The position numbers were made by a program, and so were the translations under genes. A DNA stretch of 63,800 bases, the filler included, from Craspedostauros australis (Eukaryota), in the NCBI GenBank assembly GCA_030167865.1. It is 5 parts of 5 records of this genome, joined end to end, with 100 filler letters (N's around TTAATTAATTAA, not from the genome) between each part and the next. Parts side by side here need not be neighbours in the genome. Positions count along the whole stretch, not along the records: positions 1 to 29,476 come from JALAGF010004969.1; 4 more parts are not named here. One strand, written 5' to 3'. How positions within the stretch are numbered: position 1 is the stretch's first letter; every line of letters starts with the position of its first letter. The notes under the pieces are model-generated. The model saw only the letters and a list, made by a program, of their open reading frames with translations, searched no databases and was not told where the DNA came from. Below are positions 1 to 63,800 of this stretch, piece by piece.

Positions 1-404
1 CACCAGGACGAGTGGCGCTGCCGACAGCATCAGAGTGGAGTTGAGAGATAGCGGCCCACAAAGGAACACAACATACTGATACTTGGACAACGTACGAACA
101 GGCAGCGTGATGCGAATGAATACACGTGAACCTTGAGTACTCGTACCTATGTGTCTTGCAAGCGTAGGTAGGTAGATCTATGTTCGTTGAACATAGTGAT
201 GCCATACACACTATTATAGTACATACTCTACTCGTAGCTCCGTCAAGCAACATGTACTAATACTCGTGGGAACGCAAAGGCACGAGCTATGGTGCCACCC
301 CTGATCTCCATCTCATTGGTCTTGGTTCGTTCGTCAGTTGTTTCATTGATCCATCTATTCACGAGATATCTGAGTCACGATCAGGACAGCCGAAACTGTG
401 ATGT

Positions 405-436
405 GTCATGACGTCATGATGTCATGACGTCATGAA
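405..436. promoter_or_regulatory. Tandem palindromic bZIP-type (CRE/aureo-box TGACGTCA) elements
   Basis: GTCATGACGTCATGA(T/A) occurs twice in tandem (405-420, 421-436); the core TCATGACGTCATGA is a perfect 14-bp palindrome. An AP-1-like TGAGTCA lies at 371-377. About 700 bp upstream of the CDS at 1139. Function is inferred. Confidence 0.35.
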
Positions 437-1138
437 GAGAACAACAAGGAACGGCAAGATGCCAACACGAACAAACAACACAACAAAAGCCAAAACCAAT
501 GACAACACCAACAAAAACAACGAACATGTGACAACAAACGAGACGACCATACTTTCGATCATACTTTCGGAAGAGGGTAACGATGAGAACAATGATGAGG
601 GCGAACGAAGAAGGCGAAGACAACGAACGCTGCATCATCGATGGAGGGACATTTGAATTGATCTGATCATGGACTCGGTGATGGATCGATGATCAGCGAC
701 CCAGGAATGACGAAAATGGACAGCAACGTGTCACCATCGTGGTTCCCTCCGATTCAGTCTCTCTTCGTTCTCTTTCTCTCTCTCTCTGATGAGATGTGAT
801 GACACGTAATGAGAGTGGACCGTCGGTGGCAGAAACAATCAAGGAATGGCATCAGAAGGCATCAAACTGAATCAAACCACGCCGTACCACACCACACCAC
901 ACCACACCACACCAAACTATGCTCTATCTCGCCACACATCACAGTTTCATCGATATGGAAATGCAGGCACACATGCATCATCGAGCAGCTCACTCCTTCG
1001 CTGCAACCTCATTCCCTCACAAACATTTGAGGCAGCACTTCCACACCCACCATCACTGTTACTGACACTGTCACTGTCAACTTCACCAACATCATCATCA
1101 ACAACAGAAACAACAGTCACAACATCACAGCCAAGACA

Positions 1139-2821
1139 ATGACGACGATGATGCCATCAACAACGAAAGTAGCAACAGCATTGGCCTACATGTTCCTCCT
1201 TTTCGGGGATCTATCCTCTCTCTCTCCGCCAGGTGTGGCTGCGGGAACTCTCAGAGCCTCATCAGCCAAAGTTAGACCATCACCATCACCATCACCAACA
1301 ACGGGAGCAGCAAGACTGGGAGACGCATCGCCATCATTCAAGTCCACTTCGAGCAAGACTTCAAAGCAGACTTCAAAGCAGACAACTCGAAAGTCTGCCC
1401 ACAAGCTCCACAAGCAATCCAAGTCCCATTCGAGTGCTCAACCATCTGTCGATATCCCACATGTCCATACATCATCCTCAAGTGATGCTCTGATCAACGA
1501 CAGCAACCAGCCCACCGCCGCTCACATCGCCAACCATCGCACCGTCTTCCAAGCCAGAGTTACGCTTGATGGAATCGCGATGGATACCCTCAACCCTGAC
1601 GAGACCCTCTTCGTGGAGCAATCATTGACCAAGGCATTCCACACGGTCCAGTCGGAGTTCGGCGATCATGATTCCCACATTCACAACCTCATCGTGATTC
1701 CCACAACGACTTCCAACTCCGGTTCCAACTCCGACATGAATGCTGTTGGGGGTGCAGCCACGAGCGGACATGTGAACGGAGAGAGCAACAGCAATGTCAA
1801 CAGCAATGTCAACAGCAGCGATGACGGCGACGACAACAACCACAGTGACAGCAACGATGTCAACCAAGGTGATCGGATGCTGTTCCATTGGTCGTACAGC
1901 GGAGGATCGTACACACCCAACTTCCAGACTGGATACTACCATGTCAATATCTATGCCATCTTTGATGCATCGTGCTTCCTCTGTGGAAACCAGCCCGGCG
2001 CTGACGACGACGACGACGACGACGACGATGATGATGACAACGTGGTGCGGGTGGCGATGACTGACACGCCCACTTCCCATCCGACTTCAACACCAACGTC
2101 GGCACCATCAGCAACACCATCCGCAGCAGCGCCATCACCGATCCATCCGTCGCAATCTCCAACGACACCTTCAACATCGACACAACCATCATCGGTGCCA
2201 TCGCCATCGGTGCCACCATCGTCGTCACCATCGCCATCAATGGACGATGAGGATAGCATCGATGTCGACACCGATGAAGCCAGTCCATCCAACCAGACGG
2301 CAAGTCCATCCATGACACCATCGTCAACGATGTCCACCATTGAGCCTTCTTCTTCACAGGATCAACACATGGACGATGATGACGACTACTACTTTCGCCT
2401 TCCAAACCTTCGTGATGATGACGATGATGATGGATACAATGGCCGTGACAACTTCTCCAACTGGTACTTCAACTGGAGATCTCTTCAACAGCAGGGGCAA
2501 CAGCAGGAGCAACGAGATGAAGAGGAGGACGAGCAACACATCGCCACCGACTCATTCTCCATGAACCTTCGATCCTCTCCACGCCAATTGTCGACTAAGA
2601 ACGGAGAGGACAACAAGGCGACGACAACAACAGCGACAACAACAGCGACAACTGTCCAAGACCATGATGATGACAAAAGCGAAGAGGATCATCACATTCA
2701 TGGATCTGCTGTTGCTCATCGGCGGTTGGAGAACGCCCTGTGCGATGATCTTCGAACAGGTCCGTTTGATAGCCTCCGCGGAGTGGAGAATTGCGCCATC
2801 ACGTACACTCCTGTCGTGTGA
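1139..2821 (+). CDS. Secreted acidic Ser/Thr/Pro-rich diatom protein with KxxK cluster and RxL motifs (silaffin/cingulin-like composition; candidate cell-wall/EPS protein), copy A
   Basis: 560-aa ORF. Hydrophobic N-terminal signal (VATALAYMFLLFG...VAAG), Lys cluster KSTSSKTSKQTSKQTTRKSAHKLHKQSK, poly-Asp runs, a PTS linker, and Cys-containing folded segments (CFLC; LCDDLR...NCAITY). Near-identical inverted paralog at 28369-29476. Confidence 0.75.
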   Translation: MTTMMPSTTKVATALAYMFLLFGDLSSLSPPGVAAGTLRASSAKVRPSPSPSPTTGAARLGDASPSFKSTSSKTSKQTSKQTTRKSAHKLHKQSKSHSSAQPSVDIPHVHTSSSSDALINDSNQPTAAHIANHRTVFQARVTLDGIAMDTLNPDETLFVEQSLTKAFHTVQSEFGDHDSHIHNLIVIPTTTSNSGSNSDMNAVGGAATSGHVNGESNSNVNSNVNSSDDGDDNNHSDSNDVNQGDRMLFHWSYSGGSYTPNFQTGYYHVNIYAIFDASCFLCGNQPGADDDDDDDDDDDDNVVRVAMTDTPTSHPTSTPTSAPSATPSAAAPSPIHPSQSPTTPSTSTQPSSVPSPSVPPSSSPSPSMDDEDSIDVDTDEASPSNQTASPSMTPSSTMSTIEPSSSQDQHMDDDDDYYFRLPNLRDDDDDDGYNGRDNFSNWYFNWRSLQQQGQQQEQRDEEEDEQHIATDSFSMNLRSSPRQLSTKNGEDNKATTTTATTTATTVQDHDDDKSEEDHHIHGSAVAHRRLENALCDDLRTGPFDSLRGVENCAITYTPVV

Positions 2822-3239
2822 GCGAACTCGCAAATCCTGCCACATGTGCATGTAATAACGTAGTAGATCGAATGGAATATCATCATTAGCAGAGTTGCCG
2901 GTGCCACGTGCCCATTTCGGATACACGACGAAAATGCGAATGTGAATCAAACAAACATCTTTAGTCGAAGGGTCTTCTACTTCTCCACGAAGTCCATCTG
3001 ATTGCGAAGTGTGTTGAAATTGGAAGACGGTCTCTCGGAATAGTTCTGCATTCGCTTTGAACCTCATGGCGTTGAATTTGTCCTTTGCTGCGCTGCGTCT
3101 TCCGTCCTCAATCTTCGCCGTCAAACCGCTGCCCAATGCAATGTGGTGTCGTCAATCACTTGCTGCATTGACATCATGATGCGATTGTGTGCATGGCATT
3201 GGAAATGCCCACCGCTGGTGCAGCTATTGTATGTCTACT

Positions 3240-3735
3240 CTATTTGACTGGCAATCCCTTTTCTTGGAGCGACTTGAGACGCGGTTCATCTGGAACCTTG
3301 CCGATACATGCCTTGATTCGCTGTCCCCCGACCGAAACAGTGCACGATCCGCAATCACCTCTGTTGGTTGATGTTGTTTGTTGTTGTTGTGGAAAGATGA
3401 AGAAAAAAAGATGGTGAGGGACGCATATCCAATCATACCACGTCACTTCCATTCAAGTGCTGGAGCATGCCAATGCATTGCAGTTGTGCACGTTCGACGT
3501 ACTTTCGGCAAGAGTATTTGGGCTTGACGCCCAACGCAGCGACGGCGCTCTTCAGTGGGCTGCCTGGCTTGAAGTTCTTTTTCTTGTTGCCGTTCGTGAG
3601 GATGGTCATGGACAGCGTCGTGGACGATTGCTGCTGCTGTGGCAATTGCGGAGCCGTGAAGGCCTCGACGTAGCATTGTGACAGGCACAGGCACGCCGTC
3701 ACGACGAGAAGGACAGTGGTGTGGAACGATCTCAT
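3240..3735 (-). CDS. Plastid-targeted minimal 2Fe-2S ferredoxin-type protein (2 exons, 117 aa)
   Basis: Exon1 3735-3503 (MRSFHTTVLLVVTACLCLSQCYVEA|FTAPQ signal + AF motif ... PKYSCRK), GT-AG intron 3502-3361, exon2 3360-3240 (GDCGSCTVSVGGQRIKAC...). Splicing keeps the frame and builds C-x4-C-x2-C-x11-C (CRKGDCGSC...C), the 2Fe-2S motif. Confidence 0.85.
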
Positions 3736-4171
3736 GGTTGCTCTGTCTGAGGTGCAGCACTTCGTTGGGTGAAGTGAAGTGAAGTAATGCGGTGTTGCAA
3801 CTGGAGAATGCAACTTTGTGAAGTGTCTGGGAGTCAGTTTGGGTTACCGGAGTGTCGGCACTCGTAGCGTGAGTTGATTTCAGTTGAGTTGAGACGGATG
3901 AATGGTGTTGTGTGCGTTGCGATGTGCCGCGATCCTTGATTTTCCGGTGTCATGATCTGTGAGGAACGCTTGCGCCAGGTCAGCAAGACGAAAGGAAAGA
4001 AGCCAACAAGCAAGGAAGGAAGGCAGGAAGGGATGGCCATCAAGAGAGTCGCCGTTGTCGTCTCCGTTTCCGCCATCTCGCTTGTCTGTCGTTTGCCATC
4101 AAGTTCTTCTTTCGACGAACTGTCGTCACATTTTTGTTCTGCCTACTTCAGTCGTTCATACCACTCGAGTG

Positions 4172-4206
4172 CGTTCGTTCGTTCGTTCGTTCGTTCGTTC
4201 GTTCGT
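4172..4206. repeat. (CGTT)n microsatellite
   Basis: About 8 perfect CGTT units in the divergent intergenic region between the 2Fe-2S gene and atpC. Confidence 0.9.
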
Positions 4207-4967
4207 GTGCGTGGATGCGCATTCGTTTGTTGCGTTTTGTGTGCCAGGGGTGACATCACTGTTGGCATTCCTGACGTTTGATGTGGAGCTGGAAAAGTCT
4301 TCTTGCAGATCTTTGATACCACGTGAGGTATCAGGTAGTATCAAGTTAGTATTCCGCATTGATGCTGAATGAATACGAAGAAGATACCATGTGTGGTATA
4401 TTCAAGTTGTGACATTTGAATCAAGCGATTCGATTGGGTTATGCATACGTCAGTCAGGTGGGGATCGTCACGGAGGAAAAGGGAAAAAAACGTGCGGTCG
4501 GTGCCGCATTTGCGGTTGAATCCACGGAATGGTGTGTGTCCGTCACACAACAGGAGTGGTGGGTTGGACAGGAGGCATTGGCAGATGGATGGACGGTTGA
4601 TGTGTTCGAGGAGCTTGTGCCCATGCGCGTACTTCCGACTCCAGCGAATGGTAACGAAGGTCTGTTGCGTTGTGCGTGCATGCGGCACGAACCCTTTCGA
4701 CTGTACGTCGCAACGCAACGCCGGAGAGGAAACCAAACAAAACAAACGGCAAAGCACGTGGTATCGTGTCGCACCCCAGTTTGCACGTACGAACAAGACG
4801 AACTCCGGCTGCGAGAAAACCCGCGCAGCCATCACCCCACTGCTCAGCCAACATCACAGCGAAGAGACTCACAGCCCCATTCCAGACGCACAAGCAGCCA
4901 CAAACAGCTAATCTAGCATAGTCAAACACCCTGACAGGAAAATCATCTCCACACACGCGCATCCACC

Positions 4968-7055
4968 ATGAGATTCTTCTGCCTGAGCGCTCTTTTGGCC
5001 ACCGCCGCTGCTTTCACCAGCCAGCCAGCTGCCTTCACAACCCACTCCCCTCTGGTCGGAGAGCGCGTCGTTGGAGGAGTCGTCGCTGATGGTGCTGCCC
5101 ACCGCACACGACGTGCCACCATCGTCATGGACGGAAAGGCCAATGGTACGTATTCCACGAGGGCTTCAACATCACGTAGATTTGATGCCATGAGAACACA
5201 TTCGCACACGCACGCAGAGGCAGACAAACGCACGAAGCAGGAGTTGACGAATGCGCAAGCGTTGGGCGTTCAACTATCATCATCACCATGATTGTGATGG
5301 TCATCCCAGCATCTGCCAATCTTTTCACACGCAGGGACGGAACACTTCACCAAAATTGCCAGTGCCGCATCGGCAGGTCGAACACCAACACCAGCAAAGG
5401 TGAATGCATCGTCGCAGATCACAGCTCCAACAGCAGCTCAACGGCAGAGCAGCAGCACATCACGTCATCCTTCGTGGACAGACGGTGCAGGCTTGGCTGT
5501 CTTGATCAACTCGCCAGCTGCTGATGTTACGTGCCGTCTACGGTTGACTCAGGATACTCCCTTTCTACGGATACCATCTCCCTGCGTGGCCGCAGCTCTC
5601 TATCCATCTATCTCTCTTGCCGACCATCTCACCATGAACATGAAACCCTCTCCTGTCTCTCTTTTTGCGCCTCAAAACACCCTCTCCCGCACATCGGTTG
5701 GGCGAATCTTTTGATTTTATTTTGCGCTACACTCGATTCGGACGCTACGAACGCATACGCACGAACGGCGGATGGCTGGCGACGCACACAACAACGACAA
5801 AAACGAATGATCAATGCGCGACGTACCCTTTCCCATGATACGATGCATCATGCCATTGCCGCATCTCTGTCCATGCCTGCTGTTTGCTACTTGACCAACC
5901 ATGATGTCATGCACACCACATCAAACGCCACGCATATGAACAACGCCTTCGACTGGCGACTCTCGCTCATGCCTTGCGCGCCTTACAACTGTGTGCTGTG
6001 ACGAATGACTCCTCCCAATCGCGATCCTTCGCGCCGTCACATGAATGGTGACTGCAACCGCGCTGCGACTGTTGCAACAACGACAATGCTCCCAATGATG
6101 ATAACGATGATGTCGATCCACAGCCATCCGTGACCGCATCAAGAGTGTCAAGAACACCCGTAAGATCACCATGGCCATGAAGCTCGTCGCCGCCGCCAAG
6201 GTGCGTCGTGCCCAGGACGCCGTCCTCGCCACCCGTCCATTCTCTGAGACCCTCCAGTCCGTCTTCGGAGGACTCGTCCAGCGATTGGGCGATGACACCA
6301 TCGATCTCCCACTCCTCACCCAGCGCGAGGTCAAGAAGGTCACCCTCGTCGTCGTCACGGGAGACCGTGGTCTCTGCGGAGGTTACAACTCCTTCATGAT
6401 CAAGAAGGCCGAGGCCCGTTACAAGGAGCTTCAGTCCCAGGGCGTCGAATGCGACTTCATCCTCATCGGAAAGAAGGGAGCCGTCTACTTCGAGCGCCGC
6501 AAGTACCCAATCCGCAAGACCTTCGACTGCGGACAGAACCCAGACTCCAAGCAAGCCCTCGCCATCTCCGAGGAGATCCTCAACACCTACCTCGCCGGAG
6601 AGAGCGACGCCATCGAGCTCCTTTACACCAAGTTCGTCTCCCTCATCGCCTCCATGCCAAGTGTCCGCACTCTGGTCCCATTCTCCGCCTCCGAGATCAC
6701 CCAGAAGGGTGACGAGGTCTTCCAGCTCACCTCCGATTCGGGAGCCTTCGGTGTCGAGCGCACCGAGCTCGATGTCGCCGAGCCACAGGAATTCCCCAAC
6801 GACATGATCTTCGAGCAGGATCCACTCCAGATCGTCAACTCCATCCTCCCACTCTACCTCAACGGACAGATCCTCCGAACCCTCCAGGAGTCCGTCGCCT
6901 CCGAACTCGCCGCCCGTATGCAGAGTATGCAATCCGCCAGTGACAACGCCGGTGAGCTCGCCAAGAAGCTCTCCCTCGAATACAACCGCGCTCGTCAAGC
7001 TGCCGTCACCCAGGAAATCCTCGAAATTGTCTCCGGAGCCCAGGCTCTCGAGTAA
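4968..7055 (+). CDS. atpC: Chloroplast ATP synthase gamma subunit (nuclear-encoded, 2 exons)
   Basis: Exon1 4968-5145 (MRFFCLSALLATAAA|FTSQP bipartite presequence ... VMDGKAN), intron 5146-6123 (GTACGT...CAG), exon2 6124-7055 (AIRDRIKSVKNTRKITMAMKLVAAAKV; GDRGLCGGYN; ELAARM; YNRARQAAVTQEILEIVSGA). Confidence 0.97.
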
Positions 7056-7518
7056 GCGCCTCCGTTTGTTGCGGAAGGGACCGATCCAGCGTTCGACCAG
7101 CATCAACAGCGACATTGGGCACGTTCCATCCAGACAACAAGCACCACCAATCAAAACAACAACAACAGTCTACGATGTGCGGCTTCCGAGAAGCAGCGTG
7201 TGTGCTTCTCCTGCCCAGCATCTGAACAAAAACCGTCGAGATCCACCCTATTCCAACCTCACCCGTCTACGACGTCTGCTGAACACGCACATAGGAGTTC
7301 AGTATTGCACAAACCAACCACCAAACCAGCAGCACACGGGTTTCCGGGGCTAGGGCAGACCTCAACAATCGCAAGATCACATTAAGCTAACTCAACCTCA
7401 ACTTTGGTTTTCGCAATTCCCGATTCCAGTCCGTAGATACAGTCGTTCTTTCCTTCGTGGGTGTGCTTGCGCGCTGATGGGACATGCTGTCAGTGCAGAA
7501 CACATGTCCATCTTCTCC

Positions 7519-10035
7519 TCACAGCGTCCCCGTGATGTGCTGGTGATCGAACAACCGGAACTCCTCCAACGCATCTGCCTTGGACAGCAACGGGACGATC
7601 GAAGCAAACGATTCCCGCAGCGCTTCCATCCTCGATGCTACGATAGTCGCAGATACCGACTCCATGTCACCACCGACATCAGTATGATTCCGAATCAACT
7701 TCATTCCGGCCTCCTGGCAACCACCGATGATCTCAGCGCCCGTGAATCCTCCCGTCACTTCATCTGACGCCAGCAGCTTCAGATCCTTCTCATCACGCAA
7801 TCCCCAATCCTTCAGCTGCATCCGCAAGATCGATTGTCTCGCCTCGGCGTCAGGCGGTGCCACGTAGATGATCTTATCACCCAATCGTCCCGGACGCAGC
7901 AGCGCTGCATCCAACGTCCACGGGCGGTTCGTGGCGCCCAGCACCAGCACACCATCCTCGGCCTTGGCATCCACACCGTCCATCTCGTTGAGGAAGGTCG
8001 ACAACACACGAGCCTCCGCGCTGTTGCCGCGGCCCCCACTGGAGTCAAACAACACATCCATTTCGTCCAAGAACAGAATGCAGGGCGACACCGATCGGGC
8101 CAACGCGAAGGCGCGTCGAATCACGCTCTCTGCCTCGCCAACATACGACGACGCGTAGACGTCGGCCGGTGCGTACGAGAGGAATGCCATGCCGTTGGCG
8201 TTGGCCGCGGCGCGCGCTAGCGTCGTCTTGGCGCAACCCGGGGGACCGTGCAACAGAATTCCGCGCGGCGGGGTCAGGCCGAGTCGTCGAAAGGCGGCGC
8301 GTCGTGGTCCTTCGATGCATTGGCGCAGCACCGTTTTGGCGGGACCTGCCACATCATCCCATGTGGTCTTCTTCATCATGCTGGACGACGATGCCGCGGA
8401 ACCTCGCAATGCCGACGCGCCCACTTCCAACAACGCCTGTTCGATGCTCGTGTTCGCAATCGTCAGCTTGCGCACCAGCGCCACTAGATCGGCCGGCACG
8501 AAGCCCACCGAAAGCTCGGCGATTTGTTGAATTTCGGCGTCGGGCAGCGGCAACAGCGTGCGCAACAGATCGTATCGCTGCTCGACGCCGGGCGGTCCCA
8601 CAGCGAACTCCACCTCCAGTCGTCGGCGCAAGCGTTGCGGGATGCTGTCAATGCGGTTCGTGGCAGCCCAAACCAACATGCGATCGCTTGCCTGATCCAT
8701 CAACGTGCAGAAGGTGTCCACCGTGGTGCTCGCTATCGTCGAAAAGAGAGCATCGCACTCATCAAAGAACAACACGACGACGTCGGCGATCGATTGCCGC
8801 AACAAAGTGGCGGCACGCTCGAAGATATTCTGAAGCTGTTTGGAAGTCGCGCCCGTTATTTGGCTGGCACCATTGCTGCTGAGTTCGGAACCACGGATAG
8901 ATTGCAGGTGAATCTTTGCTTTGATTCCACACGGAGAGGTATCACCTTCGAGCCATTCGGTTGCCCCCTGAATGGCCTTGCCCACGGAGTATGTCTTGCC
9001 TGTACCAGGCGGTCCACTGAGCATGATATGGCGAGGGATAGGAATCGTTTGCAGTGCGGATTGGATCGCCAGCGTGAGAGTGGAAATGAGCCGAGAACTG
9101 GAGTCTGCTGTTTGCGGCTGTACTTTGCTGGTTGCAGCAGGAATAGTGGGTTGCTCGGGCTCCGTCGTAATAGTTATTCGTGTGCTCGGCAACACTTTGT
9201 ACAGCAGCAGCAGGGTCGGTGGTGATGATGATGCTGGCGAAAGTGGCATTGCGGACGACGTTGGCGATAGTGCCGATGAGCTTGGCGAATGCAAGCAATC
9301 GGATGCCATGGCGCGATTGGCAGCCAGATGCTGCACTCGCAACGTAGTTGTAGCGTCGAATTGAGGATCATTCTCAGCATTGCCCCCTTCGGCGAATGAG
9401 ACCTGAACTGCTGATGTAACGTCCGACTCAGGATCAAACGCGATCACACAGCCCGCCAACTGTCGTTTCCAGCAGCTCAGCAGCAGGGGATGGATCGTCT
9501 CCGTCCCTGCCTTTTCCACCACCAGCGACAGCGATGCCAACGGAACCGGCATGCTGCATATCAAGCCAACGAACTCAATGTCCGTCCCATCGTTCTCGGT
9601 TGCGTGAGCATCTGTATGAGCGTCTGCACAAGTGTCTGGATCAGCCTTCGAACAATCCTCGCTTAACTGGAAAACGGCTTCTCTGTGCGAAAGCTCCGCA
9701 TCCTTCGCTGAATCTCTGATCAATCTGTGCTTCGAATCAAATTGCAACGTGGATGTTTGCATCGGACAGCGTAGCTGAATGCTGTCATCGTATCGCAATA
9801 TCGTCTGCTGTTGCTGGAGTTGCATGGAAAGTGGGACATCCGTTCGAGACAGCGTCCATCGGCCTTTGCAGGCGATCACAACTGCATTGCATTCCACTTG
9901 TTTCTGATTGCGTGTGCCATTGCGTGGAAACACCACCTGGCACTGCCCTCGGTTCAAATTATGAGTTGGCATGGCATGGCATGTGGCAAAGGAAGTTGTT
10001 GGCGTCTCTTCCTCTTGTGCTTGCGCATAAGTCAT
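7519..10035 (-). CDS. Type II AAA+ ATPase, CDC48 family (AFG2/SPATA5/SPATA5L1-like)
   Basis: Two AAA modules: GPPGTGKT...FFDECD...AATNR and GPPGCAKT...FLDEMD...ATNRPWTLDAALLRPGRL. Start codon uncertain. Confidence 0.85.
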   Translation of the reverse strand: MTYAQAQEEETPTTSFATCHAMPTHNLNRGQCQVVFPRNGTRNQKQVECNAVVIACKGRWTLSRTDVPLSMQLQQQQTILRYDDSIQLRCPMQTSTLQFDSKHRLIRDSAKDAELSHREAVFQLSEDCSKADPDTCADAHTDAHATENDGTDIEFVGLICSMPVPLASLSLVVEKAGTETIHPLLLSCWKRQLAGCVIAFDPESDVTSAVQVSFAEGGNAENDPQFDATTTLRVQHLAANRAMASDCLHSPSSSALSPTSSAMPLSPASSSPPTLLLLYKVLPSTRITITTEPEQPTIPAATSKVQPQTADSSSRLISTLTLAIQSALQTIPIPRHIMLSGPPGTGKTYSVGKAIQGATEWLEGDTSPCGIKAKIHLQSIRGSELSSNGASQITGATSKQLQNIFERAATLLRQSIADVVVLFFDECDALFSTIASTTVDTFCTLMDQASDRMLVWAATNRIDSIPQRLRRRLEVEFAVGPPGVEQRYDLLRTLLPLPDAEIQQIAELSVGFVPADLVALVRKLTIANTSIEQALLEVGASALRGSAASSSSMMKKTTWDDVAGPAKTVLRQCIEGPRRAAFRRLGLTPPRGILLHGPPGCAKTTLARAAANANGMAFLSYAPADVYASSYVGEAESVIRRAFALARSVSPCILFLDEMDVLFDSSGGRGNSAEARVLSTFLNEMDGVDAKAEDGVLVLGATNRPWTLDAALLRPGRLGDKIIYVAPPDAEARQSILRMQLKDWGLRDEKDLKLLASDEVTGGFTGAEIIGGCQEAGMKLIRNHTDVGGDMESVSATIVASRMEALRESFASIVPLLSKADALEEFRLFDHQHITGTL

Positions 10036-10477
10036 GTCGGCTCAGTTCGCCACCGAAGCTGGCATCTCTCTTGTGGAAGAGGTGGATTCGCAGAAGAACA
10101 CAGATGTTTGCTGACTTGGTATCATCCGCAGAACATGAAATGTGGCGGGAAATTGGTGGATGCTCGATTCCTTCGATCACACGTTTACTCGACTCAGTCG
10201 AAAACCTGTTGATTGAAGTCGATCCAAAAGGAACCGCAGTGAAAACGTCAGATTCAGAGAAGTTGTCCAATCGTCTTCCTCCATTATCTTTCTATTTCTT
10301 GTTGTTTCATGCCCATTTTGGATTTTGCATTTTATTCGTTCTTTTCGAGAGTTGCGTCAGTAGTTAGTCACGATTTTACGGGATCGACAGTATCCCAACT
10401 TCGTGTCGTTTTGTTGGCACATCAACGTGCGCCGACATTCAATGACATGGTCTCTTCGTCTCTCTCTCTCTCGGGGC

Positions 10478-10503
10478 AGAGAGAGAGAGAGAGAGAGAGA
10501 GAG
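10478..10503. repeat. (GA)n microsatellite
   Basis: Perfect GA run, preceded by a (TC)n run at about 10460-10472. Confidence 0.85.
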
Positions 10504-10982
10504 CCAATACCGGGAGAGTCGTACATATATTAGCGGATCTGGTGCCATCCTCCACGACATCTCACCTTCCTTTCTGGATGCAGGTTCCTTCGCCATCGCT
10601 TCGGTTTCCCGTTGTCGCTCATGCTTCGTTGTCTGTTGCTCGTTTGCTCCATTCAGCAATGTGGCTCGTGCTTCGTTTCCATGTCGGTGTGCAGCTTCGG
10701 TCAACCCTACTGCGTCGTACGAGTATGGTACCGATCTGTTGGCTCTGCTTCTCTACTCCATCCCGCAAATCACATCAAGTATGATGTTACATGGCTTCCA
10801 GCACTCAACATCGCCGACCTCCATGCATAGATACGAGATAACAATGTCGTTTTCTGATGCATTACAATCAGTATTCCCGTTACTCTTCCAAATTTAGTGT
10901 TCCCCGCATTAATCGTCTTACTTCCCAATCAACCGATTGATGTGAACCAAGCCACCCTATGTCACGCCACGTCATGCCATGA

Positions 10983-13457
10983 TCATATAATGGTGGAATT
11001 GGAAGGGGCCTGTGCATGCGCACTTGGTGGTGGAGTGTTGAGCTCTTCGAGTTTGCGCTTAACTCCCGCTGGTGGAGGCGTCATCGCCATCGTTGGTGGC
11101 GGCGCCGTCATGACCTTCGAAGGAGACCTTATCCCGGCAGTGGGTGGCCTCTTGACTGGTGAGAAAACTGGTGAGTCGGTCGGGGGCAGCTCGTTGTACA
11201 TCATGATGTTGGGATTTTGCTTCGTCATGGCGACGATGGTCGATGGCTGCGGGCCCATCGTACTCAAGGATGATTGGTACGTCTGCATGGGAAGCCTTGG
11301 CTTCTTGGGCTTTTTGGCCGGCTTGCTTTCCACTGGTATCTGTTCTTCTGGTTTCGGTTCTGCTGGCTTGCTTTCGGCCGGCTTAGCTTCCACTGGATTG
11401 CCTCCCGCTTCGGGTCGCGGTTGGATGGGTCGGTCCTTCGCGTCGTTGGGGATCGGCCTTCCTTTCACCTCGCAGTACTGCCAGTGGTACATGCAGGGCT
11501 TCGCTAGACGCGTTTTGTGTCCCCTCTGGCCACAATGGCGGCAGATGCTGTTCTTGTAGGCCTTCGAACGATCGCGTGGCGGAGGTATGGGCGTTCCGGC
11601 CTTGGGCGGACCGTTGTCCTTCTGGATCCACTTGAGCTCCTTCGTCTCGCGCAGTGCCTGCGACGTCTTCTTGCGAGCGCGTTCTATCGTCACGGCGTAG
11701 TACCAACCCCTCGGCTCGAACATGTCGACGAATCGCCCGCCGTTCGCTTGCACCTGCTGCACGATGGACTTGACGAACTGCGTCTTGAGCTTGCGCTGGC
11801 GGACGGGGATGTCGCGGTAGGCCGGTTTGCTGTCATTCACGAGGTTGCGATACCGACGGTTGCCCACGAAGTTGTTGGATTCACCGCCACGACCGCACAG
11901 GACGTCCCAATCCCGCAGAGATTCATGGACGGGGAGCCAGTACCAGAAGTCCGGCGGTTCTTCGCCGTTGTCCCTTGGTCGAGTTTTATCTGGAAAGGTC
12001 CCGGCGACCACAATTGGTGCGATCGGCGGCCCGGTGACTGCACCGCCAAGCATCATGGATGGCGCCAGTGCAGTACTACTCACTGTGGCATGCTGCCCCT
12101 GCATGTACACGCCTGTAGCGGGAACGGCAACGGCGGGCACAGCAGCGGAAGCTGCAGTGGCCATTTGGGGATGCTGTCCCTGCAGAACGCTGGTGCCCAT
12201 GACCACGGAGGGAAGTTGCGCAACTCCCACCGGTCCGAGAGCAGCATCTGTAGGCATGACGTACGCCGCCTGCGCCTGCGCGGTGACATTGTTGTCTGCG
12301 ACAGTCGTGCCCACAACAGGCACATGCACTGGCACCACTGCTCCGACCGCTGGCTGTTCGTGTGCTTGCAGTTGAGGTTGCATCTGAGCTTGCGTGAGTG
12401 TGGTCGCTGGTGCTGCAGTATTCGCGTTCACGGTCGCTGCCATGGCGCCCGCTATTGCCGCTGTGGTATCGGCAGCAACGGCTTCTCCATTGGCCACGGA
12501 AGATGCAGCGCTTCCGGTACCTTTGTGCACCGAAGCCCCGAGACTCAGCAGAGCCATCGCACTTTCGTTGTCCGCGGCCTTTTTCTTCTTGGCGGGGCGA
12601 GGTCCCGCCACCATATTGGCACCATTTGGATGCGGAGCAGAAACAGCAGTGGCGACAGCAACTGGCACAACATTCGGGGGAGCGACGGGATTGACAACTT
12701 GCTGCGCTTGTGGTTGTGGTTGCGGTTGCGGTTGCATGTGTATGGCAGGAGCCGCAGCTACGACAGGAGCGGGAGGTGCAGTGGCAACGATTGTGCTGGT
12801 CTTATTCGCTGTCGTCTCGACGTTGGCAATGACATCGGAGATGATGCCCTGGGTCTCCACGGAAGGTGCTGCTGTGGCTGGCTGTGCCGCGTAAGTGACT
12901 GCAGCAGGCGGTGTCATTCCGACCACTGTTGGCACTACAACAGGCGCGGGTGCTTGCTGCGGCATTGCGAGGGCAACGACGGCCTGTGCCTGTGCTGTCA
13001 TTACGACCGGAGCAGGTACAGGAACTGACGCTGGCACTGGCGTAGGCACTCTCCCAGTAACCGTGATAGTTTCCGAAGGTGCAGGCGCAGCCATGGCCGG
13101 CACAACTGCAGGTGCAGGTGCTAGTGTTGGCGGTGCCATTGTGGCAGGTGCAGCCTCCGCAACAGTGGGTAGTGGAATCTGTTCCACGGATTGTGGCTGT
13201 GGCTGCACCGGTTGTGGTTGCTCCTGTGGCTGCTCCTGTGTTGGCTGTGGCGGCGTTGGCTGGGACTGCGGTGGTTGCGGTTGCGACGGTTGCAACAGTT
13301 GTGCCGGCTCCTGCATTATTGGCTCCTGCATTTGCGGAGGTTGAGGCTGCGGCTGTGTTGGCTCTTCCTCTATTGGCTGCTGCATTTGCGATGGTTGAGG
13401 CTGCGATTGCGGCGGTGGTTGGTGTTGGATTTCTCCAACTTCGTTGGTGTCAGCCAT
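10983..13457 (-). CDS. DUF6824-domain protein with Q/P/A/V-rich N-terminus and CCHC-like knuckle (putative nuclear regulator)
   Basis: DUF6824 signature DVLCGRGG...GNRRYR...IV..V...GGRF...ARKKTSQALRE; CRHCGQRGHKTRLAKPC; basic NLS-like RPAKKKK. First ATG in the frame is at 13457 (MADTNEV). Confidence 0.8.
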   Translation of the reverse strand: MADTNEVGEIQHQPPPQSQPQPSQMQQPIEEEPTQPQPQPPQMQEPIMQEPAQLLQPSQPQPPQSQPTPPQPTQEQPQEQPQPVQPQPQSVEQIPLPTVAEAAPATMAPPTLAPAPAVVPAMAAPAPSETITVTGRVPTPVPASVPVPAPVVMTAQAQAVVALAMPQQAPAPVVVPTVVGMTPPAAVTYAAQPATAAPSVETQGIISDVIANVETTANKTSTIVATAPPAPVVAAAPAIHMQPQPQPQPQAQQVVNPVAPPNVVPVAVATAVSAPHPNGANMVAGPRPAKKKKAADNESAMALLSLGASVHKGTGSAASSVANGEAVAADTTAAIAGAMAATVNANTAAPATTLTQAQMQPQLQAHEQPAVGAVVPVHVPVVGTTVADNNVTAQAQAAYVMPTDAALGPVGVAQLPSVVMGTSVLQGQHPQMATAASAAVPAVAVPATGVYMQGQHATVSSTALAPSMMLGGAVTGPPIAPIVVAGTFPDKTRPRDNGEEPPDFWYWLPVHESLRDWDVLCGRGGESNNFVGNRRYRNLVNDSKPAYRDIPVRQRKLKTQFVKSIVQQVQANGGRFVDMFEPRGWYYAVTIERARKKTSQALRETKELKWIQKDNGPPKAGTPIPPPRDRSKAYKNSICRHCGQRGHKTRLAKPCMYHWQYCEVKGRPIPNDAKDRPIQPRPEAGGNPVEAKPAESKPAEPKPEEQIPVESKPAKKPKKPRLPMQTYQSSLSTMGPQPSTIVAMTKQNPNIMMYNELPPTDSPVFSPVKRPPTAGIRSPSKVMTAPPPTMAMTPPPAGVKRKLEELNTPPPSAHAQAPSNSTII

Positions 13458-14584
13458 GATATCTGAAGTCGGTGAAAGCCATCGCAATGTTGAACCGAGA
13501 ATAGGGGGCCAAGTATCGCAGCCAAGCGTGACGGCCATTGCAACATGATGTCAGACGGAGTGATCCAATGTGATCCAATGTGATATGATGTGTGAGTGAT
13601 TCCGCCTGACATCGCAATGCTCTGATGGAACAATCGAGATGAATGGCAACGCAGAGCCGTCATTTCAGCCACAAGGACGCATTATATCGTGCATAATCGC
13701 AAGTAGAATACCAATCAACCAACCTCAACGAGATCATTCCGCCAGACACGCACGATGAACATCGGAAAAGTTGAAGATAGCCGATGGCAAAATGACACAC
13801 CATCCACTCGTACCCGTATTTGCGCTCGTGCTTGCCGGATCCACATCAAAGTCCTGTTGCTCTTCGCAATCCCAATCGCTGCATCCACACACCACGTCCT
13901 CGACAACCTGAAGCACATCAAATGTCTGTCTCCCGTTGCATGCTGTTGGCAACTCACCTCGCTGCTTCCCACAGATGCTTCTTGGGTGTTTGGAACGCTC
14001 CACCTCACTCCACTCTACACCTATTATTCCCTGCAGAGACGAACCAAAGAGATGACGGTGATGCACGGATGGACGGATGCATGTATGAACACAGACAAGC
14101 CAGCGACGATGTCTGCGTTGATTGTGTTTTGTGTTGTCGCTTTTTTTGGTCGTTGTTCCGTGTGTTGTGCCTTGTGGTTGTGTGTTGCATCGGGCATTCG
14201 TGGATAAAGGCAGTAGGATTTCTACGTGATGTTTCTACGTTGGCGATACGCCTTCGACGGCCATCCATGTCTTGAATCGAATTTATCCCTGATTCAACGT
14301 ACTATTCAACGGTTGGGTGCACAGACGCAACATTTCGATTGATGTCCACCGAAAACTCTCCGGGGTTCTTTTTCGATCTCGACCATGGCGCGCATCCATC
14401 AAAACGAGCGGCGGCACCATGGCGCATCGAAGCTGGAGGTCAAGAGCCTACTACTATTGATGTGGAGAAGAATGCCGCAGTGCGAGAGTGTGAGATACCG
14501 AATACCTACATTGCCATCAATACTTGATCAATAATCGATCAACACCTACGCCAACCTTGCCATCACTCCGTTGGTATCTTCAGC

Positions 14585-15526
14585 ATGGCAAAGTCAAAAG
14601 CAGCATCGCCGCGATCATCACGCAATGATGCTAGTGTGAGTACCTCCGACCAGGAGAACATGATCGTTGTGCTGCCTGGCGATGATGTGACGCATCACAT
14701 TGACCAGATCTGCGAAAGCCTTTCCATAAAGATGCGGAAATCGTCGTCCCAAACCGCCGCCCACGAACTGAGACCATCCGTGCAGCCCAAGATCGGACAA
14801 GGACTGCGATACGCCGCATCCAACAACCATCACAAAGTCTTTGCCACGTGCGCGGGACGCTTCACGTACCGCCGATTAGTCGACAACAACGTCGCCTTCT
14901 TCGTACAGCACAACCTGCGGCGATACCGACCTTACCTCGAGGACCGCGTCGTGGGCATCGTCGAAGAACGCGCCGGCAGCGACGGCACGGGCGGCGATCT
15001 CTACCGCGTCCACATCGGCGGCCCGCATCCCGCCGTCCTGTCCAATCTCAGCTTCGAAGGCGCCACGAAACGCAACAAGCCGCAGCTGCAGTGCGGCACC
15101 TTGGTCTATGCGCGCGTCATGGCGCTGCCACACAATTTGGATCCCGTGCTGTCGTGCGAATTGGGGCCGCGCGATGCGGGGCTGCCGCGCAAGGATTGGA
15201 TGACGAACGAAGGCGCGTACGGGGTGCTGGAGGGCGGGACGTGCTGCAATGTGTCGCTGGGGTTGGCGCGGGAGCTGCTGCGACCTGACAACGTGGTGCT
15301 GGACGCCTTGACGCAGCGCAAGTCGTTGGCCTTCGAATTGGCGGTCGGTGTCAACGGCATGCTGTGGATTCGTTCGGAACGTGCGGAGCACACGATTTTG
15401 ATTCAGAATGCGATTGCCAATTCGGAGGTTCTCACAGACCCGCAAGTACGAGCGATGGTCAAGTCACTTATGGACACCATCCAAGCGAAGATACAGCACG
15501 CTGATGATCACATGCATGATGGCTGA
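14585..15526 (+). CDS. RRP40: RNA exosome complex component RRP40
   Basis: VLPGD; RRYRPYLEDRVVGIV; LSFEGATKRNKPQLQCGTLVYARV; ELAVGVNGMLWI (S1 + KH domains). Confidence 0.93.
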   Translation: MAKSKAASPRSSRNDASVSTSDQENMIVVLPGDDVTHHIDQICESLSIKMRKSSSQTAAHELRPSVQPKIGQGLRYAASNNHHKVFATCAGRFTYRRLVDNNVAFFVQHNLRRYRPYLEDRVVGIVEERAGSDGTGGDLYRVHIGGPHPAVLSNLSFEGATKRNKPQLQCGTLVYARVMALPHNLDPVLSCELGPRDAGLPRKDWMTNEGAYGVLEGGTCCNVSLGLARELLRPDNVVLDALTQRKSLAFELAVGVNGMLWIRSERAEHTILIQNAIANSEVLTDPQVRAMVKSLMDTIQAKIQHADDHMHDG

Positions 15527-17027
15527 AGTATTCGTATTGGTAATGTAACAGAACATCGTGTACATTGTGTACATTGTATACGCAGTACTTGCAGTCGATA
15601 GCTGATAGTTGAAAGCTGTAGGACTGCGCAGCAGAATGAAGTGGAGTAGAGTACTCAAGAGCAGACTAGAGTGTGTGCAGGTCAAGTCAAGGAAGAATTG
15701 GCATGATGTAGACGTCCTGACCAAGGACAGACGGAAGGAAAAAGCCCACACGCCTGACGGACAGACTGAACGTGTGTCGGTACTGACCAATTGATGCACG
15801 ATTCCACTCCCTCTCCTCCCAATCGTACTAGTTCACCTCCAGCTGTACGACTATGCGTGCACATATTCGGATGCGGAATGCTGCAACAAGATGCATATCA
15901 CCTTCTAGACATGTTCAGTGCAGGAACAGTATCACAATCCATATCACAGATGTATCACACAAGATGTCATCATGCATGTTACGTACGATTCCAACCAGAA
16001 CCCGGCAGACAAGAGAGAGAGAGATCAGCAGTGTGGCTGATCTACACAGAGAGACTATAGAAGCAGCAGTAGAAACCAACAGAAAGGAGCAGAGCAGACA
16101 GCAATACAAGACAGAAGCTCATAAGTTGATTAGACCATGGAAACTAAACCCACAATCAATGCCCCATCAGTCTTCATGTTATCAACCTGTACCACAAGCA
16201 AACGCACGACGTACAGACAATTGAACATGGACATTTCAGCAAGAAAGCGAACATCTTTCTTGTTTGCGTTCTTTCAGCATCACAACGGCCCAACACAACA
16301 TGGCTCAGGCAAAGTCCAGACACCGCTGCACCCTTTCCTCTGTTGGAATCGCTGTCACAATCACACAAATCTGACCTATCACAGTGCTCTCTAGAAATGT
16401 GAGTGGCAAATGGCGTGGCGTGGTGTCTCTGTGTGAGAGATGGAATGGATGCCATAGTGCTCTGCTCTACTGTTGTAGTAATCACTCCAGGATACACCAT
16501 TGGCGAGTCCGCCGATGCTTGAGCATTCCCACAAGTATGCGGCTGAGTTTCCACCAGCATTCATACCCATGTGCGATGGCATTCTGAAGATAAACCATGA
16601 TGCGTTCTTTACAATGTGGAGGAACACCGCATGTCACGCGTGTGCGTGTGTTGTGGAGATCCAGCTTCAATGTCAAGAGCAAGGGAACCCATCACATCAC
16701 ATGGCATGATATGATCCGTGTTGCATTCAACTTCGCTTCCCCGTTGCTCATGGAACTCTTCTTCCGCGCTATTCTGCTGTGCTCGTGCTCGTGCTCTCCG
16801 TTACCAACTCTCTGCGGCGGTGTTCTATGTGGGTGCCTTTGGCCCTTCACTCTGGCATGCCGCTCCTGTTGCTCGACGCGCCATCATACCGCATCCCATA
16901 ATCAACTCCATTTGCCTGCTCATGTTGCTCTTCGAACATAAATTCTGAACAGAGCATTCTTCACGAACGCATACAACAACCACGGCAGTAGCTCCTATTG
17001 GAACACATTCATCACATCATTCTCACC

Positions 17028-17911
17028 ATGCCAGGCCTGACCATCAACGACAAGGTAAGTCTGGTGTCTTTTGGTATCACATTGCACCGATGCGTTGCTC
17101 ATCTGAAGACGTTGTGCGCAAGAGGAGAGCCAACATGATGCTGCGTACATGAAAGTTCGAACATCTTGACAGCTTACGAAGACCCACCAATGACGATGTG
17201 CCTTCTGCTTCTTTGCATTGTAAAACACACACACACATACACACACAGTTCCCCAACCTCAAGGGTGCCGCCAGCACCACCGACGACTTCGATCTCTTCA
17301 AATACCTGGGCGACGCCTGGGGCATCATTTTCATGCACCCCGCCGACTTCACACCAGTCTGTACGACGGAACTGGGCACAGCCGCCAAACTCGCGCCCGA
17401 ATTCGAAAAACGCGGCGTCAAGCTGTGCGGATTCTCCTGCTCCAGCAAGAGCGATCATGATAAGTGGATCGCCGACATTGACTGCGCCACAGGTGGCAAG
17501 GTCCGGTTCCCCATCTTCTGCGATCCCAAACGCTCTGCGGCCGTGGAGCTGGGCATCCTCGATGTCACCAATGCCGATGCCAAGGGCCTCCCCTTGACAG
17601 TGCGGTCGGTGTACGTGCTGAAGCCCGATCGCACCATCGCCTTGATGATGACGTACCCGGCATCGACCGGACGCAACTTTGATGAGATCCTGCGTGTCGT
17701 GGATTCGTTGCAGTTGACGGCCACGAAGAAGCTTGCGACGCCGGCAGATTGGAAGCGCGGCGAGGATTGCATCGTGAACTTTCCGTTGACGGACGCCATG
17801 GCCGATGAGGCGTTTGGAAAGGATGGGTACCGCGTCGTGGAATTGCCGTCAGAAAAGGGGAAGGATTTGGAACGCCATTACTTGCGATACACGAAGGATC
17901 CATCAAAGTAA
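17028..17911 (+). CDS. PRDX6: 1-Cys peroxiredoxin (2 exons)
   Basis: Exon1 17028-17054 (MPGLTINDK), intron 17055-17248 (GTAAGT...CAG), exon2 17249-17911. HPADFTPVCTTE, YPASTGRNFDEILRVVDSLQL, ATPADW. Confidence 0.95.
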
Positions 17912-18230
17912 TCGAGCATGATGCTCTGCTTGAAGCCTCTGATCGGAGTGTTACTCTGGATTCACCATGATCAAATGTTTGCAAGTCAGGATGCGGTGGA
18001 CTTAGAAACTGCACAATACGAACGTGCGAGTGTATTCATCAGAGAGTGCTCGTATGTACAGCACAGACTCAAAAAGAATTGCATTACAGTTAGAGCCATA
18101 CTACGATTAGTATTACCTTACTGTTCCGTTATCTCTCATTAGTCTTCAGAATTAGCAACGCGAACGCACAGAGCCCTCCTGCTCAGTCCTTCATTCGCTC
18201 ACTCACTCACTCACTCACTAATCCATTCGC

Positions 18231-19202
18231 TCACTCATTCTTCTTGCGGAACGTCGCCGCCATCGCAAGTCCCAAGAAATTGAGAATGCCGATTCCGATC
18301 AGTATGAGGACGATGCTATCTTCGCCAGTCGGCACGCTGGACAATCGAATCATGGCTGGGATTCCGCATGCGCTGAAGAACAATCCCGCCATGTTGCCAA
18401 TGTGAAATTGTAGGCACGTGTGTTGCTCGGCTTTCAATGCCTCCTTGTCATCGTCCTCCGTCACGCTGCCGTCCTCCAACCGAGCCTTGATTTGCTGATA
18501 GCGCCGGATGCTTCTGTATCCAAAAAACTGCGCCATGAGCTGAAAGATCCCACCGGACGTGATGGCGATCGCAAAGGTGGGGTCGATGTAGATGAATCGC
18601 CCCAGCGCGAGGATGGCGCCAAACACAAATCCCACGATGCCCATGACCATGCCCATGCGTCCCATCCAGACATGCAAGTGGCGTTGCAAGGAAGGCGTGA
18701 TCATGCTGTTGTGGATGCAGGCAAGGTACAGACCGTAGGCACCGACGAGATGGATGTAGAACAAGGAATCCGCCTCGTGCTTGCGAATGTAGGGCGGTGC
18801 GTGGATGCCGAGGAACCAGACGGCCAGCGCGGTGCCGACCGTCCAGTAGGCGATGCGGGCGAGAGGGATCTTGGCGGATGGTCGTTGTTGTTGTTGATTT
18901 GGGACACCATCGTTGGTGGATGCTGTCATACCCAGCAGTGGCGAGGAACTGTTCGGCGGCATCGTGTTGTGTTGCTGCTTGCGAAAAATCGATCGGAAAG
19001 GTTGCAGGATGGAGCGCTTTGATCTTGTGGAAGTGGCCAATGATGATGCATTTGCGGGATATGGCATGGACAGCGCGTAGCAAGCACCGGGTGATGATCG
19101 ATGTGGTTGATGGATCGGGGAGTAGAAGGCTGGAACAGCAGCGATGGCGATGACAACGCAGAGCCAAATACGACGGAGAGGATTGCGTCCTTTGTGAAAC
19201 AT
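18231..19202 (-). CDS. Multi-pass membrane protein, DUF2306-like His pattern
   Basis: 323-aa ORF with signal-like N-terminus and about 6 hydrophobic helices; YIHL...HLHVWMGR...FHIGNM pattern. Family call is tentative. Confidence 0.65.
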   Translation of the reverse strand: MFHKGRNPLRRIWLCVVIAIAAVPAFYSPIHQPHRSSPGACYALSMPYPANASSLATSTRSKRSILQPFRSIFRKQQHNTMPPNSSSPLLGMTASTNDGVPNQQQQRPSAKIPLARIAYWTVGTALAVWFLGIHAPPYIRKHEADSLFYIHLVGAYGLYLACIHNSMITPSLQRHLHVWMGRMGMVMGIVGFVFGAILALGRFIYIDPTFAIAITSGGIFQLMAQFFGYRSIRRYQQIKARLEDGSVTEDDDKEALKAEQHTCLQFHIGNMAGLFFSACGIPAMIRLSSVPTGEDSIVLILIGIGILNFLGLAMAATFRKKNE

Positions 19203-20215
19203 GAGTTGTGGATGTTGATGGGTGCTGATGGATCGTGATCCGAGTTTATGACAGTGTCGTTGTACGAGTGGACTGCATCACACAGCCATTGCACAACCAC
19301 CACACAACCTGCGGCATTTGTTGGGCGCGATGATCATCAATTGCTGATCCCACAACGTCCTCTCTCAACCATTGCATGAGGGGCGGCTGCGGAGCGCGAA
19401 GAGCGATGTGCCATACGATCCATTATACGTACCAAGTAGGTATGTGATGTTGGCAGATCATCTTCCCCCTCATCGCTCTCGCGGACCACTCGTGGTTCCC
19501 TTCACATCACCAAACGGAACATTCCTGGATGCCCTGTCCGATCCGCCCCTTGCGTGCACTGTCCAATCCGCCCCTTGCGTGAACGAGAACTTCAATGAGA
19601 ACAACCGAGTCGCGGATCGATGTGGAGTCGAAGGGATCGACACAAAGACCCAGCAATGACTTTTGCCCAAAGATCCGGATACGTTTGATCGTGCGGACAT
19701 CTTGCGCGTCACGACAATCCATCACAACATGACACATGATGCACAAGAACAACAACGTTCCCTTCTCGGCACAGAGAAAGGAAGGGAGAGGCGAAGAAGA
19801 ACTGTCGTCGTTGTTGTTGCTGTTGTTGCCGTGCGCGACCTCTCTGTTCGCACCCAAGATGGACAGAGAGAAAGAGAAAGAGAGAGAGCCAACGAGAGGC
19901 ACACACACTCACACATTCACACTTTCACACACATCATCCACAATTTGTCACCACTGGCGACTAGACTTCTCGCCACCATCGCCAGCATCGACAATAGCAT
20001 CGACTCTATCGCAGACAGTTGCCCTACTCGCACCAATTCCATACTATTCCATACTATACCTTTGAAGCCATCCATCACATAGAATAGTATTGCGCAATAC
20101 GATCCAAGTGCCAGTAGGCCGTACTCGAGACAATACTCATACTCCAACACACACGCCAGCATACCCGTAGTAACACGTTATACATCTATATATCTATATA
20201 TATTATTCTAATACA

Positions 20216-22066
20216 ATGGCAGACACAGACGACGAATACATTGTGGAGGAGGTGCTGCTGGACCCCAAGCCAGCGCTGCTGCTGATCGACCTGAGCATCG
20301 AGCAGCTGGATGATGTGCAGGACGGACAGGTGAAGAAGAACATCATCCAGAACGCCAAGGAGCTGGCCGACTCCCAGTTCTTCCAGCTCGTCATCGACTG
20401 CCGCATGTGGGTGGAGCCTGGACAGGACACCTCGCTGGCCTGGGTCAACCGCGAGGTCGGCAGCTCCAAGTACGTGGCCAACACTCCTGGCGCCGCCCTC
20501 ACGCCCGAGCTGGCCTCCATCCCCTCCACCTTCTTCCCCAAGCAGAACTACAGCGCCTTCGCCAGCTCCAAGCTGCACGACTTCCTGCAGGAGCAGAACG
20601 TCACGCACATATGCATCTGCGGCCTGCACACCGACTCCAGCATCGCTGCGACGGCCACGGACTCCTTCTCCAACCACTTCGAGACCTACGTCGTCACGGA
20701 TGCCATCGCCACGTCCGCTGGCAAGGAGGCCCACGACGCTGCTCTCAACGGCCTCGTGCGCAACATCGGCCAGGACGTGCTGGTCGAGGCATCCGATCTG
20801 CTGGCCGACGACTACGTGGAGGAGATCATCATCGATGATGATGACGACGAGGAGTTTGAGGAGGAGATCATCGTGGATGACGACGAGTTCGTGGAGGAAG
20901 AAATCGTGGGCGAAGAAGGGCAGGCTCCCGTCTCCTCTCTGGTCAAGGCTGCCGGTGGAGCGGCGGTTCCTACCAGCACCGCTGCCGCACCACAAGCGGC
21001 CCAGACCAAAACCACCACCACTGTGCCCTACGGCGGAGAGGCGCCTGCGAACAAGACGGGCCCTCGTCCATCAAATTCCGTCAAAAGCAGAATCGCAGAA
21101 CGCAAGGCGCAATTCGAGCGGCAGGCGCAGGCGGATCAGGACAGGCTCAAGAAAATTCGCGAGCGTTCCAGACAGCAGGAGCTGGCACGCACGGCGCAGG
21201 CCGCCAAGCAGCGAGAGGACATGGGCCTCAAGCCCGTTGCGCAGTACGATTCGCGATACGGCAAGACCGAGCAGGATTTGCGGGAGGAGGAGCTCGCCAA
21301 GCAGAAGCAGCAGCATGCGGAGAGCCAGGCCCGTGCCGATGCCATCAAGAGCAACATGAATGCGGAGAAGGCCAATGCACCGACCACAGTCAGCGCCACC
21401 AAGCCTCTCACGCCGGCACCGGCGCCCGCTGCTGCACCAGCTCCTGCACCAGCCCCAACTCCAGCTCCTGCGCCCAAGGTAAAGAAGGAAAAGAAACGAT
21501 GGGGATTTTTTGGTCGCCGAAAGAACAAAAAGGACAAGGCCAAGCCGGAAGCAGCGCCCACGCCAGCACCTGCACCTTCACCCGTTCCAGCACCGATTCC
21601 AGCTCCAGCACCGGCTCCAGCACCAGTCGTCACAGCACCGGTTCCGGCACCCGCACCCGTACCAACACCGGCGCCAGCTTCGTTGCCACAGTCAGGATTC
21701 GTCGAACCACCCAGATCGGTCGTGCGGAAGGAGAAGCTACCAGCCTGGGCCAAGCCCAAAGAGCAGTTGGAAAACGAAGAGTCCAAATTCAGCATTACCA
21801 GCAAAGCGGCAGCGGGATACCGGCCTCACCAGCCCGGCAACCAGGTCGCATCGCAGATCGGATCGTTACAAAATCAGGGCGTCTTTTCGCAAGATCGTGC
21901 CAAGCGACGTGTCATCAAGCCAAAGACCATCACCGACACGAAGGATACATACGACAAGGAGGGCAATTTGACGCGCCTCATCATCAAGACGATCGAAGAG
22001 CCGGACGGTTCCAAGCGTCGTGTCAAGACGACCCAGTATATACCAGCGGCGAGGGTGCCCAAGTAG
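20216..22066 (+). CDS. Isochorismatase/cysteine-hydrolase-fold protein with acidic repeats, coiled coil and Pro-Ala repeats
   Basis: ALLLID, FPKQNYSAF, ICGLHTDSSI, VVTDA motifs. Strong C/G3 codon bias. Long low-complexity C-terminus. Confidence 0.82.
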   Translation: MADTDDEYIVEEVLLDPKPALLLIDLSIEQLDDVQDGQVKKNIIQNAKELADSQFFQLVIDCRMWVEPGQDTSLAWVNREVGSSKYVANTPGAALTPELASIPSTFFPKQNYSAFASSKLHDFLQEQNVTHICICGLHTDSSIAATATDSFSNHFETYVVTDAIATSAGKEAHDAALNGLVRNIGQDVLVEASDLLADDYVEEIIIDDDDDEEFEEEIIVDDDEFVEEEIVGEEGQAPVSSLVKAAGGAAVPTSTAAAPQAAQTKTTTTVPYGGEAPANKTGPRPSNSVKSRIAERKAQFERQAQADQDRLKKIRERSRQQELARTAQAAKQREDMGLKPVAQYDSRYGKTEQDLREEELAKQKQQHAESQARADAIKSNMNAEKANAPTTVSATKPLTPAPAPAAAPAPAPAPTPAPAPKVKKEKKRWGFFGRRKNKKDKAKPEAAPTPAPAPSPVPAPIPAPAPAPAPVVTAPVPAPAPVPTPAPASLPQSGFVEPPRSVVRKEKLPAWAKPKEQLENEESKFSITSKAAAGYRPHQPGNQVASQIGSLQNQGVFSQDRAKRRVIKPKTITDTKDTYDKEGNLTRLIIKTIEEPDGSKRRVKTTQYIPAARVPK

Positions 22067-22423
22067 GCAGGCGCGACACACGCTGCTGGAGGCGCAGGTC
22101 CATGATTGTTGCTGCTGTCGTTGGTGGAATTACCAGCGCGACGTAACGAACCTGGAGTCCACCAGCTACAATGGTGATGGAAATACGGAATTGTGTCTGT
22201 GTGCGTGTGGACAAGACCATCGCTTGTGCCTTCACATTCCGCTTCTCAACTTCTCCAGTAGCGTGTGCCGATGCAATGGCGCAATCTGCTCTTAAAACCG
22301 TAATGAATGACTACAGCAATTTTTAAAGAACAGCAGCATCTCCAGTTGTGACTGGCTGATTTATCCATTGGTCAATTAGCTGCTTGAGTACGATCTATTC
22401 TGGATCGTAGTTCACTCGTTCAT

Positions 22424-23722
22424 TTATTCATCTCCAAACAGACTCCCAAATGCATGCCCATTCCCATCGCCGTCGTCATATCCATCATTGTCTGCATCTC
22501 CGACCGTTTCCATGTCGTACCCATGACGGATACTCCGAAATGTCGGAATCGCCACGCTGTCCGGATAATGCCGTCTCAAAGGTTCCGGTAGTGGCTCAGC
22601 CACCATCATCGTCGTCGTTGTCGTCGTTGTCGTCTGCACCCAATACATGACCAGAATTTGACGAAACTGATGCAACTGCGTCAAGTAGGGACGCACCAGG
22701 AAGGTCCACAACCGAGATTGCCACGACTTCATATCATCATGGCACTGCAGAACATCACGAAAGATCCAACGCAAATGCTTGCGAATGAACAGCGCGGTGG
22801 GCGGTGGATGCGCTGCGCATTCATTGAGGTACGACGCGGCCATGTAAACGCGATTGTGACGACCCATGAACATGCACGGCGTCTGCAAGAAGTTGCGGGC
22901 CAGCAGGATGCCGCACGCGCCAGTCTGCTGCAACAACGGCGCAATATCGTCCAACCGTTCGACGTTGGGACCATTGAGCAGGACGGGAATGTGCACGGCT
23001 TGCGCGACGGCCTTGCCGGCCTCCAAATCGGCGGCGCCGCGATGTTTGTCATCGCGTATGCGACAATGCAACGCCAGACGATCGCAGCCGGCATCTTGCA
23101 ACGCTTGAGCGTAGGCGATGGTATCGGTCGGTTGCAATCGGAACTTGCACGACACGGTCATGTGCGGCGGCACGACGCGTTTCAACACGCGGATGCATTG
23201 CAAGGCCGCATCGCGCGGCAGGAAGGCCCCGAATCCACCCTCCCTGGCGCACGATTGCGGACAGCCCAAGTTGAGATCGATGCCGGCGATGTGACCGTGC
23301 ATGGTGAGAATTGCGCGCGCGGCATCCGCTAGTTCGTCGGCGCCGCTCGCGCAGAGCTGCACGATGAGGTTCGTCTCGTGCGGATCAATGTCCAGCAGAG
23401 TCAAGAGGATGTCATCGTGATATCCTTGGAGCTCGGCGTGCGAGATGTCCTGTTTGCGTTGCCACATGTCGTAGGCCTGCAGGACGATGTGCGCGCGCAG
23501 CATGGGGGTGTAGCACAGCAGAGTGACGCTGTCGGGCGTGTGCTTGCGGACCAGTTGGCGGAAGGCCAGTTCCGATCCACCGACCATCGGTCCCAATGCG
23601 ACGATCATACGAATATCGTCATCATCGTTGTGGTCTTCCAGCGGGTCTTCGTTCGCTGTTGCTGCCGCGTGTGTTGTCACAGCTCCATGAGGATCATCGA
23701 AGCTCTCATTGTCCGCTTCCAT
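22424..23722 (-). CDS. tRNA-dihydrouridine synthase (DUS1-like)
   Basis: GPMVGGSELAFR, YTPM, VQL, GIDLNLGCPQ, GGFGAFL, SCKFR, LHCR, LLNG motifs. Confidence 0.9.
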   Translation of the reverse strand: MEADNESFDDPHGAVTTHAAATANEDPLEDHNDDDDIRMIVALGPMVGGSELAFRQLVRKHTPDSVTLLCYTPMLRAHIVLQAYDMWQRKQDISHAELQGYHDDILLTLLDIDPHETNLIVQLCASGADELADAARAILTMHGHIAGIDLNLGCPQSCAREGGFGAFLPRDAALQCIRVLKRVVPPHMTVSCKFRLQPTDTIAYAQALQDAGCDRLALHCRIRDDKHRGAADLEAGKAVAQAVHIPVLLNGPNVERLDDIAPLLQQTGACGILLARNFLQTPCMFMGRHNRVYMAASYLNECAAHPPPTALFIRKHLRWIFRDVLQCHDDMKSWQSRLWTFLVRPYLTQLHQFRQILVMYWVQTTTTTTTTMMVAEPLPEPLRRHYPDSVAIPTFRSIRHGYDMETVGDADNDGYDDGDGNGHAFGSLFGDE

Positions 23723-24317
23723 GAGGCAGGTGCATCTCGATCATCGCCCAGTGTTTGACTTCTGTCGAGAGTATGATTATGAGTATGATTATGAGTATTT
23801 TTCTGTGGTGCGTGCGTACGGTTGGTGTGAAGCAATGGTTTGGTCTTGGAAATGAAATTGTGTTGTGCAATCGTTCCATTTCTAACTTCGAAAACTTAGT
23901 ATGCAACAGAAGATCAGAACGATCGCGTGTTCACGATTGAAATCGACTACATTGATAGCACAATTGTCAGTCTGGCAGTAGGTTTGACGCATCTGGTGCC
24001 CGTTCATCCCATGCAGCGACCAAGATGACACAGAAACACCACCAAACAGGATGACGAGAAGGAAGCGACGATGGCGGTCAGAGACGGAACGGTCAAGTCC
24101 TTCGACAAATGTCTGCTGCTTCGCATCTTCCATCCACCTTCCCCTTTCTCTTCCTTGTCCATCATCATCGCCATCATCGCCGTCTGTGTTGGGCATGTGA
24201 TACGAGCAATAATCCTGCGAATAGTACAAGAGGCGAAGTGAGGCCAACCCTGAGCACCAATTGACAACATTAACGTACACGCGCCAGCACAACATTCAGC
24301 ACATCAATCAGCACAAG

Positions 24318-25399
24318 ATGACAGACACAGTGACACGACACAGACTGACGGTGCCATCCGGTTCGGAGGCGCTGCGAAGCCTGAGCAACCCCAGCGTCTC
24401 CGTCGGCCACCACCACCACCACTCCGCCAACAGCTCCAGCCGCCCCGCGCAGTACCTCAGCCGTCTCCTGGACGTGCGCCAGATGGACATCCAATCGGCG
24501 CTGGATCAGATGAAGTCCCTCCTGAGCACCAGACCTGACGTCGTCTACAAGACCAGCTACTACAGGAAACGCACCAAGAACCACTGGGCCCGCGATGACC
24601 CGGCTTTCGTCGCCTTGCAAGGCATCTTCCTCGTCATCGCCTGCATAGCCTACAGCGTCAGCTTCAAGGCGCCCATACTGGAAGGCCTCAGCTTCCTCCT
24701 CTACTCCGTATTCTTCAATTGGTTGGGCACCGGCTTCCTCATTGCCTCCGTCGGTCGCGAGATCGCCAACCGCCATCTCACCACGGAACGATCGTCCAAT
24801 CACATCCGGCAGAGCGTGGAATGGCTCTACGCCTTTGATATTCATTGCAACGCCTTCTTTCCCGTCTTCGTCTTGCTTTGTAAGTGCTCAATGTGCTCAC
24901 AATGCTAACAAAACTCACAATACTCACAATGCTTAAACTGGATACGTGCTGGATGCATCGTGTATACGTGCTGGATGGATTGATTCCATGTGGGCATGGG
25001 GGTGGAGTGCTGGTGACTGATGTTGAAAGTGGTACATTTGTATCCTATCGTGTGCCATCTTACCCCATACTGACACCTTCCTCTTCTCCGCGCCTGCTTC
25101 CAAACCTACCCACACTCCTCGTGCATACAGACGGAGTCCAATTCTTCATGCTGCCGGTCGTTCTGGGAACGGGTCTCGGCGCATTGATCATCAGCAACAT
25201 CCTGTATGCTGTGGCATTGAGCTGGTACTGGTACATCACCCATCTTGGATACAGATCACTGCCCTTCCTCAGCCAGACGGAAGTCTTCTTGTTCCCCATT
25301 GCCGCAATCGCGCTCATCTTCGTGCTGGATCTTGTGGGACACTTCTTTGATCTGGGATGGAATGCCTCCCGCATCATGGCGCATCTATACTTTGATTGA
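24318..25399 (+). CDS. UNC50: UNC-50/GMH1 family Golgi membrane protein (2 exons)
   Basis: Exon1 24318-24879, intron 24880-25130 (GTAAGT...CAG), exon2 25131-25399. QMDIQSA, TKNHWARDDPAF, VEWLYAFDIHCNAFFP, YITHLGY..LPFL. Confidence 0.95.
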
Positions 25400-25705
25400 T
25401 TCAATTGGAGTTGTCGTCAAGCGATTCTACGTCCGAGCATTGCAGATGGTTCCATCCGCACACTGCCTGCAAGTCGACAAACAAAAGACAGCCAGAATCC
25501 AAAATTCAATTGCTCTCCTACATTCAACGATACAAGAACATATTTTCATTAGAATAGGTGCAGAGATGGCAAATACTAAAACTGTAGTATTCCCCCCAAA
25601 AGCAGTCCACGCATCCATGATCGCAATTGAGCGGTTTGTCAAGTTGAGAACAATGCCGCTGGTTGCTATCATTACTCGATGTCCTCTTGGTGTTGAAATC
25701 ATTGA

Positions 25706-27663
25706 TCAATTCGGACCTGCGGGCGCCGCTATCAACGCGATGACGATGGCAGCGAATGATGCCAACCTTGCTCGTTGCACCGTTCCAATCGGCGCAGCGG
25801 AACCATCATTGCCGCCAGTTCCCCCATCACCATCGGGGTTTCCCATCGCACCAGGCCCGGACGGACCTTGCACATCGAATGTCGTTGTCTCAAATGGCAC
25901 GCGTTGGCTGTTGGACCCTTCCCAATTGTCCTGCTTTTGCAGTTGCGCCAACAGTTCCGACTTCGTCCCGGACCGCGGTCCGTTGTAGGCGTAGTTGTCA
26001 AAATGTTTGAGCGCCGTTGCCGCACCCTGCAAGGTCTGCGGCAAAGCGCTTTGATCCGTGCCGTACGCATCCTCATCCAGGCCGGGTTCCAAGAAGGATG
26101 CTCCGGCATACGAAAAGCCACCTAGCATGGTTGACGCATTGGATGACGTTTCGCAGTAGACAAAAACGGTGTCGCCCGTGGCGGCCAGGGCAAAGTTACC
26201 GCTGGATGTTTGCCAGTCAGAGCCGTACAACAGTTGGACGGTGGATGTGTCCTGGCTGTAACCGAACACGGTGCCTCTGCCGATACCCCCCGATGGAATT
26301 TTCATCTGATGAATGGTGGGAAGGAATGGGAGAGATGTTGGTGGAAACAGCAGCACACATGGTATGAAACGGAATAGCATAGAACGGGTGGTTTCGTGAG
26401 AACTCCACTCGTATCTTGCTGCAGGATATCGTGCTGCATATAGCGTCACAAGTCAATCGACTTGTGCACTGCATCACCCCAACAACGTTCACCACGCGTT
26501 GCCCAATAGTTCCGTTCACAGCGTCTCAAAGTATCGGTCGCACTCACCTTCCGCTTGCCCTCGTTAGATCGGAAGGCTTCTCCCATCCAAGCATTGTCGG
26601 TCATGCAGAGCTCCATATTTTCCGGCAGGTTTTCCAACGCCACCATGGCCACGACGTCAGGATTGTCAGAATGCACCGCGACGATCTGGACATCGCCAGG
26701 CGACAGATCGTCGCAGGAATCAACCTTGGCATCCACGCTCGTAGGACTCGGCGTGGGCGATGTCCCATCTGGCTGGCAATTGGCATACCCATAGTAGTTG
26801 GATTCGGTCGATCGCTCCGCCGATTTCGTGGTTTGCGGCCGGCCGTACATGGCCTCCACCAACTCCGGATGATCCACGAAGACGTTGCGATTGCCTTGCC
26901 ACCGCGTGCAGACTCTGTCATTGCGTGCTTCTTCGGCTGTATCGACGGGATCGGCGTAGTGCCATTCCAACAGCTGCGATAGGTACGCCATCTGGTTCGT
27001 ACCTTCCTGCGGACAGTCCGTCAATTCCAAATCGACATCGTTGCCATCGCCGTAGTACCGCACATCCATGTAAAAGATGGCGCGAGCAATATCACCTCGC
27101 ACGGACGGCGGCGGCAGGAACACCACGCTGTCCTTCGAAGTGCCATCGGCGGCTTCTGGTGCGGCCGGCACATCGCACTCACCGCCATCAGCGGCGTCCG
27201 CGAAACAGGATCCGAAGTACAGATTGTTGCGCGCGCTGTTGACGTTCCAATCGGCCGGCCGCAGATGATGCACATCGGTGAAATCGGCACCGCTTGTTCC
27301 GACGCCCAGCGACTTGGGCCACAGATGTTCGCGGTTCCAGGTGGTAGATGTGCCGTAGTCCTGCGCCGCGACGTCGGCCTGCTTGTAAATGAGGCGCACG
27401 GTGCTGGAGGATGTTGCATCCAGATCGATCAGGGCATCCCACACGTCCTCGCGGTTGTTGGCCGTGTACGGAAGGACCTTGACGTGGGTGCTCTTGAGGA
27501 GACGCCCGATGTCCAGTTTGTCCCAATCCTTGGGGTTGGTTGAGGGATCGCCATTCATCAGGGGCTTGTAGTAGATATTCGTTGGACAATTTTCAGCGAA
27601 TGAATCGTTGCCTTGTGCCTGAGCGATCGCGAAGATGAACGTGGTGACTGTTGCGAACTTCAT
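25706..27663 (-). CDS. Secreted Endonuclease I-family (His-Me finger, Bsn/EndA-like) nuclease with extra C-terminal domain and hydrophobic tail (2 exons, 571 aa)
   Basis: Signal peptide MKFATVTTFIFAIAQA; WNREHLWPKS, DVHHLRPADWNVNSARNN, RGDIARAIFYMDVRY, QGNRNVFVDHPE. Exon1 27663-26548, phase-0 intron 26547-26306 (GTGAGT...CAG), exon2 26305-25706. Confidence 0.88.
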
Positions 27664-28368
27664 GATGGTTGGCTACGTTTTCCTTGGTTTCTGGTTTTGA
27701 AATTGTGAGCGGAATTGCACTCTCCAAGCTCAACCGCACTAGCTACTCGTAGTGCAACAGAAGCGAGGATTGTGCGGATCCGCTGGTGAAGAATGATAGT
27801 ATATGTGAAAATGATTGCACTAACCAACTATCCAGTGGATGGGCCGACGGATGAAGGCCGATAACGCAGGGGAGCGGGCGATGGAAGCAGCTCGGAGAGG
27901 TGCAACCGTTACTCGGAAGAAGCCGGCGATGTTGTGAAACCAAAACGTGGAAGGTCGATGATGCATTGAAAGAGAGAGAGAGAGGAACAGGAAGCTGTCG
28001 AACTGGTCACCAAGCGACCGATGCCTCCTCAACACAGCTCTCTGATGTTAATGGAATGAAAACGAGATGCTGGATGAGAGAGGGCGAATAATGCATTGGT
28101 TTTGGTTTGGGATTCGGAAGGTTTTTCGTTTTGTGGAGTTTGTTTCTCGCTCTCACGTGGCCAGGGGAAGAGAAGTTGGAAATCTCGGTTGACCAGTTCG
28201 AGTAACTACTCCATTTTGGTATCTTTGCGAGCCAACTGATGGGTGCCAATCCTGTTTTTGGAAGAAATGAAGATGAACAGAGGCAAGGGTGGCAGGGGTA
28301 GTGCGTAACTAACGAGCAATGTTTGCTTTGAACATTAAGTAATACACTATAAGATTCTCCCAAATTAA

Positions 28369-29476
28369 TCACACGACAGGAGTGTACGTGATGGCGCAAT
28401 TCTCCACTCCGCGGAGGCTATCAAACGGACCTGTTCGAAGATCATCGCACAGGGCGTTCTCCAACCGCCGATGAGCAACAGCAGATCCATGAATGTGATG
28501 GTCATTTTCGCTTTTGTCATCATCATGGTCTTGGACAGTTGCCGCTGTCGCTGTTGTCGTTGTTGTTGTTGTCGTCGTCGTCGTCTTGTCGTCCTCCCCG
28601 TTCTCAGTCGACAATCGGCGTGGAGAGGATCGAAGGTTCATGGAGAATGAGTCGGTGGCGATGTGCTGCTCGTCCTCCTCTTCATCTCGTTGCTCCTGCT
28701 GATGTTGCTCCTGCTGTTGCCCCTGCTGTTGAAGATATCTCCAGTTGAAGTACCAGTTGGAGAAGTTGTCACGGCCATCGTATCCATCATCATCGTCATC
28801 ATCACGAAGGTTTGGAAGACGGAAGTAGTAGTCGTCATCATCATCGTCGTCATCATCGTCCATGTGTTGATCCTGTGAAGAAGAAGAAGGTTCAATGGTG
28901 GACATCGTTGACGATGGTGTCATGGATGGACTTGCCGTCTGGTTGGATGGACTGGCTTCATCGGTGTCGACATCGATGCTATCCTCATCGTCCATTGATG
29001 GCGATGGTGACGACGATGGTGGCACCGATGGCGATGGCACCGATGATGGTTGTGTCGATGTTGAAGGTGTCGTTGGAGATTGCGACGGATGGATCGGTGA
29101 TGGCGCTGCTGCGGATGGTGTTGCTGATGGTGCCGACGTTGGTGTTGAAGTCGGATGGGAAGTGGGCGTGTCAGTCATCGCCACCCGCACCACGTTGTCA
29201 TCATCATCGTCGTCGTCGTCGTCGTCGTCGTCAGCGCCGGGCTGGTTTCCACAGAGGAAGCACGATGCATCAAAGATGGCATAGATATTGACATGGTAGT
29301 ATCCAGTCTGGAAGTTGGGTTTGTACGATCCTCCGCTGTACGACCAATGGAACAACATTCGATCACCTTGGTTGACATCGTTGCCGTCATCACTGCTGTT
29401 GACATTGCTGTTGACATTGCTGTTGCTCTCTCCGTTCACATGTCCGCTCGTGGCTGCACCCCCAACAGCATTCATG
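28369..29476 (-). CDS. Inverted paralog (copy B) of the secreted acidic RxL protein at 1139-2821; 5' end lost in the gap
   Basis: Colinear and near-identical to about 1736-2821; differences are mostly repeat-length changes. Truncated by the N spacer. Confidence 0.8.
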
Positions 29477-29576
29477 NNNNNNNNNNNNNNNNNNNNNNNN
29501 NNNNNNNNNNNNNNNNNNNNTTAATTAATTAANNNNNNNNNNNNNNNNNNNNNNNNNNNNNNNNNNNNNNNNNNNN
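29477..29576. other. Artificial contig spacer (N44-TTAATTAATTAA-N44)
   Basis: Six-frame-stop linker flanked by Ns; identical spacers occur at three other sites. Confidence 0.97.
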
Positions 29577-32131
29577 CAGGCTCTCTCCTTGATGACAATG
29601 TCATTGGCGATAGTTTCATTGTGGGCAACATCCTCGCATGCGCTTTCGCCATCGCAAGCACCCTGTTCAATGAGCAAGCTTCCTTCAATTTTGATTCCCA
29701 GAAAATTAGTCCTCGCATGTGCCCGCTGGCAAGCATATTCTCCATGGCATGCGTTCTCCCCAATTGTAATGTCTGCCACGATCGGTGATGTCGTATCACC
29801 CTGACTGTTGCGTCTGCCAAGAAAGTAGCATGCATCGTCACCATCGCAAGCCCCACTCTTAATTCTCACATTGCCAAAGATGTTACGGCCAAGGCTACAG
29901 CAACTGAATGACCCATGGCATGCCTTTGGTCCAATCACCCGGTACCCGAGCTTGACATCAGGGTGTGGGATGCTGTTGAATCCGCCCAGATCATCACAGG
30001 CCTCATCGCCGACGCAACTCTCGATGATGATGGTATCAGGGACCATCCTACCGCACAGGGCGCCCTCCACGCAGGAATTCTCACTGACTGTCATCACACC
30101 AGGAGGAAAAGTGCGGCAATCACCGGAATCTGTGCAACAATCCGTGCCACAAGCCTCCCGCAATGGATCTTCACTCCCAGTGAATAGTCTTGTGCCTTTT
30201 GCCACAGTTTTCACCAGTAGCTCAGTCATGTCGCGATCGTTCTTGATCTTGTCGAATCGGGCTTGAGCTTCCCCAATTGCCACTATCCCAGGAGTGTCAT
30301 CATCATTGCAACCAAAGATGCTCTTGATCATTCTATCTCCATTGCCAGGTAGACCTTCGACTGCATCAACGAAATCCGCGCACGCACCATCGCTCTCATT
30401 GCAGAAGACCTGATCAGATATCGTGTTGAAAGTCGATGCCACATTCCCCGGACCTTCGAGGCATCCAACCTCAAGTCCAGGCGTGGTGGTTGGCATGGTG
30501 GTTGGCATGGTGCTTGGCGCCTGAGAACGCGAAGGAGACGAGCTTGGTCGATCGGTTGGCATGGTGGTCGGAATGGGCGTAGGGTTGGACGACACAGTGG
30601 GAAGTGGGGTTGGAAAGAAGGTAGGACACTCCGTTGGCAACGTGTCCTTACCAACGCAATACTTCTCCACCTTGTCACCCGTTGGAAGGAAGTTTGTGTC
30701 CCTGCCTCCCTTGGGACAGGCTCCCTCCGCATCACTGATCANATACACCGCATCATGATCGCACTCCGACTTCGTCATNCATGCCCANCAGCTCTGANCA
30801 CCGCCNCANCCNCCAGGAGGGACGATGATATCNGTNNTCATCCTGTCATTCAAGCCAAGCTTCTCGCATGAGCCTTCATCAGCACAGCCACCATCACCGA
30901 TGGTCAGGCTTCCTGCAATCTTGCCAGCAGAACCGCGATCCACAGTGGAATGGGCATCCTTGCAGGCATTGCTGCCAACACAAGCATTCGAGCCAATATC
31001 GATGTGGCTTCGATAGCGAAAGGATGGTGCTGACTGTTTGACACGGCGGCCAGCTGAGTAGCATGCTTTGGGGCTGATGCATGCGCCAGTCTGGATGGTC
31101 ACATCACCGTGTGATCGATGTCCCACCCCTTCACAGGATTGCGTGTTGGTGCATGCGCCTTCACCAACGAATGTCACTCCAGTGATGAAAGGATTGATCT
31201 CGTTCTGATTCATGGATTCGCATGCACTCACGCCAGTGCAAGAGGCGTCCAGGATGAGAGGGTTCGGTCCCATGTCTTTGCATGCGCTGTCACCGACACA
31301 CGCAGTGACGGCAACGGTCATGAATGGCGGATAGTTGGAGTTGGAAGCAGAAGCGGTGATTGAGGTGCATCCTGCTGATCCTTGGCAGCATGGATTGGCG
31401 GCGAGAGGAGACAGGGCCATCCCGATGGACATGCATGCCGCCTTCATCGCATCCGGTCGCTCAGTGATGAGGATAGTCTTGGTGGTCGCCACCAGAGTGA
31501 GTTGCTCAGCAAGGATATCGCTGGTTGCGTACTTGTGGAAGAGCTTGCGCGTCGCACCTTCTCCCAAGTTCCCTGCGCATCCGAAGAAGTTCTGGAGTGC
31601 CGTGGATTCCCTCACAGCGGTCACTGCCTCGCGGCATGATGGCTTGGCAGAGTTGCAGATGATGGTCTTGGGTTTGGTCTCTTCTGGTGTGAGAATGGTG
31701 ACGCCGTCAGGCCTGCAGACAACGGAGATGATGGAATCAAAGTCCATCGGGGGAGATGACGGAGATGATGTCGGCGGCGCGGTGGGTGCAGCCATGGGAG
31801 GGGAGGTCAGGGAGCGTGTGGGATCGACGGTTGGATGGGCGCTTGGAATCCATGTGGGCGTGGTGGTGAGATCTGTAGCCTCCTTGGAAGTTGAAGGCAT
31901 TTGTGATGGTGGAATGGAGGGTTCCAAGAAGCCGTTCTTGTTTGTTTTGGCTCCCTTGTTGTTGCCGGCGCCGAAAGCAGCCTTGAGGGTGCGAGTAGCT
32001 TGTAACGCCAGGTGCATCTCATCGACTGTGTCTGCGGTCTGATCTCCAGAGAGGCGCGCTTCTGCCATTGTCATGAAGGTGACAAGGAGAGTGGTGATGA
32101 TGATTGTCTTGACGTTGATCATCTTGATCAT
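29577..32131 (-). CDS. Large secreted mucin-like protein with alternating PTS linkers and Cys-rich (A/S)CxGxxAC repeat domains, copy A (3' truncated)
   Basis: Signal peptide (TIIITTLLVTFMTMAEA), RTL motif, PTS tract, Cys-rich module 1, PTS tract, Cys-rich module 2. The ORF stays open into the gap. Confidence 0.85.
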
Positions 32132-33055
32132 CTTGATTTTCGTGTTGGCTTATGTGATTGAGTGATGGAGATTGTTGTTGCTGTTGGTGGTGATGTTGCT
32201 GTTGCTGTTGCTTTCCGATTCGAATTGGAGTTTGTTGATTTTGTGGTAAAGAGTGGTGGTAGCAATCATTTTGCCTCCAGTGTTGCCCCCAGTGTTGCCT
32301 CCACACGATGCCAAAGGGCAAGACCTCGTCTGTTGAAGTAGTACAGCCCATGTTTGGTTCTGTGCTTGGTACTGCCTCGTTCGTGCCATTCGGGCAAGCG
32401 AAGGATCCCTCTTTCATCCCTTGTTTCTGTTGACTCGTCTTCACTCAGAAACGACATGTGAATGCGATTGCGGACTGATGAGAGTATCACGCAGAATGAA
32501 CCCGTGGCTGAAGAAGGAACATGCGTAGTCGTAAGGTATGTAGAACCTCATGTTTCGCACAGCCCTGACATGCACGCTGATCTCAACTGCGATTGAAGTC
32601 TGTGTGTATCTCCAAGTTGGAACCGAAGTACCAGAAATCACCGACTACTCTCCGCATGGAGGATGGATACGTTCGCATCGCGTTTTGATCATGTGCGATG
32701 TTGCCCATGATGTTGCTGAACCTTCGCCAAATCAAAATGACATGGGCCCACCCCAGCCCGTGCCCTTCTCTGTTCCTTCGCTCTTGCTTTTGATCTTGAT
32801 TTCGATCTTGCCCTTGTCCCATGAGAGTCTCGATGTATCATTAGAGACGCACTTCGCTACACCTCGGAGACCACCACACCATCTTGATTGCAGATGCCTG
32901 CCGAACACTTCAATGTGTGTGGTTGGCACAGGGGATTCTCAATCGAAACGATGTGGTTGTGGGAAAGAAGAGAAGAAACGGAGTTGCGAAAATTGCGTAT
33001 TCTTTCGGTTACTGAGATCATTCGATGCCGTCGTCTGTCTAGCTGAATGCGACCT
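29577..33055 (-). repeat. Left arm of a ~3.5-kb inverted segmental duplication (partner 45489-48975)
   Basis: Its reverse complement aligns with 45489-48975, including about 0.9 kb of upstream non-coding DNA. Both arms end at the same base (...AAGGAGAGAGCCTG) against N spacers. Confidence 0.92.
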
Positions 33056-33412
33056 AGTATCTTTTGGCTTGGGTGGAGGCCAATTTTTTGGAAACCATTG
33101 GTAACAATTGGCATTTAGTCGTATGAGTCAGTTTGGCTGTAGACGATGGTACAAGTTGTACGTCAGTCCCACACGAAGTGGCCCCAAAACACACTACTTC
33201 TGCCGCAAACCTCCTCGGCAAGTCCATGCCGCTCCATTCAATTGAGATTTCCTTTAGTGAGAACTCTCACATATGGCTTTTCATCGCCCTCTCCAACTTT
33301 GGTGGCAATTGGTTGGGTAGTGGTTGAGACCTGTCTGTTTCTTTGGAGCAGGCACTCGATATTGTCATTCACGAATGCTTTTCACCGCGATGTATCGTGG
33401 CGAATTTCTGTG
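33054..33412 (-). mobile_element. Non-autonomous fragment sharing the 3' terminus of the piggyBac-like element at 62514-63496
   Basis: About 360 bp of clear but diverged similarity to the reverse complement of 63139-63496 (e.g. CTTTTGGCTTGG-TGGAGGCCAATTTTTTGG; TCGGCAAGTCCATGCCGCTCCATT). Both copies begin at CTAG. Confidence 0.75.
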
Positions 33413-33896
33413 TGCCCCAGCGCGTGCTACTGGGCTCCGCAACACGACAAATTTCACACAGGAGGGCCAGGAACTTTACAACTACCGCGATCGGTTTGCC
33501 GAATGAGTGTGGTGCATCGTGCTCTAACTCTGTCATATTACATCAATTGGTGTCACAAAGCTTAAGAGGAATTGAAGATAGGGTGCGCAAGGTATTGGCA
33601 ATGTGTGGAGTATGTATGTTTGTGTGTACTTGTATAGTATTGTGGTTATGTTTGCGTGAAGGAAGCTCCGTCAAGCCAATGTGGAAATCTCGTTCCGCAT
33701 CATGCAAATTTGCTGCTTCAAGAAGCTTGCCTGATGGATGTGATGTGATGGCAGATGACCGGGCCAATGCATCGATTTGACATCCCCAACTCGGCAACAT
33801 GCTTGGGCTCACATCCCAACGCAGTGAAAAAAGGACGCGCTCGTCTCGCAGGAAAGTTTGCAGAGTCCTGGCGCATACGTTCGTGTGATTCGTCCA

Positions 33897-34727
33897 TCAC
33901 AAGGTCAATTCGTAGGCATTCTTCATGAACAGGACTTCGTGAACGAGCCAGCAGTCCTGTCGCGGTGGTCGGCGTGCCTGCTGCAGGGTCCAGAGGAAGC
34001 GTCGGCGGTTGGGATCGTCTTGCGGTGGGGCGATGGCATCTCCATTCTCGTGACGTTGCCGCTCCTCCTCGGCCAGCTGCTTGCGCATGGACAGCCGTCC
34101 GGGGCGCTTCTTCGCGTCCTTTTTCACCGCCGTCTGGAGGGCGTCGTTGACCGTGATTCCCTTGTTGATCTCCACCAGGACGGTCTGCATGGCGCCACGG
34201 TGCTTGCCGCCCGCGATGAGCGGTCCCACGCTGATGATCTGGAAGGAGTCGCAATGCACCATGGTACCGAAGACGGGGTTGTTGGCGTAGTCGATGAAGG
34301 CATCCAGGGACCCACCGACGGCAGCGCGGCATTGGTCCGAGGCGAAGTCGAAGCAGACCTCCAGCGACTTCTGCGGAGTCTCGGCATGCAGGGAGTCCAT
34401 GCAGTGCGTGACGATGGAGAGCGCGTTGAGGTCCGGATGCGGCCGCGTGATGTCCGTGATGAGCTCTCCTTCAGCCGGGTTGATGATGTCCGGCGATGGC
34501 TTCGAGTCTTCCGGCGATTGGAAGAAGAGCGCGCTCGTGGGCCGTCTCGCGGATGCAGCCGCGATCGATGATGGCATCACCAATGACGATGAATGCATCT
34601 TCTCTGCACCCTTGTGGTGATGCACGGGCGTGAATGCCATGGCGGCATTGTCGGACATCCATGATGGTGACACGGTCATCAGAGAGAGGGCGGCCACGAG
34701 GTGGGCGGATGCGATCTTGAATGTCAT
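33897..34727 (-). CDS. Plastid-targeted conserved algal protein (NTF2/DUF4864-like)
   Basis: Signal peptide + AMA|FTP motif; CFDFASDQCRAAVGGSLDAF, RRFLWTLQQARRPPRQDCWLVHEV. Strong codon bias. Confidence 0.75.
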   Translation of the reverse strand: MTFKIASAHLVAALSLMTVSPSWMSDNAAMAFTPVHHHKGAEKMHSSSLVMPSSIAAASARRPTSALFFQSPEDSKPSPDIINPAEGELITDITRPHPDLNALSIVTHCMDSLHAETPQKSLEVCFDFASDQCRAAVGGSLDAFIDYANNPVFGTMVHCDSFQIISVGPLIAGGKHRGAMQTVLVEINKGITVNDALQTAVKKDAKKRPGRLSMRKQLAEEERQRHENGDAIAPPQDDPNRRRFLWTLQQARRPPRQDCWLVHEVLFMKNAYELTL

Positions 34728-35671
34728 GCTGTGGCTGTGGCTGTGATTGTGATTGTGATTGTGGCTGTCTGTGGGATGTGGATACTTGAAGGCTGCGATA
34801 CTTGAAGATTGCGGGTACTTGAAGGCTTTGGATCTGATTGTGAAGTTGGATAGTCTGCGAAGTTATGGCAGCATGGGATGATGTGACACCAAACAGCGGC
34901 AGAACAAAAGGGGTTGATGACACCCAGCCCCACCACCACGACGGAACAGCTGAATGTGATGGAAACCACCGTCGTTGATCGATTGGCGGTGAGCGGAGAC
35001 ATCAACCCGCAAATCTGGTGTCATTTTCGCCTTTCGCCTTTGTGTTGTTCTCTTTTTCCAAGAGAAGGACGCCTTGTCTTTGCTGACGTGGACAACATTG
35101 ACACCCAAAACTTGTTCTCGGGAACATGACGCAATCGAGAATTCGAACAAAGAACTTTGCGTCATACGTTCGGATGGGTCGTATTTCGTTGCATTTGTCT
35201 CATCCGACCCAAGTTTCTTGGACCAGACTGGCAGGCGCGAGGAGTTCGTATCGATTAGTACGACTGTTTAGAAATGCGTCCGGCCATCGCCAAGCATCGA
35301 GTCAGCCATGCCAACGGCTCTTCTTGGGCTTTGGTGCCGGCAGACCAAGGCGGAAGATGTGTACGAGTTGTAAGGATTGGGGTTTGCGCTGTTTTTTGCT
35401 GGCTTGGTGCTGCTTCGTGCTGTTGCTGTCGTGGTCAACGGATCTCTTTCGTCGTGCGTGTTGTTGTTGTTGTGTGCTGCGCTGTTGGGTGGAGACGAAG
35501 ACGATGGGACGAAGGGAAATTGCGGTCTTCTTGGTTTCTCCAATCCGAAAACACCAAACAGCAACTCCTCCATCAACCAGCCTCCGCGATCATCCAACAC
35601 CACCATCTTGACAAACGCAACACGCACATCAAGCACCTTGTATCAACAACACAGCAACGAACGAAATCAAG

Positions 35672-36557
35672 ATGAAGACCGGAACTGGAATCCAAGAGCT
35701 CATGGCCGCCGAGACGCGCGCCTCCCAGATCGTGGCTGAGGCTCGCATGGGTAGGTCTCCCTTGTGAATGATCCCATCGTTTGGCTTTGACGAGGACGAC
35801 AATGACAATGACGACGGGCTGTTGCCATCGTCCGTTTGGAGTCGGAGGGTGGAGAAGAAGCGGCGTTGGTTGGAGCGTGTGACAGGCGACGAGATGAAGA
35901 TGGTGGACATCCGTACTCGTGCAGCGGCAATGCGATGACCATGCGAACGCGACACAAGCGCCCGCTGCATTTGTCATTGGCGACGGCGTTGGGTCGTTTT
36001 GAGAGAATGCGCTTACAGCTCGTGCGTTGTGAGCAACCTCTCTGGACAATGCGCAACGCAGCACAACTAACTCACCTCTCTCCCTATCTCTCTGATTGTA
36101 TTGCGACTATTGCTCATCCAATAATCTCGGATTCATCTCGCGGTTTTGCCACGGTTCGTCATACGCGTACGAATGCTGTTGCTTTCAATGTCGGGTGGGT
36201 CATTATGGATGTTGGATGGATGGACGAATGAATGAATGAATGACTGGACGAACAACAGGACGTGGAGACCGCATGAAGCAGGCTAAGGTGGAGGCACAGG
36301 ACCTCATCGATGGATACAGAGCCGAGAAGCAGGAGGAATTCAACAACATGGTCCTGAGCAAGGGAGGAAGCGAGGGCAACGCCTCCGCCAAGCTCCAGGC
36401 AGAGACCAACAAGGACATCCAGGAAATGCAGTCGCTGTTCCAGAAGAACGCGCAGAAGGCCGTCGATGTTCTGCTGAGCAAGTGCTGCGAGGTGTCGTTG
36501 GAGGTCCCATCCGCCCGTATCCGTGCCACCCAGAAGGCCGCCGGCATCACTGCTTAA
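35672..36557 (+). CDS. VMA10: V-type H+-ATPase subunit G (2 exons, 125 aa)
   Basis: Exon1 35672-35750 (MKTGTGIQELMAAETRASQIVAEARM), intron 35751-36258 (GTAGGT...CAG), exon2 36259-36557 (RGDRMKQAKVEAQ...). Confidence 0.93.
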
Positions 36558-37209
36558 ATTAGGCCGCGATTTCACGCACGCAGATTCATGCAACGCGTGA
36601 TGCAGCCCATCAAGCACTCACCAAACAAACCAAAACAAAATGTGATCATTGTTGGATCCAGAAAACGATGTAACAGTAAATAGAACCGACGCATCCGAAA
36701 GAAACAAGAGATGAACAAAACAAGGCTGGAACGTGGCTGGAGTGGAGTGTGCATAATATTTGGGCTGTGGAAAGAAGACAGAATCGTCTGCCAGTTGCTT
36801 GACTGTTTGCTGCACTCAACTGTGGAGGAACCATGTGGTGTCGACTAAAGCATAGTAGAGTGCTTGCGCTGACCTCGTTCAAACTGCCATCTTCGATACA
36901 AGGTTGGAACGTTGTCGACATACGAGCAGTTTGGACTCTCCACTTTGTCTACGCTTGATGTCATAGCTTGCGCCGCCTCTCTTGGCATCAGTTTTTGTTG
37001 GAGTCAAGTTTCAGAATCGCTGTTGGTTTGTTGCACGCAAACTCCCCAACACACAACAAGCACGCACACAGAAGAGAGAAGGAGCAAGCGACACAACAAA
37101 CCAATTCTCCCTCCTCACAAAATCACATCACCATCAAGCAAAAAGCCAACCAAATAACCACCACAGAACCACACGACATCCTAACAAGCAACAACAACCA
37201 ACAAACACG

Positions 37210-37659
37210 ATGACAACCTCCAGCAACAATAACTTCACTCTCCTTTTCGCATCCATCCAAAACGCCAAGCTCGCCTCAAACGCAATCCAGGCACACACCC
37301 AATCCGCTCTCAAAACGCAAGATGATCTGAAGAACAAGATTGAAGCGATGCAACAGGAATACAACATGCTCAACGACGAAGTGGAGATACTGGAGATGCA
37401 GAAACAGCATCTCATCAAGGCAAAGGAGCAGACAGCCATCACCAAGGATGTCAATGACTTCGCATTCCCAGTCAGCGACAACGACGACAATTCCAGCTGT
37501 GTCTCTCACGCGACGCCAGTGTCGGCAAAGCGCACGCCAAACAAGAAGACAACGCCAGCACGCAAGTCCATCTCGTCCAAGCGAAGACAACCAACCTCAC
37601 CCAAGAAGTGGCGTCGCATGATCCGATCGCAGAGACTGCAATCCATCTTTTACGCATGA
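37210..37659 (+). CDS. Small hypothetical coiled-coil protein with basic Ser/Thr-Pro C-terminus
   Basis: 149-aa ORF downstream of a CA-rich 5' leader typical of the other genes here; heptad pattern LKNKIEAMQQEYNMLNDEVEILEMQKQHL; TP/SP-basic motifs. Confidence 0.55.
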   Translation: MTTSSNNNFTLLFASIQNAKLASNAIQAHTQSALKTQDDLKNKIEAMQQEYNMLNDEVEILEMQKQHLIKAKEQTAITKDVNDFAFPVSDNDDNSSCVSHATPVSAKRTPNKKTTPARKSISSKRRQPTSPKKWRRMIRSQRLQSIFYA

Positions 37660-38697
37660 AGCAACGGCGGAGAAGTGCGGAGCAACGCAACGAACGCAAC
37701 ATCATGCGGAGTTAGCATGTAACATTTTATATAAGACAACAATTCCATCACGAAACTGAGCACAATTCATCTCTTTTTGTCCTCGTGGACAGTTGGCGTA
37801 TGTGATTTGCAACAGTAGGTCGTAAAGCAGAGGTTGTCTGGTTGCTGTTTGACGACGCCGTGCGCGAGAGAGTGTGTGCTTCCACCATTGTGTTCGTGTC
37901 CCCACAGCGCGATCGACCACTTCGACCACAATGAAAAGAGTCATTCGCGATGACACGCACAGACACGATTGGAACACTTTTCACACCATTCTCCCAGTTT
38001 TGCGTCTTTTGTTCCTGCCATCAACCGCGGTTGGCATGGCCTTCTTTTGAAGTGATCGTTGGTGTTCATCATCGTGGATGTGTCTTCACGAACAATTGCT
38101 TGGTTGGTCATGTTCCATGCTGTCCACATGCCTCCAACCGAGTCCTCGCCCAAATCCACGTCCACGTCCATCGCCCATCGTCCATTCGCTGTTTTGATTC
38201 CATCCAGCGAAGCTCATCTGCTCTCCATCGAAGGAGAGAGGGAGAGCGAGACAGGAGACATCGAAGCAAGTCCCGAAGGCCATCAACGGTGTCACTGCCA
38301 TAGGTCGTACTGGTACTAGTACTAGTACTGGTACCAGTACTGTACTCGCAGCTCGGAGCTCGAAGGAGGAGGTCGCACCACACATCAGGAGAGGCAGTGC
38401 CACGTCTTGACCACGTCGATGCCTCCAGGGTGTCAAGGTGTCATTACTGCTCTGTGACGACTTCATCACCCTTCGTTGCATCCTGGTGGTTGCCGATAGG
38501 TGATTGACAACAGGAGACCGAAGGCAATCACGCAAGCGGAGCTATTGCGCAGACACGAATAGCAGTAGTACCATAGTAGTGCACACTCCCCGCACTCTCC
38601 GGAGAGCAGAGGAGGACACTTCACCATCCTTCCCGCTTGGCATTCTGCATCTCCATCTTCGGCAATACGTCGATCATCGGCAGCAGCGGCAACAAGG

Positions 38698-40482
38698 ATG
38701 AACGGACAGAGCGGGGGCCGTGGGCGATCCCAGATCACAGCGAGCACCAGTGCAAGTATGATCACCAGTGCAAGTACGAGCACCGGCATGAGCAGCAACA
38801 GTGCGAGCACCCATCATCATGGATCAAAGAACAAGAGCAAGCCAAAGTCGTTGTCGGAATCTGCAAAGCACATCCTCCGAACAATGCTGTCGCCACGTTC
38901 GAAAGACCATCCGCACGAAACCTCCGCGAAAGGAAACGGTGCCCATGACACCCATCACGCATCTGCTTCTTCGGCTGCCTCGGCCATCAAGCGAAGACGG
39001 CAACATTCCAAGCACCATCCTGGTCAGTACTTGCATCTGCATCACGAGCAGCAGCACACCCCCACTGTCATCAAAACGCGCATTCTGATCGACGCCACCA
39101 GCAACCATGCGACGAATCAATCGCTACCAACCGCACCGCAATTCCTGTCACTGCCCTCCTCGCGAAGAAGATCTCGCAGCAGCGACGAAGTTCGCATGCC
39201 CATCGATGCCTTCTTGGTACAGCAGCATGCGGACCTGGTCAATGCGTCGTCCAAGCGCCTCGCGCTGTCGCCTGGCAGAGACTTTGAACAGTCCGAAACG
39301 GATCGAGTCATTTACGCCAATCAGCGCGAGCTCGTGCATGCCACTCACCACCAAACGGAATGGATCGTCACGCACAAGGCCACCACATGTCACATGCTGG
39401 CCATGCGATCTTATCTGCCTCGCGCAACGTCCACTCAACCACATTCCGTGGAATCCATGTCGGTGACAGGCACAGGGACATCGTGCAGTCTACCTTCTAC
39501 CGCAGCAACATTAGCATCAACGGCAACAACGCCAAAGCCAATATCAGCATCAGCATCGACTTCCACATCACCAACAGCATCTGCGTCCTCCTCGATCAAA
39601 TCGATCGACGACGACGTGCAGCTAGAATCACCAACAGTGTCTCCATACCCACCTCCTCTCTCCACGCTGTCTCATGTGGATTCGCCAAAGTACAAGGACT
39701 GCGTGGTAGGCATCGTCGATCACCATCTCCGGTACTACCGAAGAGAACTGCAGACCAACAACCTGCCCATGGTGCACATGGAGCTGCACGTCGTCGGCGG
39801 ATTCGATGATCCAAAACAAAAATCCAGACCGCTGTCAGCCTGGTTGCTCAATCTCCTCGCGGCATTGGCGGATCGGCACAGGAATGCCATCACCTTCTCG
39901 CTCGTCAATTGTCTAATTTCCAGCTCCAACACGGAATGCTCCAGCAAGGGCCCGCTCGTGCGTGGACTGGCCATCAACACACATAACGGCACCGTCCTTC
40001 GCGTCCGCAAGGTCGCGGAATTGTTGATGGGACCGCAGCACACGATGCGGCAAGCGCGGTTGTGGGCCGCGCCGTCTGCTCGCAAGAATCCCATTGCCCG
40101 CCATGGACAGGATCCCACGCAGGTGCTCGCCGTCACGCACGATGAGATGAATCATGCATCGACGCAGCGCAGCAGCGAAACAGCAACAACCAGCGTCCTC
40201 AAATTCATCCCCTTTTGGTATTGCCTCGATTCCGATCTGGATTGGTTGCTCGATGTGGAGTCGGACGAGCAGCTCATCCAACACACGTCGACGTCACCGT
40301 ATCATGAAGAGAACGTGACGGAGTTCTGCCGCGGCGTGCGGCGCACTTTGATGTGGATGGGCATGACGCGGCCCGTGGAGATTTTCGGACCCCGATTGTC
40401 GCAACCGTTGTACTTTCAACGCGTCGCGAATTCGAATCGGTGGCGACTGGTGGTGAGGGAGAGCGCGGTGGCGGATAAGTGA
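38698..40482 (+). CDS. NTAN1: Protein N-terminal asparagine amidohydrolase
   Basis: VIYANQRE, ATTCHML, LSHVD, ELHVVGGFDD, STSPYHE motifs, with long Ser/Thr-rich extensions. Confidence 0.85.
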   Translation: MNGQSGGRGRSQITASTSASMITSASTSTGMSSNSASTHHHGSKNKSKPKSLSESAKHILRTMLSPRSKDHPHETSAKGNGAHDTHHASASSAASAIKRRRQHSKHHPGQYLHLHHEQQHTPTVIKTRILIDATSNHATNQSLPTAPQFLSLPSSRRRSRSSDEVRMPIDAFLVQQHADLVNASSKRLALSPGRDFEQSETDRVIYANQRELVHATHHQTEWIVTHKATTCHMLAMRSYLPRATSTQPHSVESMSVTGTGTSCSLPSTAATLASTATTPKPISASASTSTSPTASASSSIKSIDDDVQLESPTVSPYPPPLSTLSHVDSPKYKDCVVGIVDHHLRYYRRELQTNNLPMVHMELHVVGGFDDPKQKSRPLSAWLLNLLAALADRHRNAITFSLVNCLISSSNTECSSKGPLVRGLAINTHNGTVLRVRKVAELLMGPQHTMRQARLWAAPSARKNPIARHGQDPTQVLAVTHDEMNHASTQRSSETATTSVLKFIPFWYCLDSDLDWLLDVESDEQLIQHTSTSPYHEENVTEFCRGVRRTLMWMGMTRPVEIFGPRLSQPLYFQRVANSNRWRLVVRESAVADK

Positions 40483-40712
40483 CGAGGCATCGTGTGATAT
40501 CACCACCACTACAACTACGCCTACAAGCTCAATAGAATTCAAGTTCGGCCCATACATAGTCGTCATATCGCAATGTGTTCAGAACACTTGCATTACATTG
40601 TACCTACTTCGTATTTACAGTTCTACATTCATCCCCCTTTGTCACAATACCACGTGATGCCATGCCCTGCCATTTTCATTGCTGCTGCATCACCTTGCAC
40701 TTTCCGCAGCAC

Positions 40713-42737
40713 TCAATTGCTCGCGATCTTCTTCGCGAGATGCCGTCGCGTGCGGAATGCATTGCTGACCTTCAACCGCGCCTCCTCGTCACTGGCCTCT
40801 TCCCAAGGTTTGCCCTGCTTGCCTTGCTTGAGGAATCGTCCGTTCGACGTCTTGACGATGCGCACAACCTCGGCCGAGATGGCCTTCTTCTCGTCGTTGC
40901 GCGCCGAATCGTAGGCAAAGCGATGCTCGTCGAGGATGGAGAGGAACTTGATGTTGCCTGGGTGGCTCTGGATGGGGCGGCCGCGTCCGAAGAGCACGTC
41001 GGTGGGGTTGACCTCGCGCACGAGATCGGATGTTTTGATGAGTTTCGGTTTGGATTTGCCATTCGCTTTTGAACCATTGCTTGGTTTGGTATTTTTGGCA
41101 TCCGATGTGGTTGTCGTTACCGCGTTGGATTGGGCATTTTGTTGGATCGGAAGCATGGTGGCATTTCCATTCATCGCGTTTGGGATTGCGCCGGGATCGT
41201 TCGCGACCATGAACGCGGATGGCATGATGTTCATCGCGTTCATGTGACCGTTGCAATTCTCATCAACCGGCACAGGCGCAACGAGCTCCGCGATGTCCTT
41301 GTCAAATTCGTCGTCTTCGTTGACAGCAGCATGATGGTCCTCGCTGTCATCGAATGGATCATCCGCGTATTCCTCCTCGATGGTGAAATGATCCAACACC
41401 AGCCTCTCCATCTGCCTCGCAAACATTTCTTGCTTGAGATTGCCCTCCGCATCCATGGGAAGTATCGATGCCGGGATGCCAAATTGCATGAGCGCATACT
41501 GGCACTCCGTATGCGATCCTGTGACGCAGTTGGCAAGTCGTATCGACGAGATTTGAACATTACAAAGATGAGAGGGGAGAGTGAGAAAGCAGAACATAGA
41601 CTGGCTCGTACAATACACAACAGCAGTGATACATTGCACAAACTCCAACCAACAACATACGAATACGAGTATGCACGTACCATAATGCGTGCGATACCGC
41701 ACCATGATATCCTTGTGAAACTTCTTTTGAATGCCCGACAGATAGGGTGTGAGGGCGGGATCGCTGTAACACGTGTGCAAGGCGGTGAGCCGGAATGGCA
41801 GACACGAGACGAGCTGCACGACGCGCCGCCGATGCTCCATATCAAAATGCTGCAGGGCGTGTGGACCGACGTTGTAGGCGATGACGACGATGCCCTTCTT
41901 CTGCGTCGTCTCGTCGCCCAGGATGGTGTTCATGTCCATGTACCAGAAGGCGCGCACCGATTTGTGGGGCGATTCGTACTTGACGCTGCGCATGAGGTTG
42001 AAGAGGATGGTGCGCCCCGCGCGGTCCTTGCAGTTGCGGAAGAAGTAGAAGCCGCCGCTGTAGAGCGTGCGCTTGTCCTCCTCGTCGAGATCGTCGAGCG
42101 TGATGTCCTGCACGAGCTTGGCGCTGCCGAAGTACTCCTTCTTCATGCGGAAATGCAGCGTGATGCGCTGGGCGGCGTCGCTGGCGTCGAAGCGGCAGGC
42201 CCTGAGGAAGGCCAGGCGCAGCCTGCGGTTGTTGCAGTACTGCGGCGACATGGCGTAGGCCTCGAGGTACTCGAGCTTGCCCTCGTCGGGGATGTGGTGG
42301 TCGATCTGGATCTGCAGCTCGTGGAGCTTGGATGCGACGAACTGCGGTGGTTCATCGTCCTCGCCGGACACGCCGTGCACGTCGGAGTAGGCATTCTCGC
42401 GCTCCTGGAAGGTGAGCTTGTTGAGCTCCTCCACGATGAGCTTCTGGCCTTCGGTGATGTCCTCGCTGATGACCTTGGTGGTGGCCGGGGGAGCCGCGAA
42501 GGCCGACAGGCATCCGGCGGAGTCCCTGCCTCCGCTGCCGCGCCGCTTCTGCTGTCTCTGGCAAAAGAAGGAACCGAAACTGGCATCGTCGTCCGTGTAA
42601 TCGCTGGCGGATGATCCCGAGGAGAAGTAGCCGTCGTCGCCTCTGTAGTAGTTGCTGAGCTCCTGATGGTGTCGCTTGTGGATGAACTGGGGGTTGTGCG
42701 GAGCCTGCGCAGTTGTCATTCCGTTCGTTCCCATCAT
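40713..42737 (-). CDS. CRAL-TRIO (Sec14/alpha-TTP-like) + C-terminal DUF6824 protein (2 exons)
   Basis: LAFLRACRFD, KDRAGRTILF, ETTQKKGIVVI, LPFRLTALH (CRAL-TRIO); DVLFGRGR...HPGNIKF...GRFLK...ARLKVSNAFR (DUF6824). Exon1 42737-41681, intron 41680-41519, exon2 41518-40713. Confidence 0.85.
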   Translation of the reverse strand: MMGTNGMTTAQAPHNPQFIHKRHHQELSNYYRGDDGYFSSGSSASDYTDDDASFGSFFCQRQQKRRGSGGRDSAGCLSAFAAPPATTKVISEDITEGQKLIVEELNKLTFQERENAYSDVHGVSGEDDEPPQFVASKLHELQIQIDHHIPDEGKLEYLEAYAMSPQYCNNRRLRLAFLRACRFDASDAAQRITLHFRMKKEYFGSAKLVQDITLDDLDEEDKRTLYSGGFYFFRNCKDRAGRTILFNLMRSVKYESPHKSVRAFWYMDMNTILGDETTQKKGIVVIAYNVGPHALQHFDMEHRRRVVQLVSCLPFRLTALHTCYSDPALTPYLSGIQKKFHKDIMVRYRTHYGTCILVFVCCWLEFVQCITAVVYCTSQSMFCFLTLPSHLCNVQISSIRLANCVTGSHTECQYALMQFGIPASILPMDAEGNLKQEMFARQMERLVLDHFTIEEEYADDPFDDSEDHHAAVNEDDEFDKDIAELVAPVPVDENCNGHMNAMNIMPSAFMVANDPGAIPNAMNGNATMLPIQQNAQSNAVTTTTSDAKNTKPSNGSKANGKSKPKLIKTSDLVREVNPTDVLFGRGRPIQSHPGNIKFLSILDEHRFAYDSARNDEKKAISAEVVRIVKTSNGRFLKQGKQGKPWEEASDEEARLKVSNAFRTRRHLAKKIASN

Positions 42738-42780
42738 GGTGGTATTCCGTGTATACAATCTATTGTATAGATCGTTATAT

Positions 42781-42822
42781 AATGCTTCTGACAATGCTTC
42801 TGACAATGCTTCTGACAATGCT
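42781..42822. repeat. 12-bp tandem repeat (AATGCTTCTGAC)x3.5
   Basis: Directly visible, about 45 bp upstream of the CRAL-TRIO/DUF6824 start codon. Confidence 0.9.
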
Positions 42823-43668
42823 ATTGATGGTGGTAGACACCCAGCGTTGATGTCAGTCGATGTCAGTAGATGCCAGTGCGATTGCCCAGCCGCTAGACTC
42901 ACCGAGATGCGACGATGGGTTGCTTGGGTGCAAAGTCACTCGCGAGGGATTCTGGCTGCGGATTATCAGAGTATGGGGGCGGTTTGGAGGCTGTGTCGAA
43001 CAGGCTGAATACGGTCGGAAGTATTATACGACTACAAGTGCGAGTATGAGCGTGGGAATGAGTACTGATGCTCGTATCGGTAGATCGCAGTCTGCTGTGT
43101 CCATGCGAACACCCTCAAGGTCACAAGGGTGCACTTGCACTCGCCCAGTACGATCTATGAACGGGTATGTGGAGTATAGTTCTCTGTTTTGGTATTGCCA
43201 GGTTGTTGTTGATGTGTCGATGTGTCGATGTGTCGATGTGCTGATCCGATGGGAAGCAAGGGTGCACACTTGCGCAGTCCTCGGTTGGCGATGATGTGAA
43301 TGTCTGGGTCTGACGAAATGCCAGCGAACTCTGCGGTGGAGGTGTTCTCGATCGTTGCTTGGCAGCCAACCAACCCCTTGGGGAGAGCCCTCTTCCGCTG
43401 TTTGCGCCGTTCACGTTCTTGGTGTCGCTGTTGTTGCGAAGCGTACCAGGCGAAGTTGGAGCTGGCATCCACGCAGAAGTGTCGAATTGTTGTGTTCGAT
43501 TGGATTCTTCGTAATCTTCGGCAGACATTCAATATAGATGCATATAGAACTACATTCAGTCACGATATCAACGTGGTGTCTTCGTTGCACATTTTCACAA
43601 GACTCAATTTATATTGCCGTCTAATTTATTTTACCGCAGTTTAACCGGACTAATTGTTTGGCCTCAAC

Positions 43669-45191
43669 TCAGTCTTTCTTTCCGACCTGAATCACCACTT
43701 TTCCTTTGGCGTGTCGACTTGCTTGTCGTTCGAAGGCAGCTCTCACGCCTTGCGTGGTGAATGGAAACGGCCCTTTCGTGTCCATCACGGCCTGCAGCTT
43801 GCCCTCGCTGGCCAGACCCAATGTTCTGCGACGGAATGAAATACAATAGAATAGAATAGAATGTATGGGATAGTACAGTAGATCGTACGTATGATAGTAC
43901 GCATATGTCCGAGTGTGTTGTTGTCGATCACACGTGTATTGAATTTCAATACGATTTCATGCGATGTTGTGTGATGCAATGCAATTTGATGGCAGAGTCA
44001 GACATGGATTGAGCGCACAATGGGAATGGCGTATCATGAGTGAAGCTGCAGAGGTGGAGCGAAGATCGTGCTGTTCGGCGGCGCTTTCAACCGGCTTCGA
44101 TTGTGATGCTCTCTCTCTCTCTCTCTTCAAGGAGAGAATCAGACAGCCTGCGCTTGGATGGCTCCAATCGACAATGCACATGCCATGCAATGCAACGGAA
44201 ATGCAACATCGTTAAATGTCACCAATCGCACTTACTTTGTCATCACGTCTCGAGTGCTGGTCAAACCCATGACGTAGGTGTACTTCGGCAGCGTCCTGGT
44301 CGTCCAAACACGAGATTTGAAGGCCCTCCACAAAGGCGGAAACAGGAAGATGCTCAGGATGCTCCACAAGGAGTGCGCCTCGAAGATTGGCTCGTCGGGA
44401 CACATCGTGAGGTACCGCCCGCCATCCACGGCGGGTTTCACGATCGTCGATGCCCCGCTCCTCTGCAGCTTGAGCCATCCGCCGCAGGCCAGATCGACGA
44501 CGGTGTCGAACGGGTTCTTCTGAAACTCGGGTAATGTCCACACGTCGTGCTGCGTGTAATCGATCGCCTTGTCGCATGCGATCGGTGCCTTCAGCAGACG
44601 TTCCGGATCTTCCGAGACGCCCACGATGTAGGCGGCGCCGTTGCGACGTGCGAGTTGACAGAAGTGACTGCCTTGTCCGCCGTTGGCACCCAGCACGAGG
44701 ACGCGCTTGCCCGTGCAGCGATCGGCCAACACGGTGGCGGGCGATGCGCTGGCCAATGTCGCGGCCTCGTCTGGTGACATCGACGGTTGACCCACCTTGT
44801 CGCAGACGTTCATGCTGATCACGGCGTATTCGGCCAAGGCGCCGCGCGGCACGGCATCGAAGCGCGCCGCGACGTAATCTCCGACTTGGAAGTATCCGTC
44901 GTCGTAGTCTTCGGGCAGTTCCACGATGATGCCGCTGCAATCGCCGGCAGGGATGTAGGGGAAGGACGGCGGGCCTTGGAACTCCCTCGTCTTGCCCGAC
45001 ATGACGCGGCAGTCGCCGGGGGCCAGAGCGACCGACAAGGTGCGGATGATCATGCGCGATCGGCGTTGCTTGGGATTGGGCACGGCCTCCTTGAGGGAGA
45101 GGAGAGGCACGTTGTCTTGCACCGTCAGGACATCATTCGGGTCGCCGTATCCGCTGCCTTGCGCTGCTTTCATGGTGGATGGTAGCATCAT
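43669..45191 (-). CDS. Zinc-independent medium-chain dehydrogenase/quinone oxidoreductase-like protein (2 exons, 370 aa)
   Basis: Exon1 45191-44236 (FPYIPAGDCSG, GALAEY, VLVLGANGGQG, IDY), intron 44235-43826 (GTAAGT...CAG), exon2 43825-43669 (GLASEGKLQAVMD...RHAKGKVVI), which restores the canonical GKVV C-terminus missed by the ORF track. Confidence 0.9.
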
Positions 45192-45488
45192 TTCGGACTT
45201 TGCAGGGGTGTCTGTGGTTGTCTTCGTTCTAATTTATGGTGATTCTTGTCGTTGCTGTCATTGTGTTGTGATGGGTGCGAGAGTCTCTCCTTGTGGGTTC
45301 CCATCCACGCGGTTGCATGTGGTGTCCTTGTTGTAGAACATTGCGGAAAAGATACTTTTGTTGTGCCACGAATCAGACTGTTCCCATGACACGAATTGGA
45401 ACCTTCACGAAGCATCCAGTCGCAACAGTAACACCACAATCGATGCGTGGAAACGCATCGCAACATGGGCGTGTTTGGAGATGTCTAA

Positions 45489-48400
45489 AGGTCGCATTCA
45501 GCTAGACGGACGACAGCATCGAATGATCTCAGTATCCGAAAGAAATACGCAATTACCGCAACTTTGTTTCTTCTCTTCTTTCCCACAACCACATCGTTTC
45601 GATTGAGAATCCTCTGTCCCAACCACACACACTTTGAAGTCCTCGGCGGGTGCCGGCAATCAAGATGGTGTGGTGGTCTGAGATGTGCAGCGAAGTGCGT
45701 CTGCAATGATACATCGAGACTCTCATGGGACAAGGGCAAGATCAAAATCAAGATCAAAGTCAAGAGCAAAGGAACAGAGAGGAGCACGGACCGGGGTAGG
45801 CCCATGTCATTTTGATTTGGCGAAGGTTCAGCAATACCATGAGCAACGTCGCACACGGTCAACACGCGATGCGAACGTATCCATCCTGCATGCGGAGAGC
45901 AGTCGGTGATTTCTGGTACTTCGGTTCCAACTTGGAGATACACACAGACTTCAATCGCAGTTGAGATCAGTGTGCAATTCAAGGTGATGCGAAACATGAC
46001 ACTCTGCATACCTTACGACTACGCATGCTCCTCTTCAGCCACGGGTTCATTCTGCTTGATACTCTCATCAGTTGGCAATCGCATTCACATGTCGTTTCTG
46101 AGCAAAGACGAGTCAACAGAAACAAGGGATGAAAGAGGGATCCATCACTTGCCGGAATGGCACGAACCAGGCAGCATCACACACAGAATCAAACATGGGC
46201 TGCACTACTTCAACAGACGAGGCCTTGCCCTTTGGCATCGTGTGGAGGCAACACTGGGGGCAACACTGGAGGCAAAATGATTGCTACCACCACTCTTTCC
46301 ACAAAATCAACAAACTCCAATTCGAATCGGAAAGCAACAGCAACAGCAACAGCAACATCACCACCAACAGCAACAGCATTCTCCATCACTCAATCACATA
46401 AGCACAACATGAAAATCAAGATGATCAAGATGATCAACGTCAAGACCATCATCATCACCACTCTCCTTGTCACCTTCATGACAATGGCGGAAGCGCGCCT
46501 CTCTGGAGATACGACCGCAGACACAGTCGATGAGATGCACCTGGCGTTACAAGCTACTCGCACCCTCAAGGCCGCTTTCGGCGCCGGCAACAACAAGGGA
46601 GCCAAAACAAACAAGAACGGCTTCTTGGAACCCTCCATTCCGCCATCACAAATGCCTTCAACTTCCAAGGAGGCTACAGATCTCACTACCACGCCCACAT
46701 GGATTCCAAGCGCCCATCCAACGGTCGATCCCACACGCTCCCCGACCTCCCCTCCCATGGCTGCACCCACTGTGCCGCCAACATCATCTCCGTCATCTCC
46801 CCCAATGGACTTTGATTCCATCATCTCCGTTGTCTGCAAGCCTGACGGCGTCACCATTCTCACACCAGAAGAGACCAAACCCAAGACCATCATCTGCAAC
46901 TCCGCCAAGCCATCATGCCGCAAGGCAGTGACCGCTGTGAGGGAATCCATGGCGCTGCAGAACTTCTTCGGATGTGCAGGGAACTTGGGAGAAGGTGCGG
47001 CGCGCAAGCTCTTCCACAAGTACGCAACCAGCGATATCCTTGCTGAGCAACTCACTCTGGTGGCGACCACCAATACTGTCCTCGTCACTGAGCAACCGGA
47101 TGCGATGAAGGCGGCATGCATGTCCATCGGGATGGCCCTGTCTCCTCCCGCCGCCAATCCATGCTGCCAAGGATCAGCAGGATGCACCTCAATCACCGCT
47201 TCTGCTTCCAACTCCAACTATCCGCCATTCATGACCGTTGCCGTCACTGCGTGTGTCGGTGACAGCGCATGCAAAGACATGGGACCGAACCCTCTCATCC
47301 TNGANGCCTCTTGCACTGGCGTGAGTGCATGCGAATCCATGAATCAGAACGAGATCAATCCTTTCATCACTGGAGTGACATTCGTTGGTGAAGGCGCATG
47401 TACCAACACGCAATCCTGTGAGGGGGTGGGGCATCGATCACACGGTGATGTGACCATCCAGACTGGCGCATGCATCAGCCCCAAAGCATGCTACTCAGCT
47501 GGCCGCCGTGTCAAACAGTCAGCACCATCCTTTCGCTATCGAAGTCACATCGATATTGGCCCGAATGCTTGCGTTGGCAGCAATGCCTGCAAGGATGCCC
47601 ATTCCACTGTGAGTAGTTTTCCTGGTGGCAAGCGTGAAGGAAGCCTGACCATCGGTGATGGTGGCTGTGCTGATGAAGGCTCATGCGAGAAGCTTGGCTT
47701 GAATGACAGGATGAAGACGGATATCATCGTCCCTCCTGGTGGGTGCGGCGGTGATCAGAGCTGTTGGGCATGTATGACGAAGTCGGGGTGCGATCATGAT
47801 GCGGTGTATGTGATCAGTGATGCGGAGGGAGCCTGTCCCAAGGGAGGCAGAGACACAAACTTCCTTCCAACGGGTGACAAGGTGGAGAAGTATTGCGTTG
47901 GTAAGGACATGTTGCCAACAGAGTGTCCTACCTTCTTTCCAACCCCACTTCCCACTGTGTCGTCCAACCCTACGCCCATTCCGACCACCATGCCAACTGA
48001 TCGACCAAGCTCGTCTCCTTCGCGTTCTCAGGCGCCAAGCACCATGCCAAGCACCATGCCAACCACCACGCCTGGACTTGAGGTTGGATGCCTCGAAGGT
48101 CCGGGGAATGTGGCATCGACTTTCAACACGATATCTGATCAGGTCTTCTGCAATGAGAGCGATGGTGCGTGCGCGGATTTCGTTGATGCAGTCGAAGGTC
48201 TACCTGGCAATGGAGATAGAATGATCAAGAGCATCTTTGGTTGCAATGATGATGACACTCCTGGGATAGTGGCAATTGGGGAAGCTCAAGCCCGATTCGA
48301 CAAGATCAAGAACGATCGCGACATGACTGAGCTACTGGTGAAAACTGTGGCAAAAGGCACAAGACTATTCACTGGGAGTGAAGATCCATTGCGGGAGGCT

Positions 48401-48975
48401 TGTGGCACGGATTGTTGCACAGATTCCGGTGATTGCCGCACTTTTCCTCCTGGTGTGATGACAGTCAGTGAGAATTCCTGCGTGGAGGGCGCCCTGTGCG
48501 GTAGGATGGTCCCTGATACCATCATCATCGAGAGTTGCGTCGGCGATGAGGCCTGTGATGATCTGGGCGGATTCAACAGCATCCCACACCCTGATGTCAA
48601 GCTCGGGTACCGGGTGATTGGACCAAAGGCATGCCATGGGTCATTCAGTTGCTGTAGCCTTGGCCGTAACATCTTTGGCAATGTGAGAATTAAGAGTGGG
48701 GCTTGCGATGGTGACGATGCATGCTACTTTCTTGGCAGACGCAACAGTCAGGGTGATACGACATCACCGATCGTGGCAGACATTACAATTGGGGAGAACG
48801 CATGCCATGGAGAATATGCTTGCCAGCGGGCACATGCGAGGACTAATTTTCTGGGAATCAAAATTGAAGGAAGCTTGCTCATTGAACAGGGTGCTTGCGA
48901 TGGCGAAAGCGCATGCGAGGATGTTGCCCACAATGAAACTATCGCCAATGACATTGTCATCAAGGAGAGAGCCTG
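45489..48975 (+). repeat. Right arm of the ~3.5-kb inverted segmental duplication
   Basis: Reverse complement of 29577-33055. Confidence 0.92.
46409..48975 (+). CDS. Large secreted mucin-like Cys-rich repeat protein, copy B (3' truncated)
   Basis: Near-identical to 29577-32131. Starts MKIKMIKMINV (start at 46409 or 46421); open to the gap. Confidence 0.85.
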
Positions 48976-49075
48976 NNNNNNNNNNNNNNNNNNNNNNNNN
49001 NNNNNNNNNNNNNNNNNNNTTAATTAATTAANNNNNNNNNNNNNNNNNNNNNNNNNNNNNNNNNNNNNNNNNNNN
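48976..49075. other. Artificial contig spacer
   Basis: N44-TTAATTAATTAA-N44. Confidence 0.97.
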
Positions 49076-50620
49076 AGCAAACTGATCAGATCATTCGCTC
49101 TGCATACCCCCCAGCTATCCGCTCCATGAAGGTTGGCCTCAGACATCGGCTCTGCATGCAGCAATGCAGCCACACACTGAAACAGAGCGATTTCGAAAAA
49201 TCATTTTCAATCCGGATGCGGTATGGATACGGATCCATACCTCATCCATACGATCCTTGCAGCCCCTCCTTGTGCCCCTCGTGCATTACCACGCTCCATG
49301 GCGACAGGCAGATGCATCCAGAATGGGCTGGGAGTGCATGGCTGACGCGGTACACCTCCATATGATGATGTGGTTGGGCATTTTTTGCTCCCACCAACAA
49401 CGACCATTCTGCAGATATGGTCGGCTGCAGCCTCTTGTACACCGTCTCTGTGGCGCACGCTTCACGACGTGCATCTTCAAATGATGCCGCACGCATCTTG
49501 TATGGGTACCTTGGCGATTGAGGGGCGTCTTCCCATCGCCCCTCACCGCCAAAGCCACGCGACTGGTGCCAGGCGAGCCCCAACCAAAACTCCCAAAAAC
49601 CACCTTTCTCTCCGCGCGGAGACCTTCCCGGTGCTCTGCGAGCCTCGAACTTCGAGGGGGCCTTCTTCTTGCCCTTCCTGAGGCGTCTTGCCCATCTGTA
49701 GGCGCTGATATGACCTGTGTGTGGCGTACACAGGCCAAAACCAACGAGCCGATTTGGAGCCAAATTGTGGCCGTATTTCTGGGGCCTACGACGGCCCCAA
49801 ATCAACCCCTCTTCCCGCCTCCGTTCGTCCACCCACCAAACGCTGCGTGGAGATGACGGCGATGTGCTTGGATCTTGAATTGGCCGGCTGGTTGGTGCGG
49901 CGCCAAGCATACCGTTCGACGGCCATTGTGGTATTTTTGTTGGTGTTGCGCCATTGTCATGTTGGTGTGTCGAGTTTGCCACTCTCAACTGGCCTCACAT
50001 GTTGGGGGATGCGGGGGTTTACCTCCAATTGTAGTAACTCTCCGAAAGGAGCACAACACAAAACACTTGAGGAGTACCAACCCCACTCAACCACTTCGCC
50101 ACGACGAAGCAGACCTGATGATGTTGCGCATCGTGATATCATTGGTGTTTCGTGACGACGTATCTAGTTGGGTGACGTCGATGACGGATCGGCCGAGCAC
50201 ATGGTTGAATGCATGTAAACGCGCATGCACCGCTTCTCCCAAAACTCCACAACTAGTGCTATCGTGGATGGACTGTTGGGTGGTCCCATCCGAACACCTG
50301 AAAAAGAGACTAAACAATTCAAAATCAGAACAATGTCGCTGAAACAAAGAACAGCAAAGGGTTAAATTGGATCGATGTAGTCGGTTGTCAAAGGCTGAAA
50401 CCCGAAAGAGATCGAAAATTGCGCATATCCATCGGTCCATAAAACTTAAAATAGGATCTAACTCAAAAATCCATCGGTTAATTATTTGTATTAGACCTAC
50501 AAGGATTNCAAATATGTGGTTGGTTAGTATGTAGGAGAGAAAATTTCTGGAGGCCAATAACGGAGTGCAGGTCGACTCACTCGGGGGGCTCCTATGAGTT
50601 ATTATAGAAAGCTGGTAACA
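49076..50620. repeat. Gene-free contig-end region, possibly repeat/transposon-derived
   Basis: No credible ORF; AT-rich subterminal-like stretch at 50340-50550; ends in GGGGGGCTCC...GGTAACA, resembling an element terminus; abuts an assembly break. Confidence 0.25.
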
Positions 50621-50680
50621 GTGCTGCACTGCACCACACACACCTAACCTTTCTCGCCTTCTGTCTCTCTCTCTCTCTTT

Positions 50681-52584
50681 CTAGAACTCAGCGTTACCAG
50701 GGTATCTCGGAAATGCAATGGCTTCACGGATGTTCTCGATCCCGCACACGTAAGTCACCAGCCGCTCAAAGCCAAGACCGTACCCGGCGTGCGGCACGGA
50801 TCCGTAACGCCGCAGATCCAGGTACCACCAGTAATCCTCGGGTTCCAAATCGCCCTTCTTCATCTTGTCGAGCAGCACATCAAGTCGCTCTTCGCGCTGG
50901 CTGCCGCCAACCAGCTCGCCGACGCCGGGAACGAGCAGGTCCATGGCGTTGACCGTCTCGCCGCCATCCTCGTCATTGTCGCGCATGTAGAATGCCTTGA
51001 TCTGCTTGGGGTAGTTGTAGACGAACACGGCGCTGTCGAATTTCTCCTCGGCCAGCCATCGCTCGTGCTCCGTTGCCAGATCCGTGCCGAACTCGACGTC
51101 GGGGAACTGCCACTTGGATGGATCCTTCGCAATCTCCTCCTGCAAGAACGCAATGGCGTCGCGGTACGACACGCGCACGAAGGGCTGATCGACGAGCTTG
51201 GACAGACGGGCCGTCAATTTCTTGTCGTAGAACTTCTGGAAGAACTGCAGGTCCTCGCCGCAGTTGTCCAGCACGTGCTGCACGACGTGTTTCAGCATGC
51301 CCTCGGCATTGTCCATGGCGGAATCGAGGTCGGCAAAGGCCATCTCAGGTTCCACCATGTGGAATTCGGCGAGATGCCGCGTCGTCTGCGAGTTTTCGGC
51401 GCGGAAGGTGGGACCGAACGTGTAGATGTCGCCCAAGGCGCACGCGTGCGTTTCGCCGCCGAGCTGGCCGCTGACGGTGAGGTAGGCTGGTTTGCCAAAG
51501 AAGTCCTCGGCGTAGTCGGCCTGATCCGTCGCGTCGCCGTCCTCCGTCTTGACCTTGGGGATGGTCGACACGTTGTCGAGGTCCAACGTCGTGACGCGGA
51601 ACATCTCACCGGCGCCCTCGCAGTCGCTGGCCGTGATGAGCGGGGTCTGCACGTAGACGAAGCCGGACGTCTGGAAGAAGGAATGGATGGCACCGGCCAG
51701 GTTGGATCGAACGCGCGCGACGGCTGCGACAGTGTTCGTTCGCGGTCGCAGATGGGCGAGGGTGCGCAAGTATTCGAGGGAATGGCGTTTCTTTGCCAAT
51801 GGGTAGGTGTCACCAGGACATTCGCCGACGAGCTTCATGCTGGTGGCGGCAACCTCGACGGCCTGCTTGCCACCCTGCGACTTCACCAATGGTCCCTCCA
51901 CCACCACGGAGCATCCGGTTGTCAGCTTTCCAATTTCTGTGGAGTTATAAAGTGTAGAGTGTGCAGTGTCGAGTATCATATGCGACGAATCGCACAGATA
52001 GTATCACAGACGTATTCACCGTGCATCATTTGTTCCGGTTTGGTTTGTTTTCAAAATGCACGAGTATATAGTTGCGCGAGTCAAAGTGAGATAGAGGAGA
52101 GCAGAGCAGAGTGCAGCAGGTCTCCCTATCAATCGACAAGATCAGCAGCAACCAATGCACACAGTATTGAAGCGCACTTTCCGTTGCGACCACCTCAAAT
52201 CGCATTACGAGTGCAAGTCGTTGACTACCATTCACAGAACAACTCACCATCCTTGGTCGCCGCATCGATGGTATCGAAGGACAGCACGCATTGAATTCCG
52301 GACAGACTGGACCCATCATTGACCTCCACAAAGGCCAGCGTCTTCTGCTTGCGCACCGTGCGCACCCAACCCTTGACGAGGACGGGACCTTCCGAGGGTT
52401 CCTTGGCTTCCGACGTCTTGACGCGTGGGATGATCGCCGTCGCTGTGCTCATGGACATGGCGGCACCGCGACGCTGCTGTGAGGCAACCATGCGACTGCT
52501 GAAGGCAGCCACGCCGCTGCGGCGAGCACAGCTCCACATGGCGGCAGTTTGCAAGAGCAACGTGACTTGGCGGCTGAATTTCAT
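50681..52584 (-). CDS. asnS: Asparagine--tRNA ligase, organellar/bacterial type (2 exons, 530 aa)
   Basis: Exon1 52584-52248 (presequence; [16 protein letters not shown]), intron 52247-51937, exon2 51936-50681 ([50 protein letters not shown]). Confidence 0.95.
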
Positions 52585-53842
52585 TTGGATGTGGGTGACT
52601 TGGTTGTGTCGATGTTAGTGATGCAATACAATTTGATGCTGTAGAGTATTGTGGTAGGCGAGAATGGAAAGTTAGTCGGAGGCTCGTTCAAACACTCTCG
52701 ATTTCAACCTGGATTCAACGTTGGATTCCGTTCGTGTGGAGCACGTATTGGAGTCTGAGTGCGTGTTTGGGATCTTCTGAGTGATGAGACTCGTGCTTGG
52801 ACAGCGCGCTCTTGTTCTTCTTCGTCTTCGATGTGCTGATGGTTAGGGGTATTGGCACGGATACGAGCACAATCACAAGCAATGACACGAGTATTCTTGT
52901 GCCTTCAAACACAAACACGATGGATCCTCTCTCTCTCTCGTGCTCCGTCATTCATCGGCGTCTCTCCCTTTCTCTCTCTCTCTCTGTTGCGCCATTGTCG
53001 TTGGGACTCTCTTCGCTTGATGGCTCTTCTCTGTGTTGTTTCCGTGATGGTGGCATGATGTGGATGATGGCGTTGGTCGTGCGTCAGGGATCTTTTTGTT
53101 GGTGGATTGATTGGTCCATGTGGTCGATCCATCTACGATCAATGCGACCACAGAAACACAGAAAATCCGGGCTTCCGATTTCTCCTTTCGCTCACATTTT
53201 GAGAACTCTGTTGGGGCGAACACGAACTACCGTGTCGGTGACTGAGGAACCAACATGCCCTTGTGTGTGTGTGGGAGGGGGTTGCCATCGTCGGAGTTCC
53301 TCATGTATCCGTGTGCTCTCTCCGCGACGATGAGGCGACCAACTGCACACGGCGAGGCAACACGAAGGCGAACCGAAGCCACCCGCGCTGCTGCATCGCA
53401 AAGACAATTGGGGAGGCGAAACACTGAGAAAGAGAGAAGGCCGCACAAGAGAGAGATAGACGAGGACATCAAACACACCTCTTGACGACGCGGCCAGAGA
53501 CGCGGACACGGATACGACCACAACCACAGTCACAGAGCCACAGCCACAACCACAAAAACGGCTCACAATCAACATCAGCATCAGCACCAACAGCATCAGT
53601 GTTGCCGCCACCATCATCACAAACGCAATCCCAAATCAACATCGACATTGACATCACGAACACGGTCAATCAACTCCAGAAATCAATCTCTCGCACGCTG
53701 CGATTGCACCAATCCCATAAATCTCAACAGACACATTCTTACACACCCCTACCTCGCTACGATAACGAAACAAACGAAGCCACTCTGCACGCTCTGCTAC
53801 ACTACACCGCACACAAGACCATAGATCACAACACCATCCATC

Positions 53843-54750
53843 ATGCACGTCGGAGCTTTCATGGTACCCGCACAAAAGGTGGTGACATGCCGCCCCAGCG
53901 ATTCCGTACAAGACGTCCTCGACAAGATGGTCACGCGACACGTCGGGGCCATCGTGGTCTTCACGGAAGGAACGAGCCGCATTCCCATCGGCCTCATCAC
54001 GAAGACCGACCTTCTCATGGCCTACTCCACGAGAATCCCGCTGTACTGCAAGGCCGAGGAGATCATGACGCGAGACCTGGACAGCGTCCATGAGACCATG
54101 TCGCGCGATCAGGCTGCGCGTGTGCTGATCAGAAACCGTGCGCATCACGCTATCGTCGTCGACAAGGACGACAACTTCAAGGGCATCATCAGCACCATGG
54201 ACATTGCGATCGAGTGCGCGAAGGACGATCAAGCATGGCGTAAGTGGGAACTGACGCAACAAGTCGGCGATCAACTGCGCAATGACGTTGCAAGGATTCC
54301 GTGCAGAACTCTCTCTTTTCGGAACTGTGCGACCATCTATCCAGCAATGCACATGAACCGTTTCGCACGTCGCTGCATTTCACCACGTCGGTACTCGTGT
54401 AGAGTACGCGAATGTGTGTGTTTCTCTTTTCGCACTGTCGCGATCACAACTGCCCGATGCAGGGCACGATGAGTATGGTCCATTCACGATTACTGACCCT
54501 GCGCGATGCCTTCTGCTCTTCTCTGCCTCATCCCTGTTTTCATTGCCGCGAACGTCACCTACAAACAGCATGGAACCGTTCCGCAGATGGCAAATTCCAC
54601 AAACCCACGGAAGACACGACGGACCACACCATAGAAGACAGTTCGAGCGACACCGTGGCTTCGGACGGCGATCAAGAGCGATCGCCACGCAGTGCGGATC
54701 CCATCAACCCTTTCCAAAGCTTCTTTAACAACCTCGCTTTCTTGACCTAA
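53843..54750 (+). CDS. CBS-domain pair protein (2 exons, 192 aa)
   Basis: Exon1 53843-54239 (VGAFM...VVTC, HVGAIVV, IGLITKTDL, AEEIMTR, GIISTMDI), intron 54240-54568 (GTAAGT...CAG), exon2 54569-54750 in frame (AW|PWNRS...). Confidence 0.85.
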
Positions 54751-55388
54751 GTATCAGCCTTCACGAACGCACGCATTCTGCCTCGGAGCAGCGGCGCGCT
54801 CGATAACAGATCCAGTGTACTCGTATGGCACCAATTACGTATATCTGATATGCGTAAAGTGAGGTTGGTCGCAGAGCACTTGCTCAGCATACAGTACACA
54901 CGAAGAAGAAGAAAATCTTGTGCTCCAGCTTGCCTTGTGCCTTTCATGCAACACTGGAGAGGGCATGCGTGATCTCGATGCAGGTTGCAATCAGCGACGA
55001 TACGCCAACAACAACACACACAAGAACTTCTATACTCTACCATACCCCCACGGTCCCATGAAGAACTTCACGGAGCTTCCCCCAACAAACTCAATCCTCC
55101 ACCATTCTACTCTAATAAACGATGCTGTACAAATTTTACACCATAATGTTGGAGAGTACTCTGCAGAATGTCGTTTTGAGAAACCTCGCAACAATATTGC
55201 AACAGCTGAGGAGCATTGAATGATGTTATACTATCCATCCACCCGTCAACCCATCAATGACATGCTCCGCAGACGTCAGTCAGATCGTCCAATAGGTACG
55301 AGTACAACGAGTTGTGCAGAAAGAAACACAACAGTTATGGCACCCTGCGAAGACTCGCACTCGCACTTGCACTCGCACTTGTACCACT

Positions 55389-57218
55389 TTACTGAAAGAA
55401 ACGTCGCAAGGCAGCTGGAGCATTCGCCGCCTCTTCGTTGTCAGCCGATGCGTCCTGTTCACCATCCTTCTGCGCGGCACCGGCTTGATTCGCCTCCTTC
55501 TCCTTCTCCCTGGCTTCCCGCAGCTTGACGGTCTGCGAATCGATGACGTTCTGCTGCTTGCGCCGCAGCTGTGTCTGAATCTTGCTGCGACCGCGCTTCT
55601 TTTTCTTTTCCTTCTTGGGCTTGAGCTTCGCGTTGGCCGCTGCCTGGATGTCCTGCAACCGCTCCTGCCGCCGCATGGGATCGCTGACCTCGACGCCACC
55701 GATCTCTTCCGGATTGAGCGTGATCATGTTGTGATCCAGCTTGTCGAGCAAGGCCCGCACCTCGGCTTCGCGACGCTGCTTCGTATCTTGGTTCGGATTC
55801 AAGTTGTACTCCGTCGAATCGAGGTTGGGCTCACCGGATCCCGGTATGACCATGGAGCCGATGCCCTTGTTGTGTCCGACGCCGCAAACATCCTCGAAGG
55901 GCCGGAATCGCAACGTCTCGATGGGCCCGCACGTGGGCATGCTGTGGTGCATGTAGGGATCTCGCTCCTTGATCTTGAGCGCCGATGGCTTCCAGAATGT
56001 GGCGTGCACGCCGTGGCCCACGCCCAGGACGTTGCGCTGCGAGATGTCGAGGGAGCTGGGGATGCCCGGCATGGTGAGGTAGGAATGGGTCTCCTTGTAC
56101 ATGCGCAGATCCCAGATCTTGAGCTGCCGGTCGACGCCGCCCGTGACCATGTAGGTTCCCGACTTGTCGATCGCCATGCTCTTGATGGGCGATCCCTTGT
56201 GACACAGCATCTTGACGAGGTACTCCGACGAGGCCGGCGACCACAGTGTGACGACACCGTTCGAATGTCCCAGATGCATGATGGCGTTGGACGGGTTCTG
56301 TCGCATCACGTTGCAGGCGCCCAGCTTGGTGCGGTGCTTCGAAACGATCTGACCCGTCGACGTGTCCTGGTACTTGAGGTACCCGGCACGCCCGACGCTG
56401 GCCAGCAGCCAATGGTACGGCAGGAAATCCACGCAAAATGGATCGTTGTGATCCTCGAGCTTGTGCACTTCGGCGCCGGAATCGTCGTAAATGTAGACGT
56501 GGTTCGCTTGTGCAGCAGCGAACATGGTGCTGTTGTGCAGGAAGCAGGCATCGCGCACGCGCTCCTGCACGTGGAATTCGGTCGTCAAGGAGAGATGGTG
56601 GCAATCCATCAAGGCGAGGTGACCGCGCTGCCCGTACAAGATGGCCGACCGACCCGAGCGATCGTACTTGAATCCGTACGGCGAATAGTCCGTCAGCTGC
56701 AGATCGAAGATGTGGCGGCTGGTCTGCTCATCGAGATGCTCGCGCTTCAGCGTTGCCTGCGACAGGTTCGTCGTGCGCTCCATGTCCTCCTCGGTCTCCA
56801 CCAACCCCGCCGTCTGCGTGTTGAGCACGACCTCGGCATCCGCCGCTGCGACGGCGGCCTGGTACCGCTTCGTCTTGTAGACGTTCATCTTGGCCTTGAC
56901 GGCCTTGCTCTTGCTCTTCATCCGCTTCTGCATGGACCGTTTCTGGTAGTCGTTGAGCCGCGACATGTCCGGCTTCTGATCATCGTTGCGCATCTGCTTC
57001 ATGCGCTCCTTGCGGTTGGAGCTGACCTGATACTTGGCGATGCGAGACTTGTCCTCCTTGGATCGCGGGGCCTCCTTCAGCTGGGCCAGAAGACGCGTTG
57101 CGTCCTTGCCCGTGGCTCCACGCGAGACATCCTGCGTGCGGTTGTCGTCTATCACATCATCACCATCATCGCCATCATCACCATCGTCGGTATTGTTCCT
57201 TCGTCTATCGCGTGCCAT
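55389..57218 (-). CDS. WDR46: U3 snoRNP/SSU processome WD40 protein WDR46/Utp7
   Basis: FLPYHWLL, LKYQDTSTG, MRQNPSNA, GHSNGVVTLWSP, FRPFEDVCGVGH, IPGSGEPNLDS, QRREAEVRALLDKL (BING4CT). Confidence 0.95.
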   Translation of the reverse strand: MARDRRRNNTDDGDDGDDGDDVIDDNRTQDVSRGATGKDATRLLAQLKEAPRSKEDKSRIAKYQVSSNRKERMKQMRNDDQKPDMSRLNDYQKRSMQKRMKSKSKAVKAKMNVYKTKRYQAAVAAADAEVVLNTQTAGLVETEEDMERTTNLSQATLKREHLDEQTSRHIFDLQLTDYSPYGFKYDRSGRSAILYGQRGHLALMDCHHLSLTTEFHVQERVRDACFLHNSTMFAAAQANHVYIYDDSGAEVHKLEDHNDPFCVDFLPYHWLLASVGRAGYLKYQDTSTGQIVSKHRTKLGACNVMRQNPSNAIMHLGHSNGVVTLWSPASSEYLVKMLCHKGSPIKSMAIDKSGTYMVTGGVDRQLKIWDLRMYKETHSYLTMPGIPSSLDISQRNVLGVGHGVHATFWKPSALKIKERDPYMHHSMPTCGPIETLRFRPFEDVCGVGHNKGIGSMVIPGSGEPNLDSTEYNLNPNQDTKQRREAEVRALLDKLDHNMITLNPEEIGGVEVSDPMRRQERLQDIQAAANAKLKPKKEKKKKRGRSKIQTQLRRKQQNVIDSQTVKLREAREKEKEANQAGAAQKDGEQDASADNEEAANAPAALRRFFQ

Positions 57219-57457
57219 CGTTGTTATCGTCTCTGTGGCGGGGGATGGACTGTACAATAGTATAGAGTGGTATGGCACTATGCGACTATGTCAAGTGATG
57301 GAATGGCCAAGGCTCTGCACCCCACTATTCTCTTCTCTGCGGGTGGTTGGTGGAGGGGAGGATCCGCTCACTTCTTCGCTGTTGAGAATGAGGCTTGTGA
57401 GTTTCGATCAAGTTGATGGAAGTTGGTTGGACGTCCGCACTCGCAGAATGTCATGCC

Positions 57458-57483
57458 ACGTCATAATACGTCACATCACGTCA
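57458..57483 (-). promoter_or_regulatory. Three TGACGT bZIP-type boxes at exact 10-bp spacing
   Basis: ACGTCA at 57458, 57468 and 57478, about 240 bp upstream of the WDR46 start. Function is inferred. Confidence 0.35.
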
Positions 57484-57870
57484 TCACGTTGGACATTGGT
57501 TTCGGTTCGAGCGTGTGACACGACTTGGTTGAACGATGCGATAAATGTAGCTTGGAGATATCACTCGGGACTTGTCAAGAGTACACGTGATTCGAAGCAT
57601 CATGTTTGTCGAACGGGCGTTTGTGACTGGAAAGGGTTCCGCTTCTTCTCTGTCCGCTTCATCCTGTCTCACGATGGACCCATCCACCGCAGGTAGTGTA
57701 CGTATGTGTACCATCGTTGTGCGGTCTCCTCTTCTCTTCCATCCTATGCGCTGCGTGCCACGTGCTGTGTCGATGATCAGCGATTCCAAATGATGCCTCT
57801 TCTCCCACAATCCGACCAACAACCGAATCGAAATGAATCGAATTGGATTGGGTTGAATCACGCCCCCCTC

Positions 57871-58329
57871 ATGAAGTTCACTCTGTCTGCCATGATCTGC
57901 GCAGTGCTTCCGCTGGCCGCTCAAGCATCAGAGGTGCCCGATGGGCAACTGGAAAGCGGGGAGGATTCCCAATGAGATGCAATGGAAGGTGAAGCAATCA
58001 ACTCCATCCTCGAGGGAGATGGCACTGGAGCACCTCCACGCAACCTTCGAATTGGGAGGAAGGAGAGAAACAAAGAGCGCGAGAATGAGCATGATGACAG
58101 AGGAGCAGACAGAAGCGGAGGGCAGGGAGGACATCAAGCAGGACCACAAGGTATTGGGCAAGGTATCGGACAAGGCTCAGTACAACAGGGAGAAGATAGC
58201 TTCGGCCCACACTCGATACAGCGAAGATCCCGAGAATACGGAGGAACCCATGTAGGGGACGGAAGAGGATACCAAGGAGGATACTGAAGAGGATGGCCAG
58301 GTCCAGCACAAGGAGGCAACTGAGGATAG
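57871..58329 (+). pseudogene. Probable pseudogene of a secreted Gly/Gln/Arg-rich protein
   Basis: Clean signal peptide MKFTLSAMICAVLPLAAQA; in-frame TGA at 57973. The same frame continues DAMEGEAINSILEGDGTGAPPRNLR...GQGIGQGIGQG...GYQGGY, then TGA, RGWPGPAQGGN, TGA. Confidence 0.5.
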
Positions 58330-58838
58330 CACACAACACGGAGCACCGACAGGCTGGGTGATACACCACGAAGTAGGCATTCCAAGCCCTTCCCAACCAC
58401 ACCAGCGGTGAGGGAAGGACAGACCAACCAGACGGACTAGCTGGGATACACAATGGTCGCACAGGAACAGATCAAGAACAACGACAGGCCAACCCTGGCT
58501 GGACGGTGACAGGATGCACTGCATAGAACAGCAGCCTGTTCATTGTGAACCGCTCTGCACGAGTAGTATCACAACTATTAGAAATCTACCATGTTACATA
58601 TATACCACACACGACACAACCTGGTTTGATGGTGGTTCCTCGTTGGCTCCAGAGATGCCATACCACATCACTCCACTGTCATGGTCCGCCCCTCATGTCG
58701 CCACATCTTCAATCCTCTTGCATGCAGTCTGCGCTGGCGTTGGTTCTCGCCGCATTCCACATTCCACCGCTGCTGCCTCCAGCCACCTCCTGTTCTCTGT
58801 TGTTTCGCTGACTTCGTCGATGTGTGTCGGAAGCCGGT

Positions 58839-59252
58839 TCAAGCTGAAGAGTACGTCAACTGGACACTGAATCTCTCGGTCTTCCCATGCTCGCTGCGGG
58901 GAATACCCGTTTCCTCCAGCACCTCCGACGCCGGGGACTTACCGGTCGGCATCGCGATGTACGACGCAAGGTGGGCCTCATCAGCTTCTGCTTGTGTTAT
59001 GGCTGCGTCTCTGGCTTCCTCCTCGATTGCTATGAGGTCGGTGTCGATCCCAGTTTCGACTTCTGCCAGGAATTTTTGAAGCTTCTGTTCTCCATGTTCC
59101 TCCGCCACGTACTTGGGTGCCGCTTGTTCCACCCTTCGCATGAAGGCAGCCTTCATCTCGCCATGTTTGTTCTCCAATGCCTTGGCGGCAGCACGATCAC
59201 CAGCACCTGTTGTTGTGCTCATTTTGGCTGCATCAGCATCGGCCTGGCTCAT
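58839..59252 (-). CDS. Hypothetical alpha-helical Ala/Glu-rich ORF (possibly partial or TE-derived)
   Basis: Protein-like composition; the frame is open toward the contig end. No family recognised. Confidence 0.3.
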   Translation of the reverse strand: MSQADADAAKMSTTTGAGDRAAAKALENKHGEMKAAFMRRVEQAAPKYVAEEHGEQKLQKFLAEVETGIDTDLIAIEEEARDAAITQAEADEAHLASYIAMPTGKSPASEVLEETGIPRSEHGKTERFSVQLTYSSA

Positions 59253-59305
59253 CGTTCGATTCACAAGGCTGCCTGGTCGGCTCGCCACGCAGTACACGCG
59301 ATCTT

Positions 59306-59405
59306 NNNNNNNNNNNNNNNNNNNNNNNNNNNNNNNNNNNNNNNNNNNNTTAATTAATTAANNNNNNNNNNNNNNNNNNNNNNNNNNNNNNNNNNNNNNN
59401 NNNNN
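59306..59405. other. Artificial contig spacer
   Basis: N-TTAATTAATTAA-N. Confidence 0.97.
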
Positions 59406-62400
59406 GGGAACTCATCCAACGAACTAACCCACGACCGCGGGTCACAAACGGATGATGGCAACGACGGTGCGAGCATATCCGTCTCGTCCGCAGTACGCCA
59501 ACATCAGACGGCCCAAAGTACTCCGGGCAAGTCCTTCGACAGTGCATGGAAACAACTGCAGTTCATCTTCCAGAAGTTCGTCAAGGCGATCTGCACGCCT
59601 CAAAAGCCGNNNNNNNNNNNNNNNNNNNNNNNNNNNNNNNNNNNNNNNNNNNNNNNNNNATGTTCCTCGGTGTCATCCGCCAGGAGACCGACCCACACAG
59701 CAACGAAGCCATGGAGCTGACTGAAGACGCACCACTTCGCACAGGCTTCTTGGACGTCCTGTCGGCCAGGAAGCTCGAACAAATCACCGTCCAAAACCTA
59801 TCCTCCAGGACCCTGACGAAGTTAGTGTCGGAACTGCTGGATCGACCAGCGGAGGATGTGGCCGTCCTCTCCAAGAAGCTGTATGCCAAAACCCAGGGCA
59901 ACGTGTACTTCACGCTGCAGGCCTTGGAGGAGCTGGAGCGCAAGAACATCCTCATCTACAGCCGCATCTTCTTCCAGTGGGAATGGAACCTTGGCGACGA
60001 TGAAGAGCTCCCCGTGAGCGACAACATCGTTAGCGCGATCGAATCCAAGCTCAACGAGTTGCCGGAGCAACTCCAGCTGGTGCTGTCCGTCGCCGCCTAC
60101 ATCCGTGCCAGCTTCGACCTCCAGACGCTCTGGCTGGTGCTGCAAAACGAGGCCCAGCATGCCGCGAGTGTCTTCTCCACCATGCCAGGGCCCAGCAGCA
60201 AGGAAGGCGCCCCTGTTTCTCGAAAGTCATTCCAGGAGCACGCCGTTGCCAAACCGATGGATGCCAACGAAGTGTCTCGCCTTCTGGAGCAGGCCGTGTT
60301 GGAGCGACTCATCCTCAACCCCATCGGTGGATCGAACTATCGATTCGCTCACGATCGGATCCAGCAGGCCGCCTACGGTATGATCCCGTACGGCGAACAG
60401 CGAGAAATGCTGCGAGTGCGCATCGGTCACTGCCTGCTCGATCACTATCGCGGACTCGCGGATGCGAATCAGTCAACATTGGACTCATCTCCTCCGTCAA
60501 CAAACAACAATGCAGACCAGGCCAACGATGCTGATGGCCTCTTGTTTGTTGCGGCAGACCATCTGAACAGCGTCCAGTGCAAGGACCACATGTTCTCAGT
60601 CGTGATGAACTTGGAAGTCGGCGAGAAGGCCCTGCAAATGGCCGCCCTCGCACCGGCTGCTGGGTACTTGCAAAAGGCCACCAATGCCCTTCGGCGGGTT
60701 CAAAATCCTTGGGATGAGCACTACTCCGTATGCTTTCGACTGTATTCAGCCAGATCGGCCGTCGAGCTGTCTCTCGGTCACTTCGATGTGGGCTACAAGC
60801 TCGGTTACGAAGCCATCGACAAGGCTCACAGTCTGGATGAGAAGCTCCCTATCTACCTCTCCATCATGCACAACCTGGGTCGCGAAAATCGTCACCTTGA
60901 AGCACTCAAGATTGGTCTTAGCACAATGCGCCAAATCAACGAGTTCCCCAAGCGCTTCCTTGCCATACACGCAGTGGCGGGGCTGAGCAAAGTTAGGGCT
61001 TACTTCAAAGCGTACACTGACGAAGATATCCTGAATCTCCCGCTGAATCAAGACCCGAGGAAGGTCATCACGATGGAATTTTGCAACGAGATAGGTCTCC
61101 GAGCCCACAGGTGCAAGAACATGCTCAAATGTGCCTTAGCCAATTTCGCCTGCATACGGACCACATTTGAATGTGGGATCTCCGAGCACTCAGCCATGGC
61201 CATCACGGGGTTCGGCATGATGGGTCTGGCAACGGGTGATTTCGAGTTGGCCATCCGCTGCGGAGATTTAGCGCATCGTATTGTCCGAAAAACGAATGGT
61301 ACGGCAGCAGCTGGCTGGATTACATTGATTACGTCAATGTATATTGATCCGTATACTATGCCTTTTGCCGACATCATCCCACGGCTTCGCACGGGATACG
61401 TGGTCTCGATGGAGGCAGGCGAATTTGAAGTCGGTTTCATCAACTGGCAGACCAGCAATGTCTTCGCGTTCGTCGCAGGCTACGAACTCAAATCATTGCT
61501 CAAAGCAGCAGAGATCACCCACGAGCAATACCGGATGTACCGCATCGAAGGCCTGCTTCGCACAGTCGAAACATTCCTCATGATGCTTCGAGTGCTCTCC
61601 GGAGCCGAACCTCCTGACTGGGACAAGCTGGAAGAACAATCACGAAGAAACTTGAACAAGGAGAAGCTCGATGGATCTGAGACCTACGTCCTCCTTCCGT
61701 ACTTTCAGGCCACGCTCATCCTCGCAGTGTACATGCGACGCCACCACATTGCGCAAGGCCTGCTCAAGTGCTTCAACTTCATTGCGAGCGAAGACACTTC
61801 TTTGGTGACGGTTGCGCCGCGTGAATTCTTCGGTGGTCTGATCTGTGCCAATCTTTACCGCGAGACCGGCAAGAAGAAGCACCTGCGCAAAATGCAGAAG
61901 CTTCACAAGCAACTGCGGACCGTCACAACCGCAAAAGGACCCAACTGCCTGCATTACGCCTTGATTCTAGATGCCGAAGAGCTCGCCATCCGCAAGGGTA
62001 GAAGGAAGGTGCGGAGCGTGAAGAACGCTTACGACAAGGCCATCGCAGTTTCCGCCAGGTCATCTTACATCCAAGACGCTGGTCTAACTTGCGAGATGGC
62101 TGGTGAGTACTTCGTGCTGCATGGGCAGAAGGAGCTGGCCACGGAGTACCTTTCTAAGTCGGTGCAGTATTTCAAGGCATGGGGTGGCATCTTCAAAATT
62201 GATGATATCAAGCAGCGGAGATCAGAGTACATCAGAGACCTTTCAATGGAGGGTGGTGGCCTCCCAGGCATCCGTTCTCATGGCATCCTTTCTGGTACTG
62301 GCGGGGGAGTGTCGCAGCACGCCTCCGAGGGAGCCAAGATCATTCTGGTGTCAACGTACACCCCCGCTACGTCCCATATTGCGCACAGTATGAAGAGCGC

Positions 62401-62413
62401 CAGCCAATCGGCA
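59406..62413 (+). CDS. STAND-class (COG3899/AAA_16-type) ATPase with winged-helix and TPR-like superhelix; partial at both ends
   Basis: Pre-gap frame ...LQFIFQKFVKAICTPQKP| stops just before the expected Walker B (in the 59610-59659 gap). Then KTQGNVYFTLQAL, WEWNL, KLNELP, YRFAHDRIQQAAY, NLEVGEKA, AYDKAI, YFKAWGGIFK. Confidence 0.85.
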
Positions 62414-62513
62414 NNNNNNNNNNNNNNNNNNNNNNNNNNNNNNNNNNNNNNNNNNNNTTAATTAATTAANNNNNNNNNNNNNNNNNNNNNNNNNNNNNNN
62501 NNNNNNNNNNNNN
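62414..62513. other. Artificial contig spacer
   Basis: N44-TTAATTAATTAA-N44. Confidence 0.97.
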
Positions 62514-63496
62514 GGCATAAGCATGTGACACTTGTGGACTTCATCAATCTACTTGCAGAAGACATGATACAAAACAACAAAGACCGCATTGCAAGATGTG
62601 ACCAAACACTTGTTGTTGGCATCAGTGCAACATCAAGTGATACAACCAGCAACGATTCACAACGAGGTATAGAGATTGATCCACTACCACCAAGGCCAAA
62701 AGAAAGGAACACAATGTTCGAAATATGCAATCATTGCATTCGAGTCACCGAAGACTCCATCCCNNNNNNNNNNNNNNNNNNNNNNNNNNNNNNNNNNNNN
62801 NNNNNNNNNNNNNGTACACAAACTCCAAGGGGCAGAAAGTGATGGGGTGGAGGAAGAAAAGAGGCAAGTGCTGCAGATGCAAGAAGAGTGTCAAGTACGT
62901 CTGCCACGGATGCCCTTCTGCAGCAGCGAATAAAACGGTGTGGTGTTGCTCTCCACTTGGGGAAGATGGCAGCAGAAGCACTTGCTTTGTGCAACATGCA
63001 TTGAATCACATCGAGGACCCTGGACTGACTGTCTGAACTTAACCACAGTACCATAATATGGACGGAATGTATGATGTATTGGAATGTTGAGCATTGGTGA
63101 TGGCTCCAGGATGAAGCAAGATGACCACTGCATAGTTGCACTGAAATTCTCCACGATGCATCGTGGTGATTGGCATTCGTGAATGTCAATATCGAGTGGT
63201 GGCCCCAGAGAAACGAGCAGATCTCGACACCTACCCAACCAATCGCCACCAAACTTGGAGAGGGTGATTAAAAGCCACACATGAGAATGCTCACAAAAGG
63301 AGAGCTCAAACAAATGGAGCGGCATGGACTTGCCGAAGAGGTTTGTGTCAAAAATGGTGGTTTTTGGGCCGGTTCGCGTGGGACTGACGTACAAAATGTA
63401 CCAGCGTCTACGTCAAAATCGACTCATACGACTAGATACCAATTGTTCCCAATGGTTACCAAAAAATTGGCCTCCATCCAAGCCAAAAGCCACTAG
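62514..63496 (+). mobile_element. 3' portion of a piggyBac-like DNA transposon (transposase C-terminus + terminal region)
   Basis: ORF remnant 62514-63036: TLVDFINLLAEDMI (end of catalytic domain) and Cys-rich tail KRGKCCRCKKSVKYVCHGC...VWCC...CFVQH, matching the piggyBac C-terminal zinc-binding domain pattern. The downstream 360 bp is repeated at 33054-33412. Confidence 0.7.
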
Positions 63497-63800
63497 TATT
63501 CTCTATCCACCCATCAGTACCTATCAGCATCATGCCTGACCTAGACTGATAACTAGCTAGAATATCCTAGTCTCCCAATTGAGTCCAGTCATGTATCTAT
63601 TGTTGCCAGTACTGGATCGAGTCCGGTAACGTCCGTGACTGAGACCAGTCAGTCGAGTCCAACCATGCGAGACTCGACTCAGTTGTATCTGCGGTGTCAA
63701 CATATGGAAACGTGCGACCACCAAAACTTGACGCCAAAACATGGAAGCAAAGTAAATGGGCGACCAGGTGGCGCAGGTTTGGAATTCAGGCGTGGTTCTT

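What the first reader, a model, noticed from the sequence alone, without database searches (positions are those of the whole stretch)
1139..2821. Candidate biosilica/extracellular polyprotein whose RxL processing sites are under visible purifying selection
Seen: signal peptide, KxxK-rich Lys cluster (KTSK, KLHK, KQSK), poly-Asp, Trp/Tyr-rich patches (FHWSYSGGSY..GYYH, DDDDYYF, NWYFNW) and RxL motifs. Between the two paralogs, RML is kept through synonymous changes in both the R and L codons (CGG ATG CTG vs CGA ATG TTG). RSL->RYL and RQL->RRL change only the X residue. Known: RxL is the proposed pro-peptide cleavage motif, and KxxK/Lys clusters are modification/targeting motifs, of diatom silaffins, cingulins and other wall proteins. 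Inference: a precursor cut into basic, acidic/aromatic and folded modules.
Basis: partly seen in the sequence, partly recalled or inferred. Interest (0 to 1): 0.7.

Follow-up and report, generated by a model that had tools for sequence, protein, structure and literature searches.

The report
Diatom secreted protein with cut-site loops
A duplicated diatom gene encodes a probably secreted protein of an unnamed family in which one small folded domain carries a conserved Arg-x-Leu cutting motif in each of two loops, so it is probably cut into three pieces; cutting, location and any role in the silica wall are not shown.

Summary
The ORF (1139-2821, 560 aa), its motifs and the quoted codon differences are real. 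The second copy (28369-29476, minus strand) is cut by a contig end and covers only aa 200-560. Two copies cannot show selection at RxL: no R/L replacement has probability 0.4-0.5 even under neutrality.

A wider family does show it. In 29 of 29 sequences (15 of 15 clusters; shuffled loops give 3.4 and 2.1) an RxL lies in each of two loops of very variable length. These correspond to RML246 and RSL447. RQL482 and RRL528 are not conserved.

The 'folded modules' are one beta-alpha-beta-beta-alpha-beta domain split by long insertions. Its best structural matches are SEA domains (Z 6.4-7.7, moderate). Site 1 sits in the beta2-beta3 loop, where animal SEA domains are cut; site 2 sits after beta3.

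Best reading: a secreted SEA-like precursor cut twice by the unknown diatom RXL protease into three chains; the middle chain is aromatic, CxxC-bearing and acidic. Silaffin or cingulin membership is not supported: no pentalysine cluster, no repeats, and a folded core. Cleavage, location and a silica role are untested.

The parts
1139..2821 (+). Copy A, complete intron-free ORF, 560 aa
   Evidence: 28 relatives, core identity 28-63%
1139..1243 (+). Probable signal peptide (aa 1-35; the end point is a guess by eye)
   Evidence: hydropathy; a hydrophobic leader in 21 of 27 family members, and five of the other six begin close to the core and look cut short
1340..1426 (+). Ser/Thr/Lys-rich stretch, 8 Lys in aa 68-95, three KxxK, at most 4 Lys in 14 aa; not a pentalysine cluster
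1535..1708 (+). Core piece 1: beta1 (aa 134-144), alpha1 (153-174), beta2 (184-190)
   Evidence: model; R140, T142, L143, E160 invariant in 25 sequences
1874..1882 (+). RML246-248: conserved RxL site 1, at the end of the beta2-beta3 loop
   Evidence: RxL in this loop in 29 of 29 sequences, two copies in 21 of 29
1883..1984 (+). Aromatic patch, beta3 (aa 267-276) and invariant CxxC (C279, C282): core piece 2
2003..2476 (+). Insertion in the beta3-alpha2 loop: poly-Asp (289-300), Pro/Thr/Ser stalk (307-410), Asp/aromatic patches (412-446)
   Evidence: loop is 15-245 aa across the family; similar acid/aromatic patches in P0001, P0002, P0006
2477..2485 (+). RSL447-449 (RYL in copy B): conserved RxL site 2
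   Evidence: R447 and L449 invariant in 25 of 25 aligned; RxL in this loop in 29 of 29
2582..2590 (+). RQL482-484 (RRL in copy B): not conserved outside the two copies
   Evidence: no aligned counterpart in 24 relatives
2708..2815 (+). Core piece 3: alpha2 with C535, the LRxGP motif, beta4 with C552; RRL528 lies in the helix
28369..29476 (-). Copy B, aa 200-560 only, cut by the end of contig C4969; likeness to copy A stops exactly at the stop codon
1..1818 (.). Stretch also present letter for letter at the start of contigs C3838 and C3839; its last 84 bases also match the end of copy B. Probably one assembly node shared by both copies (upstream DNA plus first 226 codons)

Best explanation
A secreted, soluble (no transmembrane segment) protein of an unnamed family. 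It is built on one SEA-like beta-alpha-beta-beta-alpha-beta domain with four conserved cysteines. The domain folds as one chain in the secretory pathway and is then cut by the still unidentified diatom RXL endopeptidase at two conserved sites, one in the beta2-beta3 loop (RML246) and one in the beta3-alpha2 loop (RSL447). This gives three chains: N (aa about 36-248: Lys/Ser stretch, beta1-alpha1-beta2), M (249-449: aromatic patch, beta3, CxxC, poly-Asp, Pro/Thr/Ser stalk; calculated pI about 4) and C (alpha2-beta4). Because beta3 is an inner strand of this fold (recalled), the chains most likely stay together at first, as cleaved SEA domains do. The cut domain would then act as a latch that displays, or later lets go of, the acidic/aromatic M chain at the cell surface, wall or mucilage. 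Shown: the family, the motif conservation and the predicted single-domain topology. Inferred: secretion (about 0.85), cleavage (about 0.75), continued association (about 0.5), a wall or mucilage destination (about 0.5; silica specifically about 0.35).
For: Family of 28 relatives. RxL in loop 1 and loop 2 in 29 of 29 sequences and in 15 of 15 clusters at 70% core identity, against 3.4 and 2.1 expected from shuffled loops. Among all two-residue patterns with gaps of 0-2, only R.L appears in all 15 in each loop; the next best reach 12. Loop lengths vary 20-82 and 15-245 aa while the motif stays. Two metagenome members were recruited by an alpha1 pattern alone and carry both motifs. The compact member P0003 folds with core pLDDT about 90, order E-H-E-E-H-E; residues 105-119, which hold the loop-1 motifs, are under 50. 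The window protein alone gives the same order, and its matches span residues 130-560. Six of the top seven structural matches of P0003 are SEA or SEA-like regions: TMPRSS6 Z 7.7, rmsd 2.9, 106 aligned; Gpr126 Z 7.7, rmsd 4.1, 103; MUC16 Z 7.2, 6.7, 6.4; SorCS2 Z 6.7 (naming the TMPRSS6 and SorCS2 ranges as SEA(-like) is recalled). MUC1, Notch2 and GPR126 SEA domains are cut in the beta2-beta3 loop and stay intact until pulled (PMC6954182, passages). RXL is removed from mature silaffins and is proposed as a general diatom processing motif (PMC4557024, passage).
Against: No experiment shows cleavage or location. Z under 8 may mean only a common fold; Foldseek gave no match at E<=0.001, and neither Pfam nor PDB sequences match. 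The low-confidence model of the window protein (pLDDT 42) ranks other ferredoxin-like proteins above the Gpr126 SEA region (rank 42). The fold-search output gives ranges only, so equivalence of the loops rests on strand order. Relatives share ancestry, so 15 clusters are not 15 independent events. All well-matched SEA proteins are membrane-tethered, whereas 0 of 27 members has a transmembrane-like segment, so a force-sensing role does not carry over. The taxonomy of the relatives is unknown: all come from unnamed environmental records.
Confidence: 0.55

Rival explanations
1. Nested propeptide: the fold is a disposable carrier and the product is the freed middle peptide (25-62 aa in compact members, about 200 aa here), an aromatic, CxxC-looped, acidic peptide that acts with polyamines in silica or mucilage formation. 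This is the closest form of the first reader's polyprotein idea.
For: The middle piece is bounded by RxL on both sides in 29 of 29. It is 10-35% aromatic and has calculated pI under 5 in 24 of 29. All the large insertions (poly-Asp, Pro/Thr/Ser stalk) ride on it. If the cysteines pair locally (279-282, 535-552; inferred from topology, not measured), nothing covalent holds it. Silaffin and silacidin precursors release peptides at RXL.
Against: The N and C core pieces are as conserved as the middle one, which suits a lasting fold. Removing an inner strand should unfold the domain (inference). 5 of 29 middle pieces are not acidic (pI 6.2-9.2). No pentalysine cluster in 27 of 27.
Confidence: 0.22
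2. A released signalling protein (pheromone-like or cell-contact cue) matured by RxL cleavage, with no structural role in the wall.
For: Most members are small (175-260 aa), soluble and disulfide-containing. Pseudo-nitzschia MRP1, a mating-type-specific protein with a signal peptide (PMC6261938, passages), is reported to resemble the SEA fold (bioRxiv 10.64898/2026.03.25.714164, passages).
Against: I had no MRP1 sequence to compare, and its stated element order (four strands, five helices) differs from this family's. The window member's long Asp and Pro/Thr/Ser insertions suit a matrix protein better. No expression data.
Confidence: 0.13
3. The RxL motifs are conserved as sorting or binding signals and are not cut, so the protein works as one intact chain with long disordered loops.
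For: Tesson et al. state that RXL processing is hypothesised and remains to be proven (PMC5647440, passage). Two cuts around an inner strand could destabilise the fold.
Against: Loss of RXL-ended pieces is observed for silaffins and suggested for Sin1. The doubled motif in loop 1 (21 of 29) looks like a spacer to be excised.
Confidence: 0.1

Closest known systems
RXL-processed diatom wall precursors: silaffin Sil1p, silacidins, cingulins, frustulins (PMC4557024, passage; PMC9650480, passages)
   Same: Signal peptide, RxL motifs, Lys/Ser, Asp, Pro/Thr/Ser and aromatic low-complexity stretches.
   Different: Those are described as random-coil proteins with one or no Cys (PMC5525289) and have RXL at repeat ends. 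Here there are no repeats, no pentalysine cluster, a four-Cys folded core, and the sites lie inside the domain.
Silicanin-1 / SiMat7-like family and SAPs (PMC5525289, PMC5501833, PMC5647440; passages)
   Same: Secretory diatom proteins with RXL; Sin1 has a Cys-containing folded lumenal part.
   Different: They have a transmembrane helix, and the RXL ends an N-terminal pro-piece. This family has no transmembrane segment (0 of 27) and its conserved RxL are internal. No direct sequence comparison was run.
Animal SEA domains cut in the beta2-beta3 loop: MUC1 (self-cleavage at GSVVV), Notch2 and GPR126 (furin) (PMC6954182, passages)
   Same: Ferredoxin-like fold by prediction (Z up to 7.7), extracellular setting, mucin-like Pro/Thr/Ser stretch, and a protease motif in the same loop.
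   Different: No sequence match to Pfam SEA. No GSVVV in that loop. A second conserved site after beta3. Stand-alone and soluble rather than part of a membrane protein.
Pseudo-nitzschia multistriata MRP1
   Same: Diatom protein with a signal peptide and a predicted SEA-like fold.
   Different: Different stated element order; RxL content and sequence relation not tested.

Membership tests
Silaffins / cingulins | N-terminal signal peptide | tested here: inconclusive
   Hydrophobic leader present; no SignalP available.
Silaffins / cingulins | Pentalysine cluster K..K..K.{1,2}K..K, or repeated K(S/G)(S/G)K (patterns) | tested here: not met
   Pattern absent in the query and in 27 of 27 tested; at most 4 Lys in 14 aa; the three KxxK have T, L, H or Q inside; two overlap and the third lies 12 residues away.
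Silaffins / cingulins | Fully disordered chain with at most one Cys | tested here: not met
   Four-Cys pattern in 25 of 27 and a confident folded core.
Silaffins / cingulins | RXL motifs | tested here: met
   Two conserved sites.
Silaffins / cingulins | Silica association, and Lys/Ser modifications | not testable with these tools
   Needs proteomics or a fusion protein.
Silicanin / SAP | Single C-terminal transmembrane helix | tested here: not met
   Highest 19-residue hydropathy after the core start is 0.82 in the query; 0 of 27 reach 1.6.
SEA domain | Ferredoxin-like beta-alpha-beta-beta-alpha-beta fold closest to SEA structures | tested here: met
   moderate Z (7.7 at best), shown on relative P0003; weaker on the window protein.
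SEA domain | Sequence match to Pfam SEA (PF01390) | tested here: not met
   No match for the query or 9 relatives at E<=1; only a feature-score lead of 0.75, rank 8.
SEA domain | Self-cleavage motif GSVVV in the beta2-beta3 loop | tested here: not met
   The only look-alike in the query is GSAVA, before alpha2, and it is not conserved. The family's RSVVV is strand beta2 itself.
SEA domain | Cleavage in the beta2-beta3 loop with the halves staying associated | not testable with these tools
   A conserved protease-type motif is in that loop; cleavage itself is untested.

The most novel reading that the evidence does not exclude
Diatoms have a stand-alone SEA-like 'latch' family in which the RXL protease cuts on both sides of a core strand. 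The domain becomes a three-chain complex whose middle strand is a cassette carrying variable cargo (25 to 200 aa of acidic, aromatic or mucin-like sequence), released on a cue such as the acid pH of the silica deposition vesicle, reduction or force. That would join the RXL system of biosilica proteins to SEA-type cleavage. It would also give a compact 175-210 aa folded substrate with invariant sites for identifying the RXL protease.
Probability: 0.25. Interest if true: 0.8.

Novelty: new variant of a known kind. Interest (0 to 1): 0.56.

Why it matters
The protease that cuts diatom wall proteins at RXL is unknown, and cleavage at the motif has mostly been argued from disordered, repetitive precursors that cannot be aligned. 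Here the motif can be aligned against a conserved fold and is kept in both loops in every member examined, which is strong comparative evidence that RxL is a selected signal. Its place inside a SEA-like domain suggests a use other than releasing repeats or removing a pro-piece. Short family members would be practical reporters for finding the protease and the exact bond cut.

Tried and rejected
(1) Two-copy selection test at R/L codons: no power.
(2) Word-based homologue searches with aa 515-560 and aa 240-292 found nothing; the full HMMER scan gave 10 hits. P0008 was dropped as a low-complexity match to aa 286-376 only. L022 was dropped as the same protein as P0002 (by eye). Near-identical cluster members P0011, P0013, P0014 and P0031-P0056 were not counted.
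(3) The copies as alleles at an inversion breakpoint: no alternative junction was found for either inner end, and the DNA next to both ends is single-copy in the assembly. An inverted duplication is simpler, but an assembly effect is not excluded without long reads.
(4) Further paralogues in the genome: none found with five protein queries; the weak C6669 hit (E 0.17, with a stop) showed no such ORF.
(5) No relatives found in viral or prokaryote collections with one peptide pattern each; this is a weak search.
(6) Expression: no RNA holder listed. One run guessed to be RNA has a 228-base contig identical to 2492-2719; not taken as evidence.
(7) Site-1 protease (PF23090) search in the genome: nothing, and the control rang nowhere, so uninformative.
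(8) No profile search of the own genome was possible, so distant paralogues remain open.
(9) Literature: eight searches showed no description of this family or of RxL inside a diatom SEA-like domain. The library lacks most subscription papers, and no supplements were read (preprint supplements are closed; protein lists there could include members).
(10) Disulfide pairing could not be read, as model coordinates are not returned. No complex prediction was run, since pieces of one domain would pass trivially.

Full report
Setting. The window is a string of contigs joined by N spacers; bases 1-29476 are contig C4969 of a 65.9-Mb assembly. It reads as a diatom. A plastid ATP synthase gamma gene with a bipartite-type leader lies at 4968-7055 (the leader motif is recalled), and two genes carry DUF6824 (its diatom bias is recalled).

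Observation. It has four RxL (246, 447, 482, 528) against 0.84 expected (P=0.0085). Copy B lies inverted at 28369-29476 and is cut by the contig end at aa 200. The copies differ at 13 synonymous and 10 non-synonymous of 353 codons, plus repeat-length changes. The gene is constrained overall (pN/pS about 0.2-0.27, P about 0.001). The eight R/L codons hold about 16 non-synonymous sites, so seeing no change there has probability 0.42-0.50 under neutrality. The claim of visible selection from the pair therefore fails.

The duplication. Contigs C3838 and C3839 each begin with window bases 1818 to 1, letter for letter, and the last 84 of these bases also match the end of copy B. Beyond that they remain alike over a further 415 bases, with 41 mismatches and 4 gaps. 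The DNA next to both inner ends has no second match in the assembly. The simplest reading is an inverted duplication with arms over 3 kb around a 25.5-kb single-copy segment. The arms are a patchwork of identical tracts (1915-2343, 2690-2821), and likeness ends exactly at the stop codon. Gene conversion would give this pattern (inference). An assembly effect is not excluded.

The family. A full HMMER scan gave 10 hits, 9 of them true relatives. A profile search gave 18 hits, 16 of them new, and a metagenome scan 3 loci, 2 of them new. All are unnamed or 'hypothetical' environmental records. No Pfam family describes them. Most are 175-260 aa. A hydrophobic leader is present in 21 of 27, a transmembrane-like segment in 0 of 27, and the four-Cys pattern in 25 of 27. 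The window protein is an expanded member, 63% identical in the core to P0001 and 28-43% to the others. An ESM Atlas cluster of 200 aa with one diatom record scored 0.78-0.80, a lead only.

Motif conservation. I cut each of 29 sequences into core pieces and loops by anchor patterns, without using the motif. Both loops contain RxL in 29 of 29; loop 1 has two in 21 of 29. With one sequence per cluster at 70% core identity the count is 15 of 15 for each loop, against 3.4 and 2.1 in shuffled loops. No other two-residue pattern with a gap of 0-2 exceeds 12 of 15. Loop lengths range over 20-82 and 15-245 aa. In the window protein the conserved sites are RML246 and RSL447. RQL482 has no counterpart, and RRL528 is in a helix and is RxL in 6 of 28. 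The clusters share ancestry and are not independent events; at 50% core identity they collapse to 3 groups.

The fold. AlphaFold2 on P0003 with 26 sequences gave mean pLDDT 75.8, core blocks at 80-97, and the order beta(38-49), alpha(58-78), beta(88-95), beta(126-137), alpha(154-169), beta(181-188); residues 105-119, which hold the loop-1 motifs, are under 50. The window protein alone gave a poor model (42.3) with the same order, whose matches all span about 130-560. The folded stretches are therefore one domain split by insertions. Against 48,161 chains the P0003 model ranks TMPRSS6 (Z 7.7, rmsd 2.9, 106 aligned), Gpr126 368-503 (7.7, 4.1, 103), three MUC16 SEA entries (7.2, 6.7, 6.4) and SorCS2 (6.7) in its top seven (repeated). 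I had noted the SEA idea before these searches. The Z values are moderate, Foldseek found nothing at E<=0.001, and there is no sequence match. So: SEA-like fold, yes; SEA family membership, not shown.

Mechanism. Site 1 lies in the beta2-beta3 loop, the loop cut in MUC1, Notch2 and GPR126, whose halves stay together until pulled (PMC6954182, passages). Site 2 lies just past beta3 and its CxxC. RXL ends are missing from mature silaffins, and the motif is proposed as a general diatom endopeptidase signal (PMC4557024). The protease is unknown (PMC5525289), and Tesson et al. call the role unproven (PMC5647440). Cutting both sites gives N (about 22 kDa, pI 6.3), M (22 kDa, pI 4.05) and C pieces. 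The M piece is aromatic in all members and acidic in 24 of 29. I rate a three-chain complex (0.55) above a freed M peptide (0.22), a signalling protein like MRP1 (0.13) and an uncut chain (0.10). These steps are inferred, not shown.

Silica. The published pentalysine pattern (bioRxiv 10.1101/2021.09.18.460806, section 14) is absent in 27 of 27. KxxK is common in background diatom proteomes and only three-fold enriched in silica proteins (same paper, passage). However, 25 of the 92 silica-associated proteins there lack known targeting signals, so absence does not exclude the wall. Pro/Thr repeats with RXL are typical of silicon-responsive genes (PMC5501833, passages). I put a biosilica role at about 0.35.

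Papers. Read as passages only: PMC5647440, PMC5501833, PMC5525289, PMC9650480, PMC4557024, PMC6954182, PMC4220933, PMC6261938 and bioRxiv 10.64898/2026.03.25.714164; passages plus one section for bioRxiv 10.1101/2021.09.18.460806. No supplements were read. Eight searches showed no description of this family. An earlier unchecked scan note (e1-7504657) describes a similar nested-RxL layout in another diatom family; I did not test it, and it is not independent support.

Verdict. A real, constrained, duplicated gene. RxL conservation holds for two sites on family evidence. The architecture is a split SEA-like domain, not a string of modules, and function is untested. New variant of a known kind; interest 0.56.

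Noticed in passing
window 29577-33055 and 45489-48975: A second duplicated gene (96% identical over 3.5 kb, on different contigs) for a secreted Cys-rich protein with DUF7640 and an RTL motif about 45 aa after the start; both copies are cut by contig ends. Alleles or paralogues not resolved.
   Followed up: partly
window 2821/2822 and 28368/28369: Likeness between the two copies stops exactly after the TGA, following 132 identical bases; the 3' flanks are unrelated.
   Followed up: partly
L008:1819-2233 and L009:1819-2230 (contigs C3838, C3839): The upstream neighbour, a methyltransferase-like ORF by eye, is also duplicated in part, with 41 mismatches and 4 gaps over 415 bases, next to 1818 identical bases.
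   Followed up: no
window 29477-29576, 48976-49075, 59306-59405, 62414-62513: Artificial spacers (44 N, a 12-base all-frame stop word, 44 N) join unrelated contigs; ORFs and neighbourhoods across them are not real.
   Followed up: yes
window 26446-27663 (-): Secreted-looking endonuclease I family protein (PF04231) directly downstream of copy B; a bacterial-type family, origin not examined.
   Followed up: no
window 2941-3735 (-): Small spliced gene with a plastid-type leader converging on copy A; a contig of run X1 covers 2941-3300 and runs beyond.
   Followed up: no
window 406-435: A 30-base imperfect palindrome about 700 bases upstream of the ATG.
   Followed up: no
family alignment A4: In many relatives the first loop-1 motif reads RxLRG, and several carry another RxL or RxLRG after the signal peptide, recalling oomycete RxLR (recalled likeness, not tested).
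   Followed up: no
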